64,000 nt of DNA from Clostridia bacterium (GTDB lineage Bacteria; Bacillota; Clostridia; Christensenellales; CAG-138). Location of the stretch: the NCBI GenBank assembly GCA_036651815.1, contig JAVVXB010000001.1:62640-126639 (forward strand). The letters are read 5' to 3'. The notes beneath the pieces were generated by a model. It did not search any database and had not been told where the DNA came from. It saw only the letters and a program-made list of their open reading frames with translations. The position numbers and the translations under genes are program-made. Below, piece after piece: positions 1 through 64,000 of the stretch (its first letter is position 1; each line of letters starts with the position of its first letter).

Positions 1-1
1 A

Positions 2-664
2 TTGATTGAAGAAAAATTTGATATGCGATATGACGAACGCGAGGCGGCACCGTTGACGGAATCCTATCCGGGTGGCTGCCGTACAAAGCTGATTCAGAAA
101 GACATTGAGCAGGTGCATATCAACTTGACATTCCCCGGTTTTGCGCGGGATGATGATGGACAATATCCGCTGGCTGTGCTGTCCAATATTATTGGCGGCA
201 GCATGTCCAGCCGACTGTTCCAAAATATAAGGGAGAAGCGCGGGATGGCCTACTCCATCTACTCCTATCCTTCCAGCTATACAACCACCGGAACGTTTTC
301 TCTGTATGCGGGCACGGGAGATCAGCAGGCCGAGGAGGTAACGCGCCTCATGCTGGAGGAAATTGATCGCGTTCGGCAAAGTGGCGTGACGAAGGAGGAA
401 CTAATTCGTTGCCGAGAACAGCTCAAGGGGAGCTATGTGCTCGGAATGGAGTCCACCAATGCCCATATGAACGCCATCGGCAAAGTTATGTTGTTACAAA
501 AACGTGAATATAATGAGGCGGAAACACTATCGCGCATTGAATGTGTTACAATGCAGGATATTGAACGCATTGTACCGGTGTGTCTGAACCCAAAAAATCT
601 TTGCGCGGTATTCGTTGGAAGAATTGATCAAAAGCGAGATCGGCTGGAAAAACTGTTCGGTTGA
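2..664 (+). CDS. M16 (pitrilysin/insulinase) family peptidase, C-terminal half; the 5' end lies outside the window
   Basis: The ORF is open to the window edge. The segment GGSMSSRLFQNIREKRGMAYSIYSY and overall composition match the non-catalytic C-domain of M16 peptidases (ymfH-like context). Confidence 0.8.
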   Translation: MIEEKFDMRYDEREAAPLTESYPGGCRTKLIQKDIEQVHINLTFPGFARDDDGQYPLAVLSNIIGGSMSSRLFQNIREKRGMAYSIYSYPSSYTTTGTFSLYAGTGDQQAEEVTRLMLEEIDRVRQSGVTKEELIRCREQLKGSYVLGMESTNAHMNAIGKVMLLQKREYNEAETLSRIECVTMQDIERIVPVCLNPKNLCAVFVGRIDQKRDRLEKLFG

Positions 665-688
665 CGCAGAAAATAGACGGAGGCTAGA

Positions 689-1054
689 ATGGACAAGCTT
701 GAGACCATTTTCACCATGCAGAAGACGCTGGACGATGAGATTATTCGTCTACGCGGACTGGATTTTCCGAAGGATATCTGGCTCCAAAAGGAAGTGCTGG
801 CCATGATCAGTGAACTGTCCGAAGTGCTGGATGAAGTCAATTTCAAGTGGTGGAAAAATCCAAAGGAGCTTGACGATAACGCCATTCGGGGCGAACTCGT
901 CGATGTGCTGCACTTTTTCGTTAGCATGTGCTTAAAGAGCGGAATGACAGCCGATGAGCTGTTTGACCGCTATACTGAGAAGAACAAGGAGAATTTCGAC
1001 CGGCAATACGGGCGCAGCAGCAAGCCCGGCTACCAGGCTGAAACGCAGAAATAG
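689..1054 (+). CDS. Dimeric all-alpha dUTP diphosphatase (dUTPase_2 / MazG-like fold)
   Basis: 121 aa with SD GACGGAGG upstream. The helices EVLAMISELSEVLDEVNFKWWK and ELVDVLHFFVSMCL match dimeric dUTPase family signatures. Confidence 0.7.
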   Translation: MDKLETIFTMQKTLDDEIIRLRGLDFPKDIWLQKEVLAMISELSEVLDEVNFKWWKNPKELDDNAIRGELVDVLHFFVSMCLKSGMTADELFDRYTEKNKENFDRQYGRSSKPGYQAETQK

Positions 1055-1060
1055 GGAAGC

Positions 1061-2254
1061 ATGGCAAGATCAAGAGTCAAAATTAAAGGGCGCTTTTTTC
1101 TGATCCTGTTTGGAGCAGTCGGTTTGCTTGCACTGATTGTTGTGTTGATTTTGGGCGGCCGCGGCCGCGGCGAGATTCAATTTGGCAGCATCAGCGTGGA
1201 GATGGACGTGACTGCCGCCATTGTCCGTGATGAAAAGGTCATTATGACTGAGCCATATGAAAAAATAGCATTCAACGTTGTTGAAGGGCAGACGGTGGCC
1301 AATGGTGATTTGATTGCGCAGGTATATAAGCGCGGTTATCAGGACGAGACCATGATTTCGCTGATCAATCTGCAAAAGCAAATCTATGCGTATCAACTGC
1401 AGTTGCTGGGCGGACAGCAGCCACAGGAGCTCATTGATATCAACGAGCGCATTCATACTGTTGAAGGACAGATCCGTGCCACTTCCCGGAATGAGACCAG
1501 TTTGGATATGCTGACGCTGGAACAGACGCTCAAAGGCTTGCAGATCGAACGCATCAACCTATTGCAAGTACTTTTGACCGCTGATCCATCACTTAACAAC
1601 ATGTATGCGGAGCTGAATGCGCAGCTGGCCACGCAGGAGAGCTGGAAGCGGGATATCAAAAATGAATCCGGCTCCGGTCTTGTCAGCTTTTATTTTGACG
1701 GATACGAAAAGGTGCTTTGTTGCGAAAAGCTGAACACCATCAATGCGGCGCTGGTGAACAGCGTTGTCAAGGGCGGCAACACGGCCAATACCGCAGATTC
1801 GACTTCTGAATCACCCTTGTACCGCATCATTGCCAATACGCACTGGTATCTAGCCTTTGCGACGAAGGCCGCAGAGCCACTGCGCCTTGCGGAAGGTGAG
1901 AGCTATACCGTACAGTTCATTGATTATTCGGAACAGGAGTATTCTGCGGTTGCGCGGGAGACCACCGTATCTGAGAATTCCGTAGTCAACCTGTTGGAGT
2001 TTAATACGGACATTGGCAAGCTGGCCGGTGTGCGTACCGTCGCGATCAAGATAAAGAAGGCGGCCCAGGGGTTGGTTGTTCCATTGAACGCCATCGTGAT
2101 TGATAAAGGGATACCAGGTATCAATATTAATTATGGGGATGCACCTCTTCGGGTGGAGATTGATATTTTGGCTAAGGACGATAAGAAAGCCGTGATCCGA
2201 GCCAAAAATGAAGCGGATACGCTGGCAGCGGGGCAGAAATTTATCAAACCATGA
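1061..2254 (+). CDS. HlyD / membrane-fusion-protein-like protein with N-terminal TM anchor
   Basis: N-terminal hydrophobic helix (FFLILFGAVGLLALIVVLIL), lipoyl-like hairpin (VVEGQTVANGDLIAQV), a long coiled-coil stretch and a C-terminal beta-rich part. The stop overlaps the yggS start (ATGA). Confidence 0.6.
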   Translation: MARSRVKIKGRFFLILFGAVGLLALIVVLILGGRGRGEIQFGSISVEMDVTAAIVRDEKVIMTEPYEKIAFNVVEGQTVANGDLIAQVYKRGYQDETMISLINLQKQIYAYQLQLLGGQQPQELIDINERIHTVEGQIRATSRNETSLDMLTLEQTLKGLQIERINLLQVLLTADPSLNNMYAELNAQLATQESWKRDIKNESGSGLVSFYFDGYEKVLCCEKLNTINAALVNSVVKGGNTANTADSTSESPLYRIIANTHWYLAFATKAAEPLRLAEGESYTVQFIDYSEQEYSAVARETTVSENSVVNLLEFNTDIGKLAGVRTVAIKIKKAAQGLVVPLNAIVIDKGIPGININYGDAPLRVEIDILAKDDKKAVIRAKNEADTLAAGQKFIKP

Positions 2255-2940
2255 GTATTGCGGAGAACTATGAGTGCATTCGGGAACGGATGCGTAGGGC
2301 ATGCAGCAGAGCCGGACGCGCAGAAAACGACGTACGGCTAGTTGCCGTCAGTAAATATGTAGATGTAGATCACATCTATGAGGTCGTGGCACTTGGACAG
2401 CGTATTTTTGGCGAGAATCATGCACAAGAGCTAAACGAAAAGAAAACTTTTTTTGAACAGAACAGCTGTCAAGCGCATTTCATTGGACAACTCCAGACGA
2501 ATAAGATAAAATATGTCTGCGGTTCTGTAGGGTTGATTGAATCGCTTGACAGAATAAGCTTGATTGAGCCCTTGCAGAAAAAGAGTGTTGCCCTCGGAAT
2601 TATTTCAGATGTATTGATACAAGTCAACATCGGTGGGGAAACCCAAAAGGGCGGCATACCTAGTAAGGATATAGGATACTTCGCACAACAGATCCTGGCT
2701 TGCGCAAACCTGCGGCTTAGAGGATTGATGTGCGTACCACCTGCGCTACCGCCGGAGAAAGCGCGGCCGTATTTTCAAAAAATGCGTGTATTGTATGAAG
2801 AGATTCGACGACAATACGCAGACGCATTTCTGGATACGCTGTCGATGGGAATGAGTCATGATTATGAAGTGGCTATTGAGGAAGGCGCAACCGAAGTGCG
2901 CATAGGCTCGGCGCTGTTTGGGGCGCGGAACAAACAATAA
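2251..2940 (+). CDS. yggS: YggS/YlmE family pyridoxal-phosphate homeostasis protein
   Basis: 229 aa. Contains VRLVAVSKY (PLP-lysine region), HFIGQLQTNK and MGMSHDYEVAIEEGATEVRIGSALFG, typical of YggS. It sits directly upstream of sepF. Confidence 0.9.
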   Translation: MSIAENYECIRERMRRACSRAGRAENDVRLVAVSKYVDVDHIYEVVALGQRIFGENHAQELNEKKTFFEQNSCQAHFIGQLQTNKIKYVCGSVGLIESLDRISLIEPLQKKSVALGIISDVLIQVNIGGETQKGGIPSKDIGYFAQQILACANLRLRGLMCVPPALPPEKARPYFQKMRVLYEEIRRQYADAFLDTLSMGMSHDYEVAIEEGATEVRIGSALFGARNKQ

Positions 2941-3014
2941 AAATGATCAGCTTGTCTGCGTAGGGAGACAAAGAACCATGCAGCGGCATTGGGGTAAAAT
3001 GCGGAGGGAATTGG

Positions 3015-3521
3015 ATGGCAAGCCTGTACAACAAGTTTTTGGACTTTATCGGCATTGAGGAGAGCGACGAGGAGGAAGAGACGCGTCGTGATGACTATTA
3101 CGACGAGCGTGATTCTCGCAACTCGGAAAATGTGGTTAACTTCAATAATCATAACAACAATAACAACAACGGCGGCAGAGCGGCTTCTCGGCAGAACGGC
3201 CGTCATGACCGTAACGCAGCGGCTGCAAACAACGGTGCAAATCTGCCGATCTCTGGCGGGATGAAAATGATCGTGTATCATCCGGTCAGCTATGAGGATA
3301 CGCAGGCGATTATAGACAATCTCAAAAATCGCAAGCCCGTCATTGTGAACATGGAAGAACTGGAAGTTGACTGTGCGCAACGCATTTTAGACTTTTTATC
3401 CGGCGCTGTGTATGCGTTGAACGGAACCATGTGCAAAATTTCCCGCGGTATCTTCGTTGTTGCGCCAAACAACTATGATGTTGTCGGCAATGGCGAGGAT
3501 GATTACGACGATATGGTCTGA
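3015..3521 (+). CDS. sepF: Cell division protein SepF
   Basis: N-terminal amphipathic helix MASLYNKFLDFIG, a low-complexity Asn-rich linker and a conserved C-terminal SepF core (IVYHPVSYEDTQAIIDNLKNRKPVIVNM...VFVVAP). SD GGAGGGA. Confidence 0.9.
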   Translation: MASLYNKFLDFIGIEESDEEEETRRDDYYDERDSRNSENVVNFNNHNNNNNNGGRAASRQNGRHDRNAAAANNGANLPISGGMKMIVYHPVSYEDTQAIIDNLKNRKPVIVNMEELEVDCAQRILDFLSGAVYALNGTMCKISRGIFVVAPNNYDVVGNGEDDYDDMV

Positions 3522-3522
3522 T

Positions 3523-4101
3523 ATGAAACAGACGGATGATATCATCAACAAAGAGTTTTCCCGCTCCTTCATGGGCTATGACATGCAGGAGGTTGATTTG
3601 TTTTTGGATTTGCTCATCGAGCGATTCGAAAAACTGGAAACAGAACGCAAAGAGATGCTCACAGCAATGGAGTACCTGCTGAAAAAGCTGGATGCAAGCG
3701 GCGAACTGACGGAACCGTTAGCGGCTGCCAGACAGATTGCTGCCGAGAACGTACAGAAGCATCTGAATGCTCTGCCAGCGCGGACGGTTATGGCTGGCCC
3801 GGTACATGTGCAACAACAGAAATTACCGCGCAAGCTACAAAAGGTGTCCCCGATAACAGAGCCGGCCAAAACGACAATGCCCATGACGGCAGGAACCGAG
3901 CAACCGGTCGTGTGTGGAGAGACGGAAGCGGAGCAGCCGCCCATACCCATGGAGCTTGAAACCGGGGAGAGCGCACCGGATATGGATGCGCTGATTCCGC
4001 AATTACTCAGCGAGATGGAACAATTGTTTTCCGAAAACAGCTGTGAGGCGGTGTCCTGTCAGGATAAACCCGGGCAGGAAGAGAGCAATCGGGTATCATG
4101 A
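3523..4101 (+). CDS. DivIVA domain-containing protein
   Basis: An internal ATG at 3523 gives MKQTDDIINKEFSRSFMGYDMQEVDLFLDLL, the canonical DivIVA N-terminal lipid-binding domain. The longer ORF from 3457 overlaps sepF and is unlikely. Confidence 0.8.
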   Translation: MKQTDDIINKEFSRSFMGYDMQEVDLFLDLLIERFEKLETERKEMLTAMEYLLKKLDASGELTEPLAAARQIAAENVQKHLNALPARTVMAGPVHVQQQKLPRKLQKVSPITEPAKTTMPMTAGTEQPVVCGETEAEQPPIPMELETGESAPDMDALIPQLLSEMEQLFSENSCEAVSCQDKPGQEESNRVS

Positions 4102-6002
4102 AACAAAAGAATTTACCACCGGTTGTATCAAAATACGAGATGGATGCACGTGCGATTACACAATGCGATTTTGTCTTTATTTCCGGCGATGCGTATATTG
4201 ATCATCCGAGTTTTGGAGCAGCGATTATTTCGCGGCTACTGATCAGCCGCGGGTATACGGTGGGCGTAATTGCCCAACCGGACTGGCACAGCGCAGAGGC
4301 GTTCCGCGCACTTGGTCGTCCCCGGCTGGGGTTTCTGGTGTCAGCGGGCAATATTGATTCCATGGTCAACCACTATTCGGTGGCTCTCAAGCATCGAGAT
4401 GTGGATGCGTATTCTCCAAACGGGGAAATGGGCAGAAGGCCGGATCGAGCCTGCATTGTCTACGGGAACCGCTGCCGGGAGGCATACGCTGGCGTGCCGG
4501 TTATTTTGGGTGGCATCGAAGCGAGTCTCAGGCGCTTTGCGCACTATGACTATTGGGACGACCGCGTGCGCCATAGTATCCTGTATGATGCGACGGCGGA
4601 TCTGTTGGTCTATGGTATGGGTGAGCGAGCGATATTGGACATTGCAGATGCACTTAATACCGGAACGCCGATCAAAGAGATGACGGATATTGCGGGCACC
4701 TGCGTGCGCGTGCCCGATGCAAACGGAATGACGAAGGCGGTCATGCTGCCTTCCTATACGGAAGTCAGTGGGGACAAGCGTACCTACGCCGAGGCATTTT
4801 TGACGGAAATGCGGGAACAGGACGCAATTCGTGGAAAACGTCTTTTGCAGCCACATGAAAAGGGGATGCTGCTGTGTAATCCGCCGGCGGCTCCACTTAG
4901 CACAGAGGAGCTGGATGCCGTTTATGCGCTGCCCTATACGCGTGAACCAATCCCGATTCAGCAGGGACATATTCCAGCCATTGATGAAGTTTCGTTCTCC
5001 ATCACCTCTGCCCGGGGATGCTTTGGAAACTGTAATTTTTGTGCGTTGACGTTCCATCAGGGACGAATTGTACAGGCTCGCAGCCATGCTTCGATTCTTT
5101 CAGAAGCACAGGCGCTGACGAAGCGACGGGATTTTAAGGGGTATATCCATGATGTGGGTGGTCCAACGGCCAACTTTCGTAGGCCTGCCTGCAAGAAACA
5201 ATTGACGCGCGGTGTGTGCGCCGACCGACAGTGTCTCGGTTATCATGCCTGCAAAAACCTGGAAGCATCGGAGTCGGATTATACGGCACTGCTCCAGGAG
5301 CTGCGGAAGCTGCCGAATATTAAAAAAGTATTTGTGCGCAGTGGCGTTCGCTATGACTATCTGCTGATGGATCGGGAAGACGATTTTCTATATGAACTGA
5401 TAGAGCACCATATCAGCGGACAACTCAAGGTTGCCCCCGAGCATGTGTCGGATCGTGTGCTGGAGATGATGAACAAACCAGCTCACAGCCTGTATGAACG
5501 CTTTGTACAGAAATTTGAAGCAGCCAATAAGAAGCTGAACCTTCGGCAATACTTGGTACCTTATCTGATGAGCTCACATCCTGGTTCGCAGTTGTCCGAT
5601 GCCATTGAACTTGCGCAATATTTAAAGAAAACAGGGCACCGGCCGGAACAGGTGCAGGATTTTTACCCCACGCCCGGTACAGTCAGCACCTGCATGTATT
5701 ATACGGAGCTGGATCCTCGCACGATGGAATCGGTGTATGTGCCAAAGACGCAGGAAGAAAAGGCGATGCAACGCGCACTGATGCAGTGCCATGTTTATAG
5801 GAATCATCCGTTGATTCGAAAGGCACTTCGAAAAGCCGACCGGGATGATTTGATTGGGAACGGAAAAAACTGTCTCGTTCCAGAAGAAATAATGATAGAA
5901 AACAAACATTATGGGAGCCGATTGATCGAAAATGGGAGAAAGTCTGCCGAAAGTGGCAGAAAGCCCAAGAATACGGTTGACAAACGGCGGCGTTCCCGCT
6001 AA
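4098..6002 (+). CDS. ygiQ: YgiQ family radical SAM protein (UPF0313)
   Basis: 634 aa. Contains SARGCFGNCNFCAL (CxxxCxxC radical SAM cluster), the N-terminal YgiQ-type region (FISGDAYIDHPSFG) and a basic C-terminal tail. ATGA overlap with the divIVA-like gene. Confidence 0.85.
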   Translation: MKQKNLPPVVSKYEMDARAITQCDFVFISGDAYIDHPSFGAAIISRLLISRGYTVGVIAQPDWHSAEAFRALGRPRLGFLVSAGNIDSMVNHYSVALKHRDVDAYSPNGEMGRRPDRACIVYGNRCREAYAGVPVILGGIEASLRRFAHYDYWDDRVRHSILYDATADLLVYGMGERAILDIADALNTGTPIKEMTDIAGTCVRVPDANGMTKAVMLPSYTEVSGDKRTYAEAFLTEMREQDAIRGKRLLQPHEKGMLLCNPPAAPLSTEELDAVYALPYTREPIPIQQGHIPAIDEVSFSITSARGCFGNCNFCALTFHQGRIVQARSHASILSEAQALTKRRDFKGYIHDVGGPTANFRRPACKKQLTRGVCADRQCLGYHACKNLEASESDYTALLQELRKLPNIKKVFVRSGVRYDYLLMDREDDFLYELIEHHISGQLKVAPEHVSDRVLEMMNKPAHSLYERFVQKFEAANKKLNLRQYLVPYLMSSHPGSQLSDAIELAQYLKKTGHRPEQVQDFYPTPGTVSTCMYYTELDPRTMESVYVPKTQEEKAMQRALMQCHVYRNHPLIRKALRKADRDDLIGNGKNCLVPEEIMIENKHYGSRLIENGRKSAESGRKPKNTVDKRRRSR

Positions 6003-6034
6003 AATATTCGGTGGTTGAATTTCAGGAGAAGCAT

Positions 6035-6538
6035 ATGGAATTGTCTGTTGCGGCAGCATTAAAACAGGTCGGTGAACCGTTTCGGTTGGACTTGACCGAA
6101 CCCATCGAGGCGTTGAGTTTTGGTGGGGGTGAAATTGAATTTGCCGCACCGCTGCGCTTGTCGGGTACCTATGTGTTCAACGGCAAGGAATTTACGGTGG
6201 CGGCCACTGCGGACACTGTGCTCCGAGCGAATTGTGCTAGGTGCGCGGTATCATTTGATGAACCATATACCTTTTCGGTTTCCGAGCGTTTTGTCAAAGC
6301 ATCCGAGGCAGATCCTGATGAGAATCCGTATGCTTATCTTGGTGACAGGATCGACCTGACAAAAGCCGTGCTAGATAATCTGTTTCTGCAATTACCACTT
6401 GTGAGTCTGTGCAGACCGGATTGTAAAGGGCTGTGCCCTGTTTGCGGTCAGGACCGCAACACGACGACATGTGGTTGTCAACCAACCGAAGCGGGTGGGC
6501 CGTTTACGGTGCTATCTGCACTAGAAGAAGAAGAATAG
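6035..6538 (+). CDS. yceD: YceD / DUF177 family ribosome-maturation-associated protein
   Basis: Acidic protein with a C-terminal CxxC..CxxC (CRPDCKGLCPVCG) immediately upstream of rpmF, the conserved yceD-rpmF pairing. ATG 6035 has SD AGGAGA; GTG 6011 is an alternative start. Confidence 0.8.
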   Translation: MELSVAAALKQVGEPFRLDLTEPIEALSFGGGEIEFAAPLRLSGTYVFNGKEFTVAATADTVLRANCARCAVSFDEPYTFSVSERFVKASEADPDENPYAYLGDRIDLTKAVLDNLFLQLPLVSLCRPDCKGLCPVCGQDRNTTTCGCQPTEAGGPFTVLSALEEEE

Positions 6539-6549
6539 GAGGGATCATC

Positions 6550-6750
6550 ATGGCAGTACCCAAGAGAAAAACATCCAAAGCGCGCAGGGATTCCCGCAGA
6601 GCAGGCAACAACAATCTGTCCGCGCCGAATCTTTCGGAATGCCCGCAGTGCCACGCACTGAAGACGTCGCATACGGTTTGCAAAGCGTGTGGGTATTACG
6701 ATGGCGAACAGGTCATCGACATGGATAAGAAGGAAAAGAAAAACGCCTGA
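6550..6750 (+). CDS. rpmF: 50S ribosomal protein L32
   Basis: MAVPKRKTSKARRDSRR followed by the CPQC...CKACG zinc ribbon. SD AGGAGGGA upstream. Confidence 0.95.
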   Translation: MAVPKRKTSKARRDSRRAGNNNLSAPNLSECPQCHALKTSHTVCKACGYYDGEQVIDMDKKEKKNA

Positions 6751-6779
6751 CAATCCACTCCACTAAGATGAAAACAAAG

Positions 6780-6806
6780 GGCTTTCAGTACGTGAAAGCC
6801 TTTTTG
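6780..6806 (+). terminator. Rho-independent terminator after rpmF
   Basis: GGCTTTCA-gtacg-TGAAAGCC stem-loop followed by TTTTT. Confidence 0.75.
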
Positions 6807-6870
6807 TGTTTGCACGAAATGCTGGGAACGGATATACTCAAAACAAGAATGATTAAGGGATGAGACGAAA

Positions 6871-7878
6871 ATGAAGATTGCAATCGATGCGATGGGTGGA
6901 GACTATGCGCCGATGGCGGTACTAGAGGGCGTCAAGCTGGTTTTACCGGAGCTGGCGCAGGACGTACAGCTACTGCTCTATGGGGACGAACAGACGCTTA
7001 TAGACGGCATTGCTGCGTTGGAGTTAAGCACGTCCCGGGTGACGGTCGTGCCAACCACACAGGAAATTAACTGCGAGGAATCACCTACGCTTGCCATTCG
7101 AAAAAAAAAAGACTCGTCCATGGTGCGCGCCATTCAGGCGGTTGCAGATGGAGAGGCGCAGTGCGTATTGTCTGCAGGCAGCACGGGCGCGTTGCTGACA
7201 GGTGGCACGCTGATTATCAAACGGATTGAGGGTGTTCGGCGCCCGGCATTGGCAACGTTGTTTCCAACGGCTCAGCCAAGCTCTGTGTTGGTGCTGGACT
7301 GTGGGGCGAACACCGACTGTAAACCGGAATATCTGTTGCAGTTTGCCATCATGGGCAGCGCATATATGACGCGTGTGCGGGGTGTGGATGTGCCCCGGGT
7401 GGGGCTGCTGAACAATGGTGCGGAGGAGGAAAAGGGCAACGAGCTGACGAAGGCTGCCCATCAACTGCTCAAAACCGCGTCTATCCACTTTACTGGCAAC
7501 TGCGAGGCGCGGGATGTACTTTCCGGTGATTTCGACGTTATTGTGTGCGATGGATTCGACGGTAACATCCTGCTCAAGAGCACGGAAGGAGCGGCATTGT
7601 TTATGATGTCACTGCTGAAAACTGGGCTGCTTTCCTCGCTACGCTGTAAGATTGGCGCAAAATTGGTTATGCCCGCGCTGCGGTCACTGAAAAAGAAACT
7701 TGATTATGCCGAGCAGGGCGGCGCACCACTGTTGGGGATCAACGGCGGTGTGATCAAGGCGCACGGCAGTTCGAACGGCAGGGCGTTTCGTTCGGCAATT
7801 TTGCAAGCAGTCAAGTTGGTTGATGGAAACGTGACCGCGGTCGTTCGGGAAACCATACAGCGGGCGTCTCAAGCATAA
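6871..7878 (+). CDS. plsX: Phosphate acyltransferase PlsX
   Basis: MKIAIDAMGGDYAP N-terminus, plus GNCEARD and DGFDGNILLK motifs typical of PlsX. Confidence 0.95.
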   Translation: MKIAIDAMGGDYAPMAVLEGVKLVLPELAQDVQLLLYGDEQTLIDGIAALELSTSRVTVVPTTQEINCEESPTLAIRKKKDSSMVRAIQAVADGEAQCVLSAGSTGALLTGGTLIIKRIEGVRRPALATLFPTAQPSSVLVLDCGANTDCKPEYLLQFAIMGSAYMTRVRGVDVPRVGLLNNGAEEEKGNELTKAAHQLLKTASIHFTGNCEARDVLSGDFDVIVCDGFDGNILLKSTEGAALFMMSLLKTGLLSSLRCKIGAKLVMPALRSLKKKLDYAEQGGAPLLGINGGVIKAHGSSNGRAFRSAILQAVKLVDGNVTAVVRETIQRASQA

Positions 7879-7955
7879 CCAAACCCAGTTTGCCACGCGT
7901 TTTACTGGTACAGGAACGGTGAGAGCTGCGGACAGGATCTTGAAGAAATGGATGA

Positions 7956-7984
7956 TTGACAGATTCTGCAGGGTCATATAGAAT
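7956..7984 (+). promoter_or_regulatory. Putative sigma-A promoter for acpP
   Basis: TTGACA (7956-7961), a 17-nt spacer, then TAGAAT (7979-7984), about 50 nt upstream of acpP. Confidence 0.45.
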
Positions 7985-8037
7985 ACACTGGAATACAAAA
8001 ATGTAAATTTGGGGCATGGGATTAAGGAGTTATGATG

Positions 8038-8262
8038 ATGTATTTTGAAAAAGTTCGTGATATTATCGCAAAGCAACTGGACATTGATCCGGCAAACATT
8101 GCAATGGAGAGTAAGCTGATTGATGACCTCAAAGCCGATTCGCTCGACATTGTGGAGTTGATTATGGATCTTGAACAGGAATTCAACATTGAAATTCCAG
8201 ATGAAGAGCTGCCCAAGGTGCAGTGTGTATCCGATATCGTCGGTTATTTGGAGAAAGACTGA
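8038..8262 (+). CDS. acpP: Acyl carrier protein
   Basis: [21 protein letters not shown] contains the DSL phosphopantetheine-attachment serine. Three tandem ATGs lie at 8032, 8035 and 8038; 8038 has the best spacing to SD AAGGAG (8024-8029). Confidence 0.9.
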
Positions 8263-8282
8263 TCGGGAATCCCGTTTCGGTT

Positions 8283-8312
8283 GCCCGCATCCCAAACGGT
8301 GCGGGCTTTTTT
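8283..8312 (+). terminator. Rho-independent terminator after acpP
   Basis: GCCCGCA-N10-TGCGGGC followed by TTTTTT. Confidence 0.7.
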
Positions 8313-8323
8313 ATCGAGAGCAT

Positions 8324-9037
8324 ATGACAGAAAAACAAAAAACACAGATTGAACAGAATATTGGATATACCTTTTGCGAACGTTCCCTCCTGGAAATGGC
8401 GCTAACGCATACCTCATTTGTCAAAGGTGATGGCAAAAATGCGCATCACAACGAGCGAATGGAATTTCTTGGGGATGCGGTGCTGGAGCTGATTGTGAGC
8501 GAGCATTTGTATCACGGCCATCCGGAGATGCAGGAGGGACGTATGACGCGTGCCCGCGCACGGCTTGTGTGTGAGCCGGCGCTGTATTCGGCTGCATGTG
8601 CGCTAGGAATCCCGTCGTTTCTGCGTCTTGGTCATGGGGAGGAACAGACCGGCGGTCGGGATAAGCCGTCCATCGTTTCGGATGCAATGGAGGCTGTGAT
8701 TGGCGCGGTGTTTTTGGATGGCGGGATGCAGGCCGCAAAGACGCTGGTGCTGGGCCGGGTGATCAAACTACTCGAGGATGCGCGGATTGATGAACAGGAT
8801 CAGGACTATAAGACACAATTGCAGGAGTATGTACAAAAGGATCATATCGGACTGATTACCTATGAGTTGACGGCTACCTCTGGCCCGGAGCACAACAAAC
8901 GCTTCTCGATGCGTGTGCTGCTGACCGGACAGGAGATTGGCAGTGGCGAGGGTGGTACCAAACAGAGTGCCGGGCAGGCTGCGGCCTATTCCGCACTGCT
9001 CAGGCTGGGAGCAGTGGAGGAGCGGCCATGCGACTGA
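8324..9037 (+). CDS. rnc: Ribonuclease III
   Basis: The internal ATG gives MTEKQKTQIEQNIGYTF...LTHTSF...NERMEFLGDAV (RNase III signature) and a C-terminal dsRBD (GPEHNKRF...GEGGTKQSAGQAAA). Confidence 0.9.
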   Translation: MTEKQKTQIEQNIGYTFCERSLLEMALTHTSFVKGDGKNAHHNERMEFLGDAVLELIVSEHLYHGHPEMQEGRMTRARARLVCEPALYSAACALGIPSFLRLGHGEEQTGGRDKPSIVSDAMEAVIGAVFLDGGMQAAKTLVLGRVIKLLEDARIDEQDQDYKTQLQEYVQKDHIGLITYELTATSGPEHNKRFSMRVLLTGQEIGSGEGGTKQSAGQAAAYSALLRLGAVEERPCD

Positions 9038-12000
9038 TAAAGCTTGACCTATTCGGCTTCAAATCCTTTGCCCGGAAAACTGAGATTGCATTTGGTGACG
9101 GCGTGACAGCCGTCATTGGCCCAAACGGGAGTGGCAAGAGCAATATTTCCGATGCCATCCGCTGGGTGCTTGGCGAGCAGAGCGCAAAGGCGCTGCGCGG
9201 AGCCAAGATGGAGGACGTGATTTTTAACGGTACGGAACAGCGCAAAGCGCAGGCGTACTGCGAAGTAACGTTGACATTTGACAACGCGGATGGCAAACTA
9301 AACATCCCATATGCCGAGGTGGCGATTACACGCCGGGTATACCGCTCTGGTGAAAGTGAATATTGCATCAACAAATCACCTTGCCGTCTTAAGGACGTTC
9401 AGGAACTGTTTCGGGATACAGGCATTGGCAAGGACGGCTATTCCATTATCAGCCAAGGGAAGGTTGATGAAATTCTGAGCAACAAATCCAATGAACGCCG
9501 CGCCGCGCTGGAAGAAGCCGCGGGTGTGATGCGTTATCGTGCGCGCAAGGAGGAATCCGAGCGCAAACTGGAAAATACCGAAAAAAACCTCGAACGCATC
9601 GAGGATATCGTAAAGGAACTTTCCGATCGACTTGGTCCGCTCGAGGAACAGAGTGCCTCTGCACGCGCCTATCTGCGCCTGCATGATGAACTCAAGGATC
9701 AAGAGGTTAATCTATTTCTATATCAATACGAACGCAACAACGAACGCCTGATCGCGATCAAGGATGCGATTGAACAGATGAGGGACGAGCAGACGCTGTC
9801 CGGTGCGAGCGAGCAGACGCTGCTTGAGGAATGCGCGGCGCTGGAAGAACAGGTACATGCGCTGGATGCCTCCCTTTCCGAACAGCAGAACAAACTGATG
9901 GCGTTGCTTTCCAAAGTCGAGTCCCATGTGGGTGAGAGCCACGTGCTGACCGAGCGGCGGGCACATGCCCAGAGCGAGTGCATGCGCATTGCAGCGGAAC
10001 GGCAGGCCAATGCTGACCGCCGCACAGAATTGATGGCAGCACTTGAGCATATGGAAGCGGACGATGCGCAGACCGTGGCGCTGAGTATGTTGGATACAGA
10101 CATTGTGCGTACGGAAAAAAAGCTTACCTTGCTGGATGCCCGGGTAGAACAATCGGAAGCGGATCTGGAGACGCTGAAGAATAGTATCATGGAAGCCATG
10201 AACCGCATGTCTGATTTTCGGAGCGATATCTCCCGCTTTGATGCGATGAAAGCGGCCATCGAAACACGACTTACCGCACTCAACGAGGAAGAAAGCCGGC
10301 AGGAAACAGAAAAAACGCGGCTACAGCAGGAACTTTCCGCGGCCGAACAGCTGCATGGCGAGACGTTTAGACAGCTTTCTACTGTTAAAAATAATTTTGA
10401 GGGTGCGATTGCGCACCGTTATGCGGTGCAGGACGCCTATTCATGTTTGCAGGAACAGACGCAGAAAGATGAACAACAGCTTTCGAGTCTACAATCCCGT
10501 CTGCATGTGTTGCAGGAAATGTCCAAATCTCGTGAGGGATACTATGCCAGTGTCAAGAACATCCTGCGGGACGCGGACAGGGATACAAATCTCTCCCGTG
10601 CGATTGTGGGGGTTGTGGCGGAATTGATCCGCGTACCCAAAGAATATGAGACGGCCGTTACTATGGCGTTGGGTTCCAGTCTGCAAAACATCGTTACGCC
10701 CACCGCGGAAGATGCAAAATACGTCATCGAATACCTGCGGCGGCAGGACTATGGACGGGCGACATTGCTGCCGATGACACTGCTGAACCCGGGACGGATC
10801 AGCCAGAGTGAACGGGGATTGTTGGAAATGCCGGGCGTTATCGGTGTGGGCAGCGAACTGGTTGACTGCGATGCAAACGTGCGCGCTGCGGTGGATCATC
10901 TGCTGGGGCGGACGGTGATTGTCAATAATCTTGACAGTGGCATCGCTCTAAAAAAACGATCCCATGGGGCGTTTCATATTGCAACTCTGGAGGGCGATAT
11001 CATCAGCAGTGGCGGCAGTATGAGCGGCGGTAGCATGCAGAAGCGGTCGTTCTCACTGCTGGGACGTGAGCGTGAGATGGCGGAGTTGACGGCGTCGGTG
11101 ATGGGCCGCGAAAAGTCACTTGCTTCGAGTAAGGAGTCACTCCGGGAAAAGGAGCGCGAGTTGCTGCAATGCGATGTTCAGGTGGATGCGTTTCGCAACA
11201 CGTTGCACGGCGGTGAGCTTGAGCAGACCAAACAGAACGAGCAGATGGAGATCATCAAGCGTGATGCGGACAACGCTGCGCAAAAACGCGCATTGCTTGC
11301 TGCGGAACGCGTACAGCTGAACGAAAATATCAACGATATCGAACAGAACCGTATACAGGCAGAGTCCGAGCAAACAGCGATTGCGCAGGGCAATGCGGTT
11401 ACGCGCGAGGATGTGATAAACGCCCAAAGCGTACTGTCCGAGTTGCGGCTGGAGCGGGAATCCGTTTCGACGGAGCTGACGGAGCAGAAGGTGCGGCGCA
11501 TGGCGCTTGTAAAGGAACGTGACGCGGTGCAAAGCGAGCATAAGCGCCTTCAAAATGAGCGGGAGCAGACGGAGCGCGCCTGCAAAAAACTGGATGACGC
11601 ACTGCAAGAAAACCAACTGCTTATGAGTAGCGTAGATGTAAAGATGAACGAGATGCTTTCCGGCATTTCGGCTGAACAGGAACACGCGGATACGGAAAAG
11701 GAATGCCAACGAAAGATGGAGGAGGAACGCGCGAAACTTTCCGATTCACTCAGTGAGATGCGGGTTCGTCGCGAGACGATGCTATCCACTGACCGGGATC
11801 TATCCGATCGCCTGCATAAGCAAGAGTTGCTGCAAAGCCGACTGGAGATGGAACTTGCCAATATGCAGGATCATATTTGGGAAGAATATGAGTTGACGTA
11901 TGAAAACGCGCTGGCCTTTAAACGTGAGCTTGCCATAGGAACCATCAACACGCGTATCGGTGAAATCAAAACGGAAATTCGCGCGCTTGGCGATATTAAC

Positions 12001-12591
12001 CTGAGCGCCATTGACGATTATAAGGCTGTGCTGGAGCGATACACGTCCCTGCATACGCAGTGCGAGGATCTGTTGCATGCAAAAGCGGATTTGGAGACGC
12101 TCATTGTAGAGTTGACCGATACCATGCAGGTTATGTTTCTGCGGCAGTTTAAAGAGATTCAACAGAATTTTTCAAAGGTGTTTTCAGAACTGTTCGGCGG
12201 CGGGCATGCGGAGCTCCGCCTGGCTGACCAGGACGATGTGCTGGCCTGCGATATCGATATCATCGCGCAGCCGCCAGGCAAGAAGCTTCAGTTGCTCTCA
12301 CTGCTTTCGGGCGGAGAACGCGCACTGACGGCCATTGCACTGCTGTTTGCTATGCTTAAACTGAAGCCACCGGCTTTCTGCGTGCTGGATGAAATCGAAA
12401 GTTCGCTGGACGAGGTCAATGTGACGCGTTTTGCAGACTATGTCAAGGCCTATTCCGACGAAACGCAGTTCATTCTGATTACACATAGAAAGGGCAGTAT
12501 GGAGGTTTGCAACATCCTCTACGGTGTATCCATGGAAGAGAAGGGCATCAGCAAAATTGTATCCGCAAAATTTGGGGAGGCTGCATCATGA
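9028..12591 (+). CDS. smc: Chromosome segregation protein SMC
   Basis: 1187 aa. Walker A GPNGSGKSN, long coiled coils, a hinge, and C-terminal LSGGERALTAIALLFA plus Walker B FCVLDEIES. Confidence 0.95.
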   Translation: MRLIKLDLFGFKSFARKTEIAFGDGVTAVIGPNGSGKSNISDAIRWVLGEQSAKALRGAKMEDVIFNGTEQRKAQAYCEVTLTFDNADGKLNIPYAEVAITRRVYRSGESEYCINKSPCRLKDVQELFRDTGIGKDGYSIISQGKVDEILSNKSNERRAALEEAAGVMRYRARKEESERKLENTEKNLERIEDIVKELSDRLGPLEEQSASARAYLRLHDELKDQEVNLFLYQYERNNERLIAIKDAIEQMRDEQTLSGASEQTLLEECAALEEQVHALDASLSEQQNKLMALLSKVESHVGESHVLTERRAHAQSECMRIAAERQANADRRTELMAALEHMEADDAQTVALSMLDTDIVRTEKKLTLLDARVEQSEADLETLKNSIMEAMNRMSDFRSDISRFDAMKAAIETRLTALNEEESRQETEKTRLQQELSAAEQLHGETFRQLSTVKNNFEGAIAHRYAVQDAYSCLQEQTQKDEQQLSSLQSRLHVLQEMSKSREGYYASVKNILRDADRDTNLSRAIVGVVAELIRVPKEYETAVTMALGSSLQNIVTPTAEDAKYVIEYLRRQDYGRATLLPMTLLNPGRISQSERGLLEMPGVIGVGSELVDCDANVRAAVDHLLGRTVIVNNLDSGIALKKRSHGAFHIATLEGDIISSGGSMSGGSMQKRSFSLLGREREMAELTASVMGREKSLASSKESLREKERELLQCDVQVDAFRNTLHGGELEQTKQNEQMEIIKRDADNAAQKRALLAAERVQLNENINDIEQNRIQAESEQTAIAQGNAVTREDVINAQSVLSELRLERESVSTELTEQKVRRMALVKERDAVQSEHKRLQNEREQTERACKKLDDALQENQLLMSSVDVKMNEMLSGISAEQEHADTEKECQRKMEEERAKLSDSLSEMRVRRETMLSTDRDLSDRLHKQELLQSRLEMELANMQDHIWEEYELTYENALAFKRELAIGTINTRIGEIKTEIRALGDINLSAIDDYKAVLERYTSLHTQCEDLLHAKADLETLIVELTDTMQVMFLRQFKEIQQNFSKVFSELFGGGHAELRLADQDDVLACDIDIIAQPPGKKLQLLSLLSGGERALTAIALLFAMLKLKPPAFCVLDEIESSLDEVNVTRFADYVKAYSDETQFILITHRKGSMEVCNILYGVSMEEKGISKIVSAKFGEAAS

Positions 12592-13502
12592 ATGATTCTA
12601 ACAATACTTTTCAAAAGTGGAGAAAGGGGCTGGGCCGTACCCGATCCGGTTTGTTTGCAAAGCTGTTTCATACGGGCGCACGCGTAGACGAAGCATTTTT
12701 TGAAGAACTGGAAGAAGCAATGATCCTCGCCGATATGGGGATAGAGACCACCGAAAATCTTCTCTGTGCGTTACGGGATCGGTGTAAGGAAGAAAAAATC
12801 ACAAATCCTGAGGAAGCGCGCGGCATTCTTGCTGATTTGATAGCCGAAGCGGTGCGCCCTCAAAAACCCTTTGCACCGGATAATGGACCGGCGGTGCTGT
12901 TGATTGTAGGGGTCAACGGCGTAGGCAAGACGACTTCCATCGGAAAGCTGGCCAACAGTTATCGGCAGCAGGGCAGACGCGTGATGCTGGCGGCGGCGGA
13001 TACGTTCCGCGCGGCGGCGGCAGAACAGCTCGGCGAATGGGCAAAGCGCGCGGAGGTTTTGATGGTGCGCCACAACGAAGGCGCAGATCCGGCGGCAGTT
13101 GTGTTTGACGCCATTGCATCCTACAAGGCCAAGGGTAGCGAACTGCTCCTCTGCGACACGGCGGGACGGCTGCACAACAAGGCCAACCTGATGAACGAGC
13201 TTAGCAAGATCAAGCGCATTATCGGGCGCGAGCTTCCGGATATTCCCTGCGAGGTGCTGCTTGTGCTGGATGCGGTGACTGGGCAGAACGCGGTGACGCA
13301 GGCCAGGATGTTCCGGGAATGCTGCGATTTGGACGGCGTTATTTTGACCAAGCTGGATGGCACGGCCAAAGGCGGCGTGGTGGTATCCATCGCGGATGCA
13401 CTGCATGTGCCAGTTCGGTTTGTTGGCGTAGGCGAGGGAATTGACGATCTGCAGGTGTTCAACCCAGAGCTGTTTGCCGAGGCGCTTTTAGAGCAGGAAT
13501 AG
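12588..13502 (+). CDS. ftsY: Signal recognition particle receptor FtsY
   Basis: ATG 12588 overlaps the smc stop (ATGA). [20 protein letters not shown] and [10 protein letters not shown] are the SRP-GTPase motifs. Confidence 0.95.
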
Positions 13503-13679
13503 GGTTGCGGCTATTGATATGATGCCAATCGTGGGATCGCTAGCAGGGGGAAGGATGACTTTCCCAGCGCGGGTGTGTTTTAGAATTACACGAAAAACGT
13601 TTTCGATACTTATTTGCGAGTACTGCACTCATAATTCAAGATTTATCGTTTGTAAACCTGCGTATTCAAGGCCTGAACG

Positions 13680-13698
13680 GATTAAAAATCCACTTAAA
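13680..13698. repeat. Copy 1 of an imperfect 19-nt direct repeat in the ftsY-ylxM spacer
   Basis: GATTAAAAATCCACTTAAA matches copy 2 at 16 of 19 positions; the copies start 63 nt apart. Confidence 0.5.
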
Positions 13699-13742
13699 GT
13701 CATGAACTTTTCTTTTGGCAGCATGCTCAAAATTCACAAATA

Positions 13743-13761
13743 GATCAAAAAACCACTTGAA
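13743..13761. repeat. Copy 2 of the imperfect 19-nt direct repeat
   Basis: GATCAAAAAACCACTTGAA. See copy 1. Confidence 0.5.
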
Positions 13762-13847
13762 ACCACATAATCCTCTTTTCAAAACTTGTCTAAAACACAT
13801 AAATAAAGGCGGGCTTAAAAACCATAGAAATAACGATGAGAACGCGG

Positions 13848-13875
13848 TTGACTTTTGCCAGATAATCCGTATAAT
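13848..13875 (+). promoter_or_regulatory. Putative sigma-A promoter for ylxM-ffh
   Basis: TTGACT (13848-13853), a 16-nt spacer, then TATAAT (13870-13875). A 7-bp hairpin (13884-13905) lies in the predicted 5' UTR. Confidence 0.5.
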
Positions 13876-13918
13876 AAGTAAGGTGTAAAGTAAAAAAGCT
13901 TTACAGACGGGACACGCA

Positions 13919-14251
13919 ATGGACAGACTGATTACACTGGGACAATTGTTGGATTGGTACGGCACGTTTCTGACGGAGCGGCAGCGGTCGCTTGTGCGAC
14001 AATATGCCTACGAGGATTGTTCGCTGACAGAAATTGCGGAACGTGAAAGCGTGAGCCGGCAGGCCGTACGGGATGCGATCAGCCGTGCGGAGCGGGAACT
14101 CTCCAACATGGAGCAAAAGCTGCATCTGATCCAGAAACATACGGACATGCAAAAACTGTTGACCCAGATGCAGGAAATGACCGATGATCCTGCCCTACGG
14201 GATAAGATCATGGAACTGACAACAATACTGGAGGACGACGATGGCGTTTGA
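13919..14251 (+). CDS. ylxM: YlxM (UPF0122) sigma-70-region-4-like HTH protein
   Basis: LLDWYGTFLTERQRSLVRQYAYEDCSLTEIAERESVSRQAVRDAISRAE matches YlxM. It is located directly upstream of ffh and overlaps it. Confidence 0.85.
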   Translation: MDRLITLGQLLDWYGTFLTERQRSLVRQYAYEDCSLTEIAERESVSRQAVRDAISRAERELSNMEQKLHLIQKHTDMQKLLTQMQEMTDDPALRDKIMELTTILEDDDGV

Positions 14252-15578
14252 AGGCATCAGCGAAAAACTGCAATCTGTGTTCAAAAAGCTGACCGGGCGC
14301 GGCAAGCTCTCCGAAAAAGATGTCACGGAGGCAATGCGTGAGATCAAACTTGCGTTGCTGGAGGCGGACGTCAACTTTCTTGTTGTCAAACAGTTTGTCA
14401 AAACCGTTACGGAGCGGGCGGTTGGGCATGAGGTGCTTGACAGCCTGACCCCCGGACAACAGGTGATTGGCATTGTCAATGAAGAACTGACCAAGCTCAT
14501 GGGCGGCGAGAATGCCAAGCTCAATTTTGGCGATAAAAAACCTGCGGTCATCCTGATGGCCGGGTTGCAGGGCGCGGGCAAAACGACTATGTGCGGGAAA
14601 CTTGGTGCGTTGCTGGTGAAACAGCACAACAAGGCACCGCTGCTTGTAGCCTGCGATATTTACCGTCCGGCAGCCATTCAGCAACTTCAGGTGGTTGGAG
14701 CGAAGACGGAGCTACCCGTATTCGAACGTGGCCAGCAGGATCCCGTTAAAACGGCTAGAGAAGCGGTTGAAGAAGCCAAGCGCACCTTTCGAGATGTGGT
14801 AATTTTAGATACGGCAGGCCGTCTGCACATCGATGGGGACATGATGGACGAGCTGGTCAACATCGTCAAAGCTGTTAACCCTGTGGAAGTGCTGCTAGTT
14901 GTCGATGCCATGACTGGCCAGGACGCTGTCAATGTAGCCAAAACATTCAACGAAACCATTGAGTTGACGGGGGTGGTGCTGACCAAGCTCGACGGGGATA
15001 CCCGCGGCGGCGCGGCGTTGTCCGTGCGCCAGGTGACGGGTAAACCCATCAAGTTTGCTGGCATTGGAGAGAAGCTGACCGACATCGAGCCATTCCATCC
15101 GGATCGCATGGCCTCTCGGATTCTTGGGATGGGCGATGTCTTGAGCCTCATCGAAAAGGCTCAGAGTGTGTTCGATGAGAAAAAAGCCACGCAACTGATG
15201 GGAAAACTGAAAAACGACGGTTTTACGCTGGATGATTTCCTTGATCAGATGGAACAGATGCAGAACATGGGCAGCATGGAGGATATTCTCAAGATGATCC
15301 CCGGGATGAAACCGGGTCAACTGCAGGGCGCACAGATCGATGAAAAAGCGCTTGCGCATACCAAGGCCATCATACGGTCCATGACCAAGCGAGAACGCGC
15401 CAATCCGGACGTACTCAATGCCGGTCGCAGAAAGCGCATTGCCCGGGGCAGTGGAACGAGCGTGCAGGAGGTCAACCGCCTGATGAACCAGTTCAATGCT
15501 TCCCGGCAGATGATGAAGCAGCTTACCGGCGGCCGATTTAAAAAAGGACGCAAAGGCGGATTCCCATTTGGCATGTAA
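14241..15578 (+). CDS. ffh: Signal recognition particle protein Ffh
   Basis: [20 protein letters not shown] and [13 protein letters not shown] GTPase motifs, plus a Met-rich M domain at the C-terminus. Confidence 0.97.
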
Positions 15579-15636
15579 GGCGAATAACGTAGATACGTTT
15601 TCGATAGACAGAAAGAAAAATTTGGAGGAAACAAAA

Positions 15637-15879
15637 ATGCTTAAGATCAGACTGCGCCGCATGGGCGCCAAGAAGGCCCCTTACTACCGTATCGTCGTTG
15701 CGGATTCTCGCTCGCCTCGCAATGGTGCGTTTGTGGAGGAGATTGGCTACTACAATCCCATTTCGAATCCCGTAGAGCTGAAGATCAACAACGAGCATGC
15801 GGCCGAGTGGATCAAGAATGGCGCGCAGCCAACTGAAACTGTTCGCGCATTGCTCAAAAAGAGCGGCGCGATTGTTTGA
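15637..15879 (+). CDS. rpsP: 30S ribosomal protein S16
   Basis: [38 protein letters not shown]. Confidence 0.95.
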
Positions 15880-15886
15880 GGACGAA

Positions 15887-16123
15887 ATGATGGAGGAACT
15901 GGTTCGGTTCATCGCAAAAAACCTTGTGGACGATCCGGATGCGGTGACGGTTACATCCAAGGAAGACTGTGGCGACAGGGTGGTTGAGCTTTCCGTCGCA
16001 CCCTCCGACATGGGTAAGGTCATCGGTCGCCAAGGCCGCATTGCAAAGGCGATTCGTACGGTCGTTAAGGCTGCCAGCGTCAAGGAAGACAAAAAAATTA
16101 TGGTTGAAATCGTTGAGAAATGA
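15887..16123 (+). CDS. khpA: KH-domain RNA-binding protein (YlqC/KhpA)
   Basis: 78 aa. The GKVIGRQGRIAKAIRTV KH motif, and the conserved position between rpsP and rimM. Confidence 0.85.
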   Translation: MMEELVRFIAKNLVDDPDAVTVTSKEDCGDRVVELSVAPSDMGKVIGRQGRIAKAIRTVVKAASVKEDKKIMVEIVEK

Positions 16124-16634
16124 GTATCTGCGCATCGGACAGATCGTGCGTGCGCACGGTGTACATGGCGACATCAAGCTTCTGCCGCTGACCGACGATC
16201 CCGCGCGTTTTAAGATGCTCACAGATGCATATATTGAGCAGAGGGGAACGTTTTTGCCGGCGAAGGTTGGCAACGTTCGCTTGCAACCGCCGGATGCGTG
16301 CATTTTGCATGTGGAGGGTTGTGAAACCGTTGAAACGGCAGAGCAACTGAAAAATGCATATCTTTGCGTAGACCGTGCGCATGCGGTCAAATTGCCAGCA
16401 GATACCTATTTTGTGGCAGATCTAATCGGTTGTCAAACATTTGATACCGAAGGAAATGCCTTTGGACGGATTTCCGATGTGTTGGAAACCGGCGCAAACG
16501 ACGTCTATGAGATTGAAGCGGGCAAGCTGATGGTACCTGCTCTCAAGCGTGTGCTGCATGAAGTGGATCTTGAACAGCTTCGCATTGTTTTCAATGCGGC
16601 TGTGTTGCGGGAGGTGGGTCTGTTTGCGGATTGA
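16113..16634 (+). CDS. rimM: 16S rRNA processing protein RimM
   Basis: LRIGQIVRAHGVHGDIKL (RimM N-terminal barrel) plus a PRC-barrel C-terminus. No ATG is available; the TTG at 16113 (or 16104) overlapping the khpA stop is the likely start. Confidence 0.85.
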   Translation: MRNEYLRIGQIVRAHGVHGDIKLLPLTDDPARFKMLTDAYIEQRGTFLPAKVGNVRLQPPDACILHVEGCETVETAEQLKNAYLCVDRAHAVKLPADTYFVADLIGCQTFDTEGNAFGRISDVLETGANDVYEIEAGKLMVPALKRVLHEVDLEQLRIVFNAAVLREVGLFAD

Positions 16635-17316
16635 TGTGCTTTCGCTATTTCCGGAGATGTTTTTGCAACCAATGTCGGCCAGCATGCTTGGCCGGGCGCA
16701 AACCAATGGCCTACTCGAGATCCGGACTCATAATATTCGGGACTATGCCGACAATAAACATCATAAAACGGATGATTATCCCTTTGGCGGCGGTGCGGGC
16801 ATGGTGATGATGGTGCAACCGATTGTGGACTGCGTCAACGCAGTGCTCGATGGTGCACCTGCCAGACGCATTCTGCTGACGCCTCGCGGCAGACTGCTGA
16901 CGCCAGAACTGGCCAGAGAGCTTGCAAACGAACCCCGGCTCTTACTGGTTTGCGGCCATTATGAGGGTGTGGACGAGCGGGCCATGAGCGTACTGGATGA
17001 GGAGATCAGCATCGGCGACTATGTGCTTACGGGTGGCGAGTTGCCAGCGATGGTGCTGATTGATTGCGTGAGCCGCTTCGTGCCAGGGGTACTGGGCAGC
17101 GAGGACAGCGCTGAAGAAGAGTCTTTTTCAGAAGGGCTGCTGGAATACTCACAATATACGCGGCCCGCAGATTTTCGCGGTATGCAGGTGCCGGAGATCC
17201 TGCTCAACGGCCACCATGCCAACATCAAACAATGGCGGCTGGAGCGAGCGATACAAAAGACGATGGAACAGCGACCCGAGCTGCTCGAAAAACGGGATAA
17301 TCCGGGACAAAAATGA
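16624..17316 (+). CDS. trmD: tRNA (guanine37-N1)-methyltransferase TrmD
   Basis: The TTG start gives MRIDVLSLFPEMF. DDYPFGGGAGMVM and GHYEGVDER are TrmD signatures. It overlaps the rimM stop. Confidence 0.95.
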   Translation: MRIDVLSLFPEMFLQPMSASMLGRAQTNGLLEIRTHNIRDYADNKHHKTDDYPFGGGAGMVMMVQPIVDCVNAVLDGAPARRILLTPRGRLLTPELARELANEPRLLLVCGHYEGVDERAMSVLDEEISIGDYVLTGGELPAMVLIDCVSRFVPGVLGSEDSAEEESFSEGLLEYSQYTRPADFRGMQVPEILLNGHHANIKQWRLERAIQKTMEQRPELLEKRDNPGQK

Positions 17317-17317
17317 C

Positions 17318-17346
17318 TTGCAATCGTAATTTACGCGTGTTATAAT
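17318..17346 (+). promoter_or_regulatory. Putative sigma-A promoter for rplS (extended -10)
   Basis: TTGCAA (17318-17323), a 17-nt spacer, then TGtTATAAT (-10 at 17341-17346). Confidence 0.55.
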
Positions 17347-17419
17347 CGCGTTTGTGACATCGGACGGTCCTCTTTTCGACATCGAATAAGAACGTCTGGA
17401 ATGAAAGGAGAATATTCAT

Positions 17420-17779
17420 ATGTCGGATATTATCAGAGAACTCGAAAAAGAACAGCTGCGCACCGATCTGCCGGAGTTGCAAGCAGGCGATCAGGTTCGC
17501 GTGTTTGTAAAGGTTATCGAAGGTACGCGTGAGCGTTTGCAAAACTTTGAGGGCGTTGTCATCAAAATCCAGGGTGGCGGCGTACGTAAATCCTTCACTG
17601 TTCGCCGCGTTTCCTATGGTGTTGGCGTGGAAAGAACCTTTCCATACAACAGCCCTCGCATTGGTAAAATCGAAGTGGTTCGCCACGGCGTAGTGCGCCG
17701 AGCGAAGCTTTTTTACCTGCGTGAGCGCTCCGGTAAGTCTGCGAAGATCCGTGAGCGTATTGTGGACAAAAGAAAGTAA
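17420..17779 (+). CDS. rplS: 50S ribosomal protein L19
   Basis: Contains [41 protein letters not shown]. Confidence 0.95.
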
Positions 17780-17797
17780 TTGCTGCAATAGCAACAG

Positions 17798-17834
17798 AAA
17801 ATCCCCGCAGCCGTCTTGGTTGCGGGGATTTCAT
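17798..17834 (+). terminator. Probable terminator after rplS
   Basis: AAATCCCCGCA-N11-TGCGGGGATTT stem. The downstream T-run is weak (TTTCAT). Confidence 0.6.
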
Positions 17835-17976
17835 ATCCGGTGAAAACGTGACAAATTCTGGCATAAACGTGCGGAAAAGATGCCTTTCGTTGCGCGTATG
17901 CCGGACATGTGCCATAATAAGAATGAATAGAAACGTAGGAAACGGAGCGTGACTTCCGATGGAACGGCAATCCCCC

Positions 17977-18912
17977 ATGCAAATTCAATGGTATCCGGGG
18001 CATATGGCCAAGGCGCGTCGTATGCTCATCGAAAACCTGAAACTGATCGATGTGGTGGTCGAGATAACCGACGCCCGCGCGCCCGCTGCGACGCGCAACC
18101 CGGATTTTGACGATCTGTTTGTGGGCAAGGAACGAGTGATGCTGCTCAACAAAAGCGACTTAGCCGATTCTGCCGCAACCAAACGGTGGATTGCGTACTA
18201 CGCCACCAAGGGGATTTTGGCGGCGGAACTGGTTTCCACAAACAATGGAGCGAAAAAGATTGCAACGGCGCTGATTGAACGGGTTGCCAAGGCAAAGGTG
18301 AGCGCCATGAAAGCAAAGGGCATCAACAAAGTTGTGCGCTGCATGGTAGTTGGAATCCCGAATGTGGGAAAATCTACATTTATCAACCGTCTTGCGGGCG
18401 TCAACCGTGCACAGGTGGAGGATCGCCCTGGTGTAACCAAGGCCAAACAATGGGTGAAAATCACGCCGTATTTGGAGCTGATGGATACCCCCGGCTTGCT
18501 CTGGCCAAAGTTGACCGATCAAAAATACGCGCGCGATTTAGCGTTTCTTGGTTCGATTAACGATGAAATTATGGATATTGAGCGGCTGGCCTGCGAGTTG
18601 TTGACAATTTTGCAAAAGACCTGCCCGGCTGCGCTGACGATGCGGTATAAAAAACTATCCACGGACGTCCCGGAAGCGGAACTGCTTACAGCAGTGTGCC
18701 AAAGCCGTGGGTTCATTATCCGTGGTGGTGAATTCGATAGTGAACGTGCGGCACGTATTGTGCTGGACGAATTCCGCGCGGGGAAGATTGCCCGCGTGAC
18801 GCTGGATTCCGTTCCTGTTGTGCGATTGAAGCAGCCGGTTGAATCTCGGCCGATTTGCACCAAGCCATCCGATGCGGGGTTAAAAGCGGAACGGGATGTG
18901 ACGCCGGTATGA
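17977..18912 (+). CDS. rbgA: Ribosome biogenesis GTPase A (RbgA/YlqF)
   Basis: MQIQWYPGHMAKARR, circularly permuted GTPase motifs (NKSDL ... GIPNVGKST ... DTPG). An alternative upstream ATG lies at 17959. Confidence 0.9.
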   Translation: MQIQWYPGHMAKARRMLIENLKLIDVVVEITDARAPAATRNPDFDDLFVGKERVMLLNKSDLADSAATKRWIAYYATKGILAAELVSTNNGAKKIATALIERVAKAKVSAMKAKGINKVVRCMVVGIPNVGKSTFINRLAGVNRAQVEDRPGVTKAKQWVKITPYLELMDTPGLLWPKLTDQKYARDLAFLGSINDEIMDIERLACELLTILQKTCPAALTMRYKKLSTDVPEAELLTAVCQSRGFIIRGGEFDSERAARIVLDEFRAGKIARVTLDSVPVVRLKQPVESRPICTKPSDAGLKAERDVTPV

Positions 18913-19535
18913 ACCGCATTTCGGAGACGGAGCGGCTGTGGGCGCTGACGGAAATCGACCGGAGATATTGGACGAAAGAAGGAATCGTGCTTGCCGGCAT
19001 GGATGAAGTTGGCCGCGGGCCGCTGGCAGGGCCGGTGGTGGTTGCGTGCGCCGTCATGCCGCCGGAGCCACTGATTCATTATGTAAATGATTCCAAGAAG
19101 CTTTTGGAAAAGCGGCGGGAAATGGTCTATATCGAGTTGGTGCGGACTGCATGCGCCTATGCTACGGCATGGGTCTGGCCGGTAGTGATCGATGAGATCA
19201 ATATTCTGCAGGCGACGAGGCAGGCGTTTGCAGAAGCGTTTGATCAAGTGGATGCCCCCGTAACCGATGTTTTAATTGATGCGTTGACGGGATTGGAAAT
19301 TTCTGCCCGTCAGCACCCACTGATTCATGGCGATGCGTTGTCGTATTCAATTGCTTGCGCGTCTATTCTTGCAAAGGTGCAGCGTGATCATTATATGATC
19401 GAGCAGGATGCGGTCTATCCGCAGTATGGCTTTGCCAGAAACAAAGGGTATGGTACGGCGGAACACATTGCTGCGCTGCGAAAATACGGTCCGTGTCCAT
19501 TGCATCGGAAGAGCTTTATTCGAAAATTTGCATGA
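18909..19535 (+). CDS. rnhB: Ribonuclease HII
   Basis: ATGA overlap with rbgA. AGMDEVGRGPLAGPVV and DSKKL motifs. Confidence 0.9.
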   Translation: MNRISETERLWALTEIDRRYWTKEGIVLAGMDEVGRGPLAGPVVVACAVMPPEPLIHYVNDSKKLLEKRREMVYIELVRTACAYATAWVWPVVIDEINILQATRQAFAEAFDQVDAPVTDVLIDALTGLEISARQHPLIHGDALSYSIACASILAKVQRDHYMIEQDAVYPQYGFARNKGYGTAEHIAALRKYGPCPLHRKSFIRKFA

Positions 19536-19882
19536 ATACAAAACAAATTGGCGATTATGGAGAAGAGTTGGCGTTAACGTATCTCATGGAGCGGGGATGG
19601 ATTCTGCGCGGTAGAAACGTGCGGTTCGGACACAAGGAGTTGGATCTTGTGATGCAGGACGGCGAGACGATTGTGTTCGTGGAGGTTAAAGCTCGATCCA
19701 GTGATGGCTACGGAACGCCAGCGGAATTTGTAAACATAAGAAAGCAGCGCAATTTAATTCAGGCGGCGCAGGCTTACTTGATTTATGAACATCTGACGCA
19801 TGCGTTTGCGCGCTTTGACGTTGTGGAAGTGTATCTGCCTGAGAGGCGTGTGGTACATATCCAGGGCGCGTTTTCCACATGA
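19532..19882 (+). CDS. yraN: YraN family (UPF0102) predicted endonuclease
   Basis: GDYGEELALTYLMERGWILRGRNVRFGHKELDLVMQDGETIVFVEVKARS. ATGA overlap with rnhB. Confidence 0.85.
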   Translation: MNTKQIGDYGEELALTYLMERGWILRGRNVRFGHKELDLVMQDGETIVFVEVKARSSDGYGTPAEFVNIRKQRNLIQAAQAYLIYEHLTHAFARFDVVEVYLPERRVVHIQGAFST

Positions 19883-19900
19883 AGTAAACTGTGCTATACT
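19872..19900 (+). promoter_or_regulatory. Possible extended -10 promoter for the large glycosyltransferase gene
   Basis: TGcTATACT (-10 at 19895-19900) with a weak -35, TTTCCA (19872-19877), and a 17-nt spacer. Confidence 0.35.
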
Positions 19901-19934
19901 AGTGAAATTCAATGATGGAGAAAGGATATTTTCC

Positions 19935-22900
19935 ATGCGAAAACTGTTTGCGATTGTGGCGGCAGCAGCCTGTCTGATCGTACCGGCCGCTGCGCTGGCT
20001 GAAACAACAGAGGCTTCCGGCAGCAATGAAAATTTGATTTACAATGCCGATTTTTCGGTATATACCAATTCGGCAGAGCTGCCTTCCGGCTGGGATTTGG
20101 AATCCTATTCCTTGGAGGATGCGGGTGTATTCGTCGATGTGGACGAGGATAAAGGCACCTATGTTTCCATTGAAAACTTCAATGCCAATGACACACGTGT
20201 CTGCCAGACGGTAAAAGCCCGCCCCAATACCTGCTATATGTTGACTGGGTGGGTCAAGCCAATCGATGTTTTTGGTGGCACGGGCGCAACGTTATCTATT
20301 GATAACTACAACATGGACGGTACGTATTGTTATTCGGACAATTTGCACGATACCTCCGACTGGCAGCGGCTGACGATGTATGTGCGCACCGGGCCGGAGC
20401 AGACGGAGCTTCGTGTTGCGCTACGCATCGGCGGATATGGAACCACAGCGTCCGGTGAGGCGTACTTTGCGCAGATTGCGTTGCGCGAGTGTGAGGAAGC
20501 CGGGACAATGAAGGTTATTGATCTCATGACGGAAAATGGGACGATCACCGATGTTTCGGTGGAAGAGACGACGGTGAAATTGGAGAGTCCGAATAGCTAT
20601 TTTGCGTTGATTTTGATTGCCGTGCTGCTGTGCGCTGCCTTGTTTACCTGGCTATATTTGCGCGTATTGCGATATGAAGGAAACGGGCTGAAGCTTGCCA
20701 ACGAAAACGGTAAGGGTAGTCCCACCTTACTGGCGGTGCTGCTCGTGGGTGCGTTTGTGTGTCGACTGGCGCTTTCACTGATATTCTATGGACATCCCAC
20801 CGACATCGGCTGCTTTATGGCATGGGGCGAAGCCGGACTGAACGTGGGGTTGCCCAATTTTTATACGTCGGGGATGTTTGCTGATTATCCGCCGGGATAT
20901 ATGTATATCTGCACCGCACTTTCTGGAATGTGCCGGCTGCTGGGCATTTCCTATGGCAGCACAGGCATGGCATTTCTATTCAAACTGCCAGCAACTCTTG
21001 CAGATTTAGGCAGCGCGTATCTGGTCTATCGCATTGCACGCAAAAGCAACGGATCGGAAGCGTTCTCGCTGATACTTGCCGGGCTCTTGGCGTTTAATCC
21101 GGTACTGATGTTCGTTTCCGGCGCTTGGGGACAGATTGATACGGTATTGACGCTCCTGTTGGTTTTGACCTGTTATCTCTTGCAGAAGGATAAACGAATT
21201 TTTGCGGGCGCAATCTATGGACTTGCGATTCTGATGAAACCGCAGGCATTGATGCTTGGGCCGCTGCTTGCGGTTGCGTTCATTGCGGATATCTTCGGGG
21301 AAAATTGGAAGAAAAAGCTGTTGCATACCGTGCTGGCGGTGTTGGCGGCATTGGCGGTGCTGGTGGTGCTCTCGCTACCGTTTACGGGCAATCAACCCTG
21401 GTATTGGTTGATTAAAAAATATGGGGAGACGGCGACTTCATACCAATATGCTTCCATTGAGGCGTTCAATTTTCCTGCACTCATCGGCGGCAACTGGCGT
21501 AAGATTGAAAACGTTTCGTTGCTGGGCATTCCCTATGCGACCGTTGGCGTGTGCTGCATTATGTTGGCGGTGGGTTTCTCAGTGTTTCTTTACTTGCGCG
21601 GCTATCGTAAAAATCAGGGCGTGGTATATCTTTGCGGCGCAGTGATGATACTGCTCATCTTCACCTTTGGCCACTATATGCACGAGCGGTATATGATACC
21701 CGTGATTATGCTGCTGCTAATGGCCTATCTCTATCTGAAAGACCGGCGGCTGCTGATTGCCTTCGGCGGCGTCAGCATCTCCGCGCTGCTCAATGTGCTC
21801 TGTGCGATGTATGTCGTTGGCAATCAAGCGGCGCGCGGCCCGCTCTACCTCGGCATTACGGCCGTTGGCTCGGCGCTGGAGATCTTTTCCTGCGGATATC
21901 TGGTCTATATTGCGATTCGTATTGTGCTGAATGGCCAGATTCTGCCGACGCTGTCCACTCCCGAAAAAACGCAAGAGCAGATTGCGGCGGCGCAGGCTGA
22001 GAAGGTGGAGCCGTTGCTGCCACTGAAACCAACGGATAACAAGTTGTGCATGACAAAACGGGACTGTTGGTATGTGCTGGGGATCACCCTTCTCTATGGC
22101 GTTATTGCGCTGATGAATCTCGGTTCGCTGAAATCGCCGGAAAGCTATTGGGAGGCAACAAAGCCCGGAGAGCAAGTAACCGTACGTTTTGCGCAAGCTG
22201 AACATGTGACCGGATACTGGATAAACGGCAACATTCGAACGGGCGGCACGTTGCTTGTGCAGGCGGACGAATATGAGTCCACGTTTGAACAGACCTATGA
22301 TGATATGTTCCGCTGGAAACCAGTTAGCGTAGATTTCGTCTCCGATAGTGTGACGCTGACGCTCTATTCCGGTACGCTCAAGCTGAATGAGATTGCGTTT
22401 TTTGGCGACAACGGCAAACTATTGCCGGTAACCGTTACGAGCACAGGTGCATCCGATGCGGCGTTGTTTGATGAGCAGGACACCGTGCCGGAGATTCCCA
22501 GCTATGAAAACGGTATGTATTTTGACGAGCTTTATCATGGCCGCACCGCATATGAGCATCTGCATAATCTAAAGCCGTTTGAAAACTCGCACCCGCCGCT
22601 CGGCAAAATCTTCATCATGCTGGGTGTGGCGGTGTTTGGCATGAATCCCTTTGGCTGGCGCGTGGTAGGGGCGCTGTTTGGCATCGCTATGCTACCGGTG
22701 TTCTACGCATTTGGCAAGCGAGTATTTAAAAATTCTAATTATGCGCTGCTTGCAACCACGTTGTTTGCGTTTGATTTTATGCATTTTACACAAACGCGGA
22801 TTGCAACCATCGACGTATATGCTGTGTTTTTCATTCTGCTGATGTACTACTATATGCTAGAGTACGTCACGATGAATTTCTTTGTGGACGGATTGAAGAA

Positions 22901-23786
22901 GACCCTCAAGCCATTGTTTTTGGCCGGGCTGTTCTTTGGCATCGGTGCCGCGTGCAAATGGACGTGCATCTATGCGGGCGGAGGGCTTGCGGTTCTACTG
23001 TTTGGCTCTCTTGTGGCACGGTATTTCGAGTATACGCGGGTTAGACAATCCGGTACGGCGGCGCAGAAAAAACAGGTTGCGCCATATTGGAAATATGTGG
23101 AACAAACGCTGTTGATCTGCTGTGTCTTCTATATTGTAATTCCGTTTACGATTTACTTTTTGTCCTACGTGCCATATTTTATCTATGAGGCCGGACAGAT
23201 GCCGGACTATGGGATTGCGGATGCGGGGAACACTTGGTGGAAGTATCAAACCTTCATGTATAATTATCATAGCAATCTGCAGGCTACGCATCCTTACCAG
23301 TCTGTGTGGTATCAATGGCCGTTTACGACCAAGCCCATGTGGTATTATTTCAATAGCTACAGCGGCGGAAAATTTGTCTCAACGATGAGCGCATCCGGCA
23401 ACCCGGCCGTGTGGTGGATTTGTTCTGTGGGCACGGTGATTCTGCTGGTACAGCGGCTTGCAAAGCGGATTAAGCCGGATCGTGCGCTGCAGATCATCTG
23501 CGTGGGTGTGCTGGCCAACTACCTGCCATGGGTGCTTGTCACCCGCTGTACGTTCATCTATCATTTTTTTGCAACCGTACCCTTCCTGATTCTCGCTGCG
23601 GTCTATGCGCTGCAACGAGTGGAAGAGCGCGACAAAGGATGTGTGTTTGTCAAGTGGGTCTGGATTGGGTTGACACTACTATTTTTTGTTCTACTCTATC
23701 CGGGACTATCTGGACAGCCCGTATCGCCGGGGTGGGCGGCGTTTCTTCATAATTTACCGGGAGGGACATTGATGTATGGCGCTTAA
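19935..23786 (+). CDS. Large exported/membrane glycosyltransferase: signal peptide, jelly-roll carbohydrate-binding-like domain, GT-C-like module 1, soluble beta-rich domain, PMT/GT39-like GT-C module 2
   Basis: ATG 19935 with SD GGAGAAAGGA. Signal peptide MRKLFAIVAAAACLIVPAAALA. Two polytopic blocks: the first has HPTDIGCFMAWGEAG and ADYPPGYMY, the second starts YFDELYHGRTAYEHL..HPPLGK (PMT-type loop-1 DE motif) and ends with a PMT C-terminal-like 4-TM region. Confidence 0.75.
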   Translation: MRKLFAIVAAAACLIVPAAALAETTEASGSNENLIYNADFSVYTNSAELPSGWDLESYSLEDAGVFVDVDEDKGTYVSIENFNANDTRVCQTVKARPNTCYMLTGWVKPIDVFGGTGATLSIDNYNMDGTYCYSDNLHDTSDWQRLTMYVRTGPEQTELRVALRIGGYGTTASGEAYFAQIALRECEEAGTMKVIDLMTENGTITDVSVEETTVKLESPNSYFALILIAVLLCAALFTWLYLRVLRYEGNGLKLANENGKGSPTLLAVLLVGAFVCRLALSLIFYGHPTDIGCFMAWGEAGLNVGLPNFYTSGMFADYPPGYMYICTALSGMCRLLGISYGSTGMAFLFKLPATLADLGSAYLVYRIARKSNGSEAFSLILAGLLAFNPVLMFVSGAWGQIDTVLTLLLVLTCYLLQKDKRIFAGAIYGLAILMKPQALMLGPLLAVAFIADIFGENWKKKLLHTVLAVLAALAVLVVLSLPFTGNQPWYWLIKKYGETATSYQYASIEAFNFPALIGGNWRKIENVSLLGIPYATVGVCCIMLAVGFSVFLYLRGYRKNQGVVYLCGAVMILLIFTFGHYMHERYMIPVIMLLLMAYLYLKDRRLLIAFGGVSISALLNVLCAMYVVGNQAARGPLYLGITAVGSALEIFSCGYLVYIAIRIVLNGQILPTLSTPEKTQEQIAAAQAEKVEPLLPLKPTDNKLCMTKRDCWYVLGITLLYGVIALMNLGSLKSPESYWEATKPGEQVTVRFAQAEHVTGYWINGNIRTGGTLLVQADEYESTFEQTYDDMFRWKPVSVDFVSDSVTLTLYSGTLKLNEIAFFGDNGKLLPVTVTSTGASDAALFDEQDTVPEIPSYENGMYFDELYHGRTAYEHLHNLKPFENSHPPLGKIFIMLGVAVFGMNPFGWRVVGALFGIAMLPVFYAFGKRVFKNSNYALLATTLFAFDFMHFTQTRIATIDVYAVFFILLMYYYMLEYVTMNFFVDGLKKTLKPLFLAGLFFGIGAACKWTCIYAGGGLAVLLFGSLVARYFEYTRVRQSGTAAQKKQVAPYWKYVEQTLLICCVFYIVIPFTIYFLSYVPYFIYEAGQMPDYGIADAGNTWWKYQTFMYNYHSNLQATHPYQSVWYQWPFTTKPMWYYFNSYSGGKFVSTMSASGNPAVWWICSVGTVILLVQRLAKRIKPDRALQIICVGVLANYLPWVLVTRCTFIYHFFATVPFLILAAVYALQRVEERDKGCVFVKWVWIGLTLLFFVLLYPGLSGQPVSPGWAAFLHNLPGGTLMYGA

Positions 23787-24243
23787 AAAATCAGACGAAG
23801 GCAAGAAGACCTTCATTCAGTTCATTCAATTCAATATTGTGGGCGTACTGAATACGCTGGTGGATTTTCTGGTGTTCCAGGCGCTCAACCTGCTGCTTGG
23901 GTGGACGTATGTTGCGCAGGTCATCAGCTATAGCTGCGGCATCATTAATAGTTATCTCTGGAACAGCAACTGGACGTTTAAGGAGCAACGGACGCGTTCT
24001 CTGCGGGAAATGCTGTTGTTTCTCGTGGTGAATGTCATCTCGTTGGGGGTGTCGCTTGGAGTTATCTGGCTGTGCAAAAACGTGTTTGGTGTGACGGATG
24101 CATGGGTGAGCGGCTGGATTCCAGCGTGGCTTGCTGGCTTTATCAAGGGGGACACGGTCTGCAAGTTGATTGCAACACCATGCGCCATCGTGGTCAATTA
24201 CCTTGGCAACCGGCTGTTTGTCTTTCGCAAAAAACAGGTGTAG
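23776..24243 (+). CDS. GtrA family membrane protein
   Basis: 155 aa with four predicted TM helices. FIQFNIVGVLNTLVDFLVF and NYLGNRLFVFR are typical GtrA termini. It overlaps the upstream gene by 11 nt. Confidence 0.85.
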   Translation: MALKKSDEGKKTFIQFIQFNIVGVLNTLVDFLVFQALNLLLGWTYVAQVISYSCGIINSYLWNSNWTFKEQRTRSLREMLLFLVVNVISLGVSLGVIWLCKNVFGVTDAWVSGWIPAWLAGFIKGDTVCKLIATPCAIVVNYLGNRLFVFRKKQV

Positions 24244-24275
24244 CGGCAATATCGTCAGCAAGGGGGATTTTCCGC

Positions 24276-25802
24276 ATGCTTTTTCACGTGAAAAGCCATG
24301 GTTTAAATGGGATAGGCGGCTATGCCGTTCAGGTGGAAACCGATATTGGCAGCGGGTTGCCGGCCTATGAAACCGTCGGATTGCCGGATACCGCCGTTAA
24401 GGAATCGCGTGAGCGTGTACGTGCAGCCATCAAAAACAGTGGGCTGACATTTCCAACCGCCCGAATTACGGTCAATTTGGCACCGGCGGATATGCGCAAG
24501 GAAGGCGCCGTGTACGATTTGCCCATCGCATTATCCATTCTCGCCGCATCGGGTCAGATGGGGGAAATGCCTTCGCTGAATGCTGTGGTGCTTGGCGAAC
24601 TGGGACTTGATGGCAGTGTACGCCCCATCGCTGGCGTGCTGCCTATGGTCATCGATGCGCATGCGCAGGGGGAACATACGTTTGCTGTACCCTTTGAGAA
24701 TGCCGAGGAGGCGGGATGCATTCCAGATGTGACGATTTTGCCAGTACGGAGTCTGCGGGCGCTTGTTGAACATTTGAATGGAACAAAGCGAATCATTCCA
24801 TTCCCTACGCAGCAATGGCAGGTGGATACACTGGTTTTCGGTAGCGATTTTGCTGAGATCAAGGGACAGCAGGGAGCAAAGCGTGCCGCGGAAATTGCGG
24901 TGGCGGGCGGCCACAATCTATTGCTGATCGGCACGCCCGGCTCGGGGAAAACGATGCTTGCCCGCAGCATTCCTTCCATTATGCCGGAGCTTACATACGA
25001 AGAATCTTTGGAGATTACAAAAATTCATTCCATTGTTGGGGCAGTTAAGGGCGGTGGCATGCGCAGGGAACGCCCATTTCGCGCACCGCATCACGGTGCG
25101 TCCGCTGCGGCGATGGTAGGCGGCGGGACCAAAGCGCTACCGGGTGAGATCAGCCTCGCACACTATGGCATACTGTTTCTTGACGAGCTGCCGGAGTTTC
25201 AGCACAATGTGTTGGAGGCATTGCGTCAACCGCTGGAGGATGGATTCATCACGGTCAGCCGGGCTGCGGTCAGCGCTACGTATCCGGCCGAGTTCGTTCT
25301 GATTGCGGCGATGAATCCATGCCCCTGCGGCAACTTCGGTTCGCGTATTCATCCATGCCGGTGTACGCCATCTCAAGTGGCGCGTTATCGCAGCCGCATT
25401 TCAGGCCCGTTACTGGATCGCATCGATATTCAGGTGGAGATGCCAGAGGTTGGCTATGCAGAATTGTCCGACAAAAGCAGCGGCGAGTCCTCCTGCGCCA
25501 TTCGTGCCCGCGTCAATCGTGCCCGGCAGATGCAGCGTGTTCGCTTTACCAACGATGGTATTCTGACAAATGCACAGATGCATACGCCGCTCATCAAGCG
25601 CTACTGCACACCGGATCCGAAGTCCGAGCAACTGCTGCGCCGTGCCTATGCGGAACTTCAGCTTTCCGCACGAGCCTACCAGCGCATTTTGAAGGTCGCC
25701 CGCACCATTGCGGATGTCGAGGGGTGTGAGACGATTCTTTTGCAGCATTATGCCGAGGCCATTCAATATCGCAGTCTAGATACCTATGATCGGGGGATGT
25801 GA
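24276..25802 (+). CDS. comM: YifB/ComM family Mg-chelatase-like AAA+ ATPase
   Basis: MLFHVKSHGLNGIGGYAVQVETDI...GLPDTAVKESRERV, Walker A GTPGSGKT, FLDELPEF, and the CPCG...C.C zinc motif. Confidence 0.9.
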   Translation: MLFHVKSHGLNGIGGYAVQVETDIGSGLPAYETVGLPDTAVKESRERVRAAIKNSGLTFPTARITVNLAPADMRKEGAVYDLPIALSILAASGQMGEMPSLNAVVLGELGLDGSVRPIAGVLPMVIDAHAQGEHTFAVPFENAEEAGCIPDVTILPVRSLRALVEHLNGTKRIIPFPTQQWQVDTLVFGSDFAEIKGQQGAKRAAEIAVAGGHNLLLIGTPGSGKTMLARSIPSIMPELTYEESLEITKIHSIVGAVKGGGMRRERPFRAPHHGASAAAMVGGGTKALPGEISLAHYGILFLDELPEFQHNVLEALRQPLEDGFITVSRAAVSATYPAEFVLIAAMNPCPCGNFGSRIHPCRCTPSQVARYRSRISGPLLDRIDIQVEMPEVGYAELSDKSSGESSCAIRARVNRARQMQRVRFTNDGILTNAQMHTPLIKRYCTPDPKSEQLLRRAYAELQLSARAYQRILKVARTIADVEGCETILLQHYAEAIQYRSLDTYDRGM

Positions 25803-25808
25803 AGATTG

Positions 25809-26951
25809 ATGTGTGAAATCGATGAATGGGAACGGCTGCATCTTTGGCTGGGCTATGGCACAGAGCATTTTGTGCGCTGCTTTACAAGAACACTGTCGCG
25901 CTTTCCCGACTTAAACGAAGCGTTCGCCCTTGCCAAACAGCATAATAAAGCGGCATTCAGCTTTTTGCCGGAACGGTGTGCCAGAAGGTTAATGGAAGCG
26001 GCATCGGATGGTTTTATGGAACGCTATCTCGAGAAGCTGATTCGCAGCGAAATTCATTTTGTGATGCCGTTTCACGAGACATATCCTGTGCTACTCAAAC
26101 AGATTCATGACTACCCGCATGTGCTGTACTATAAAGGAAAGCTGAGGCATGATCCGGCGCTGCCCATCGCGGTGATTGGAAGCCGCGCAGCAACCGATTA
26201 CGGCCGGGATATTGCGAAACTGTTTTCCTATGCATTTGTTCAGGCGGGTGCGACGGTGATTTCCGGCATGGCCAGCGGTGTGGATTCCATGGCTGCTCGA
26301 GGTGCAATGGATTGTGCGGCGGCAGCTGATCCGACCGTTGCGGTGCTTGGGACCGGTGTGGACATCGTCTATCCGCCTGAGAACGGGCGGTTGTACGCAG
26401 AGATCGTTGAACGTGGCGCGGTTGTATCGGAGTTTTTGCCCGGCACAGAGCCAAAACGTGAGTATTTTCCCATCCGCAACCGCATTATGAGTGGACTTTC
26501 CCGCGGTGTTCTGGTTGTGGAGGCGGGGGAACGCAGCGGGACATCCATCACGGTCGGCTATGCGCACGACGAGGGCCGCGAGGTGTTTGCAATTCCCGGC
26601 CGCATAACGGATGTGAAGAGCGTGGGTACAAACCGGTTAATCCAGCGCGGGGAGGCAAAGCCCGTGTTTTGCGTGGTGGATGTGCTGAGCGAGTTTCAGT
26701 GTGAAAGTGTTACAAACTTTGATCAAACATGCGTGGCCAACGATGTGGTGGCGGGTCTTTCCGATGAAGAAAGAAGCATCGTCAATGTGCTGCAAGCCGG
26801 CGAAAAGAGCTTTGATGAACTGAGCGAAATGCTGTCATACCCACCGGGACTGTTAAACTCTTACTTGACAGCCTTGCAGTTTTCAGGAATAATGAAGCAG
26901 TTGCCGGGTAGAATCTATGCGCTTGGCATCACATATACAAAGAAGTTTTAA
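25809..26951 (+). CDS. dprA: DNA processing protein DprA (Smf)
   Basis: IAVIGSRAATDYG...GMASGVDSMAARGA...VLGTGVDIVYPPEN...FPIRNRIMSGLS Rossmann-like DprA core, plus a C-terminal winged-helix-like tail. Confidence 0.9.
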   Translation: MCEIDEWERLHLWLGYGTEHFVRCFTRTLSRFPDLNEAFALAKQHNKAAFSFLPERCARRLMEAASDGFMERYLEKLIRSEIHFVMPFHETYPVLLKQIHDYPHVLYYKGKLRHDPALPIAVIGSRAATDYGRDIAKLFSYAFVQAGATVISGMASGVDSMAARGAMDCAAAADPTVAVLGTGVDIVYPPENGRLYAEIVERGAVVSEFLPGTEPKREYFPIRNRIMSGLSRGVLVVEAGERSGTSITVGYAHDEGREVFAIPGRITDVKSVGTNRLIQRGEAKPVFCVVDVLSEFQCESVTNFDQTCVANDVVAGLSDEERSIVNVLQAGEKSFDELSEMLSYPPGLLNSYLTALQFSGIMKQLPGRIYALGITYTKKF

Positions 26952-26977
26952 TCTACGCGCCCGGAGGATAACAAATA

Positions 26978-29098
26978 ATGTCAGATACACTTGTGATCGT
27001 GGAGTCGCCTGCGAAGGCGAAAACGATCGGGAAGTTTTTAGGAAGTAAATATAAGGTTATTGCGTCGAACGGTCACGTACGCGATCTGCCCAAGAGCCAG
27101 ATCGGCGTGGATACCGAGCATGATTTTACGCCGAAGTACATCACGCTGCGTGGACGGGGTGATGTATTGGATCGCATTCGCAAGGAAGGCAAGGCCGCCG
27201 AAAAGATTTATCTCGCAACCGACCCTGATCGCGAGGGAGAAGCGATCAGTTGGCATCTTGCTAAGGTGCTGAAACTTGACGAAAATAGCAAATGCCGCAT
27301 TGAATTCAACGAGATTACAGCAACGGCCATCAAAAATTCAATTAAAGGCGTTCGTCCCATCGATATGCGCCTGGTTAACGCACAGCAGGCGAGGCGGATA
27401 CTGGATCGGCTTGTGGGTTACAAAATCAGCCCGATCCTTTGGAAAAAAATTCGAAAAGGTCTATCTGCTGGCCGCGTGCAGTCGGTTGCAACCCGCATTA
27501 TCTGTGACCGTGAAGAGGAAATTAATGATTTCATAGCTGAGGAATACTGGGTGGTCGCTGCGCAACTATCGGAAAAAAGCAGCAAAAAGGTATTTGAAGC
27601 CAAGTACTATGGTGAGAATGGTAAGAAACAGGAGCTGCATTCTGAAGGTGATACAAAACGCGTACTCGAGGCCATCGACGGGGTGGGCTTTGTTGTAATC
27701 GATGTTAAAAACGGTGAAAAGACACGCCATGCCGCAGCACCTTTTACAACGAGTTCCTTGCAGCAGGAAGCTTCCCGTAAGCTTGGTTTCACCACGAAAC
27801 GCACGATGATGGTTGCCCAACAACTCTACGAAGGCATCGAGATTGGGAAGAAAGGCGCTGTTGGCCTCATCTCTTATATTCGTACCGATTCTGTGCGTGT
27901 GGCAAAGGAAGCACAGGACGCCACGTTGGCATACATCGGGAATCGTTTTGGAGAAAAGTATTTGCCGGAATCGCCTAATATCTATAAGGGTCGCGCCGGC
28001 GCACAGGATGCGCATGAAGCGATTCGCCCCACCTATATCGAAAATGAACCTTCTGCGATCAAGGCGTTTTTAAGCAACGACCAGTACCGGCTCTACAAAC
28101 TCATCTATGAACGTTTTCTGGCCAGCCAGATGCGCGATGCACGGTTTGCGACCGCTGGTGTAACGTTCGATGCCAATGGGATGACCTTCAAGTCCAACGG
28201 TATCCGCACGCTGTTCGATGGATTTACGGTGGTCTACACCGAAGGGCGCGATGATGTACAGGAGAAGGAAGTCACGCTGCCGGAGCTGAAAAACGGAGAT
28301 GCATGCAAGGCCGTCAAAATCGACAGTGATCAGCGGTTCACACAGCCGCCTCCACGCTTTACGGAAGCAACGCTCGTTAAAATTCTGGAGGAAAAGGGTA
28401 TCGGCAGACCGAGTACCTATTCACCTACAATTTCCACCATTGTGGATCGTGGCTATATTGCACGCGAAAAGAAGCAACTGATGCCCACGGAGCTTGGTAT
28501 TGTGGTCAACAAGCTTATGAAGGAAAATTTCGAACAGATTGTGGATGTCAAGTTCACGGCCGGCATGGAAGAAAAACTGGATGGTGTTGAAAACGGCAAT
28601 GATGACTGGGTCAGCCTGCTTGCGGAATTTTATGGCCCTTTTCAGGAGACGGTGGAGAAGGCCGAGAAGGACATCGTACATGTCGATATGCCGGACGAGG
28701 TTTCCGATGTGCAGTGCGAGAAGTGCGGCGCTATGATGGTGTATAAGACGGGACGCTTCGGCAAGTTTCTCGCCTGCCCCAATTTTCCAAATTGTCGCAA
28801 TACCAAAGCCATCATTGAGAAAATCGACGTGCCCTGTCCCAAGTGCGGCGCGGCGCTCATCAAGCGCAAGAGTAAAAAGGGCAAGGCTTTCTATGGCTGC
28901 GAAAAATATCCGGAGTGTGATTTTGTCAGTTGGGATAAACCAACCACCATGGCCTGCCCCAAATGTAACGGCATGATGGTGCAAAAGATTGGGCAGAACG
29001 GCAGCTATATTACCTGCATGGATAAAGCCTGCGGCTATATACACCGCAATGTCAAGAAGAGCAAGGAAGAAGAAGCGGAGCATGAATCAGAATCATAA
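26978..29098 (+). CDS. topA: DNA topoisomerase I
   Basis: LVIVESPAKAKTIGKFLG Toprim start, an active-site region (SYIRTDS) and three C-terminal CxxC zinc ribbons. Confidence 0.97.
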   Translation: MSDTLVIVESPAKAKTIGKFLGSKYKVIASNGHVRDLPKSQIGVDTEHDFTPKYITLRGRGDVLDRIRKEGKAAEKIYLATDPDREGEAISWHLAKVLKLDENSKCRIEFNEITATAIKNSIKGVRPIDMRLVNAQQARRILDRLVGYKISPILWKKIRKGLSAGRVQSVATRIICDREEEINDFIAEEYWVVAAQLSEKSSKKVFEAKYYGENGKKQELHSEGDTKRVLEAIDGVGFVVIDVKNGEKTRHAAAPFTTSSLQQEASRKLGFTTKRTMMVAQQLYEGIEIGKKGAVGLISYIRTDSVRVAKEAQDATLAYIGNRFGEKYLPESPNIYKGRAGAQDAHEAIRPTYIENEPSAIKAFLSNDQYRLYKLIYERFLASQMRDARFATAGVTFDANGMTFKSNGIRTLFDGFTVVYTEGRDDVQEKEVTLPELKNGDACKAVKIDSDQRFTQPPPRFTEATLVKILEEKGIGRPSTYSPTISTIVDRGYIAREKKQLMPTELGIVVNKLMKENFEQIVDVKFTAGMEEKLDGVENGNDDWVSLLAEFYGPFQETVEKAEKDIVHVDMPDEVSDVQCEKCGAMMVYKTGRFGKFLACPNFPNCRNTKAIIEKIDVPCPKCGAALIKRKSKKGKAFYGCEKYPECDFVSWDKPTTMACPKCNGMMVQKIGQNGSYITCMDKACGYIHRNVKKSKEEEAEHESES

Positions 29099-30395
29099 CC
29101 CGCGTGTGACAGTTGTCGGCGCTGGCCTTGCAGGCTGTGAAGCTGCCTATCAACTCAGCCGACGTGGTCATCCAGTCGATCTATTGGAAATGAAACCCAA
29201 GAAAAAATCTCCTGCACATCACAGCGATGCGCTCTGCGAATTGGTGTGCAGCAATTCTTTGCGCTCTGATCGGGTGGAGAACGCGGTGGGGCTGCTCAAG
29301 GCCGAGCTGCGGGAGCTGGATTCGCTGGTGCTGAACTGCGCAGACGCAACGCGCGTGCCAGCGGGTGGCGCACTGGCGGTGGATCGCGTTGGTTTTTCCG
29401 ATCGAGTGACAGAGATGATCCGATCCGATCCCAATATCACGATTCACAGCGGCGAAGTAACAGCCATTCCGGATGCACCTTGCATCCTCGCCACTGGACC
29501 GCTGACGAGCGATGCGCTGAGCGATGCCATCGGGGTGTTGGTTGGGAAGCAATTGCATTTCTATGATGCGGCGGCTCCGATTGTTACCTACGATTCACTG
29601 GATTGGAACAAAGTGTTTCGTGCCTCGCGTTATGGCAGAGGCGACGACTATCTAAATTGTCCGATGACGCGGGCGGAATATTTTGCTTTTTATCAGGCGC
29701 TGATCACCGCTGAAACCGTTGAACTGCATGACTTTGAGACGCCACGTGTATTTGAAGGTTGCATGCCTGTGGAGACCATGGCAAAGCGCGGAGAATTGAC
29801 GCTCTGTTATGGACCGCTCAAACCCGTTGGATTGGAACAGGAGTTGGCTGGTAAACAGCCCCCATTTGCAGTGGTGCAGTTGCGTCAGGATAGTGCGGAC
29901 GGGATGCTTTGGAACTTGGTTGGCTTCCAGACCAATCTGAAATTTGCGGAACAGAGGCGTGTTTTCGGCATGATTCCTGGGTTGGAACACGCAGAGTTTG
30001 CCCGGTATGGCGTCATGCACCGCAACACGTTTTTGCCTTCGCCCGGCTTGCTGTCGTGGGACTATCAAATGAAGGCGAAACCCGGCATATTTTTTGCAGG
30101 CCAGATCACGGGTGTGGAGGGTTATGTGGAATCCGCATCCAGTGGATACGCTGCGGCTGTGCAGCTTTCCCGATATATTCAGGGGAAACCGCCGCTGGAT
30201 TTTACCGTGCAGACGGCCATCGGTGCATTGTCACACTATGTTGCTGAATACAATGGCGATGATTTCCAACCGATGAATGTGACATTCGGAATTATGGATT
30301 CTTATCCGGAACGGATTCGCAATAAACAGGTGCGCTATGCAAAAATAGCGGAACGATCTCTCAAAATCGTGAAAGAATTGAAAACGAATGCATAA
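29082..30395 (+). CDS. trmFO: Methylenetetrahydrofolate--tRNA-(uracil54-C5)-methyltransferase TrmFO
   Basis: The internal ATG gives MNQNHNPRVTVVGAGLAGCEAAYQLS (FAD-binding motif) and LCELVCSNSLRS. It overlaps the topA 3' end by 17 nt. Confidence 0.95.
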   Translation: MNQNHNPRVTVVGAGLAGCEAAYQLSRRGHPVDLLEMKPKKKSPAHHSDALCELVCSNSLRSDRVENAVGLLKAELRELDSLVLNCADATRVPAGGALAVDRVGFSDRVTEMIRSDPNITIHSGEVTAIPDAPCILATGPLTSDALSDAIGVLVGKQLHFYDAAAPIVTYDSLDWNKVFRASRYGRGDDYLNCPMTRAEYFAFYQALITAETVELHDFETPRVFEGCMPVETMAKRGELTLCYGPLKPVGLEQELAGKQPPFAVVQLRQDSADGMLWNLVGFQTNLKFAEQRRVFGMIPGLEHAEFARYGVMHRNTFLPSPGLLSWDYQMKAKPGIFFAGQITGVEGYVESASSGYAAAVQLSRYIQGKPPLDFTVQTAIGALSHYVAEYNGDDFQPMNVTFGIMDSYPERIRNKQVRYAKIAERSLKIVKELKTNA

Positions 30396-30396
30396 A

Positions 30397-30419
30397 ACGG
30401 ACGCATCGCGTCCGTTTTT
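30397..30419 (+). terminator. Rho-independent terminator after trmFO
   Basis: ACGGACGC-atc-GCGTCCGT followed by TTTT. Confidence 0.8.
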
Positions 30420-30494
30420 ATGATAGTATTTGCACAAGGCAGTTGTGGATGAGCATCATCACGGCTACTAGAGAAAGATGAGGAATCAAAAGCT

Positions 30495-31028
30495 ATGGAT
30501 TTGAAGGGTACGACGATTCTCGCCGTCAAGAAAGATGGCCGGTGCGCTATCGCCGGCGATGGTCAGGTGACCATGGGTGAAACGAGTATCATGAAGGCGA
30601 CCGCCAAGAAAGTGCGCCGCTTATATCATGATCAGGTTGTAGTGGGCTTTGCTGGTTCGGTTGCGGATGCGTTCTCCCTGTGCGAACGTTTTGAACGTAA
30701 GCTGGAGCAGTATAGCGGCAGCCTTATGCGCTCGGCGGTTTCACTTGCTCAAGAATGGCGCAGCGATAAGGTGATGCGTCAACTAGAGGCGCTGCTGATC
30801 GTAGCCAACAAGGAAGAGCTTTTGATTATTTCCGGTACGGGCGAGGTTATTGACCCGGACGATGACATTGCAGCCATTGGCTCCGGCGGGTTGTACGCGC
30901 TTGCGTCGGCAAAAGCACTCAAAGCCAACACCGATCTGACAGCGCGGGAGATTGCAGAAAAATCACTCAAGATTGCCAGCGAAATCTGTATCTTTACAAA
31001 CGGAAACATCATTGTCGAGGAGGTCTAA
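30495..31028 (+). CDS. hslV: ATP-dependent protease subunit HslV (ClpQ)
   Basis: [11 protein letters not shown]...GDGQVT...[10 protein letters not shown]...GSGG. An N-terminal-nucleophile protease of the HslV type. Confidence 0.95.
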
Positions 31029-31033
31029 ATAGA

Positions 31034-32419
31034 ATGCAAACACCGCGTGAAATAGTTGACGCACTCGATAAATATATCATTGGTCAGGATCGTGCCAAGC
31101 GCGCTGTTGCGGTTGCCCTGAGAAATCGCTATCGCAGAAGCATGTTGCCGGAAGAGCTGCGTGAAGAGATTACGCCGAAGAATATCATTATGATGGGGCC
31201 AACCGGCGTAGGAAAAACGGAGATTGCACGCCGACTTGCAAAGCTTGTTGACGCTCCGTTTGTCAAGGTGGAAGCCACGAAATATACGGAGGTCGGCTAC
31301 GTGGGGCGCGACGTGGAAAGCATGATCCGCGATCTTGTGGAAGCCGCTATCCGTATCTGCAAGAACCGCCGCATGGAGGATATTCATATGGTAGCCGATG
31401 CTGCGGCGGAACAGGTGCTTGTCGATTTACTGGTTCCAATGAAACGCAAAGATCGGCAGCCCGTCATGAATCCATTGCAGATGCTGCTTGGCTCGGGCAA
31501 CGATGAAGCTCAACCAGAGATGAGCGAGGAAGATCAAAAGAAATATATGTCGGAGTGTGCCCGCGTACTCGCAGAGCTGCGCGCTGGGATGTTGGAAGAT
31601 GTCTTGGTCGAGGTCGAGGTTGAGGAAAAATCCGGCGGCAATGACGCCATGGTCGCCGCTGGGATCGACATCAACCTTGGCGAGATGTTTGGCGGGTTAA
31701 TCCCGAAAAAAACGAAAAAACGCAAACTGCCCGTCAAGGAAGCACGCCGAGTGATCATTCAACAGGAGTCTGAAAAACGGATCGACATGGATGATGTGAA
31801 CCGCGAGGCTGTGGAACGGGCAGAACAGGATGGCATCGTCTTTATCGATGAGATTGATAAAATTGCCGGCGGCAGTCAGGCTGGCGGCGGGCCGGATGTG
31901 AGCCGTGAAGGCGTGCAGCGGGACATTTTACCCATCGTGGAAGGATCGGTGGTCAACACCAAATATGGGCCGGTCAAAACAGACTATATGCTGTTCATTG
32001 CAGCAGGGGCGTTCCATACAGCAAAGGTTTCCGATTTGATACCGGAGTTGCAGGGGCGTTTTCCGATCCGCGTGAAGCTGGATGATCTAACACAAGAGGA
32101 TTTTGAGAAGATCTTGACGCAGCCGCAAAACGCCGTGACCAAGCAATACACGGCGCTTCTGTCCTCCGATAAGGTGAAGCTGTCGTTTACAGCCGACGCA
32201 CTTGGCGAGATTGCGAGGTTTGCATTCCTAGCCAACGAGAACACGGAAAATATCGGCGCTCGGCGTTTGCATACGGTCATGGAGAACCTATTGGATGATA
32301 TTTCGTTTAACGCAAACGGAGAACATCCTGAGATTGATTTGGTGATTGACGCAAGATATGTCGATGAACACTTAAAGGATGAATTTCGCGAGGAGGATAT
32401 ACATAAGTATATCTTATAA
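31034..32419 (+). CDS. hslU: ATP-dependent protease ATPase subunit HslU (ClpY)
   Basis: TPREIVDALDKYIIGQDRAKRAVAVALRNR, Walker A GPTGVGKTEIARRLA, and IVFIDEIDKI. Confidence 0.95.
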   Translation: MQTPREIVDALDKYIIGQDRAKRAVAVALRNRYRRSMLPEELREEITPKNIIMMGPTGVGKTEIARRLAKLVDAPFVKVEATKYTEVGYVGRDVESMIRDLVEAAIRICKNRRMEDIHMVADAAAEQVLVDLLVPMKRKDRQPVMNPLQMLLGSGNDEAQPEMSEEDQKKYMSECARVLAELRAGMLEDVLVEVEVEEKSGGNDAMVAAGIDINLGEMFGGLIPKKTKKRKLPVKEARRVIIQQESEKRIDMDDVNREAVERAEQDGIVFIDEIDKIAGGSQAGGGPDVSREGVQRDILPIVEGSVVNTKYGPVKTDYMLFIAAGAFHTAKVSDLIPELQGRFPIRVKLDDLTQEDFEKILTQPQNAVTKQYTALLSSDKVKLSFTADALGEIARFAFLANENTENIGARRLHTVMENLLDDISFNANGEHPEIDLVIDARYVDEHLKDEFREEDIHKYIL

Positions 32420-32445
32420 CGGACAAGTTGGAGTGGATACGGAAT

Positions 32446-33327
32446 ATGCAAAAACGATTGCTTTATAGTCTAATCACGCTGTGCATCTGCGCATTGCTGG
32501 GTGGGTGTGATACGTACATGACTGCCAAGACTGTGGTCTTGGAGCTTGCCACGCCTTCACCTTCCCCGGTGACGATTGAACTGATCGCTTTTGCGGAACC
32601 GGAACTGCCGGATCCGCTGCCACTGCCAACGCCAGAGCCGACACCGCAACCAACACAGGCACCGACTGCCGAGCCTATGCCGGAAACAACGGATACGCCG
32701 GAGCCGACGGCCGTATCCAAAAAGACCACGACACCGAAAAAGACTCCAAAACCAAAGCCGGCAAAAACTGCAACACCAAAACCAAGTGTAACGGAGGCAC
32801 CGACGGCAGCGCCCAAACCAACAGCAGCACCTACCCAAGAGCCTACGCCAAACCCGACTGGCAATCCAATGCCAGATCCGGTGATTACGGCCGTGCCCAC
32901 ATTGGAACCGACGGCAGCACCCACACCACCGCCAATGAATATTCCGCCGGACATCAATGTATCTGGCAGTTATAATGCGGAAGATATCGCGTTGGCTGCG
33001 CGCGTGGCGTATTTTGAGGCTGGGAAGACAGAAGAGGGATACCGCGCGGTGCTGTGTGTGATTATCAATCGTGTAGATTCCGGAAAATGGCCCGATTCCG
33101 TCCATGATGTGTGTTATCAGAAAAATCAGTTTACAGTGGTCAAGGGCTCAAACTTTTTGACCAAAACCATTCCAGATGAAGTATACGTCTATGCAAATGA
33201 CGTACTCAATAACGGCAACCGAATGTTGCCAAGCGACGTGATGTCTTTCCGCGCGGGTAAGGACGACAAAACCTGGGGTAGTCGGACTTATTACGGAACC
33301 TATGGGGGGAATGACTTCTACTCATAA
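32446..33327 (+). CDS. Lipoprotein with Pro/Thr-rich linker and SleB/CwlJ-type cell-wall hydrolase (Hydrolase_2) domain
   Basis: Lipobox LLGGC after a hydrophobic leader. A linker of about 120 aa rich in P/T/E/K. The C-terminus AARVAYFEAGKTEEGYRAVLCVIINRV...VCYQKNQFTVV matches the SleB-type domain. TTG 32428 is an alternative start. Confidence 0.75.
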   Translation: MQKRLLYSLITLCICALLGGCDTYMTAKTVVLELATPSPSPVTIELIAFAEPELPDPLPLPTPEPTPQPTQAPTAEPMPETTDTPEPTAVSKKTTTPKKTPKPKPAKTATPKPSVTEAPTAAPKPTAAPTQEPTPNPTGNPMPDPVITAVPTLEPTAAPTPPPMNIPPDINVSGSYNAEDIALAARVAYFEAGKTEEGYRAVLCVIINRVDSGKWPDSVHDVCYQKNQFTVVKGSNFLTKTIPDEVYVYANDVLNNGNRMLPSDVMSFRAGKDDKTWGSRTYYGTYGGNDFYS

Positions 33328-33368
33328 TATAAGAAATGTAAAATAAGAGGACGGAAACAAAACAAATT

Positions 33369-35015
33369 ATGGCAAACAAACTCAAGATTATTCCGCTTGG
33401 CGGCGTCGGCGAGATCGGTAAAAATATGACCGTACTCGAATACGGCAATGACATTGTCGTGGTTGATTGCGGCATCATTTTTCCGGATGAAGATATGCCC
33501 GGCATCGATGTTGTAATCCCGGACATGTCGTATCTCATTGAAAACCGACAGAAGCTGCGCGGCTTTCTAATCACCCATGGTCATGAGGATCATATTGGCG
33601 CACTGCCTTATGCACTGCGCGAATTTCATGCGCCAGTATACGGAACGGCCTTTACCATTGCGCTTATTGAACACAAGCTGGATGAGGCACACGTCAACGA
33701 CCGGCTGTTGAATGTGGTGAATCCTGGCGACAAGATCGAACTGGGCTGCTTTAAGGTTGAGTTTATCAAAACGGGACATTCCATCGCCGGTGCGCTGGCG
33801 TTGGCAATCATATCTCCGATTGGGACGGTCATACATACGGGTGACTTTAAGGTGGATTTTACGCCTGTTGACGGCGAGCCGATCGATATCAATCGATTTG
33901 CCTATCATGGTTCGCGTGGTGTGCTTGCCCTCCTGAGCGATAGCACAAACATTGAGCGGCAAGGACATACCCAGAGTGAGCAGGAGATTGGACATACATT
34001 TGAGCATGTGTTCGCAGAGGCAAAGGGCCGGATGATCGTCGCTTCCTTCGCGTCCAATGTATACCGCATTCAACAGGTTGCCGATGTGGCGATTGCACAT
34101 GGGCGAGTACTGTGCTTTCAAGGACGCAGTATGGAGCAGGTTGTACAGATTGCCATGAAATTAGGCTATCTTAAAATCGCGGCGGATTGCGTGGTGAAGG
34201 TGGATCAACTTAAGCGCTATCGTGATGACCAGGTGTGCGTCATTACAACCGGCAGTCAGGGCGAACCCATGAGCGGGCTGTTTCGGATGGCGACGGCCAC
34301 CCACAGATTGAATATCGGCAAGGGCGATACGGTGATTATTTCTGCTTCAGCCATTCCCGGCAACGAGCGCAGCATTTCCCGTGTCATCAACCACTTGTTT
34401 GAAAAAGGTGCCATGGTGGTCTATGACCAGATGGCGGACGTACACGTTTCCGGCCATGCCTGCCGCGAGGAGCTGCGGCTTATGCTGCAACTGACCAAAC
34501 CCAAGTTTTTTATTCCTGTGCATGGCGAGTACCGGCACCTGTTTATGCACGGACAGCTTGCAGAAGAGATGGGCGTAAATCCGGAAAATATATTTGTGCC
34601 GGACTGCGGTGGCGTGATTGAACTGACGGTTAGACGCGGCAAAAAAGAAGCCTATGTGGCCGCAGGCAGCGTGATGGTAGACGGTATCGGGGGAATCGAC
34701 GACATGGTGCTCAAGGATCGCAAGCTGCTCAGCCAGGAGGGCCTTGTTGTGGCGGTGGTGACCATTGATGTGGAGACGGGGCGGTTGCTTGCCACGCCGG
34801 AGATCATTTCCCGTGGATTTATCTATCAACGAGAGTCGGAGGACGTGATCGGCGAGTCGGTGACACTCTTGACCAATGAGGCCGCTAAGTTTGAAACGGT
34901 CGATAAATCTGAGTATGCAAACGTGAAGAACAACATCCGCACGGCTCTCAAAAATTTCTTGCGCAATAAGACGAAGCGCACGCCCATAATTCTGCCGATT
35001 ATCGTTGAGATTTAG
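33369..35015 (+). CDS. rnj: Ribonuclease J
   Basis: KIIPLGGVGEIGKNM, the HGHEDHIGALPY metallo-beta-lactamase motif, and beta-CASP plus C-terminal domains. 548 aa. Confidence 0.95.
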   Translation: MANKLKIIPLGGVGEIGKNMTVLEYGNDIVVVDCGIIFPDEDMPGIDVVIPDMSYLIENRQKLRGFLITHGHEDHIGALPYALREFHAPVYGTAFTIALIEHKLDEAHVNDRLLNVVNPGDKIELGCFKVEFIKTGHSIAGALALAIISPIGTVIHTGDFKVDFTPVDGEPIDINRFAYHGSRGVLALLSDSTNIERQGHTQSEQEIGHTFEHVFAEAKGRMIVASFASNVYRIQQVADVAIAHGRVLCFQGRSMEQVVQIAMKLGYLKIAADCVVKVDQLKRYRDDQVCVITTGSQGEPMSGLFRMATATHRLNIGKGDTVIISASAIPGNERSISRVINHLFEKGAMVVYDQMADVHVSGHACREELRLMLQLTKPKFFIPVHGEYRHLFMHGQLAEEMGVNPENIFVPDCGGVIELTVRRGKKEAYVAAGSVMVDGIGGIDDMVLKDRKLLSQEGLVVAVVTIDVETGRLLATPEIISRGFIYQRESEDVIGESVTLLTNEAAKFETVDKSEYANVKNNIRTALKNFLRNKTKRTPIILPIIVEI

Positions 35016-35078
35016 CGTAGTCGATTCGATGTTGATAAGAAACCAACCCAAGTGAACAGAGAAGGAATACAAATAATC

Positions 35079-35420
35079 ATGACTTACGATACAGCAAAAA
35101 TGCTGGCTAAAGAGCTTAGAGAAAGCGAAGAATACAAGGCCTACTGTGTGGTGAAGGAGCGTGCCCTAGAAAACGAAACCACAAGGGCGCTCATCGACGA
35201 ATACCATCGTCTGCAAATTCAAGCGCAGGCAGCCACGGTGACCGGCGGAACAAATGATGAAATGTTGGCCAAACTCCAAAAAATTGGAGAAGTGCTACAA
35301 TTTGACGCCAATGCCTCTGCGTTTCTTATGGCGGAATTTCGACTTAACCGTGTGTTGGGCGACGTTTATAAGATCCTTGCTGAGGCGATTGATATTGATC
35401 TTAGCTCACTGGAGGCTTGA
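35079..35420 (+). CDS. YlbF/YmcA family regulatory protein
   Basis: 113-aa helical protein (AKELRESEEYKAYCVVKERALENETTRALIDEYHRLQ), typical of the YlbF/YmcA family. ATG 35079 follows SD GAAGGAA. Confidence 0.7.
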   Translation: MTYDTAKMLAKELRESEEYKAYCVVKERALENETTRALIDEYHRLQIQAQAATVTGGTNDEMLAKLQKIGEVLQFDANASAFLMAEFRLNRVLGDVYKILAEAIDIDLSSLEA

Positions 35421-35461
35421 TTTTGCCGCGGCTTGACAAGGCCGATTGAATCACTATACTG

Positions 35462-36625
35462 ATGCGTATGGAATCATTTTTCGCGAACAAACCGAAGCTG
35501 AACAAGCGCAAGCTGCGTCGTATCTGGAAACAGGTTCGACCGGCGGCTGTGCTTGTGCTGAGCGTTGTGATCGTGTATTTTGTCGCACAGTTTGCAGTCA
35601 ATTATGTGGTGGATAATTTCATAAAACCAGTGGATACCGGCGATGCAACGCCCATCGAGGTAACGGTTCCTGCGTCTGCCTCGGCAAGTTCCATTGCGCG
35701 TATTCTGTACGGTGCATGCGGATATGATCAGGATGGACTCATCAGCAACACTGCAGCGTTCAAGGTGTACGTGGATTTTGTGGGGAAAGCCAACACCATG
35801 AAGGCGGGAACCTATGTGCTGAGCAAAAATATGTCCATTAAACAGATTGTGGATGTGATCTGCGAAGGCAATCCGCCCAAGGCAACGGTTAAATTTACGA
35901 TTCCTGAAGGGTATACCGTACGCGATATGATTGCCGTACTTCGGGAGAAAAAGCTGCTTATCGAAGATAACGAACTACTCGGCGCTTGCAAGACGGGGCG
36001 GAACTTTACAAGCTTTGCGTTCGTATCGGACGTTGTGAACAACGCGTATTTTAGCCAGCGTGACTATGCGCTGGAAGGGTACCTGTTCCCGGATACGTAT
36101 GAGGTCTATGCCGACGCCAGCGTGGATACGATTCTGACAAAGATGCTCAACCGTTTCAACGAGATCTATACGGAGGCATATGCCACCCGTGCGCGTGAAC
36201 TTGGCATGACCACGGACGAGGTCGTTGCCCTTGCGTCGCTCATTGAGCGAGAAGCGCAGGTTAATACCGATTTTGCGAAGGTTTCTGCGGTGTTCCATAA
36301 TCGTCTCAGAGAAGGCATGCCGCTGCAGTCGTGTGCGAGTCTGTCGTATGTGCTGGATCAGAATAAATACACCTTTACCGAGTCGGAGCTTGCCACCGAT
36401 TCTCCCTATAATACCTATAAAAACAAGGGGTTGCCGATTGGGCCGGTGTGTAATCCCGGCAAGGCGTCTATCGAAGCTGCACTCTATCCAAACGAAGAAT
36501 TTTTATCGGATGGATATCTGTTCTTCTGCAACGGCAATCTGACCGAAAGTAGCGAACTGATCTTCAGCAAGACTTATGAGGAGCATCAGGAGAACGTGAA
36601 GAAATATCAGCAGTATTGGAACTGA
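35462..36625 (+). CDS. mltG: Endolytic murein transglycosylase MltG (YceG-like)
   Basis: N-terminal TM anchor, a LysM-like region and the catalytic region EGYLFPDTYEV...ASLIEREA...SPYNTYKNKGLPIGPVCNPG. Confidence 0.9.
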   Translation: MRMESFFANKPKLNKRKLRRIWKQVRPAAVLVLSVVIVYFVAQFAVNYVVDNFIKPVDTGDATPIEVTVPASASASSIARILYGACGYDQDGLISNTAAFKVYVDFVGKANTMKAGTYVLSKNMSIKQIVDVICEGNPPKATVKFTIPEGYTVRDMIAVLREKKLLIEDNELLGACKTGRNFTSFAFVSDVVNNAYFSQRDYALEGYLFPDTYEVYADASVDTILTKMLNRFNEIYTEAYATRARELGMTTDEVVALASLIEREAQVNTDFAKVSAVFHNRLREGMPLQSCASLSYVLDQNKYTFTESELATDSPYNTYKNKGLPIGPVCNPGKASIEAALYPNEEFLSDGYLFFCNGNLTESSELIFSKTYEEHQENVKKYQQYWN

Positions 36626-36778
36626 TTTACAAAGTGACGCTCCCCGATGGGCATGTGTATAGGATCTGCAGATTTTAGCGTTGAGCGCTGTGCGTGATGG
36701 CAGGTAAGACATAGGACAAAATGTAAGCTGCATAGGCTATTTCATCGAATCGTGTCGAACGATGGAAGGAGTGGTCTC

Positions 36779-37468
36779 ATGCAGCTTTTTCAATTCTTCT
36801 CGGACTTGCTTTTTCTTGCTGCCTATGTTGGAACAGCCAATGCGTTCCCGGAGCCGCTAGCCGCGGAGGAAGAACGGGACTGCATTGCCCGCATGCTCCG
36901 GGGAGATATTTCTGCTCGGGAAACGCTTATCGAACATAATCTTCGCCTTGTTGCACATATTGCCAAAAAATACATCCGTGCCGGTCGTGACAGCGACGAT
37001 GTTATCAGCATCGGAACCATCGGCCTAATCAAAGCGGTCTCCACCTACGATCCGGCGAAGGGAGTGGCGCTCTCAAGCTATGCGAGCCGTTGCGTGGAAA
37101 ACGAGATTCTCATGAGCATCCGCGTGGAACGCAAGCAGGTGCCGGAGGTGCCGCTGTATGAACCGATCGGTATGGATGGGGATGGTAATGATATTGCCCT
37201 ATGCGATATTCTGGGTACAGATCCGGATACGGTCATTGATGAAGTTCAGCGTAGGCTGGATGTGCAGCTGATCCATCGGATCATGAATCATTCATTGACC
37301 TCGCGAGAACGTACGGTCATTGAGATGCGTTTTGGACTGTTTGGCGGATTTCGCATGACGCAAAGGGAGGTTGCCAGAACCTTGGGCATTTCGCGCTCGT
37401 ATATCTCGCGCATTGAAAAGAAAGCCCTGATGAAACTGACGACTGCGCTTGCGCAAGCGGAAGGTTGA
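36779..37468 (+). CDS. sigK: Sporulation sigma factor SigK (pro-sigma-K), uninterrupted
   Basis: The pro-sequence and processing region LLFLAAYVGTANAFPEPL parallels B. subtilis pro-sigma-K (SYVKNNAFPQPL). IEHNLRLVAHIAKKY, ISIGTIGLIKAV and RCVENEILM are also present. SD GGAAGGAG. Confidence 0.85.
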   Translation: MQLFQFFSDLLFLAAYVGTANAFPEPLAAEEERDCIARMLRGDISARETLIEHNLRLVAHIAKKYIRAGRDSDDVISIGTIGLIKAVSTYDPAKGVALSSYASRCVENEILMSIRVERKQVPEVPLYEPIGMDGDGNDIALCDILGTDPDTVIDEVQRRLDVQLIHRIMNHSLTSRERTVIEMRFGLFGGFRMTQREVARTLGISRSYISRIEKKALMKLTTALAQAEG

Positions 37469-37485
37469 GTGATATACTCATCTTC

Positions 37486-38970
37486 ATGAAGAAAATGGGT
37501 TTTGATAATGATAAATATGTAGCGTTGCAATCAAAAAATATTCGCGACCGAATTGCTCAGTTTGGGGATAAGCTCTATCTGGAATTTGGTGGTAAGCTGT
37601 TTGACGATTATCACGCCGCGCGCGTTTTGCCCGGATTTCTGCCAGACAGCAAGATCAATATGCTGGTGCAGCTCAAGGATGATGCGGAGATCATCCTTGT
37701 TGTCCATGCAGGCGATCTTGAACGTAACAAAGTCCGCAATGATCTTGACATTGCCTATGATGCGGAAACGCTTCGGTTGATCGATGCATTCCGAACGAAG
37801 GACTTGCTGGTTTCTGGCGTTGTGATTACGCGTTATCACGGCCAGTGTGTTGCGGATGCGTTTGCTTCGCGACTGGTGCGTCTCGGCATTCCCGTATATC
37901 ATCATTATCCAATCAATGGCTATCCGGCCAATGTGCCGCTGATTGTCAGCGATGAGGGATTTGGGAAGAATGATTATATTAAAACCACGCGCAAACTGGT
38001 CGTGGTGACGGCGCCCGGCCCGGGTAGTGGAAAGCTCGCGGTGTGCATGAGCCAACTTTATCACGAGTATCAGCACGGTGTGCGTGCGGGTTACGCGAAA
38101 TTTGAAACCTTTCCAATATGGAATTTGTCGCTCAAGCATCCTGTCAACCTTGCTTACGAAGCTGCAACAACCGATCTGGACGATGTGAATATGATCGACC
38201 CCTTTCACCTGGAAGCATATGGCGTTACTACCGTCAATTATAATCGGGATGTGGAATCGTTCCCCGTACTCAATGCGATGTTTATGCGCATTTTGGGCAA
38301 GTCGCCTTACCAATCCCCAACGGATATGGGCGTCAACATGGCGGGCTACTGCATTGTGGACGAGCAGGCCGTTGACAACGCTGCAAAGCAGGAAATTATC
38401 CGGCGGTATTATCAGGCCATGTGTGCTTGTAAGCGCGGCCTGCTCTCCCGCGATCAGGAAATCAAGGCGGAAATGATCATGAACCGTGCGGACATTTCCT
38501 CTGCGGATAGACCGGTTGTCGCAGCGGCATTGGCTCGTGCAGCGTCCACCGGTGAGCCAGCTATGGCAATTGAACTATCGGATGGACGTATGATTACAGG
38601 TAAAACTTCCGAATTGCTTGGTGCGTCAGCGGGTGCGCTACTCAATGCGCTCAAGACGCTTGCGGGTATCCATCATGAGATTGATCTCATTTCACCCATC
38701 GTTATTCAACCGATCACCGAACTGAAACAAAAGCATCTTGGCTGCGTAAATCCGCGCTTACACAGCGATGAAGTTCTAATTGCCTTATCCATCTGCGCGG
38801 CAACGAATCCGACGGCTGCGTTGGCCATGCGTCAACTGCCGAAACTGGTTGGATGTGAAGCGCATTCGAGTGTCATTCTTTCCCGTGTGGACATGGATAC
38901 CTATCGCAAGCTTGGCATAGATTATACCTGTGAACCGGAATATGAGACGGACAAGCTGTATCATAAATAA
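37486..38970 (+). CDS. DUF1846 (UPF0371) family protein
   Basis: MGFDNDKYVALQSKNIRDRIAQFGDKLYLEFGGKLFDDYHAARVLPGF is the characteristic UPF0371 N-terminus. The start is ambiguous (TTG 37465, ATG 37486 or ATG 37495). Confidence 0.8.
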   Translation: MKKMGFDNDKYVALQSKNIRDRIAQFGDKLYLEFGGKLFDDYHAARVLPGFLPDSKINMLVQLKDDAEIILVVHAGDLERNKVRNDLDIAYDAETLRLIDAFRTKDLLVSGVVITRYHGQCVADAFASRLVRLGIPVYHHYPINGYPANVPLIVSDEGFGKNDYIKTTRKLVVVTAPGPGSGKLAVCMSQLYHEYQHGVRAGYAKFETFPIWNLSLKHPVNLAYEAATTDLDDVNMIDPFHLEAYGVTTVNYNRDVESFPVLNAMFMRILGKSPYQSPTDMGVNMAGYCIVDEQAVDNAAKQEIIRRYYQAMCACKRGLLSRDQEIKAEMIMNRADISSADRPVVAAALARAASTGEPAMAIELSDGRMITGKTSELLGASAGALLNALKTLAGIHHEIDLISPIVIQPITELKQKHLGCVNPRLHSDEVLIALSICAATNPTAALAMRQLPKLVGCEAHSSVILSRVDMDTYRKLGIDYTCEPEYETDKLYHK

Positions 38971-39077
38971 ACCAAGAGGCTGCTCAAACACAAGAAAACA
39001 ACGGAACAGAAAACCCGGTGTATGTTGCATCTTTATAGTCGACAAGCCCCAAATAGTATGGTAGAATACTAACTGCT

Positions 39078-40148
39078 ATGAAAGAACGACAAAACAATCT
39101 GCGTCAAATGATGCAAAAGAATCAGTTGGATGCCGTACTCCTTACGAACGGCGTTAATATCCGTTATTATACCGGGTTCTCCAGTTGGGAGTGCGAGGTA
39201 TTGATAACGGACAAAACTTGCTATCTGGTGACGGATTTCCGCTATACCATCCAAGCAAAGGCACAAGCTGGGAGTTGCGCAGAGATCATTGAAGCGAACG
39301 GGCGGGAAAAACAACTGGACGTGCTTCGAGAATTGCTTCGTGCCAACGGCTGCAAATGTTGTGGCTATGAACAGGAATGTCTCACGGTTAAGCAGTTTTC
39401 CGAGTATCGTGCGTTCGATTTGGATTGGTCGGCCTTTGGGGACGAAATTTCTTCTTTGCGTGCAATCAAATCCGCATCGGAAATTGAGAGCCTACAAAAA
39501 GCGCAGTGTATTGCCGACAAAGCGTTTGCGGCGCTTATACCAAAGCTTAAAATTGGTATGAGTGAACGGCAAGCAGAAGCGGAGTTGAATTATCTGTGTA
39601 GCGTGCTAGGCAGCGAGGGCCCGTCGTTCGATCCGATCGTGGGTGCCGGAGAAAACGGTGCCATGTGCCACGCAGTTCCCGGTGAACGCAGATTTCGAAA
39701 CGGCGATCTTGTTGTGTTTGACTTTGGATGCATCGTGGACGGATACCATTCCGATATGACGCGCACCATTGGCTTTGGAACAATCGATGCGGAACTTCTG
39801 AAAATCTACGAGATCACGTTGGAAGCTCAGCAACGGTGCCTTGATACGTTGAAGGCTGGCATGACCGGCAAAGCGCTCGATGCCGTTGCGCGGGACTGTA
39901 TTGAAAGTTACGGCTACGGTGAGCATTTTGGTCATGGACTCGGCCATGGCTTTGGTCTTGAAATTCATGAACCACCCAGAGCGGCGAAAACCAGCGTGGA
40001 TACGCTGGTTGCGGGTATGACAGTAACCATTGAGCCGGGCATCTATCTCGAAGGTAAAGGCGGCGTTCGGATCGAAGATTGCGTAGTTGTAACTGATGCA
40101 GGGTGCTTGAATCTGGTATCTACAGCAAGGGATTTGCTGATTGTTTAG
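39078..40148 (+). CDS. M24 family Xaa-Pro aminopeptidase/dipeptidase (YqhT/PepP-like)
   Basis: Creatinase-like N-domain plus the pita-bread fold metal ligands (VVFDFGCIVDGYHSDMTRT, HGLGHGFGLEIHE, EPGIY, RIED). Upstream of efp, as in Bacillus. Confidence 0.85.
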   Translation: MKERQNNLRQMMQKNQLDAVLLTNGVNIRYYTGFSSWECEVLITDKTCYLVTDFRYTIQAKAQAGSCAEIIEANGREKQLDVLRELLRANGCKCCGYEQECLTVKQFSEYRAFDLDWSAFGDEISSLRAIKSASEIESLQKAQCIADKAFAALIPKLKIGMSERQAEAELNYLCSVLGSEGPSFDPIVGAGENGAMCHAVPGERRFRNGDLVVFDFGCIVDGYHSDMTRTIGFGTIDAELLKIYEITLEAQQRCLDTLKAGMTGKALDAVARDCIESYGYGEHFGHGLGHGFGLEIHEPPRAAKTSVDTLVAGMTVTIEPGIYLEGKGGVRIEDCVVVTDAGCLNLVSTARDLLIV

Positions 40149-40187
40149 GGTATTAATTAGGAAACGGAAGATGGAGGAATCATTGCT

Positions 40188-40745
40188 ATGATTATGGCAG
40201 GCGATTTTCGCAAGGGCGTTACAGTTGAGATCGATGGACAGGTATGGTCAATTACAGATTTTCAACATGTGAAACCCGGCAAGGGAGCAGCGTTTGTCCG
40301 CACGCGCTTGAAGAACGTGATGTCGGGCGCAGTGCTCGAGCGTACGTTCTCGCCTACGGATAAATACCCGAAGGCACACATTGAGACCAAGGAGATGCAG
40401 TATCTCTACAGTGATAGCGAACTCTATTACTTCATGGATGTAGAAACCTATGAGCAGATTCCGCTGAATCATGATCAGGTGGAGGATGCCATCAACTTTA
40501 TCGTTGAGAATGAGAACGTTAAGGTTCGTTTTTTCAAGGATCGCCCGTTCTCTGTGGAATCTCCAAATTTTGTGGAGTTGACCGTCACCGATACGGAGCC
40601 GGGTATTAAGGGCGACACTGCAACCGGGACAACAAAGCCCGCAACCCTTGAGACTGGATATCAACTGAACGTACCGCTGTTCATCAATGAGGGTGACCGC
40701 ATCCGCATTGATACGCGTTCCGGCGAATATATGGAGCGTGCGTAA
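40188..40745 (+). CDS. efp: Translation elongation factor P
   Basis: [40 protein letters not shown] (KPGKG loop). 185 aa. Confidence 0.95.
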
Positions 40746-40897
40746 CACAGCATTTTTTGGGGCAATTTGATGCAAGATAAATTTGCGGCCGCATGCCGGG
40801 AACGTTCATGCTTGGCATGACGGCGGCAAGCAAGCAACGCGCATGCCGTTACTTGCGATAGATCATAATACATAGGAGACGAAAGGAGTGTTATCCA

Positions 40898-41308
40898 ATG
40901 AGCTATATTTCCGAAAAGGTTTCATACCTCGACGGCTTGGCCGATGGAATGGAGATTGAAAAGGATCCCAATGGCAAGTTGCTGAAAGGCATTATTGAAG
41001 CGCTTGGCGCCATCGCGGAACAGATGGAAGAACAGGATGAGGTCGTGGACGATCTATCAGACTGCATCGACGATATCTATGACGAGCTTGATGAGTGCTT
41101 CGAGGACGACGATGATGATGATGACGACGATGATGAATTTAACGAGGATGATTTCATTGAAGTCGACTGTCCGCACTGCGGCGAAACCATTTATTTCGAT
41201 GAGAACATGATCGACAGCGAGGATGGATTGATTTGCCCTTGCTGCAACGAATCCATCGAGTTTAAGGTGCCCACCTGCGACTGCGGTTGCCATAGTGACA
41301 AAGAATAA
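40898..41308 (+). CDS. Highly acidic small protein with C-terminal zinc-ribbon (CD1247 N-terminal-domain-like)
   Basis: 136 aa with SD AAAGGAG. Contains a run of 10 Asp, then CPHCGETIYF...CPCCNESIEF (two CxxC pairs) and CDCGCH. Confidence 0.6.
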   Translation: MSYISEKVSYLDGLADGMEIEKDPNGKLLKGIIEALGAIAEQMEEQDEVVDDLSDCIDDIYDELDECFEDDDDDDDDDDEFNEDDFIEVDCPHCGETIYFDENMIDSEDGLICPCCNESIEFKVPTCDCGCHSDKE

Positions 41309-41337
41309 GTAAGCGTTTTTCTAAAAAGGGAATCAAG

Positions 41338-41369
41338 ACCCTGTCCGGAACTTGCCGGATGGGGTTTTT
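41338..41369 (+). terminator. Probable terminator after the acidic zinc-ribbon gene
   Basis: ACCCTGTCCGG-aacttg-CCGGATGGGGT (11-bp stem with two G-U pairs) followed by TTTTT. Confidence 0.6.
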
Positions 41370-41437
41370 GAGTTGTAAAACAAGGAAAAATGAAAGAAGT
41401 GGCGTATCTATACAAGTACGGAGGGAGGCATGGAACT

Positions 41438-42457
41438 ATGAATCCAACGAATGCACGCAGATACTACGAGCAATTGCAAGCGGAGACGTTGTCCCGCTAT
41501 GCAATGCTGTCACAGAATACTCGGGGGCGTGAAAACCCAATTTCCCCGTGTTCCATTCGAACGGATTTTATTCGTGATCGTGACCGTATCATCCACTGCA
41601 AGTCATTTCGCCGTCTCAAACACAAAACTCAGGTGTTTTTATCTCCGCAAGGCGACCACTACCGCACGCGCTTGACCCATACGTTGGAAGTGTCGCAAAT
41701 TGCAAGAACCATTGCCCGCGCGCTGCGCCTCAACGAAGACCTGACTGAAGCCATTGCCATGGGGCACGACTTGGGACACACGCCCTTTGGTCACTCAGGT
41801 GAGGATGTGCTAAATGAGCTTGTGCCCGGGGGATTTGAACACAATATTCAGAGCTTGCGCGTGGTGGAAAAACTCGAGAATGATGGGTTGGGTTTAAATT
41901 TAACCTTTGAGGTGCGCGATGGTATTCTCAACCATAAGAAGAGCGGAAATGCCTGCACGTTGGAAGGCCATGTTGTCTCCATCGCAGACCGGATTGCGTA
42001 TATTAACCACGATATTGATGATTCCATTCGTGCTGGCGTGCTGACAGAGGAGGATTTGCCGGGAGCGTGCGTACAGGCCCTTGGCCGCAGCCACGGAAAG
42101 CGCATTAATACCATGATTTTGGATGTGGTGCAACAGAGTTTTGATCAACCCAATGTGCAGATGTCTGATCCGATTTATGAAGCGTTTGACCAATTGCGTG
42201 ATTTTATGTTTGATCGCGTATATAGAAATCCGGTAGCCAAGAGCGAGGAAAACAAAGCTAAGGGGGTGGTGCGGGCGTTGTTTGCTTATTATTTGCACAA
42301 TATCCAACAGTTGCCGGATGATTTTCTGTTGAATCTTGCGGGGGATGGGCCAGACCGGGTGGTCGCGGATTACATTGCTTGTATGACAGATAACTATGCT
42401 GTTCATGATTATGAGCGTCTGTTTGTACCGAAATCATGGATGAATGCAGGAAATTGA
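41438..42457 (+). CDS. dgt: dGTP triphosphohydrolase-like HD-domain protein
   Basis: FIRDRDRIIHCKSFRRLKHKTQVF...RTRLTHTLEVSQIAR...GHDLGHTPFGH (HD motif). ATG 41438 lies 8 nt after SD GGAGGGAGG. Confidence 0.85.
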   Translation: MNPTNARRYYEQLQAETLSRYAMLSQNTRGRENPISPCSIRTDFIRDRDRIIHCKSFRRLKHKTQVFLSPQGDHYRTRLTHTLEVSQIARTIARALRLNEDLTEAIAMGHDLGHTPFGHSGEDVLNELVPGGFEHNIQSLRVVEKLENDGLGLNLTFEVRDGILNHKKSGNACTLEGHVVSIADRIAYINHDIDDSIRAGVLTEEDLPGACVQALGRSHGKRINTMILDVVQQSFDQPNVQMSDPIYEAFDQLRDFMFDRVYRNPVAKSEENKAKGVVRALFAYYLHNIQQLPDDFLLNLAGDGPDRVVADYIACMTDNYAVHDYERLFVPKSWMNAGN

Positions 42458-42511
42458 AGAAATATGTCGAATTAATCATAGTATGTTTTGCTACAAGAAA
42501 AGGATGGACGA

Positions 42512-44287
42512 ATGGCATTTCCAGAAAGCTGGATGAATGAGCTGATCGCGAAGAATGATATTGTTACCGTGATCTCCTCCTATATGGAACTCAAACCAAA
42601 GGGCCGACGACTCTGGGGTCTATGTCCTTTACATGGTGAAAAGACGCCTTCGTTTTCCGTTTCGCAGGACAAGCAGATGTTCTATTGCTTCGGTTGCCAT
42701 GCAGGCGGCACGGTCATTCAGTTTATTATGGACATGGAACGACTTTCCTTCCTGGAGGCGGTGAAGTTTCTTGCGGATCGCGCCGGGGTTCAGATGCCGG
42801 AGGAAGTAGATGACCGCAGGATGCAGCAGGAGCGCGCTTATCGTGACCGCATGTACGATGCCTGCAAGATGGCCGCACGCTTCTATATGGAAACGCTGCT
42901 TGGCCCGGAAGGTAACCCTGGGCGTAAGTATCTGAAGGATCGCGGCATCACTTCCGAAGCGGTCAAACGCTTTGGAATCGGTTATGCACCGGACAGCTGG
43001 GATGCTTTGATGCGGTATCTTTTCAATAAGGGGTTTACGCAACAGGAACTGTTGGATGCGGGTCTGCTCATGAAAAATGTTCAGAGCGACCGTGTGTACG
43101 ATGCTTACCGCGGACGCGTGATCTATCCGATCGTCGGCACCAACGGGCGCGTATTGGGATTTGGTGCGCGAGTGCTGAACAACGACAAACCCAAGTACAT
43201 TAACACCGGGGATACGCCCATCTATAACAAACGCATGAATCTATACGGACTAAACCTACAAAAAGGTGCACAGCTAACGGATCTTGTGATTGTGGAAGGA
43301 TACATGGATGTCATCGGCCTACACCAAGCCGGTGTGGCCAATGTGGTGGCAAGTCTAGGTACGGCGTTAACGATCCAACAAGCACGTTTGATCAAGCGGT
43401 ACGTTACCACCGTATTTATTGCATACGATGGGGATGCGGCAGGCCAGAATGCCATGATCCGCGGGTTGGATATTCTATCGGGCGAGGGACTCAGCGTGCG
43501 GGTGATTGTATTTCCGAACGGGCAGGATCCGGATGAATTTGTGCGTACCCATGGCAAGGAAGCTTTTGAAGCGCTGAAGGATCGCGCACTGTCGCTGAAT
43601 GCTTACAAGATCGAGAGCATGTCGCATGGATTCGAGCTGTCCAACGAGAATGCCAGGGAACAGTTTGCGAGGGAAACGTGCCGCTTTATTGCTTCGCTGG
43701 AACCGATCGAACAGGATCGCTATTATCAGCAACTTGCACAGAAAACTGGTTATCCGATGGCCGCCTTGAAGGCGCAGGGGAGTACGAGCAAGCCTCTGGA
43801 ACAATCTCCGTTGAATAGGAGTGTGCCCGGATGGAAAAATAACCAAAATATAGCACGTCTCGATGAAACCGAGCGGACGCGCGCGGAGACGACGCTGCTA
43901 TATGCTATGCTGCAGGATAAAATGTCAGCAAAGGCAGCTGCAGAGCAGAATGTGGCGGCACTGTTTTCGCAAAACGCGTTCGTGTTGCTTGCAAATGCGA
44001 TCATCGCAGCTAGTGCGGCCGGCTTGGAGCCAAATGCCGCAACCATGATTGCAGGCATGGATAAACCGGATGCAGATTTGGCTAGCATGGTGCTGCGCGA
44101 GGACATGATACTGACAGAGCCGGTGCAGGTCGTAAACGATTGTATTCGCCGAATAAGACGGTATGATCTGACCGTAAGGATACAGGAAATGACGCAGGCC
44201 GTGTCGGAAATTGGAATTACGCCCGAGGAACGGACACGGCGTTTGACCGAAATACAGCAAACGAATAGGGAGATGCGAGGGATATGA
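42512..44287 (+). CDS. dnaG: DNA primase DnaG
   Basis: Zinc finger [13 protein letters not shown]...YCFGCHAGG, the Toprim region [16 protein letters not shown]...DGDAAG, and a C-terminal helicase-interaction domain. Confidence 0.95.
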
Positions 44288-45405
44288 CGAAAGGAGCGGG
44301 GAAATTGGAACAACAAAGCAAAGAACCGACCAAGGAGCAAACGAAACTGCAAAAGATCAATGAGCTTTTGGAGACCGGAAAAGCAAAAGGAATTCTCACT
44401 TACAAGGAAATTATGGATGCCTTGGAGGAGCTGGAACTGGATCAGGAGCAGGTTGAAAAACTATATGATCATCTGGAAGAGCTGAGCATTGATGTTGTCG
44501 AGGAAGTGGATATTCCCGAGGATATCAATGAGGAAATTGCAGAGATTGAAACAGTGCTTGCAACGGCGGAGGGCATTAATATTGATGATCCGGTGCGCAT
44601 GTACCTGAAAGAAATCGGCAAGGTTTCGCTGTTGTCGGCTCAGCAGGAAGTTGAGATTGCCCAGCGGATGGCAGATGGTGATCCAGAGGCCAAGCACCAA
44701 CTGGCGGAAGCGAACCTGCGTCTTGTGGTTTCCATCGCAAAGCGTTATGTGGGCAGGGGCATGCTCTTTTTAGATCTGATTCAGGAAGGCAATCTTGGTT
44801 TGATTAAGGCGGTTGAGAAGTTTGATTACCGCAAGGGATATAAATTTTCCACCTATGCAACTTGGTGGATTCGCCAAGCAATTACACGTGCTATCGCGGA
44901 TCAGGCACGTACCATTCGTATTCCGGTGCACATGGTGGAAACCATCAATAAGCTGATTCGCGTCAACCGCCAATTGGTGCAGGATTACGGCCGTGATCCC
45001 CGACCGGACGAGATTGCAAAAGAGATGGGAATTACCGAGGAAAAAGTGCGCGAGATCATCAAGATTGCGCAGGAACCAGTTTCGTTGGAAACACCGATTG
45101 GCGAAGAGGATGATAGCCATCTTGGAGATTTCATCCCTGATGATGACGCGCCGGCACCTGCAGAAGCGGTTGCGGTCACATTGCTGAAAGAACAGCTCAT
45201 GGATGTGTTGAATTCGCTGACACCCCGCGAGGCTAAGGTACTCCGTCTGCGCTATGGATTGGACGATGGTAAGGCGCGAACACTGGAGGAAGTGGGCAAG
45301 GAGTTTAACGTCACCCGAGAGCGTATTCGTCAGATTGAAGCAAAAGCGCTGAGAAAACTGCGCCATCCGAGTCGTAGCAAGCGACTCAAGGATTTCTTGG
45401 AATAG
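44284..45405 (+). CDS. rpoD: Primary RNA polymerase sigma factor (RpoD/SigA)
   Basis: Acidic region 1.1, then [50 protein letters not shown] and [30 protein letters not shown]. Confidence 0.95.
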
Positions 45406-45440
45406 ACCAATAAAACGTTGGCAATGATTGCTGATGATTC

Positions 45441-45476
45441 AACCCGGCATGGCATAGTTTGCTGTGCCGGGTTTTT
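45441..45476 (+). terminator. Rho-independent terminator after rpoD
   Basis: AACCCGGCA-N15-TGCCGGGTT followed by TTT. Confidence 0.8.
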
Positions 45477-45567
45477 ATGCTGAGATTTAAAAGATACCAT
45501 TTGATGGGATATGGTATAATCATTGCAATTATTGAATCCATCAATGGATGTGAACAGGAGGAACAAC

Positions 45568-47502
45568 ATGATTGCGCAGGCAATAGAAGCATATAAAAGT
45601 GCGCTGCATCTTGGGCAAAGAGAATTTCGCGCATGTGTTGCACATGGACAGAATCCATACCCGGCACTGCTTTCTGATGAACTACCGGATATTAACGCGG
45701 TTCGCCAGGAGCATGCGGGCATAATAGAGGTACCGGCGGAACAATTTATCGGCGTTGGCAACGCATCCCGACAAGAAGCGTTTTCGGCAGGATTCATGCC
45801 GTTGCTTGGCGAAACGTCTGAATTTGCAGGTAAGTGGATTGCCCTTTGCAACGCGCATTTAGAGAATGGCATTCGCGATGCTGTGAAGGCTTATGATTAT
45901 ATGAACCGATACTTTGTGGAAGAAGGCAACAAGCGTGTCAGCGTACTTAAATATCTGGGGGCTTCTCATATTGCGGCGGATGTTACACGTTTGATCCCCC
46001 CGAAAAATGGCGAGAAGGAAAACAACATTTATTATGAGTTTCTGGATTTTCATCGGCAGACCGGTATTCCAGATATCTATTTTTCAGAGGAAGGCCGCTT
46101 TGCAAGGCTATTGCAAACGGTGGGAAAAAACGAAGGCCAAGTATGGACCGACGATGAGAAGATGGCGTTGCGGGCGGCTTATCAGCGTTTCTTTGCGGTC
46201 TTCAATAAATACAACGCCAAAAGATTTCAGGTATCCTGCAGCGATGCGTTCTTGGCATATGCGGACATCTGTGGCTACGAGACACTTCGCACACAAACGG
46301 AAGATGAAATCGCGGCAAATCTTATGCAGATGCGGGACGAAGTGGTCGTTCTCGGACGTACGGATGCCGTGAAACTGAGCCTAAATCCGATGCCGGCTTC
46401 GCAGGCGCCACTGCTGAACAAACTCCTACCGGTGCATTCTGCAGAACTGCGAACTGCATTTTTGTTTGAAAAAACGGTTGAGACTTCGCCATGGACGGCG
46501 GTGCACGATGCTGGCCGACGAAGAATGGAACGAAACTTTAAGGGCAAGGTCGGCACAGTAAGCTACGATCGGGTGATGGTCGGCCAAAATGATGAGGAAA
46601 TTCTTGAACGGGCAATTGCAGAGGGGGCGGATGTAATTTTCACGACCACGCCAAAGATGATATCCGCCAGCGTAAAGGCAGCGGTACAGCATCCGGGGGT
46701 GAAGATCTTAAACTGTTCGCTGAATATGGTGCATCCATCCGTTCGCACCTACTACGCGCGCGTGTATGAAGCCAAGTTTTTAATTGGCGCAATTGCAGGC
46801 GCGATGTGCGAAAATGATACCATTGGTTATTTGGCGGATTATCCAATATTTGGCGTTCCTGCCAACATCAATGCCTTTGCCAAAGGAGTCCAAATGGTCA
46901 ATCCCCGCGCACGCGTTCAGCTTGAATGGACAAGTATCGCGGGACATGATCCGTATACGGCGTTCCGAGATAACGGTGTTACGTTGATTTCAGGGCGGGA
47001 CCTGCGTAGCTTGGAATGGGAAGTGCAGAGCTATGGCCTGTATCAGCAGCATGTCGATGGCGTGGAATGGCTTGCGTTGCCTTACTGGCACTGGGGCAAA
47101 ATGTACACGGAGATTGTTTCCAGCATTTTGTGTGGCACATGGAAAACAGAGGCGACACGCGCTGAGGAGCAGGCAATCAACTATTGGTGGGGGCTGTCCA
47201 GCGGGGTGCTGGACGTGACGTGCAGCGGTAGCTTGCCAACTGGCACCGTGCGGCTGATGGAGGTGCTGCGGGAGTCGATTCTATCCGGTAAGCTGGATGC
47301 CTTGGCACCTTTTCCGGAACCATATTTGACGGAGATGGAACGTACCACACTAAAAAGCCCGTCTCCTGAGGATATTCTCAGGATGGATACGCTGGCGGAG
47401 AACGTGGTGGGGAGTATTCCGGAAATGGAGATACTCATCGAGGAGGCCAAGCCACTTGTAAGATTGCAGGGCCTGCGCGCGCAGGAGGCACAACGGCTAT
47501 GA
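45568..47502 (+). CDS. Cytoplasmic fusion protein: ParB/Srx-like N-terminal region plus BMP (PnrA/Med)-family periplasmic-binding-fold C-terminal domain
   Basis: ATG 45568 follows SD AGGAGGA. There is no signal peptide or lipobox. The N-terminal part has YFVEEGNKRVSVLKYLG. The C-terminal ~330 aa (GADVIFTTTPKM..., YEAKFLIGAIAGAM..IGYLADYPIFGVPANINAFAKGVQMVNP) matches the BMP family. Confidence 0.7.
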   Translation: MIAQAIEAYKSALHLGQREFRACVAHGQNPYPALLSDELPDINAVRQEHAGIIEVPAEQFIGVGNASRQEAFSAGFMPLLGETSEFAGKWIALCNAHLENGIRDAVKAYDYMNRYFVEEGNKRVSVLKYLGASHIAADVTRLIPPKNGEKENNIYYEFLDFHRQTGIPDIYFSEEGRFARLLQTVGKNEGQVWTDDEKMALRAAYQRFFAVFNKYNAKRFQVSCSDAFLAYADICGYETLRTQTEDEIAANLMQMRDEVVVLGRTDAVKLSLNPMPASQAPLLNKLLPVHSAELRTAFLFEKTVETSPWTAVHDAGRRRMERNFKGKVGTVSYDRVMVGQNDEEILERAIAEGADVIFTTTPKMISASVKAAVQHPGVKILNCSLNMVHPSVRTYYARVYEAKFLIGAIAGAMCENDTIGYLADYPIFGVPANINAFAKGVQMVNPRARVQLEWTSIAGHDPYTAFRDNGVTLISGRDLRSLEWEVQSYGLYQQHVDGVEWLALPYWHWGKMYTEIVSSILCGTWKTEATRAEEQAINYWWGLSSGVLDVTCSGSLPTGTVRLMEVLRESILSGKLDALAPFPEPYLTEMERTTLKSPSPEDILRMDTLAENVVGSIPEMEILIEEAKPLVRLQGLRAQEAQRL

Positions 47503-48155
47503 GTGAGCAGCGGCAGATACGTATTCTTGTCGTGGGTGATGTGGAGGCGAAGTACCTCTGGGACTATTATCAGCCGGGCAGACTGGATGGCATCGGCTTG
47601 ATTCTTGCGGCCGGCGACTTGGATCCACATTATCTTTCATTTCTGGCCACGTTTTCAAAAGGCCCGGTTCTTTATATTCATGGAAACCATGATGACCGGT
47701 ATGCGGAAACGCCGCCGGAAGGCTGCATCTGCATTGAAGACCAGCTATATGTGCATCAGGGCTTGCGGATTGTCGGGCTTGGCGGCTGTTTACGGTATAA
47801 TCAAGGGATCAACCAATACTCGGAGCGCGAGATGATGCGGCGTATCAGACGGTTGCAACTTCCCCTGCTGAGATATGGAGGCTGTGATATTTTGCTGACA
47901 CATGCGCCAGCAAGAGGCCTGCATGACGGCTCGGACCCAACGCATTGCGGATTTCAATGCTTTGTATCGTTTCTGGATCGTTATCAACCCATGTGCTTTG
48001 TGCACAGTCATATTCATCCAAGCTATCTGGACGGATATGCAAGGATAGACACTTATCATGGCGTGCAGATTATCAACGCGTATGAAAAATATATATTTGA
48101 ATTGCCCGTTCCAACAGACAGACAGAAGGGTGGTAATCGGAACGGCCGTGCATAA
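47499..48155 (+). CDS. Calcineurin-like metallophosphoesterase
   Basis: ILVVGDVE, AAGDLD, IHGNHD, LLTHAP and VHSHIH form the ordered metallophosphoesterase motif series. ATGA overlap with the upstream gene. Confidence 0.8.
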   Translation: MSEQRQIRILVVGDVEAKYLWDYYQPGRLDGIGLILAAGDLDPHYLSFLATFSKGPVLYIHGNHDDRYAETPPEGCICIEDQLYVHQGLRIVGLGGCLRYNQGINQYSEREMMRRIRRLQLPLLRYGGCDILLTHAPARGLHDGSDPTHCGFQCFVSFLDRYQPMCFVHSHIHPSYLDGYARIDTYHGVQIINAYEKYIFELPVPTDRQKGGNRNGRA

Positions 48156-48313
48156 TAACGTCAATGCAAAGGCAAAGTATGACCGGTTTCACGCTGAAAA
48201 TAAAACGTTTAGCAACAATGAAACACTTCTTGCCGCGAAAACAATCTTGCATCAAAATGGTGTTGATCGAAGTGGGATAGCCATGCTGCGTTGAGCAATC
48301 CGGCAACGGGAGA

Positions 48314-48955
48314 TCATTTTTGGTAGATGTCAGGATTGATGTAGGATACTGCCTTGCCGACAATGCGGACGTTGCTGCGCGTGGTGACAACCGTAGGGGC
48401 ATAGGATGTGTTTTCGGCCATAAGTACCAACTGGGTATCATTTTTGTAGATACGGCGGATGGACAGTTTATTATCGATGAGTACCGCGGCAATCTCATGA
48501 TTATCCACATCCTCCTGAGCACGGATAAAGACAATATCGCCCTCGTGAACACCAATTTTTTCCATGCTGTCGTCATAGAACAGCAACGTAAAGTCACAAT
48601 GTACATTTGGCGGAAGCTCATCGTAGCAGAGAATATTGCATTTGTCCAGCAGCGTTCCCTTGATGACGGGATTAATGCGTGGCTTGGTGCTGGATTCCGG
48701 CGCATCGGCGATCTCCGTTGCCAGCGGACGTGACACAGGATGCTGGCGGCGCGTCTCATCATCGATTGCTAAATAATCCACGGTGACCTCAAAATAGGCG
48801 GATAACTTTAAAAGCGTGGAGCGTTTTACGTTTTCCGTTCCTTTTGCATAAAAATTCACAATTGTCATGTAGGGAATGCCTGCCTCGCGCGCAAGTTCCG
48901 ACTTGTTCAAACCGCGCTCTTGCATGAGCAAATCCAATTTGTCTGTCATTGTCAT
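48314..48955 (-). CDS. XRE-family HTH plus S24 (LexA-like) peptidase-domain repressor
   Basis: The only minus-strand gene. N-terminal HTH (RGLNKSELAREAGIPYMTIVNFY) and a C-terminal S24 fold with Ser (DDSMEKIG) and Lys (RIVGKAV) at dyad positions. ATG 48955 is preceded by SD GAGGA. Confidence 0.8.
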   Translation of the reverse strand: MTMTDKLDLLMQERGLNKSELAREAGIPYMTIVNFYAKGTENVKRSTLLKLSAYFEVTVDYLAIDDETRRQHPVSRPLATEIADAPESSTKPRINPVIKGTLLDKCNILCYDELPPNVHCDFTLLFYDDSMEKIGVHEGDIVFIRAQEDVDNHEIAAVLIDNKLSIRRIYKNDTQLVLMAENTSYAPTVVTTRSNVRIVGKAVSYINPDIYQK

Positions 48956-48973
48956 TTGTTTATCCTCGGAAAC

Positions 48974-49002
48974 ATCATACGCTAACTGATGCTGTAAAGC
49001 AA
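48974..49002 (-). promoter_or_regulatory. Putative sigma-A promoter for the repressor gene
   Basis: On the minus strand: TTGCTT, a 17-nt spacer, then TATGAT. In plus-strand coordinates the -10 is 48974-48979 and the -35 is 48997-49002. Confidence 0.4.
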
Positions 49003-49055
49003 GAAAAACTACCATACAGCATAGAACATATGTCTATTCCATGACCGGTGGTTGC

Positions 49056-49084
49056 TTGAATCATGGATAAAAATAGGATATAAT
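49056..49084 (+). promoter_or_regulatory. Putative sigma-A promoter for the malic enzyme gene
   Basis: TTGAAT (49056-49061), a 17-nt spacer, then TATAAT (49079-49084). Confidence 0.5.
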
Positions 49085-49121
49085 TTATATATTAAAAAGA
49101 GAATAGGATAGGAGCAAGCAA

Positions 49122-50297
49122 ATGGATTACGCAAAGGAAAGCTTACGCCTGCACGGCGAATGGAAGGGCAAGATCGAGGTTGTTGCAACCGTCCCGGTGG
49201 CTTCAAAGGAAGATTTATCGCTGGCCTATACGCCGGGCGTAGCGCAGCCGTGTTTGGAAATTCAAAAGGACGTGAATAAAAGCTATGAGCTGACACGACG
49301 GTGGAATCTGTGCTTGGTCGTGACTGACGGCACAGCGGTGCTAGGCCTTGGCGATATCGGCCCGGAGGCCGGCATGCCGGTAATGGAAGGCAAGTGCGTG
49401 TTGTTTAAAACCTTTGGGGGCGTGGATGCATTTCCACTGTGCATCAAGAGCAAGGATGTAGACGAAATTGTGAATACAATCTACCTGATTTCCGGTAGCT
49501 TTGGTGGGGTGAATCTTGAAGATATTGCAGCGCCTAGATGCTTCGAAATCGAGAAAAAGCTTAAGGAAAAATGCGATATTCCGATATTTCATGATGATCA
49601 GCATGGTACGGCAGTGATTACGCTGGCGGGCTTGACGAATGCGCTAAAGGTGGTTAAAAAAAGCAAGCATGATGTTAAAATTGTGATCAATGGCGCGGGT
49701 GCGGCGGCCATCAGTATCACAAGGCTGCTGCTTTCCGACGGATTTACGGACGTAACGCTGTGCGACCGGAAAGGCACAATCTATGAAGGTCGCGCGGAAG
49801 GCATGAACGCAATCAAGGACGAAATGGCAAAGGTGACAAATCGTGCTAAGAAAGTTGGATCGCTTGCAGATGCACTTGCGGGCGTGGATGTGTTTATCGG
49901 GGTATCAGCACCAGGTGTTGTGACAACAGAGATGGTGAAAACGATGGCTGGGGACGCGATTATTTTTGCGTGCGCCAACCCCACACCGGAGATTTTCCCC
50001 GATGATGCCAAGGCAGGTGGCGCACGTGTCATCGCCACGGGCAGAAGCGATTATCCGAACCAAATCAACAATGTGCTGGCATTTCCGGGAATCTTCCGCG
50101 GCACGTTTGATGTGCGCGCAAGCGATATCAACGATGAGATGAAGATCGCGGCGGCGTATGCGCTGGCAGGGTTGATTGGCGATGATGAACTGAGCGCGGA
50201 TTATATCATTCCAAAGGCGTTCGATCCACGCGTAGGGCAAACGGTAGCGACTGCGGTTGCGGAGGCCGCCAGAAAAACTGGCGTGGCGAGAATCTAA
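49122..50297 (+). CDS. NAD(P)-dependent malic enzyme (short, MaeB N-terminal type)
   Basis: LSLAYTPGVA, TDGTAVLGLGDIGPEAGMPVMEGK, FGGVNLEDI, HDDQHGTA and INGAGAAA are malic enzyme signatures. Confidence 0.9.
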   Translation: MDYAKESLRLHGEWKGKIEVVATVPVASKEDLSLAYTPGVAQPCLEIQKDVNKSYELTRRWNLCLVVTDGTAVLGLGDIGPEAGMPVMEGKCVLFKTFGGVDAFPLCIKSKDVDEIVNTIYLISGSFGGVNLEDIAAPRCFEIEKKLKEKCDIPIFHDDQHGTAVITLAGLTNALKVVKKSKHDVKIVINGAGAAAISITRLLLSDGFTDVTLCDRKGTIYEGRAEGMNAIKDEMAKVTNRAKKVGSLADALAGVDVFIGVSAPGVVTTEMVKTMAGDAIIFACANPTPEIFPDDAKAGGARVIATGRSDYPNQINNVLAFPGIFRGTFDVRASDINDEMKIAAAYALAGLIGDDELSADYIIPKAFDPRVGQTVATAVAEAARKTGVARI

Positions 50298-50312
50298 CTT
50301 AGAGTCCCAAAT

Positions 50313-50345
50313 TTGCGCTGCTTTTGACGGGGCAGCGCAATTTGT
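50313..50345 (+). terminator. Probable terminator after the malic enzyme gene
   Basis: TTGCGCTGC-N10-GCAGCGCAA followed by TTTGTGGTTT. Confidence 0.6.
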
Positions 50346-50433
50346 GGTTTCAAAATTCTGAAAGGTCTTGCACATACATGGTCTTACGGATATAATGAAA
50401 AATTGACTGAAGATATTTAGGGAGGAACAAAAT

Positions 50434-53067
50434 TTGGCACATAAGTACGTTTACCTGTTCAGTGAAGGCGGCGCAGACATGCGTGCGCTGCTCGGCGGAA
50501 AGGGCGCAAACCTCGCTGAGATGACCAATCTGGGGCTGCCGGTTCCGTTTGGATTCACGGTTTCCACGGAAGCTTGCATTCGCTACTATAAGGATAACAA
50601 AACGATTGCCGATGAAATCATCGAGCAGGTCTATGAGGCACTGGAAAAGAGTGAGAAGGACGCGAACAAAAAGTTTGGCGATCCGACCAATCCATTTCTT
50701 GTCTCCGTCCGCAGCGGCGCACGCGCTTCGATGCCGGGCATGATGGATACCATCCTGAACCTTGGCTTGAACGACAAAACCGTGGTCGGTCTGGCAGAGC
50801 TCACGAATAACGAGCGCTTTGCATTTGATAGCTACCGCCGTTTTATCCAGATGTTTTCGGATGTCGTTATGGACGTTGAAAAGTCAAAGTTTGACGCAAT
50901 CTTTGATGATGCAAAAAAGACGAACCACTGCAAACTCGATACCGAATTGAACGCAGAGAATCTCAAAGAAGTTGTCAAGCGCTATAAGAAATTGTATGCC
51001 GAGGAAAAAGGCGTGGAGTTTCCGCAGGATCCAAAAGAACAGCTGATGGAATCAATCAAGGCCGTATTCCGTAGCTGGGACAACCCTCGCGCTATCGTGT
51101 ACCGCAGAAAGAACGATATTCCATCCGACTGGGGAACCGCCGTCAACGTGCAGAGCATGGTGTTTGGCAACATGGGCAGCGACTGTGGCACTGGCGTTGC
51201 GTTTACGCGTAATCCATCCACGGGCGAAAAGAAGCTCTATGGTGAATTCTTAATGAACGCGCAGGGCGAAGACGTGGTCGCTGGAATTCGCACGCCGTCA
51301 CCCATCGAAGAGCTTCGAATCTCTCAGCCGGAGGTGTACAAGCAATTTGTAGCCATCGCCAATAAGCTGGAGGCTCATTACCGCGATATGCAGGATATGG
51401 AGTTTACGATTGAACGCGGACGCTTGTTCATGCTGCAGACGCGCAACGGCAAGCGCACAGCAGCCGCGGCTTTGCAGATTGCTGTCGATCTTGTGAATGA
51501 GAAGATGATTACAAAGGAAGAGGCGCTGATTAAGATTGACCCGAAGTCGCTTGACGCGTTGCTTCACCCCACATTTGAGCCGAAGGCACTTAAAAAAGCC
51601 AAGCCCATTGCCAGCGGACTGCCCGCTTCCCCCGGCGCAGCCTGCGGACGTGTCTACTTTACAGCTGCGGATGCCATGGAGGCAGCTAAGCGCGGCGAGA
51701 AGGTCATATTGGTTCGTCTTGAAACCAGTCCAGAGGATATCGAGGGCATGTATGCCGCGGAAGGCGTGTTGACTGCACGCGGCGGAATGACCTCTCACGC
51801 AGCGGTTGTGGCGCGCGGCATGGGTACCTGCTGCGTGGCCGGTTGCTCTGATGTAATGATTCTGGAAAAGAGCCGTACGTTTACCACGGTGAGTGGTCTG
51901 CAATTTAACGAAGGCGACTGGCTGAGTCTCGATGGGTCCACCGGCAATGTCTATGGCGATGCACTTCCCACCATCGATGCACAGGTTTCCGGTAATTTTG
52001 CTACCATCATGCAATGGTCGGATGATTTCCGCACGCTCAAAGTCCGCACGAACGCTGACAATCCGCATGATGCGGAAGTAGCCGTCAAGTTTGGCGCCGA
52101 GGGTATCGGCTTATGTCGGACGGAGCACATGTTCTTTGATGAAAGCCGGATTCCGGCTATGCGCGAGATGATCGTGAGCAAGAATGAAGAGAGCAGACGC
52201 CGCGCACTGGCAAAGCTGCTGCCTATGCAGCGCTCGGATTTTAAGGGGATTTACAAGGCCATGGGTAGCCGTCCGGTTACCATTCGGTTTTTGGATCCGC
52301 CGTTACATGAATTTCTGCCTTCCGAGGATAACGACATCCGTTCGTTAGCCAAGGAGATGGGTCTTTCGTTTGAAGAGCTCAAGCTGACGGTTGCCAACCT
52401 GCACGAGTTCAACCCGATGCTTGGTCATCGAGGCTGCCGTCTGGCGGTTACCTATCCGGAAATTGCAGAGATGCAGACGCGTGCCGTCATCGAAGCGGCC
52501 ATCGAAACCAGGGAAGAAACCGGCATTCAGATCATTCCGGAGATCATGATTCCTCTCGTTGGAGAACCCAAGGAATTGGAGTATGTTAAGACTGTGGTTG
52601 ACAGGACTGCACATGAGGTCATGAAGGAACGTGGCATCGAAATCCCTTACATGGTCGGTACGATGATCGAGGTTCCTCGTGCGGCGCTGATGGCTGACAA
52701 GATTGCTGAATATGCACAGTTCTTCAGCTTTGGCACGAATGATCTTAGCCAGATGACCTTTGGCTTCAGCCGGGATGACGCGGGGAAGTTCCTCGATGAT
52801 TATTATAAGAAGAAAATCTTCGAGTCCGATCCATTTGCGCGTCTGGACCAAGAAGGCGTTGGCAAACTGGTCAAGATGGCAGCTGAACTTGGCCGCAGCG
52901 CTCGCCCAGATATCAAACTGGGCATCTGCGGTGAACATGGCGGTGATCCATCAAGCATCGAGTTCTGCCACAATGTGGGGCTGAACTATGTCTCCTGCTC
53001 ACCGTTCCGTGTGCCGATTGCGCGGCTTTCCGCGGCGCAGGCAAGGATCAACGAACTGTCCAAATAG
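50434..53067 (+). CDS. ppdK: Pyruvate, phosphate dikinase
   Basis: 877 aa. A TTG start 7 nt after SD GGGAGGA gives MAHKYVYLF. Contains GGKGANLAEM, the phosphohistidine region GGMTSHAAVVARGMG, and the C-terminal PEP-utilising TIM barrel (GICGEHGGDP). Confidence 0.95.
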   Translation: MAHKYVYLFSEGGADMRALLGGKGANLAEMTNLGLPVPFGFTVSTEACIRYYKDNKTIADEIIEQVYEALEKSEKDANKKFGDPTNPFLVSVRSGARASMPGMMDTILNLGLNDKTVVGLAELTNNERFAFDSYRRFIQMFSDVVMDVEKSKFDAIFDDAKKTNHCKLDTELNAENLKEVVKRYKKLYAEEKGVEFPQDPKEQLMESIKAVFRSWDNPRAIVYRRKNDIPSDWGTAVNVQSMVFGNMGSDCGTGVAFTRNPSTGEKKLYGEFLMNAQGEDVVAGIRTPSPIEELRISQPEVYKQFVAIANKLEAHYRDMQDMEFTIERGRLFMLQTRNGKRTAAAALQIAVDLVNEKMITKEEALIKIDPKSLDALLHPTFEPKALKKAKPIASGLPASPGAACGRVYFTAADAMEAAKRGEKVILVRLETSPEDIEGMYAAEGVLTARGGMTSHAAVVARGMGTCCVAGCSDVMILEKSRTFTTVSGLQFNEGDWLSLDGSTGNVYGDALPTIDAQVSGNFATIMQWSDDFRTLKVRTNADNPHDAEVAVKFGAEGIGLCRTEHMFFDESRIPAMREMIVSKNEESRRRALAKLLPMQRSDFKGIYKAMGSRPVTIRFLDPPLHEFLPSEDNDIRSLAKEMGLSFEELKLTVANLHEFNPMLGHRGCRLAVTYPEIAEMQTRAVIEAAIETREETGIQIIPEIMIPLVGEPKELEYVKTVVDRTAHEVMKERGIEIPYMVGTMIEVPRAALMADKIAEYAQFFSFGTNDLSQMTFGFSRDDAGKFLDDYYKKKIFESDPFARLDQEGVGKLVKMAAELGRSARPDIKLGICGEHGGDPSSIEFCHNVGLNYVSCSPFRVPIARLSAAQARINELSK

Positions 53068-53086
53068 TCAAACTTGGATTCTCGAC

Positions 53087-53114
53087 AGAGCCGACAGCAT
53101 TTGCTGTCGGCTCT
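53087..53114 (+). terminator. Probable terminator after ppdK
   Basis: Perfect 12-bp stem AGAGCCGACAGC-attt-GCTGTCGGCTCT. The downstream U-tract is weak. Confidence 0.65.
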
Positions 53115-53136
53115 ACTTGTATGATGAGGATGGCTT

Positions 53137-54780
53137 TTGCAGATACTCTCTGGTATGGAAGAAATGGGAAAACGACGCGGCTGGTGCAATTTTTTTGCCC
53201 GTATGCGCTTTGACCGGCCAAATGCCGCATTTGAATTACTGGAGACGGAGCATGGACAACCCTCGTTCTGGGGCGGTTGGCAGGAAAACTGCGCCGGGGT
53301 GGATTCTGTACAGCAGACAGCGGATGACGCCATCAATAGGAGTTTAGCGAAAAATCGTCAGCGGTTATCGCGCGAGCTACGTGGGGAGATTAACTCCGAT
53401 TTGATTTTGCGCCCGTTTGTGCTTGGTGGTGCTGTTCCTGCGCTTGCGGCATTTTTAAACGGCATGGCTGATGGAGAACAGATCAATGATTTTATTTTAA
53501 AACCGGGTATGCGCCGTGACTGTATGCAAAACGCTGGGGAGCAGTGGGCGGCTTTTGCACTTGAAAATGTTTTTGCTATGCAGGAAGCGGAGCTCTCCAG
53601 CAGTTGGGGGACAGCCAAAGAAGCCATTGAAGAAGGCAGGACGGTCGTTTTTATCGAGGGAGATATCAGCGCGGTACTGATGGATACCCGTGGTTTTGCG
53701 AGCCGCTCGGTGACCACGCCACAGAATGAGGTCGTGATCCTTGGGCCACATGAGGCGTTTACGGAGAATATTCGAACGAACGTGACGCTGATCCGCCGCA
53801 TTATCAAAACGGACGATCTGGTCTGCGAATTTCGGAAATCCGGTGGAAAAAACAACAATCGGATTGCAATTTTATATCGGGATGGCCTAGCAAATCCAAG
53901 CTTGATCAATGAAGTCAAGCGCAGGTTCGCAGCCGTTGATACGCTGATGGTGTTATCTATCGGCACGTTGGAGCAGTTGACGGAAGCGCATCCGTTTTCA
54001 CCGCTGCCGCAGTCGCTGACTACGGAGCGGCCGGATCGAGTGGCATCGTATCTGATGCAGGGGCATGTGGCGGTACTGTGTGAGGGCAGTCCGTTCAGCA
54101 ACGTAATGCCAGCGACGCTCTTTGCCATCATGAGCTCCGGCGAGGACGCCTATCTGCGTCAGCCAGTGGGGACGATCGTGCGGATCGTACGGTATGTGGG
54201 TGCATTTCTGTCCATCATCATGCCCGCTTACTTTCTTGCACTGGCGCTGCATCATCAGGGCATGCTTTCCGGAGAGGTGCTGGCGACGGTGATTGCATCG
54301 CGCAATATGGTATTTTTACCACTGGGCGTAGAGATGCTCTTTCTGCTGTTTGTGTTCCAACTTGTCCGACAAGCCGGCATCAGCGTACCGGGGGCAATGG
54401 GACAGAGCATTGGCATTATCGGTGGCCTGATTCTTGGACAGGCGGCAGTGAGCGCCAATATTGTCAGTAAGGTGGTGCTGATAATCGTTGCGTTAGCTGG
54501 GCTAGGCAATTTCTGCATTCCCGATTACAACACGCAGTTGGCGGCGGCTTATTACCGCATCACACTGGCCATGTTTGCATGGCTGGGCGGATTATTGGGA
54601 CTTTCCTGTGCGCTGCTGATTACCATTGCGATGTTGTCCAGTCTCAAGTCGTATGGCGTGCCGTTTCTGACACCGGTTTCTCCAAAAACATACGCGAAGG
54701 GTCCGACGGTTTTACGTGGAAGGGTAGAGATGCATCTGCGACCCACGGATTATATCAATGGTAGGAGGAGAAAGCCATGA
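53137..54780 (+). CDS. Spore germinant receptor A subunit (GerA/GerAA family)
   Basis: Soluble N-terminal domain plus 4-5 C-terminal TM helices. ILGPHEAFTENIRTNVTLIRRII, TERPDRVASYLMQGHVAVL and SPFSNVMPATLF are GerA-family signatures. The start is uncertain (TTG 53137, ATG 53155 or ATG 53164). Confidence 0.85.
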   Translation: MQILSGMEEMGKRRGWCNFFARMRFDRPNAAFELLETEHGQPSFWGGWQENCAGVDSVQQTADDAINRSLAKNRQRLSRELRGEINSDLILRPFVLGGAVPALAAFLNGMADGEQINDFILKPGMRRDCMQNAGEQWAAFALENVFAMQEAELSSSWGTAKEAIEEGRTVVFIEGDISAVLMDTRGFASRSVTTPQNEVVILGPHEAFTENIRTNVTLIRRIIKTDDLVCEFRKSGGKNNNRIAILYRDGLANPSLINEVKRRFAAVDTLMVLSIGTLEQLTEAHPFSPLPQSLTTERPDRVASYLMQGHVAVLCEGSPFSNVMPATLFAIMSSGEDAYLRQPVGTIVRIVRYVGAFLSIIMPAYFLALALHHQGMLSGEVLATVIASRNMVFLPLGVEMLFLLFVFQLVRQAGISVPGAMGQSIGIIGGLILGQAAVSANIVSKVVLIIVALAGLGNFCIPDYNTQLAAAYYRITLAMFAWLGGLLGLSCALLITIAMLSSLKSYGVPFLTPVSPKTYAKGPTVLRGRVEMHLRPTDYINGRRRKP

Positions 54781-55871
54781 ACCTGCGGGAAGGAAGAATC
54801 GGACGGCAGGAAACCGCAGCGGTGGCATTGATTGCCTGTACAATCTGCGGCATATTTTCAATGAATACCGAAAACTTTTACAGACAGGGGAATTCTTCGT
54901 ATATTTCCAGCGCACTATCGGCAGGATTATCGCTGCTGGCTTTTTTCCTGATTGCAGAAGCGATGCGGAGGAAGCACTGCCGGAATCTAGCGGCATTGTA
55001 CCGCATGGCATATGGACGCATACTGGCGATTCCGCTGTCGTTTGTGACGTTGCTGATGCTGATCTATTCTGCGATTATGCCGCTTGATCGTCTGCTGATT
55101 ATTCTGTGCCGCTATGTGTTTATTGAAACAACAGCGCAGCAAGTGATGCTGTATATGACAGCATGCGTGGTGTTATTGGCATGGATGGGACTGGAGATTA
55201 TTGCTCGCACAGCTAAAATATTGGTTGGGGTGATTGTCCTTGCTTTTTTCGTCGCATTTTTGATTGCCATTCCTGCCTATGAGGTCTATCGATTATATCC
55301 GCTGCTTGGCAATGGACTTGGATCTACATTTTTGCTGGGGCTAACGGGTATCGCGCGTTTTTTCCCGGGGGTGCTGGCCTTGCTCATCTGCGGCGTTGGC
55401 GTGCAGGGACTGAACAGTGCTGCAACGGGCGCAAACGCGGGCATATTGGGTGGAGGATTACTTACGGTTGGTTCGCAACTTTGCCTTGGGATGACGTATC
55501 CGGCTAGCTTGCTGGCAACCATGCATGCACCAATGTACCGACTCACCATGTCTGTGAAAACGGGAAGCTCATATTTGCGTACAGACAAGCTGCTATTATT
55601 TTTCTGGATGATGGCTGGTCTGCTGGTGGGTGGATTCTATGCATACACGGGGGCGCTACTATACGCGGGCACTGCATACATGCGGGATATCCGTCCGGCG
55701 GCGGCGGCGGTTGGTCTGTCCATCGGTGCACTGACATTGATTGGATACTTGCAGTTTGCATGGTTTGAAAGCATCATGTTGTTTTTGCACGTCTACGCTT
55801 GGGCATTGCTGCTGCTACCGCCGATGATGGCAGCGATGATTGTAAGCATAAAGCCGGAGCATGCGGAATGA
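54777..55871 (+). CDS. Spore germinant receptor B subunit (GerAB-type, APC-like permease)
   Basis: 364 aa with about 10 TM helices. SD GGAGGAGAAA and ATGA overlap with the A subunit gene. In the operon position expected for a B subunit. Confidence 0.8.
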   Translation: MNLREGRIGRQETAAVALIACTICGIFSMNTENFYRQGNSSYISSALSAGLSLLAFFLIAEAMRRKHCRNLAALYRMAYGRILAIPLSFVTLLMLIYSAIMPLDRLLIILCRYVFIETTAQQVMLYMTACVVLLAWMGLEIIARTAKILVGVIVLAFFVAFLIAIPAYEVYRLYPLLGNGLGSTFLLGLTGIARFFPGVLALLICGVGVQGLNSAATGANAGILGGGLLTVGSQLCLGMTYPASLLATMHAPMYRLTMSVKTGSSYLRTDKLLLFFWMMAGLLVGGFYAYTGALLYAGTAYMRDIRPAAAAVGLSIGALTLIGYLQFAWFESIMLFLHVYAWALLLLPPMMAAMIVSIKPEHAE

Positions 55872-57064
55872 AGAAAATACTATCATTCATCGTCGCTTGC
55901 GCCATTGCAATACCTTCTGTTGGGTGTCTGGAAGCGCATAGCCTGGATCAATATGGGTATGTGATGGGCATTGGATTTGATAAAGGCGAGGTATTGCCGT
56001 ATCGAATTACCTTGATGCTGCAAAATATGCAAATGGGATCGGATGAACAAAAAAACGGCGGGTTCACGCTTATTGACGCAGAATGCAGAAATTTGTTTGA
56101 GGCAATTGAAACACTTTCCGGCAGTTTACCGTTTCAATTGGATTTTGCGCGCACAGCGTTACTTGTCATAGAGTCCTCTCTCTTGCAGGAAGAAGGCGGC
56201 CTGGAACGACTATTGGACCTGTCGCTGCATCACTTGCTGATCCGGTATAATGCAAATGTGTTTGTATCGCTTTCCTCGGCATACGATGCAATGGGAGGGC
56301 TGCAAAACGAATTGGACCCGAATTTATCAAAGATGCAGCAAAATTTCGTGGCATACTCGGAGAGTACAGGACTGATTCCAGTGACCAATTTAATGATGCT
56401 CAGCGAGGAAATGACAGAGAAAACGCATGATCCGATGTTACCGGTGTGCGGCATAACACATGAGGAACAAAAGGTGACGCAAGGAAGGGATAGCGTCGGG
56501 GAAACGCCCTATGCGTATATCGGCGGTAGCTTGCTGATCAAAAGCGGTATGAAGACAGAGCTTGCCGGCGCGGCACTGCTTTCCAACGGGCGGATGGTTG
56601 GCGTGTTGGGTGGACAGAATACACAACTATTGTTGATGGGAAATGGCACGTTTCAATCCGGCCGTATGCAACTGCTGGACCGGAAAGGAAACACAGTCAG
56701 CGTATATTTTGAGAAGGACGGAGAAATGAAGGTTCATCTAACGCTATGGCCGATGCCAAGAGCGATTGTGACGATTCCGCTGACGGCAAACATTGAGTTA
56801 CCGGATCGGTCGATCGAGGAGAGCAAGGAGCGTACGCAGGAAATGATTGCAGAACAGCTCGCGCAAGGAACACAAAAGGTCTTTGCATGCTGCCAAAAGC
56901 ATGGGGCGGATACCTTTGGCTTTGGCAAATATGCAGTGAAACAGTTTTCGCGCACGGTTGATTGGGACCGCTATGATTGGAAAAAGGCGTATCAAGAATT
57001 GAATGCAACCTTCATCTACACGGTGCGGCTGGTGCAAAATCCAGAGAAATCCGCGTTGGAATAG
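55868..57064 (+). CDS. Spore germinant receptor C subunit (Ger(x)C lipoprotein)
   Basis: The internal ATG gives MKKILSFIVACAIAIPSVGC (lipobox), followed by LDQYGYVMGIGFDK, typical of GerAC. ATGA overlap with the B subunit gene. Confidence 0.85.
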   Translation: MKKILSFIVACAIAIPSVGCLEAHSLDQYGYVMGIGFDKGEVLPYRITLMLQNMQMGSDEQKNGGFTLIDAECRNLFEAIETLSGSLPFQLDFARTALLVIESSLLQEEGGLERLLDLSLHHLLIRYNANVFVSLSSAYDAMGGLQNELDPNLSKMQQNFVAYSESTGLIPVTNLMMLSEEMTEKTHDPMLPVCGITHEEQKVTQGRDSVGETPYAYIGGSLLIKSGMKTELAGAALLSNGRMVGVLGGQNTQLLLMGNGTFQSGRMQLLDRKGNTVSVYFEKDGEMKVHLTLWPMPRAIVTIPLTANIELPDRSIEESKERTQEMIAEQLAQGTQKVFACCQKHGADTFGFGKYAVKQFSRTVDWDRYDWKKAYQELNATFIYTVRLVQNPEKSALE

Positions 57065-57075
57065 GAGACGCGATC

Positions 57076-57234
57076 TTGCTGCTATACTGTATCGCTTCAT
57101 TGGTTTCTGCGGGCTATTTGGGCTGTTATGCGGTACACTGCTTTCAGCAGGGCAGACCGCTTGCGGGCGTGAGCGTTTTGCTGCTCACAACACTGCCCTT
57201 GTTTTGTGCTGTAGTCTTGATTTTCAATTCTTAA
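57076..57234 (+). CDS. Candidate small 2-TM membrane protein (52 aa) trailing the ger operon
   Basis: The TTG start at 57076 lies 7 nt after AGGAGA (57063-57068). Translation: MLLYCIASLVSAGYLGCYAVHCFQQGRPLAGVSVLLLTTLPLFCAVVLIFNS, two hydrophobic helices with a short polar loop. I recognise no homology. Confidence 0.35.
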   Translation: MLLYCIASLVSAGYLGCYAVHCFQQGRPLAGVSVLLLTTLPLFCAVVLIFNS

Positions 57235-57256
57235 TTTGAGTTTACAGAAAACCTAC

Positions 57257-57286
57257 TGGCAATTTCGCTTTAAAAAGTGATATAAT
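57257..57286 (+). promoter_or_regulatory. Possible extended -10 promoter abutting the DUF5685 start codon
   Basis: TGaTATAAT (-10 at 57281-57286) with a weak -35, TGGCAA (57257-57262). Only 6 nt separate the -10 from ATG 57293. Confidence 0.35.
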
Positions 57287-57292
57287 CAAAAT

Positions 57293-58123
57293 ATGTTTGG
57301 CTACATTCGTCCAATGGAATGTGAATTGCGTGTGCGTGAACAACAGGAATACCGCGCGCATTATTGCGGCTTGTGCAAAAATATCGGCCGGCGGTACGGA
57401 TTGGTCGCCCGGCTTGCGCTCAACTATGATTGCACGTTTCTGTGTGCTTTTTTAGCGGCGACCGAGGGAAAGGTCTGCTATGAAAAGCACCGCTGTCTTT
57501 GTCATCTTGGACGTGGCAAGCAACCGATGGCCTGCGCATCAAAATCACTGGATTATGCTGCTGATGTCAACGTGATGCTTGCATGGTACGCAGCCTGTGA
57601 CAACTGGCAGGATGAAAAACGGCTGTCCGCGCTTTTTCTGCGCATGCTGCTGGCGCGTGCCTATCAAAAGGCGGCTGCACGGAGGCCGGAGCTCTGCATA
57701 GAAGTGGAAAAAAACCTTGCGCAGCTACACCGGATTGAACGGGCAAATGTTTCTTGTACGGACGAACCATCCGATACGTTCGGTGCGCTCATGCGCGCTG
57801 TCGTGATGCACGCACCAACGTTGCCGGAAGCGGAAGAGGCGGCCTGCGGGTGGATGTTCTACAATCTTGGCCGTTGGGTATATCTGGCTGATGCCTGGGA
57901 TGACCGTGAGAAGGATCGAAAGCGCGGTGACTACAACCCGTTTTTAACGACGAATATGGATGCGGACGCAGCGGCGTTTCTGCTGTATGTTTCACTAACG
58001 GAAGCAGAAAAGGGATTTGATCTTGTTGATCTACCGGGCGCACATGGGCTGGTAGACAATATCATGCATTTGGGCTGCCGGATGCGCACGCAGCAGCTAT
58101 TGAATAAGGAGAACGCAGAATGA
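57293..58123 (+). CDS. DUF5685-like family protein
   Basis: [37 protein letters not shown]-terminus, as I recall for DUF5685. 276 aa, with several conserved-looking Cys/His. The stop overlaps the next start (ATGA). Confidence 0.65.
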
Positions 58124-58764
58124 ATCCGTATAAAATATTGGGCGTGAGTGAAAACGCAACGCAGGAGGAAATCCGTGCGGCGTATCTGGAGCTTGTCAAA
58201 AAATATCACCCCGACAAGTATACGGACAATCCCCTCAAGGAATTGGCGGGGGAAAAGCTCAAGGAAATCAATCAGGCATATGAGATGCTGACAAAAAAAC
58301 CAAGCAGCTCGTCAACTTCGGGCAGCTATGGTTCCGGTGGCTCCTATGGCGGCTATTCTAACGCCGGTTCCGGATACAGCCGCACGGAGGGTTCGCCTTA
58401 CAGCGGACCAAACGCAACGGAATTCAACCGTGCGCGGGCGTTCATTAACCAAAATAATCTGAATGCAGCCCGCAGCATCCTTGACCGCGTTTCGGCCCAC
58501 AATGCAGAATGGTACTATCTGTATGGAATCATCTATCTGCGACAGGGCTGGTATGAAAAGGCGCGCGAGTGCATTGAAAAAGCCTATCGAACTGACCCGG
58601 ATAACAATGAGTACCGCAATGCGTACACCTCGCTAAACAATGCCGGACGCACCTACCAAGCCAATAACTATGGCGGTGGAAACGGCATGGGGAATACGGT
58701 TTGCTGTAGCATGTGCCCAGCGCTGATGTGTCTGGATTGCTGCACGGGCGGTTGCTTCTGCTAA
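58120..58764 (+). CDS. J-domain protein with TPR-like segment and C-terminal cysteine string
   Basis: [33 protein letters not shown] (J domain with HPD), a Gly/Ser/Tyr-rich linker, a TPR-like helix pair ([26 protein letters not shown]), and the tail [20 protein letters not shown]. Confidence 0.8.
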
Positions 58765-58856
58765 GCGCTGCTCTGCTTAAAAAGCAACGATATGGATACG
58801 TATCGTGGCTCGCTAATTTTGCAAAGATTACACCAAGATATTGATTTTATCAAAGG

Positions 58857-58899
58857 ACGATACTTTTCTTTTGCAGAAAAAGAAAAGTATCGTTTGTTT
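58857..58899 (+). terminator. Strong hairpin / Rho-independent terminator after the J-domain gene
   Basis: Perfect 16-bp stem ACGATACTTTTCTTTT-gcaga-AAAAGAAAAGTATCGT followed by TTGTTT. Confidence 0.8.
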
Positions 58900-58922
58900 C
58901 ATCTGTAGGCACACTATTCCCT

Positions 58923-61250
58923 ATGCGAAGTACCATTTTGCCATATGCGGCGCAATACCGCAAATATCGGCGCAGACAGCGCGGACGCATTGCGTTTGCG
59001 TTGCTGCTGTTGTTTGGAGCGGGGCTTGCGTTTGCCGCTTCCGCAGTGTTTGAGATGGATGCGTGGAGCAAGCTGGACATTTCGCGCATTACGCAAGTGC
59101 CGCAGACGCTGATTCTCTATGACCAGTATGACGAAGAAATCACGACGCTGCACGGTGCACAGGATCGAATCTGGATTCCGCTTTCCCAAATTCCCAAACA
59201 AACGCGCGATGCGTTTATCTCTGCTGAAGACGCGCGCTTTTATGATCATTTTGGTGTGGACATTGTGCGTATCCTTGGCGCGGCATGGGCAGATTTGAAA
59301 GCGGGATCGTATGTGCAGGGCGCATCAACCATCAGCCAACAATTGATCAAACTGAGCCATCTAACCAGCGATAAACAGATAAAGCGCAAGCTGGAGGAGG
59401 CCGTGCTGGCTTATCAGATGGAGCGGGTGTGCAGCAAGGAGGAAATCCTTGAAATGTATCTCAATTACGTCTACTTTGGCGGTGGTTATTATGGTGTTGA
59501 GGCGGCGGCACGGGGATACTTTGGTATCCCAGCAAGCGACCTTTCCGTTGCACAGAGTGCGCAGCTGGCAGGTATCCTAAAATCGCCGAGCCGGTTCGCG
59601 CCGCATTTGCAGCCCGTGGCCAGTCAGGGAAGACGGGATGTTGTGCTGTCGCTTATGGAGGAATACGGTTTTCTTTCTCCAAAGGAATGCGCTGCGGCCA
59701 AGGCCGAAGAAGTGAAACTTGTGCATGGCACGCAGCCTGAACGTCGTGGCTATTATGTAGATTTGGCGCTCGGTGAGGCGTGCAAGCAGCTGAATATCAG
59801 CATGGACACACTGCTGACGGGTGGGTATCGTATTGAAACGATGATGGAACCCGATATTCAGATGAATTGCGAACAACTGTTTGCAGACAACGCCTGCTTT
59901 CCACAGGTTGATGGCGAATCGCCGGAAGCGGCCATTGTTATTGTGGATGTGAAAAGCGGCGGAGTGGCAGCCTTACTTGGCGGACGGGAAAACAATGTGG
60001 CACTGGCGTATAACCGCGCTACGCGCATCCGTAGACAGCCGGGATCGGTGATTAAGCCGATTCTCGTGTATGCGCCCGCGTTGGAGACCGGGTACACCGC
60101 GGCTACCATGCTGCTCGACGAGCAAATTGATTTTGACGGTTATCGACCCAGCAGCCCGAGTGATACGTTTGCGGGATGGGTCACCATGCGGGAGGCGGTG
60201 ACTCGTTCCCTTAATGTGCCGGCAGTCTCCGTCATGGCGCAGATTGGCGTTCCTGCCGGGAAAGCGTTTGCCGAGAAGCTGGGGATTGTGTTTGATGAAC
60301 GGGATAAAAGCCTTGCGCTTGCGTTGGGCGGTTTTACCTATGGCGTTTCGCCTATGCAGATTGCGGGTGCGTATGCGATGTTTGCAAATGGTGGACAGTA
60401 CAATATTCCATCGGTGATTGAACGCATTTTGGATAGCCACGGGAACGTTCTTTATACGTACCAGCCGGAGCAGAAGCAGGTAATGAAAGAGGCCAATGCC
60501 TATGTACTCACAAGTATGCTGGAAAGTGCTGTACAGGCGGGCACTGGGAAAAGGCTTGGCGAAAGCGGAATCCCCATCGCTGGGAAAACTGGCACGACCG
60601 GCGACATCACCGGCAATCGCGATATCTGGATGGCTGCTTATAATCCCGACTATGCAGCGGCTGTATGGATGGGCTTTGACGATGCAAAGAATGGAAAGGC
60701 ATTGCCGGAGAGCGCAACGGGCGGCACATATCCTGCATTGTTACTCAAAACGGTATATGCGAAAATTTACGCGGGTAAAACTGCGCCGGATTTCACGATG
60801 CCATCCGGTGTGCGAGAATATCGAATTGACAGTCATACCCTTGACAGCGAACATGTGGCCGTGTTGGCCAATGCACTGACGCCAGAGGGAGAGTTTTATT
60901 CGGAAGTGTTTGTGATTGGAACCGAACCGGCCGAGCTGACAAGCTATTGGCAAATTCCGTCTCCGCCTGCGCGGATTACGGGGACGTATGGAGATAAAAC
61001 TGCGCTGATCTATTTTGAGACGCCGAATCGGTATATTTTATACCGATTGTACCGGGAGAATGCAGAGGGGAAATCCGTGATGGTGGGCGAGTTTTCAGGC
61101 GAAAATGGGAGTGTTGCGTTTGAAGACAATACCATTAAACAAAATGGTACCTATCAATACTATGTGATTCCGGTGCATCCGCGACTGACCATACAGGGGG
61201 AGTCGGTGACTGGACAGGCTTCCATGCGGGTCACAGTGAAAATACAATAA
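58923..61250 (+). CDS. Class A penicillin-binding protein (PBP1A family; GT51 transglycosylase plus transpeptidase)
   Basis: N-terminal TM anchor. GT51 motifs EDARFYDHFGVD and RKLEEAVLAYQME. Transpeptidase motifs SVIK (SxxK) and KTGTT. A C-terminal beta-rich extension. Confidence 0.9.
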   Translation: MRSTILPYAAQYRKYRRRQRGRIAFALLLLFGAGLAFAASAVFEMDAWSKLDISRITQVPQTLILYDQYDEEITTLHGAQDRIWIPLSQIPKQTRDAFISAEDARFYDHFGVDIVRILGAAWADLKAGSYVQGASTISQQLIKLSHLTSDKQIKRKLEEAVLAYQMERVCSKEEILEMYLNYVYFGGGYYGVEAAARGYFGIPASDLSVAQSAQLAGILKSPSRFAPHLQPVASQGRRDVVLSLMEEYGFLSPKECAAAKAEEVKLVHGTQPERRGYYVDLALGEACKQLNISMDTLLTGGYRIETMMEPDIQMNCEQLFADNACFPQVDGESPEAAIVIVDVKSGGVAALLGGRENNVALAYNRATRIRRQPGSVIKPILVYAPALETGYTAATMLLDEQIDFDGYRPSSPSDTFAGWVTMREAVTRSLNVPAVSVMAQIGVPAGKAFAEKLGIVFDERDKSLALALGGFTYGVSPMQIAGAYAMFANGGQYNIPSVIERILDSHGNVLYTYQPEQKQVMKEANAYVLTSMLESAVQAGTGKRLGESGIPIAGKTGTTGDITGNRDIWMAAYNPDYAAAVWMGFDDAKNGKALPESATGGTYPALLLKTVYAKIYAGKTAPDFTMPSGVREYRIDSHTLDSEHVAVLANALTPEGEFYSEVFVIGTEPAELTSYWQIPSPPARITGTYGDKTALIYFETPNRYILYRLYRENAEGKSVMVGEFSGENGSVAFEDNTIKQNGTYQYYVIPVHPRLTIQGESVTGQASMRVTVKIQ

Positions 61251-61318
61251 TCCATTTCGCTTACCGCAAAGCCGGATGAAAATTACCAGCAACATGGCGA
61301 AAATCAGAGAAATGCTGG

Positions 61319-61348
61319 TTGACGAGCCCTCATTGGATTGGATATAAT
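61319..61348 (+). promoter_or_regulatory. Putative sigma-A promoter for the GntR gene
   Basis: TTGACG (61319-61324), an 18-nt spacer, then TATAAT (61343-61348). Confidence 0.45.
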
Positions 61349-61380
61349 ATATAACAGGATAATACATTGAGGGGCTTGAA

Positions 61381-62046
61381 ATGAACTATAAAGAAATTGC
61401 TGACAAGATGGGTCCGCGCATCGGCGCAACGCAGGAATGGGTGTTCCAGGTACTGCGCAATGGGATTGTGAGTGGTTCTTTGTCCGGCGGAACCCAGTTG
61501 AAACAGGACGAGATTTCCGCCGCGCTGAATGTCAGCCATATCCCGGTACGCGAGGCCCTACGCAGATTGGAGGCACAGGGACTTGTAACCATCCATCCAA
61601 ACCGTGGCGCCTCCGTGACGCAACTATCCCGCGAGAGTCTCATTGACATGATGGAGGTGCGCGCAACGCTGTCAGTCATGCTGCTGAAAAACGGGGCTCC
61701 GTTATTCACGCAGGAGGATTACTGTGTATTGGAGCATATCATTGAGGAACAGAAAATGACGGAAGATCTGTTTGCCAGCGAAAATCTCAATTATCAGTTT
61801 CATGGCAGACTCTCCTCCCATGCGGACAATTCTTTTGCCAATCTGTTGATGGAATTGGTTCATGCCAACATTGACCGCTATGTACGCGCGGGTTTCTACC
61901 AAACGCCGGAAACGCGTGGCATTTCGATTGGCCAGCATGAACAGATTGTTGCCGCTTGCCGCAAGGGTGATTATGAAAAGGCTTGCGATTTGCTGCGGGA
62001 TCATATTCTATTTGCACGCGAGCTGATTCCTGCCAATATTAAATAG
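61381..62046 (+). CDS. GntR family transcriptional regulator (FadR/FCD subfamily)
   Basis: N-terminal winged HTH (LKQDEISAALNVSHIPVREALRRLEAQGLV) plus an all-helical FCD-like C-terminal domain. Confidence 0.85.
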   Translation: MNYKEIADKMGPRIGATQEWVFQVLRNGIVSGSLSGGTQLKQDEISAALNVSHIPVREALRRLEAQGLVTIHPNRGASVTQLSRESLIDMMEVRATLSVMLLKNGAPLFTQEDYCVLEHIIEEQKMTEDLFASENLNYQFHGRLSSHADNSFANLLMELVHANIDRYVRAGFYQTPETRGISIGQHEQIVAACRKGDYEKACDLLRDHILFARELIPANIK

Positions 62047-62341
62047 GAAATATAACACTGAATCCGTTAACTTCTGGATGTTGCTTTCCGTAAATGACAG
62101 TGCGGGATGTGCCTTTTACTCTCGGATGTTGCGTTCAATAAAAGATTGCAGCACGGTTGAGCTTTTTTATTTAAGCCCAATGAACCGTGTAGTCCTGGCA
62201 ATGCTGCTAAGATATCTTCTGTCCGAAGATCTCGGCTTGATGCAAGAGTCAATCATGCTGCATTTGCAGCAATGCATGGGCACAGTGGGCTGCAAAGTTA
62301 CCAAGACCATGCCAAGATCTAATAGACTGTTTTTTTACAAA

Positions 62342-62364
62342 AGTCCGCGCGTATAGCGTGGACT
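62342..62364 (+). terminator. Hairpin, possible terminator about 300 nt downstream of the GntR gene
   Basis: AGTCCGCGC-gtata-GCGTGGACT (9 bp including one G-U on the plus-strand RNA), flanked by T7 upstream and CTTTGT downstream. Confidence 0.4.
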
Positions 62365-62397
62365 TCTTTGTATGATGGATTGTATAATGAAGTGCGC

Positions 62398-62409
62398 CGC
62401 CACAAATGG
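62398..62409. repeat. Left terminal inverted repeat of the IS30-like relic
   Basis: CGCCACAAATGG is the exact reverse complement of 63508-63519. Confidence 0.65.
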
Positions 62410-62453
62410 GCAGAAAGATAGTCAAAAATACAATATTCGTGTAGAATGTAGTC

Positions 62454-63523
62454 GTGAGACGTTATTCTAATGAAGGCGACACGATAAACGTCATCATTTT
62501 GCGACATTCAAGCCAAGACGTTCACAAGAAATATTGCCGTTGGGCTACTTCAAAAATATAGCCGCCAAAGTCAACAACATTATCCCTGTATTGACCGAGC
62601 GTTTCGCCGCAATGCGCAGGTGAATAGAGACGTGAAACTGCGTAAGTCGCTTACTCTGCCAAGAAGAACGTAAGCCAGATCACGCGGAAAACAGGATGCA
62701 ATCATTATGACCGTGATGGAGAAGAAGCCAACCGATTTTTGGTCGCCAGAGCAAATTGCAAACCGCATGTCCTTGGGAGAATCAGCTTTATAACCTTAGC
62801 AATTGCCTTCATCAAGGGAAAACTGCTCATGTGCCTAGATAATAGGGCAAGCGACAAAAGCTCCTTGGAAAACGCGGGTAGCTTTCAGCCGGAGGTTCAA
62901 CGCACAATCACCCAAAGGAGGTTCAATCTCGAGAGACCTTGGGAGACTGGGAACTTGACGGTATGGGATCACGCAGAAGCAGAAGCAAAGGCTGCGTTGC
63001 AATCGTTGTAACGCATAAAAGACATTAGAAAATGGTGCTGAAAACGGCTGATAAAACGGTAGAATCTGTGAAAAATTCCATTGCTCAGCTGTATAGTACA
63101 TTGTCAAAAGATGCATTACGATAGTGCCTACTGCACAATTGTGTATTTTAAGCAGCCGCATTTGCCGCTGCAACAAGCGCAGAAAAATTACCGATCGGGG
63201 AAGCGTTTGCTTGCTTTTAAGCTACCAATGACGAGTTGAGTTTACCATTATATTTTGCAGACTCATATTTTTCATGGCAAAGAGGTAGTCATGAAAACGC
63301 AAATGGATTGCTTTGTGCGTTTTGCCCCAAGAAAACGAATCCTGCTTTGGTTGATTGATAGGAACTCACACGGAATCTCTTGCGAATCAACAGCAGATCA
63401 AGAAAGTGTCTTGGATGGAAATCCATCGATTCAAGTCTTTTTGCACGAAGTGGAGAACTTGACTTGACAATTGATCAGATAGAAAAAAGGACGTTTAATG
63501 AAACCAGCCATTTGTGGCGATGA
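62454..63523 (+). pseudogene. IS30-family transposase pseudogene (multiple frameshifts and nonsense codons)
   Basis: Recognisable pieces in order: an HTH-like N-terminus (62460-62560); WSPEQIANRM (from 62740); ERPWETGNLTVWD near the first catalytic D region (~62930); then YFADSYFSWQRGSHENANGLL...PKKT (63251-63340). A TGA TAG pair follows at 63356-63361, then LRINSRSRKCLGWKS (~63380-63425). The pieces use three reading frames. Confidence 0.7.
63508..63519. repeat. Right terminal inverted repeat of the IS30-like relic
   Basis: CCATTTGTGGCG. The transposase reading frame stops 2 nt beyond it (TGA 63521-63523), as is usual for IS30 elements. Confidence 0.65.
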
Positions 63524-63788
63524 CCTCGCTGTACGATCGCAAGTTGATGCATGGGTTGAACAATACGGGCAAAAAAGATCCACTCAGATGGACGACTCAA
63601 GCGTTAAGCCTGCGGTTGATCTTGGGGTAATCGTCCAGTCGGACACGGCATATACACTGATTTTGCTGGAGCGGAGCAGGCCAATGCTCAACGGATTAGT
63701 GATCGCCAAGCAGAATCGAAAAGCTGGCAACAATAGAAAACGGGCCTTTGTGACTTGCCTCACTGTGAAAATGATACAATCAATCTGA

Positions 63789-64000
63789 TTTTATCAGCTT
63801 ACGCGGCCAGGGCAAGTCAATATAAAATTGCGCTGGAGATGACCGCTGATGCGCCTATGCAAACCAATGGATCCACAACATACGCCAGTGCGAACTTTGC
63901 CTATGGGGTGGAAAAGGGCATCAAATCGAGCAGACAACCCACGGCGTTTAAAAACCGGAGGCATCTGCTTCCTGCACCAGCAAAAAGAGGAGACTGGTTT
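63789..64000 (+). pseudogene. Possible relic of a second DDE (rve-type) transposase/integrase, running off the window
   Basis: One frame reads MQTNGSTTYASANFAYGVEKGIKSSRQP, loosely resembling the rve-core pattern HSDxGSxYxS..F...L...GI..S.SR.G. There is no intact long ORF and the window ends. Confidence 0.25.

Follow-up and report, generated by a model that had tools for sequence, protein, structure and literature searches.

A single-chain protein with two GT-C glycosyltransferase modules, PMT-type and GT87-type, in a conserved gene slot of Clostridia

In actinobacteria, protein O-mannosylation is initiated by a GT39 enzyme, Pmt, and extended by a GT87 enzyme, PimE, and both of them use polyprenol-phosphate-mannose (PMC12757957, review). 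Two GT-Cs, PgfM1 and PgfM2, also take part in the extracellular O-glycosylation of surface proteins by the Pgf system of Streptococcus mutans, which further includes PgfS and PgfE (PMC12041528). Gram-positive systems that combine GtrA with a GT-C have teichoic acids and polysaccharides of the wall as their usual targets (PMC8035078, PMC7389260). Can two such enzymes be carried on one polypeptide? Here, we describe a gene in the genome of a Clostridia bacterium, lying in a stretch of 64 kb (the window), whose 1,283-aa product is predicted to be a single membrane chain of ~24 helices that has two distinct catalytic centres, both of them facing outwards. Its database name is only "glycosyltransferase family 39 protein". 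Among the papers searched, none describes a tandem GT-C polypeptide; an earlier note on this DNA had raised the possibility that the architecture was already characterised.

Layout of the gene and its extracytoplasmic domains

The features of the locus are as follows.

19872..19900, + strand: promoter-like site just 5′ of the gene (TTTCCA, 17 nt, TG-TATACT), a pattern match only, from a consensus scan that finds no more such sites here than shuffled sequence would lead one to expect
19917..19926, + strand: Shine-Dalgarno sequence GGAGAAAGGA, 8 nt before ATG 19935, read from the sequence
19935..23786, + strand: whole gene of the fused dual GT-C glycosyltransferase, 1,283 aa, stop TAA at 23784-86 (ORF listing, full-length homologues)
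19935..20000, + strand: signal peptide, aa 1-22, MRKLFAIVAAAACLIVPAAALA, with an AxA cleavage-type site (hydropathy peak at aa 4-22, low N-terminal pLDDT)
20022..20534, + strand: extracytoplasmic beta-sandwich, aa ~30-200, CBM4/9/16-like (model, Foldseek, Pfam matches of orthologues)
20589..20663, + strand: anchoring helix TM0, aa 219-243 (hydropathy 2.6; helix 219-243 in the model)
20718..21929, + strand: GT-C module 1, aa 262-665, ~12 helices, GT87/DUF2029-type (Pfam, Foldseek, PDB profile search)
21930..22055, + strand: P/E/K-rich linker on the cytoplasmic side, aa 666-707 (aa 691-712 modeled with pLDDT below 50; hydropathy/charge topology)
22056..22130, + strand: TM1 of the PMT module, aa 708-732 (in the model of the C-terminal half, helix 19-38, corresponding to aa 708-727; hydropathy)
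22131..22502, + strand: second extracytoplasmic beta domain, aa 733-856, a diverged F5/8-type-C (CBM32-like) domain (hhalign, Foldseek)
22503..23783, + strand: GT-C module 2, aa 857-1283, PMT/GT39-type (Pfam, Foldseek, PDB profile, motif alignment)
23776..24243, + strand: gtrA, encoding a 4-helix GtrA-family protein of 155 aa (Pfam GtrA_DPMS_TM, E 2.6e-28, 99 bits)

The uninterrupted ORF spans 19800-23786 on the + strand, and the protein from ATG 19935 begins with MRKLFAIV. From the N- to the C-terminus, the signal peptide is followed by the CBM4/9-like beta-sandwich, the anchoring helix, GT-C module 1, the linker and the PMT/GT39 module. The earlier note had read six parts in one ORF, and the ORF listing, Pfam, structure models and hydropathy find every one of them. 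The signal peptide is probably cleaved, judging from its AxA-type site. TM0, which is followed by an R/K-rich loop, brings the chain back to the cytoplasm ahead of module 1, and the hydropathy/charge topology puts the two beta domains, as well as the two loops with the acidic residues, on the outer side. One beta domain of the carbohydrate-binding type stands outside, ahead of each module.

Both soluble regions had been guessed to bind glycans, and the comparisons find both to be similar to carbohydrate-binding modules, of the CBM4/9 and the F5/8-type-C kind. The N-terminal beta-sandwich is modeled with 10 strands at pLDDT 75-94, and Foldseek relates it to CBM70, CBM16, CBM4 and CBM61 structures with E-values of 8e-8 to 1e-5, 4d0q (CBM70) giving E 8e-8. 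Pfam CBM_4_9_1 matches this domain in 11 out of 28 orthologues (best E 5.7e-8) and CBM_4_9 in 4 out of 28, the CBM_4_9-type match of the window copy itself being weak (E 0.11); N85, D86, R88, Y101, R164 and G166 are invariant. The second beta domain sits in the first outer loop of the PMT module, between its TM1 and its DE motif. The window copy has no direct Pfam match, and its CBM32 matches in Foldseek are weak (E 0.02-0.05). Its assignment comes by way of P0150, which contains three copies of Pfam F5_F8_type_C (E 1e-21) and whose F5/8 type C domain aligns with the window domain in hhalign at 95.8% probability (E 8e-9).

Two GT-C modules of different families

In both sequence and fold, module 2, which as a whole covers aa 708-1283, is a member of the protein O-mannosyltransferase (PMT/GT39) family. 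PMT_2 (E 1e-18), PMT_4TMC (E 2e-17) and PMT (E 5e-15) of Pfam all match it above their gathering scores, PMTs are the only matches of its sequence profile in the PDB, and its model is closest to Pmt4 (9i5k, E 1.2e-10, TM-score 0.67), with Pmt1/Pmt2 (6p25) also found. It has the motifs D864-E865 (nt 22524-29, within YFDELYH), HPPLGK, QTRIATID and HPYQSVWYQWP and the 4-helix C-terminal region of PMTs; FDE, HPPLGK, QTRxxxxD and HPYxSxxYQWP align with those of fungal Pmt4. Nevertheless, its score against the NCBIfam equivalog model of bacterial Pmt is 65 bits where the cut-off is 800, and the protein is therefore no orthologue of the characterised Pmt.

The first membrane block is also a GT-C, as the earlier note proposed, and not an unrelated membrane domain. 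It belongs to a GT-C family distinct from PMT, namely Pfam GT87 (E 1.4e-11, 45 bits, gathering score 25), a label that depends on one broad Pfam model; PMT_2, Alg6_Alg8, PIG-M and ALG3 match more weakly. In Foldseek, its AlphaFold model matches ALG6 (6snh, E 6.5e-7), Gpi14 (9wno, TM-score 0.69) and ALG3 (9s6r), and in the PDB its sequence profile finds GPI mannosyltransferase 1 (E 1.3e-9) but not PimE. The invariant D290 (nt 20802-04) opens the first outer-loop helix, and D317-YPPGY, K435-PQALM and H583-ERY are invariant as well. D290 is kept in 38 orthologues and D864-E865 in 28, and in the models each stands at the N-terminal tip of the helix that comes next after TM1 of its own module. PimE, ALG6, ArnT and PglB have their catalytic Asp in this position, where the first outer helix begins (PMC12041525). 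The possibility that the two modules are duplicates of each other was rejected, since hhalign aligns them with a probability of 0.8%.

Fused and split forms in related genomes

Hundreds of uncultured Clostridia, from the gut and from the environment, have the fused protein at the same spot of the core genome, and 94 out of 150 representatives have the fused form. The slot, rnhB-yraN-[gene]-gtrA-comM, is retained down to ~31-33% identity. The earlier note was right about the position between yraN and comM but called it odd; a whole lineage keeps this slot, and the position is no accident of insertion. Full-length homologues of 1,250-1,350 aa form more than 120 protein clusters, and with this recurrence and E-values of 1e-11 to 1e-28 the fused architecture is not due to chance.

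Modules 1 and 2 are always found together, in one fused gene or in two adjacent ones. A survey of single and split homologues had been suggested: all parts lie in a single ORF in 81 of the 81 related loci, from different species, that contig ends leave uncut, whereas some relatives, such as L087, encode the two modules as adjacent genes in the same order and slot. There, the split falls at the linker, the point where related genomes divide the gene in two: the first gene has its stop here, and the second, with an SD and an ATG to itself, begins 8 nt before the first one ends; in split forms, module 1 persists as an independent gene that has a CBM of its own. From the adjacent-gene arrangement we conclude that the modules are a functional pair. 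Such two-gene versions could lend some color to the view that two neighboring genes were joined into the long ORF by an error of assembly or sequencing. However, a real split form, with its own SD and ATG and the 8-nt overlap, is a different sequence state, and the identical 1,283-aa protein in three assemblies, the 81 single ORFs and the full-length clusters refute an artefact, whose probability we put at practically nothing.

The next gene was correctly recognized in the earlier note as GtrA-type, and its start overlaps the stop of the fused gene by 11 nt. In related loci, gtrA lies downstream in 74 out of 81, overlapping in 42 and less than 60 nt away in 30. In one relative, a gene with a NAGPA phosphodiester-glycosidase domain stands in place of gtrA. 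As had been noted for the window, no GtrB-like GT2 lipid-sugar synthase is encoded among its + strand ORFs of at least 200 aa, nor is one present within 10 kb in nine homologous loci.

Proposed function and comparison with known systems

The protein is very probably a two-active-site, lipid-sugar-dependent extracytoplasmic glycosyltransferase. Both catalytic centers would use polyprenyl-phosphate-linked sugars. For the acceptor, we give about an even chance to a protein on which the PMT module initiates and module 1 extends. The PMT module would attach the first hexose to Ser/Thr residues as proteins emerge from the membrane, and module 1 would lengthen this sugar into a short chain while its CBM-like domain holds the glycan; GtrA may supply the flipped lipid-linked donor, made by an unlinked GT2 synthase. 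ALG6, Gpi14/PIG-M and ALG3, the closest relatives of module 1 with a solved structure, all take a hexose from a lipid-phosphate donor and add it to a sugar that is already in place. The two successive extracytoplasmic transfers proposed earlier would agree with all the evidence. One polypeptide would probably both begin and lengthen the sugar chains of exported proteins or of polymers of the wall.

A serious rival, which we consider possible though rather unlikely, is that the same chemistry serves a non-protein acceptor of the envelope, such as a secondary cell-wall polysaccharide, a teichoic-acid-like polymer or a lipoglycan, built or decorated by both modules while the CBM-like domains hold the growing polymer, in a manner akin to YfhO, GacL, Emb, AftD and the mycobacterial lipomannan mannosyltransferases. 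Both accessory domains have folds of carbohydrate-binding modules and fit a polysaccharide at least as well as a protein. CBM-bearing GT-C enzymes that act on polysaccharides are known, and EmbA/B and AftD are among the Foldseek matches. The order-wide core-gene position would suit a basic envelope polymer, the NAGPA-domain gene replacing gtrA hints at sugar-phosphate polymers, and the Gram-positive systems of GtrA and GT-C mentioned at the outset point the same way. On the other hand, module 2 has the full set of PMT-specific motifs together with the PMT_4TMC region, its profile matches only protein O-mannosyltransferases in the PDB, and to our knowledge characterised GT39 members act on Ser/Thr of proteins. 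As PMTs themselves carry a lectin-like MIR domain, a sugar-binding domain is no argument against a protein acceptor.

It is improbable that the PMT module alone is catalytic and that module 1 is an inactive GT-C scaffold for lipid binding, partner docking or substrate recruitment, as PIG-U is in GPI transamidase. PIG-U chains (9ub7_B, 8imx_U) are indeed among the structural matches of module 1, and since PMTs function as dimers, the fused partner might stand in for the dimer mate. But polar residues on its outer face (D290, D317, K350, D357, W398-G-Q, K435-P-Q and H583-E-R-Y) are invariant across orthologues of only 37-63% overall identity, D290 occupies the canonical catalytic position, and module 1 survives as its own CBM-bearing gene in the split forms.

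How does the locus stand beside known systems? The GtrA/GtrB/GT-C systems (Gtr of Shigella phages; CsbB-GtcA-YfhO of Bacillus and Listeria) likewise have a GtrA gene beside a GT-C and the logic of extracytoplasmic lipid-phosphate-sugar transfer, but no GT2 (GtrB-type) gene is linked here, in the window or in the nine homologous loci, and where they have one GT-C, of the YfhO or GtrV type, there are two here, PMT and GT87. Pgf, likened here by description only, is a Firmicutes precedent with two GT-Cs, which are separate proteins in an operon with a GT-A synthase and an epimerase and not fused. Mycobacterial EmbA/B/C and AftD share a GT-C with extracytoplasmic carbohydrate-binding modules, though with a single module per chain, of a different GT-C family, and with arabinan acceptors. 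Structurally, module 1 is matched best by ALG6 (GT57), Gpi14/PIG-M (GT50) and ALG3 (GT58), with TM-scores to target of 0.62-0.69, and Gpi14 is its only significant sequence match in the PDB; these three enzymes are eukaryotic, stand-alone, without a CBM and 14-17% identical to it. Fungal Pmt1-Pmt2 and Pmt4 (PDB 6p25, 9i5k, 9e61) are the best matches of module 2 in both structure and sequence, sharing the DE motif, HPPLGK, QTRxxxxD, HPYxSxxYQWP and the C-terminal 4-helix region at 11-18% identity. In place of their MIR domain in a late lumenal loop, module 2 has the F5/8-type-C domain in loop 1 before the DE motif, and instead of pairing with a second PMT it is fused in cis to a GT-C of another kind. 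Finally, actinobacterial Pmt (GT39, e.g. Rv1002c) and PimE/GT87 represent the same two Pfam families, at the outer face and with a polyprenol-phosphate sugar, one initiating on Ser/Thr and the other extending to 1-3 residues (PMC12757957). Under the scheme of initiation followed by extension, the fusion would be a one-chain version of this initiator and extender pathway: what are separate proteins in actinobacteria are here, in a Clostridia host, one chain or adjacent genes, with a CBM4/9-like domain and an F5/8-type-C insertion in addition.

A single gene in a conserved slot

The reading frame of the fused gene is free of stop codons over 19800-23786 on the + strand, and an ATG at 19935, located 8 nt downstream of GGAGAAAGGA, starts a product of 1,283 aa with the N-terminus MRKLFAIV. 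The ORF of the next gene, gtrA (23776-24243), begins 11 nt ahead of the TAA of the fused gene (23784-86). A promoter-like site is found upstream at 19872-19900 as a pattern match only. GC content of the fused gene, 0.48-0.53, is the same as that of the flanks, and thus there is no sign of its recent import.

Is such a long gene a genuine one? The earlier note had read it as one uninterrupted ORF, with a fused-gene artefact still to be excluded, and the single-gene reading holds. The identical 1,283-aa protein is present in three assemblies, and one ORF runs over all the parts in 81 of 86 homologous loci (the best 80 and 6 others), the other five being cut by contig ends; these two observations together rule out an assembly artefact. 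More than 120 clusters with 47-63% identity are all 1,250-1,350 aa long, and a scan limited to a single genome for each species returned relatives from at least 354 species representatives. The fusion is both genuine and ancient. Its carriers are metagenome-assembled genomes of uncultured Clostridia labeled as Christensenellaceae, Christensenella sp., Eubacteriales, Feifaniaceae, or "Oscillospiraceae." The window also encodes a spore-germination receptor operon (53137-57064; GerA, a Spore_permease family protein, and GerAC) and a short sigma factor with the two domains r2 and r4 (36752-37468), so that the uncultured host is probably a spore former.

A survey of single and split homologs, which had been proposed together with the single-gene reading, revealed both fused and split forms. 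When aa 1-712 were compared with 1.8 billion representatives, 712 clusters were obtained at E up to 1e-30; among the best 150 of them, 94 have the second membrane module and about 30 group at 640-705 aa. One of the short forms, P0135 (702 aa), occupies the same slot, with a 624-aa PMT gene and then gtrA after it. Since this PMT gene has its own Shine-Dalgarno sequence and ATG, with its start overlapping the end of the P0135 gene by 8 nt, genuine split forms exist with gene order unchanged. Another split form lies off the usual slot with cinA upstream (L091:2948-4207; also L090:8540-9364). At the L091 locus, the gene after a stand-alone gene for the carbohydrate-binding domain and module 1 codes for a signal peptide of its own as well as another CBM4/9-like domain (38% identity with that of the window protein), two helices and an F5/8-like domain before the contig ends. 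There, both GT-Cs appear to come with a separate copy of one and the same lectin-type domain.

The gene order rnhB-yraN-[gene]-gtrA-comM-dprA-topA-trmFO-hslVU is kept around relatives with 60%, 58%, 47%, and even 33% identity. Therefore, the position between yraN and comM was read correctly in the earlier note, but its description as an odd context does not stand: it is a conserved core-genome slot. All credible window genes of at least 200 aa are on the + strand, minus-strand ORFs overlap + strand genes, and GC skew is positive all along the profiled stretch of 14-30 kb of the window, which is consistent with core genes forming a block on the leading strand. Another window gene, 45523-47502, encodes a 659-aa protein in which a Pfam match (Bmp/PnrA substrate-binding protein) covers residues 311-470 only, leaving 310 N-terminal and about 190 C-terminal residues without a match.

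Two GT-C modules and two beta domains in one chain

Topology of the fused protein was deduced from hydropathy and charge and from two AlphaFold models, one of aa 1-712 (pLDDT 83.5) and the other of aa 690-1283 (pLDDT 85.5, pTM 0.88), which are mutually consistent.

Predicted layout of the fused protein (19935-23786, + strand)
aa 1-22: signal peptide
aa ~30-200: N-terminal beta-sandwich, outside
aa 219-243: extra helix TM0, returning the chain to the cytoplasm
aa 262-665: module 1, about 12 helices, membrane
aa 666-707: disordered P/E/K linker, cytoplasm
aa 708-732: first helix of module 2, membrane
aa 733-856: second beta domain, outside
aa 857-1283: remainder of module 2, membrane

With this order and topology, the second beta domain is placed so as to interrupt the first outer loop of module 2: TM1 precedes it and the DE motif follows.

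Module 2 scores above the gathering thresholds of three Pfam families: PMT (PF02366; 56.1 bits, E 5e-15, gathering score 22.7), PMT_4TMC (PF16192; 63.9 bits, E 2e-17, gathering score 32.4), and PMT_2 (68.4 bits, E 1e-18, gathering score 26.1). In a Foldseek search with its model, the first seven matches are all PMT chains (fungal Pmt4, Pmt1/Pmt2; best E 1.2e-10), followed by AglB, PglB, and ArnT, and a profile made from 28 orthologues finds PMTs as its sole matches in PDB. Five motifs, FDE, HPPLGK, QTRxxxxD, HPYxSxxYQWP, and RxxFxxH, align residue by residue with Pmt4. D864-E865 (YFDELYH) is aligned with the VFDEVHF motif of Pmt4, is unchanged across sets of 38 and 28 orthologues, and is predicted to be outside the membrane. 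Judged from the profiles and the model, module 2 is a member of the PMT/GT39 family with a predicted PMT fold. The score against NF058602, the NCBIfam equivalog for characterised bacterial Pmt, is 65.5 bits and does not reach the cut-off of 800, and by this measure module 2 is a family member but not an orthologue or equivalog of that enzyme. It is to be noted that a second conserved acidic motif, L-x-DE-Q-D-T-V-P with an invariant D-E pair (22467-22490; aa 845-852, FDEQDTVP), is located where the F5/8-like domain meets the first outer helix, 18 residues ahead of the PMT DE motif.

Module 1 matches GT87/DUF2029 (PF09594) at 42.3-45.1 bits against a gathering score of 25, dropping to about 23 bits in remoter orthologues, and more weakly PMT_2, Alg6_Alg8, PIG-M, and ALG3. 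Its model (pLDDT 83.5) resembles ALG6 (E 6.5e-7), Dol-P-Man-bound Gpi14 (TM-score 0.69), ALG3, and PIG-U, and its profile finds GPI mannosyltransferase 1 (Gpi14) in PDB with E 1.3e-9. D290 is invariant and is located at the start of helix 288-304, immediately after TM1; D317-YPPGY, K435-PQALM, and H583-ERY are likewise invariant. In ALG6, ArnT, and PglB the catalytic Asp has this same location, as does D58 of PimE (PMC12041525), so that D290 corresponds to PimE D58 by position only. The module 1 profile did not find PimE in a PDB sequence set, which may or may not include a PimE chain, at E up to 10, and direct sequence likeness of module 1 to PimE was not found in this search. Assignment to "GT-C class B" from the ALG6 match was dropped, for ALG6, ArnT, PglB, and PimE are all placed in subclass GT-C_A (PMC12041525). 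According to the model and profiles, module 1 is predicted to have a GT-C fold, and the tip of its first outer helix bears a conserved acidic residue. Thus, the claim of two GT-C modules in one chain is borne out by Pfam, fold, and the conserved Asp and DE of modules 1 and 2, respectively, and the first block, for which a separate HMM check had been suggested, is itself GT-C with 45 bits for GT87. Internal duplication was considered and rejected: hhalign between the two modules gives a probability of 0.8% with E 0.07. Without detectable relationship, they represent a fusion of two families and not a duplication.

The N-terminal domain model matches structures of CBM70, CBM16, CBM4, and CBM61 in Foldseek (E 8e-8 to 1e-5). 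The window copy is marginal in Pfam CBM4/9 (E 0.11), and 11 of 28 orthologues match CBM_4_9_1 at E up to 0.01, the best at 5.7e-8. The domain is accordingly described as CBM4/9-like with putative sugar binding, in agreement with what had been read from the sequence. The second beta domain has no direct Pfam match in the window protein and resembles CBM32 weakly in Foldseek (E 0.02-0.05). It is tentatively placed with F5/8 type C by transitive homology via P0150, a longer relative: it aligns with such domains there at an hhalign probability of 95.8% (E 8e-9), and P0150 itself matches F5_F8_type_C (PF00754) in three copies at E 1e-21. P0150 (L088:4063-9003, 1,646 aa) and P0246 (L092:10001-14836, 1,611 aa) are longer fused variants having three such domains in tandem ahead of the PMT DE motif, as compared with one in the window protein; therefore, the number of domains in loop 1 is variable.

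GtrA and the donor synthase

The gtrA product, in which four hydrophobic stretches are read, scores 99 bits against Pfam GtrA_DPMS_TM (gathering score 26.1) over the full 117-position profile. It does not reach the cut-off of the NCBIfam gtrA_1 subfamily (13.7 vs 50). By sequence it is assigned to the GtrA family, which, with the 11-nt overlap, confirms the neighbor recognized before. Of 81 loci, 74 have gtrA downstream, and in 42 it overlaps the fused gene. Two distant relatives are without gtrA. In one of them, P0246 (31% identity), an NAGPA gene (PF09992, phosphodiester glycosidase; L092:14845-15912) replaces it between the GT-C gene and comM, and a gene for CBM_4_9 and Glyco_tran_WbsX (L092:5781-7706) lies just upstream on the opposite strand. 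These two neighbors may point to the type of glycan.

As noted earlier from the sequence, no GT2 synthase of GtrB/CsbB type is found in the window among + strand ORFs of at least 200 aa by Pfam scans and annotation; a GT2-motif regular expression has no match in the window, nor is such a synthase present within 10 kb at nine homologous loci. Therefore, the donor synthase is unlinked, and it may be encoded elsewhere in the genome.

A proposed role, its rivals and known systems

GT-C enzymes use polyprenyl-phosphate sugars and normally have one catalytic module per chain; PMTs glycosylate Ser/Thr, and glycans are extended by ALG6, ALG3, and Gpi14. Here, the two GT-C modules differ in family, keep their signature residues intact at the outer face, are paired obligatorily, and are accompanied by two outer lectin-type domains. 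How could such a protein work? Module 2 would initiate a sugar chain and module 1 would elongate it, with the beta domains holding the glycan or substrate and GtrA delivering the donor. In actinobacteria, the GT39 enzyme Pmt starts O-mannose chains and the GT87 enzyme PimE elongates them (PMC12757957).

Tentatively, and with slightly more doubt than belief, we propose that the fused protein is a covalent heterodimer of different GT-Cs, a one-chain assembly line for O-glycans that couples a PMT-type initiator to an ALG/PIG-M/GT87-type extender, with a lectin-like domain for each; that PMT-type protein O-glycosylation has been inherited vertically as a core trait in a large group of Christensenellales-like Clostridia that are mostly uncultured and prominent in guts; and that the fusion is a "Rosetta stone" for obligate GT39/GT87-like partners. 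The main rival is that the acceptor is a polysaccharide or lipoglycan, which would suit the CBM-type domains, be in line with a core gene, and agree with what GtrA/GT-C systems usually modify in Gram-positive bacteria; a protein acceptor is what the PMT-type identity of module 2 would suggest. That module 1 is non-catalytic is less likely, because its invariant polar residues disfavor such a reading. A Ser/Thr-rich scan of window proteins gave one weak lead, a SleB-type cell-wall hydrolase (Hydrolase_2, 32428-33327) with a T/P/K-rich linker TTDTPEPTAVSKKTTTPKKTPKPKPAKTAT. As exposed Ser/Thr-rich stretches are typical O-glycosylation targets, this linker is a possible acceptor.

In databases, the fused protein is named "glycosyltransferase family 39 protein" or "Gpi18-like mannosyltransferase," so the sequence itself is not new. 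Literature searches on tandem or dual GT-C enzymes, Christensenella glycosyltransferases, and Christensenellaceae envelope glycoproteins gave nothing relevant, and no publication was found that describes this family or any tandem GT-C polypeptide. To our knowledge, PMT-type protein O-glycosylation in bacteria is known from Actinobacteria only, and the cell envelope of this Firmicutes gut lineage has been little studied. A paper on bacterial PMTs mentions neither Firmicutes nor fusions (PMC11727336).

What does such a protein mean more widely? Fused and split forms tie a PMT-type initiator genetically to a glycan-extending GT-C, and this is independent support for the actinobacterial partnership of Pmt and GT87. 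They predict PMT-type O-glycosylation, or an unfamiliar envelope polymer, in a Firmicutes lineage associated with human gut health. The gene keeps its housekeeping slot in at least 354 species representatives; its product is therefore likely to be a basic part of the envelope, and the gene a usable marker of the lineage. For structural biology, the fusion provides a ready-made complex of two lipid-sugar transferases and lectin domains. Three-component Gtr systems have a linked GT2 synthase, unlike the locus of the fused gene. Extracellular protein O-glycosylation by GT-C enzymes does occur in Firmicutes, and the Pgf system, in which two GT-Cs participate, is among the precedents for it (PMC12041528).

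Follow-up and report, generated by a model that had tools for sequence, protein, structure and literature searches.

A predicted cytoplasmic fusion of a ParB/Srx-fold module and a BMP-type domain is encoded together with a dedicated metallophosphoesterase in Clostridia

Introduction

What is a receptor domain of the type that normally binds ligands outside the cell doing in a protein that appears to have no way of leaving it? This question is raised by a two-gene locus in the window analysed here, by which we mean the whole 64,000-nucleotide stretch of DNA from contig JAVVXB010000001.1 of a Clostridia bacterium. The first gene encodes a 644-aa protein whose identical NCBI entry is named 'BMP family ABC transporter substrate-binding protein', and the JGI and NCBI names used for its family also include 'basic membrane lipoprotein Med'. 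The second encodes a small metallophosphoesterase (MPE). A first-pass annotation, made from the letters alone, had read the two as a cytoplasmic, nucleotide-related pair of binding protein and phosphoesterase. Our literature searches on DUF4032, PDC-S10 and the combinations of a ParB-like domain with Bmp or with a metallophosphoesterase found nothing relevant. The features of the locus on which the following sections draw are:

45441..45473, + strand: intrinsic terminator of rpoD, between rpoD and the pair (14-bp stem with 8 GC pairs, then TTTTTAT)
45512..45520, + strand: possible extended -10 element TGgTATAAT for the pair, as read from the sequence alone
45556..45562, + strand: Shine-Dalgarno sequence AGGAGGA, 5 nt 5' of the fusion ATG
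45568..47502, + strand: 644-aa fusion protein (N-module plus BMP domain), predicted to be cytoplasmic (ORF, Pfam, PDB-sequence matches, alignment)
45568..45699, + strand: N-terminal helical hairpin, aa 1-44, part of the conserved N-module (AF2 helix 2-25, pLDDT > 90)
45700..46002, + strand: predicted ParB/Srx-fold core, aa 45-145 (Foldseek on the AF2 model, hhalign to ParB, invariant residues)
45922-45945, + strand: signature E119-G-N-K-R-V-S-V126 within the core (sequence)
46003..46362, + strand: acidic helical domain, DUF4032-like, aa 146-265 (AF2 helices 150-263, hhalign)
46363..46443, + strand: low-confidence linker, aa 266-292 (pLDDT 41-50 in the N-terminal model, 58-64 in the full model)
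46444..47499, + strand: BMP/PnrA-type domain (type I periplasmic-binding-protein fold) of the AtzT/3s99 subgroup, aa 293-644 (Pfam, PDB sequence, Foldseek)
47499..48155, + strand: 218-aa MPE of the MPPED2/'Icc-related' kind, in ATGA overlap with the fusion stop (Pfam, motifs, adjacency)

Results

The fusion gene encodes no export signal

The fusion ORF begins with the ATG at 45568, behind its Shine-Dalgarno sequence and without a leader, just as first read, and the peptides then quoted from it (YFVEEGNKRVSVLKYLG at aa 115-131, GADVIFTTTP, YEAKFLIGAIAGAM and IGYLADYPIFGVPANINAF) were all found. The sole in-frame 5' extension, from a TTG at 45523, would add MQLLNPSMDVNRRNN, which is hydrophilic and holds no signal peptide, and the N-termini of the 28 aligned homologous sequences share the same start point; a missed upstream start supplying a lipoprotein signal, one of three cases that the first-pass annotation had itself named as fatal to its reading, was thus not found. 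Neither a hydrophobic leader nor a lipobox occurs in the window protein and its 27 homologues (15-residue hydropathy maximum ≤1.5), which supports the proposed cytoplasmic location.

The candidate -10 element was missed by a two-hexamer promoter scan because of its poor -35. In a k-mer survey of the regions upstream of 61 orthologous loci, extended -10-like words were the only recurrent ones, and no conserved operator-like motif was detected. A search for riboswitches or leader RNAs returned no Rfam match in the window (E ≤ 1) or upstream of 8 orthologous loci.

An N-terminal module with a predicted ParB/Srx-fold core

With the N-terminus as query, neither Pfam nor NCBIfam nor PDB sequences gave a significant match, and its fold became visible only through structure prediction followed by Foldseek, and through hhalign. 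The AF2 model of aa 1-290 (pLDDT 85) found its best PDB matches in Noc, KorB, ParB, Srx, SbnI and PadC; the best 50 all have the ParB/Srx fold, four of them at E ≤ 1e-3, with E-values against ParB, Noc and KorB running from 8e-5 to 4e-3, and the matches in BFVD are proteins labelled ParB/Sulfiredoxin. The best rigid superpositions of the roughly 90-residue core were obtained with SbnI (PDB: 5ujd; rmsd 2.3 Å over 91 columns) and Srx (PDB: 6ky4; rmsd 2.8 Å over 88 columns, TM 0.66), from which, as from SerK, the module differs in its flanking domains, identity being 12-19%. The hhalign alignment to ParB, which has a probability of only 35% and an E-value of 4e-4, places G120-N-K-R123 onto the phosphate-binding G77-E-R-R80 of B. 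subtilis Spo0J and R68 onto the Arg of QPR, and ends at aa 142, before the helix-turn-helix region. ParB_N (PF02195) itself stays below the gathering score, matching one of 20 members at E 0.037, with a 'faint' precomputed match in one Fusobacterial relative. As modelled, aa 45-145 are a ParB/Srx fold, and what had begun as a guess from a motif is now backed by the profile alignment and, for the most part, by the predicted structure and its Foldseek matches.

Conservation centres on the signature: within the N-module family alignment G120, K122 and R123 are invariant and N121 is nearly so, and the basic residues R68, K89, K122 and R123 are kept across the Clostridial and Fusobacterial families. 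The module further shares with ParB, Noc and KorB the IP..I first strand and the 'V.R' last strand, but differs from them in a 13-residue family-specific insert (NFxP...[KR]W), in the acidic character of the domain that follows, in having no helix-turn-helix aligned and in the lack of parS, ParA or any partition context at the pair. Since the module lacks the residues with which ParB canonically hydrolyses CTP (the Gln of QPR has given way to a variable residue, Asn121 replaces the Glu of GERR and the ENLQR box is unaligned), the N-module may bind nucleotides but is not assured to do so. Asn121 also occupies the position of the Srx catalytic Cys.

The helical domain behind the core is acidic, with a median pI of 5.1 and a net charge of -3.5. 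Its link to DUF4032 (PF13224) is indirect: the Pfam model matches neither the window protein nor 19 aligned relatives, even at E 10, and the connection runs through Fusobacterial N-module proteins, 10 of 17 of which are matched by DUF4032 over the GxxR strand and the helical domain (equivalent to residues ~118-264) and which hhalign aligns with the window family over aa 2-237 at a probability of 99.1. The hairpin (aa 1-44) aligns with Fusobacterial and Tsukamurella homologues as well. By these profile comparisons the N-module, comprising the first ~240 aa, is distantly related to DUF4032.

The BMP domain retains the fold of AtzT, with most purine contacts changed

The assignment of the C-terminus to the BMP family holds in sequence and in fold: Pfam Bmp (PF02608) matches at E 1.3e-18 and 67.5 bits (cut-off 24.1), PDB sequence searches align aa 293-588 with AtzT (PDB: 6pi5; E 5e-28) and the Brucella BMP protein (PDB: 3s99; E 7e-25), and Foldseek gives TM 0.76-0.77 at 22-24% identity. 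The domain shares with both the complete two-lobe type I binding-protein fold; unlike them, it is by prediction not exported, is unlinked to a transporter and stands behind a 290-aa cytoplasmic-type module. Regulators of the LacI-family type are among the full-length Foldseek matches of the fusion.

Conservation of the ligand-contacting residues, a check proposed at the outset, is partial. When AtzT is aligned by sequence alone, its stacking Tyr45 falls on the invariant Trp309 and its hydroxyl-bearing Ser97 on the invariant Thr361, whereas guanine contacts are replaced at four of seven positions (Phe98, Glu165, Asn169 and Trp194), with Glu165 becoming Gly429, Trp194 a variable Gly459 and Phe98, which makes a backbone NH contact, Pro362; AtzT Asn218 and Asn220 do not align with the domain. 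Because the purine contacts of AtzT are mostly not kept, the BMP domain may sense nucleosides, as had been suggested, but such a role is unproven.

The metallophosphoesterase is probably active

The fusion stop and the MPE start overlap in an ATGA at 47499-47502, and Pfam Metallophos (PF00149) matches at 24.9 bits (cut-off 21.5). Across 77 orthologues D14-x-E16, G39-D40, G62-N-H-D65, H135 and H169-x-H171-x-H173 are invariant, so the description of a complete enzyme overlapping the fusion stop was correct; since all metal-ligand and catalytic residues are among these invariant positions, the MPE is probably active. All homologues that a search with the MPE retrieved were orthologues under generic names. 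Its closest relative of known structure is MPPED2 (PDB: 3rl4; E 1.6e-4), the C-terminal half alone being aligned. With MPPED2/239FB and the 'Icc-related' proteins (COG2129) the MPE shares the pattern THxP..G..D...G...(17-20)...hGHhH and the invariant GD, GNHD, H and GHxH elements; it differs in its motif I, which is D-x-E (D14, E16) instead of the canonical D-x-H, and in the family-specific invariant blocks PPEGCxCIED and GLGGxxRYxxGxxQY. MPPED2 is a phosphodiesterase of cyclic nucleotides and binds AMP and GMP. We know of no N-module neighbour of MPPED2 like the one that is obligate for the MPE family of the window.

The pairing is conserved and the remaining neighbourhood is not

Gene context was compared across 80 species-level genomes of Lachnospiraceae and Oscillospiraceae, the window's own contig being counted apart. 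The same MPE lies 3' of the fusion in 78 of these (median gap 9 nt, often with the ATGA overlap) and is missing from the adjacent position in two, in keeping with the pair first proposed and with a dedicated partner; orthologues from the two families are 40-48% identical. No third gene is conserved, every other neighbour cluster (MatE, ABC_tran, FtsY/Ffh, SMC, PALP, P-type ATPase, Map and FolE among them) being confined to at most 12 of the 80 loci, all of them housekeeping. Conserved neighbours in the 80 loci and the window contig include neither an ABC permease nor an ATPase, ABC_tran ORFs occurring in 12 loci at scattered distances, and the earlier observation that transporter genes are not adjacent therefore extends beyond the window. 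The position directly downstream of rpoD is real at the window locus, but the strong hairpin terminator parts the two genes, and linkage to dnaG-rpoD was absent from all 80 other genomes and is therefore incidental; the housekeeping neighbours are rpoD in the window, smc-ftsY/ylxM-ffh in Blautia, rplA-nusG in Collinsella and dnaE in Leptotrichiaceae. Relatives occur in no fewer than 588 species-level genomes, a search with the N-module alone yields 934 clusters at 50% identity, and gut carriers include Blautia, Dorea, Gemmiger, Ruminococcus, Fournierella and Collinsella.

More distant relatives extend the pairing across three phyla. Collinsella has the same fusion and MPE. In Fusobacteriota the MPE lies directly upstream of an N-module protein with an unrelated C-terminus at 5 of 5 loci, and this C-terminal domain has no Pfam, PDB-sequence or BMP-profile match; the MPE beside the N-module in Cetobacterium belongs to the same subfamily (E 3e-22). 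In Tsukamurella an MPE, again of the same subfamily (hhalign E 4e-34), overlaps a 288-aa protein that consists of the N-module only. Gene order and C-terminal domain thus change while adjacency is retained, which argues for a functional or physical partnership. Since the MPE accompanies the N-module even where the BMP domain has been replaced (Fusobacteriota) or is absent (Tsukamurella), the system does not revolve around the BMP domain; its conserved core is the MPE together with the first ~240 aa of the fusion.

Some relatives have contexts related to sugars, namely glgP and a sugar ABC system in Cetobacterium, ugpC and an alpha-amylase in Tsukamurella and a Cof-type HAD phosphatase in Leptotrichiaceae; none was seen in the 80 Clostridial loci. 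Bacillus phage G encodes a stand-alone N-module (gp57), followed 21 nt later by a gene of the dUTPase_2 family, a single case. Two further candidates were rejected: an MPE fused onto long family members (733-885 aa), where there was no similarity, and an MPE from a Rubrobacter ars cluster, which belongs to a different subfamily.

Discussion

The reading we favour, to which we give a probability of roughly 0.4, is that the pair is the Clostridial form of a conserved, nucleotide-directed two-protein module of the cytoplasm, into which a BMP domain has been recruited as an internal sensor. One partner would be the ~240-aa N-module, made up of the hairpin, the ParB/Srx core with its [DE]-G-N/H-[KH]-R-[VI]-S-[VI] signature and the acidic DUF4032-like helical domain; the other would be the dedicated small MPE, drawn from one specific subfamily. 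The N-module may bind an NTP-type ligand in the phosphate-binding pocket of the ParB/Srx fold and would work with the MPE, probably as a complex, either presenting a substrate to it or gating the reaction in which it hydrolyses a nucleotide-type phospho(di)ester. The N-module of Clostridia and Coriobacteriia would have gained a BMP-type receptor domain that lost its export signal and came to act inside the cell, as a small-molecule sensor or as a domain that captures a substrate, its ligand probably being purine- or nucleoside-like and held otherwise than guanine is in AtzT. The nucleotide theme is suggested because the BMP domain falls in the purine-base-binding AtzT/3s99 subgroup and because gp57 of phage G lies beside a dUTPase_2-family gene. 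As an analogy only, LacI and PurR likewise use a cytoplasmic type I binding-protein fold as a ligand sensor behind a head domain, but here the head is a predicted ParB/Srx fold in place of the LacI helix-turn-helix and the partner is an enzyme. The essentials of the first-pass annotation (cytoplasmic location, folds, pairing and absence of transporter genes) have stood, nucleoside sensing is no more than a candidate function, and a cytoplasmic, nucleotide-related binding and phosphoesterase pair is still, as an inference, the best reading of the locus.

A small-molecule kinase/phosphatase pair, in which the ParB/Srx core phosphorylates a metabolite held on the C-terminal domain and the MPE removes or processes that phosphate, is an unlikely alternative that draws on several of the same observations. 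Srx and the serine kinases SbnI and SerK show the fold to be capable of ATP-dependent phosphotransfer on non-DNA substrates, and SbnI and Srx are among the best superpositions of the core, which is followed by an acidic helical domain that recalls the SbnI/SerK layout; the C-terminal domain swaps between lineages, as expected of a substrate-binding domain, and the sugar-related contexts, including the Cof-type HAD phosphatase, would fit a metabolite substrate. Yet such a pair in one operon would run a futile cycle unless the MPE acted on another bond, no catalytic residue could be assigned, the minimal form in Tsukamurella lacks any substrate-binding domain, and the sugar contexts are missing from the Clostridial loci.

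An improbable alternative is a ligand-controlled DNA switch, with the N-module acting as a CTP-dependent ParB-type clamp or regulator and the BMP domain as its effector sensor, following the logic of LacI and PurR. Its appeal is that the best Foldseek matches, to Noc, KorB and ParB, extend over 230-240 columns as against ~90 for the Srx core, and that the LacI family, found among the fold matches, likewise joins a DNA-binding head to a type I binding-protein fold. Those long alignments, however, have an rmsd of 14-20 Å and TM 0.2-0.3, so that only one domain truly superposes, and the ParB profile alignment stops short of the helix-turn-helix. With a pI of 5.6 as a whole and 5.1 in the helical domain, the protein does not look like one that binds DNA; the lack of a conserved operator-like motif also counts against a switch, which would leave the obligate MPE partner unexplained.

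A role in anti-phage defence or conflict, with a ParB/DUF262-like NTPase sensor and a phosphoesterase effector, seems very improbable. In its favour are a match between the MPE and the PADLOC candidate PDC-S10 (E 9e-11), a weak one between the EGNKR region and PD-Lambda-5_A (E 0.005) and the stand-alone N-module of phage G; against this, PDC-S10 is itself a putative system, the metagenomic 'phage' contigs that carry the pair are all unverified, the pair is present in at least 588 species-level genomes, its orthologues are 40-48% identical between Lachnospiraceae and Oscillospiraceae, and its neighbours are housekeeping and syntenic, with no defence islands or mobile elements. The reading as an ordinary ABC-transporter substrate-binding lipoprotein, which Pfam Bmp and the names given in databases would favour, is effectively refuted because none of the 28 homologues has an export signal, a 290-aa cytoplasmic-type module precedes the BMP domain and the conserved partner in the 80 loci is the MPE rather than a permease or ATPase.

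Returning to the nucleotide-directed module, we would go one step further only tentatively: the N-module and MPE might constitute an unrecognised, phylum-spanning system with a new nucleotide-type activity, in which the BMP domain was captured in gut Clostridia and Collinsella for control by an intracellular metabolite.

The family is large and is found in the most abundant Firmicutes of the human gut and in Collinsella, and its uniform misannotation as a transporter receptor distorts predictions of transport and purine salvage in metabolic models of the microbiome. It is a clear instance of a periplasmic-type receptor domain turned to a cytoplasmic use and forms a further branch of the ParB/Srx fold, whose known chemistry comprises a CTP switch, phosphorylation of sulfinate or serine, and nuclease activity, and has brought surprises more than once. 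Its strict pairing with one MPE subfamily makes it a testable two-protein system that comes in naturally minimal (Tsukamurella, 288 aa) and extended forms, and the capture of a receptor domain, if true, would mean that the ParB/Srx and BMP folds have both been put to a new use.

Results

A fusion gene and a metallophosphoesterase gene behind rpoD

The first-pass annotation had described, directly downstream of rpoD, a leaderless 644-aa protein with a BMP-like C-terminal domain and a ParB/sulfiredoxin (Srx)-like N-terminus (the fusion), coupled to a metallophosphoesterase (MPE). The open reading frame, its Shine-Dalgarno sequence, the ATGA-type overlap between the two genes and the Bmp and Metallophos matches were all confirmed at 45568-48155, where the features are arranged as follows.

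45405: end of rpoD, with a strong intrinsic terminator 3' of the gene
45441-45473: the rpoD intrinsic terminator, a 14-bp stem followed by a T-run
45512-45520: TGgTATAAT word, read in the sequence
45568-47502, forward strand: fusion gene, 644 aa; AGGAGGA 5 nt before the ATG at 45568, stop at 47500-47502
47499-48155, forward strand: MPE gene, 218 aa; its ATG at 47499 is overlapped by the fusion stop

Since the terminator and the TGgTATAAT word both lie between rpoD and the fusion gene, the sequence suggests that the pair probably has its own promoter. A LexA-like repressor gene (48314-49015, reverse strand; HTH plus Peptidase_S24) lies convergently right after the MPE gene, and is not conserved beside the pair in other genomes. 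Further on, beyond genes for malic enzyme and pyruvate phosphate dikinase, lies a spore germination receptor operon (53137-57064, forward strand; GerA, spore permease and GerAC), which marks the organism as a spore-former. Upstream, at 40898-41308 (forward strand), efp and an HD-domain (dGTPase-like) gene flank the gene for an extremely acidic 136-aa protein with a nine-Asp run and CxxC...CxxC zinc-ribbon-like motifs, for which the contig annotation has no Pfam match.

The N-terminal module is predicted to have a ParB/Srx fold

Sequence searches of Pfam, NCBIfam and the PDB with the fusion N-terminus gave no match, and the Pfam ParB_N and DUF4032 models both failed to match the fusion. Residues 1-290 were modelled with AF2 from a 20-sequence alignment; the model was confident (pLDDT 85, pTM 0.75) and predicts a helical hairpin at 2-38, an alpha/beta core at 46-143 and a helical domain at 150-263, followed by a disordered linker; the first ~240 residues are referred to here as the N-module. 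When this model was compared with the PDB using Foldseek, the best matches were exclusively ParB/Srx-fold proteins, bearing out at the level of predicted structure what had been proposed from a GxxR-like motif. They included Noc, KorB and ParB (E 8e-5 to 4e-3), sulfiredoxin (88 columns, rmsd 2.8 Å, TM 0.66), the serine kinase/regulator SbnI (91 columns, rmsd 2.3 Å) and PadC, and a viral structure library agreed with the PDB. The SbnI match would fit a SerK/SbnI-like small-molecule kinase paired with a phosphatase, a reading that we consider unlikely.

A profile-profile alignment of the fusion family with three ParB sequences from PDB entries was weak (E 4e-4, probability 35%), with motifs in register: IEVPAEQFIG falls opposite IKIADLRPNP, R68 opposite the QPR Arg, GIRD(P) opposite GILQP, and YFVEEGNKRVSV of the fusion opposite YDIVAGERRFRA of ParB. 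This register places G120, K122 and R123 in ParB's GxxR phosphate-binding loop. The catalytic Gln and Glu of ParB CTPase clamps are absent from the fusion family (Asn121 takes the Glu position), a 13-residue insert, NFxP...KW, is specific to it, and the alignment stops ahead of ParB's helix-turn-helix, which could not be confirmed in the fusion. Because both the helical domain (median pI 5.1) and the whole protein (pI 5.6) are acidic, the fusion is also a poor fit to a DNA-binding ParB. A reading that the shared fold would suit, a ParB-type CTP switch acting on DNA and equipped with an effector domain, is improbable on these grounds.

The MPE is a conserved partner of the fusion

The MPE scored 24.9 bits with Pfam Metallophos, above the threshold of 21.5, and all of its metal-binding and catalytic positions (D14-x-E16, G39-D40, G62-N-H-D65, H135 and H169/H171/H173) are invariant across 77 orthologues, with Glu in place of the canonical His in motif I. 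Of the solved structures, MPPED2 is the nearest to it (E 1.6e-4), with only the C-terminal half aligning. The MPE also matches PADLOC PDC-S10 (E 9e-11); PDC-S10 is itself an untested single-gene candidate, and we see little prospect that the pair is a defence module.

Relatives of the full-length fusion number in the thousands, and the best 120 range from 634 to 681 aa, with Bmp as their only annotation. The N-terminal 290 residues alone returned 934 clusters at 50% identity; the 150 listed are mostly ~640-aa fusions, and the shorter ones were taken as fragments. With one genome scanned per species, at least 588 relatives were confirmed, and the best 80 of them come from Lachnospiraceae and Oscillospiraceae/Ruminococcaceae. 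In 78 of these 80 loci the MPE (46-58% identity) lies directly downstream on the same strand, at a median gap of 9 nt and frequently with a 4-nt overlap. The two loci without it are L021 and L046 (Blautia sp. BIOML-A1), with 0.8-1.3 kb of downstream sequence covered; at L046 a PLP-dependent enzyme gene stands in its place, which suggests a local rearrangement. The remaining neighbour families are generic, each present in at most 12 of the 80 loci (MatE, ABC_tran, FtsY/Ffh, SMC, PLP enzyme, P-type ATPase, Map and FolE), and in Blautia the pair sits in stable smc-ftsY ... ylxM-ffh surroundings. The association with rpoD in the first-pass annotation proved incidental, as dnaG and rpoD adjoin the pair in the window's own genome only. 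Searches for a riboswitch and for a conserved motif upstream of the pair found neither.

The BMP domain is intracellular

The Pfam Bmp match covers residues 296-455 (E 1.3e-18), and over residues 293-588 the fusion is similar to binding proteins of solved structure, AtzT (6pi5, E 5e-28) and Brucella BMP (3s99, E 7e-25). In a full-length AF2 model (pLDDT 81.7) the BMP region superimposes on these two with TM 0.76-0.77, followed by PnrA, RfuA, Lbp, BmpD and Med. AtzT itself retained guanine during purification. The cleft is well conserved within the family. AtzT contacts guanine through Tyr45, Ser97, Phe98 (backbone NH), Glu165, Trp194, Asn218 and Asn220 (PMC6834077), and we transferred these positions by phmmer alignment onto a 28-sequence alignment of the fusion family. 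Conservation of the nucleoside-contacting residues had been raised in the first pass: Tyr45 and Ser97 correspond to invariant Trp309 and Thr361, Phe98, Glu165 and Trp194 are replaced by invariant Pro362, nearly invariant Gly429 and variable Gly459, and the two Asn positions fall in an unalignable stretch. By this sequence mapping, the cleft does not appear to be an AtzT-type guanine site.

A missed upstream start supplying a signal peptide was looked for; the sole possible 5' extension, from TTG 45523, adds 15 hydrophilic residues. Homologues begin at the point equivalent to ATG 45568, and a hydrophobic leader was found in none of them. BMP transporter receptors are defined by export and by transporter genes, and the fusion, with no leader and an MPE as its conserved neighbour, has neither: it is a cytoplasmic three-part protein and not a transporter component, as had been proposed. 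The names carried by its best 120 relatives ('BMP family ABC transporter substrate-binding protein' or 'basic membrane lipoprotein Med') imply a transporter receptor, which is extremely improbable.

The pair recurs in other phyla

More distant relatives came from searches of records for plasmids, chromids and phages. The Bmp fusion recurs in Collinsella aerofaciens (Actinomycetota), where it is 638 aa long, its gene overlaps that of the MPE and the pair adjoins rplA-rplK-nusG. In Cetobacterium somerae (Fusobacteriota) a same-subfamily MPE (28% identity, E 3e-22) sits just upstream of the gene for a 562-aa protein whose only part in common with the window's fusion is the N-module (BLASTP E 4e-12), and four more Fusobacterial relatives have an MPE in this position. 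Across 17 Fusobacterial proteins the match to the Clostridial family is confined to residues 2-237 (hhalign probability 99.1, E 1e-18), while their C-terminal ~320 residues matched nothing searched. Pfam DUF4032 matches 10 of the 17, covering the GxxR strand and the helical domain; together with the predicted structure, this shows the N-module to be a divergent, DUF4032-related ParB/Srx-fold family.

In Tsukamurella tyrosinosolvens a same-subfamily MPE (hhalign E 4e-34) overlaps a gene, annotated 'ParB', whose 288-aa product is the N-module alone (probability 96). In Bacillus phage G (locus JN638751.1, 9024-10465) the N-module stands alone as gp57 (202 aa, motif DGNHRLSV; hhalign probability 96, E 3e-9; Foldseek E 2e-8), followed after 21 nt by gp58, a dUTPase_2-family gene; two genes upstream is gp55, a PgpA-like phosphatase. 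A 159-aa Rubrobacter tropicus protein (NZ_CP045120.1, 3812-4291) retains only the ParB/Srx core (hhalign probability 97), within an arsenic-resistance cluster (ArsR, permease, ArsM, ArsR, MPE and two ArsC) whose MPE is unrelated and was rejected as a partner. All distant relatives share with the Clostridia the motif NFxP...[KR]W and, after it, the signature [DE]-G-[NH]-[KH]-R-[VIL]-S-[VI].

Three further records most likely reflect wrong binning or classification of contigs and not true occurrences. The Clostridia-type pair is on JAWZDV010000080.1, which bears the label 'MAG: Bacteroides thetaiotaomicron', and, with both genes, on MT836456.1, a metagenomic 'Bacteriophage sp.' record that is unverified; BFVD A0A8S5LUW4 ('Podoviridae sp.') contains a fragment of the fusion protein only.

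The Tsukamurella pair (NZ_LR134459.1, 3160-4690) directly follows a sugar ABC operon (ugpC) and adjoins alpha-amylase-family and LacI genes; the Cetobacterium pair (NZ_CP092520.1, 1-7542) directly follows glycogen phosphorylase, sugar ABC permeases and TrmB; and in Leptotrichiaceae a Cof/S6PP-type HAD phosphatase gene lies just downstream. These alpha-glucan and sugar-uptake contexts in two unrelated phyla, with the HAD phosphatase, hint at a possible carbohydrate-phosphate link.

Discussion

Each piece of the pair can be assigned to an established superfamily: ParB/Srx, BMP type I binding proteins or calcineurin-like MPEs. We found no paper on DUF4032, on the fusion architecture or on the pair, in a search of incomplete coverage whose silence is not proof; that the pair carries a new activity is a tentative suggestion. 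The functional core lies in the ParB/Srx-DUF4032 module and the MPE, not in the BMP domain: the genes for the N-module and for one MPE subfamily have stayed paired through changes of gene order, C-terminal domain and phylum.

A nucleotide theme is suggested circumstantially by the purine-binding BMP subgroup, the nearest relative of the MPE and the dUTPase-like neighbour in phage G. Our main reading, to which we give a probability of about 0.4, leaving to something not yet imagined what the alternatives do not take up, is that of a nucleotide-directed pair. The fusion and the MPE would act jointly, probably in a complex, in which the conserved basic residues, with the GxxR loop that has been kept, may bind a nucleotide-type phosphate ligand and the MPPED2-related MPE would hydrolyse a nucleotide-type phospho(di)ester, while the BMP domain, a lineage-specific part, would sense a ligand or capture substrate inside the cell.
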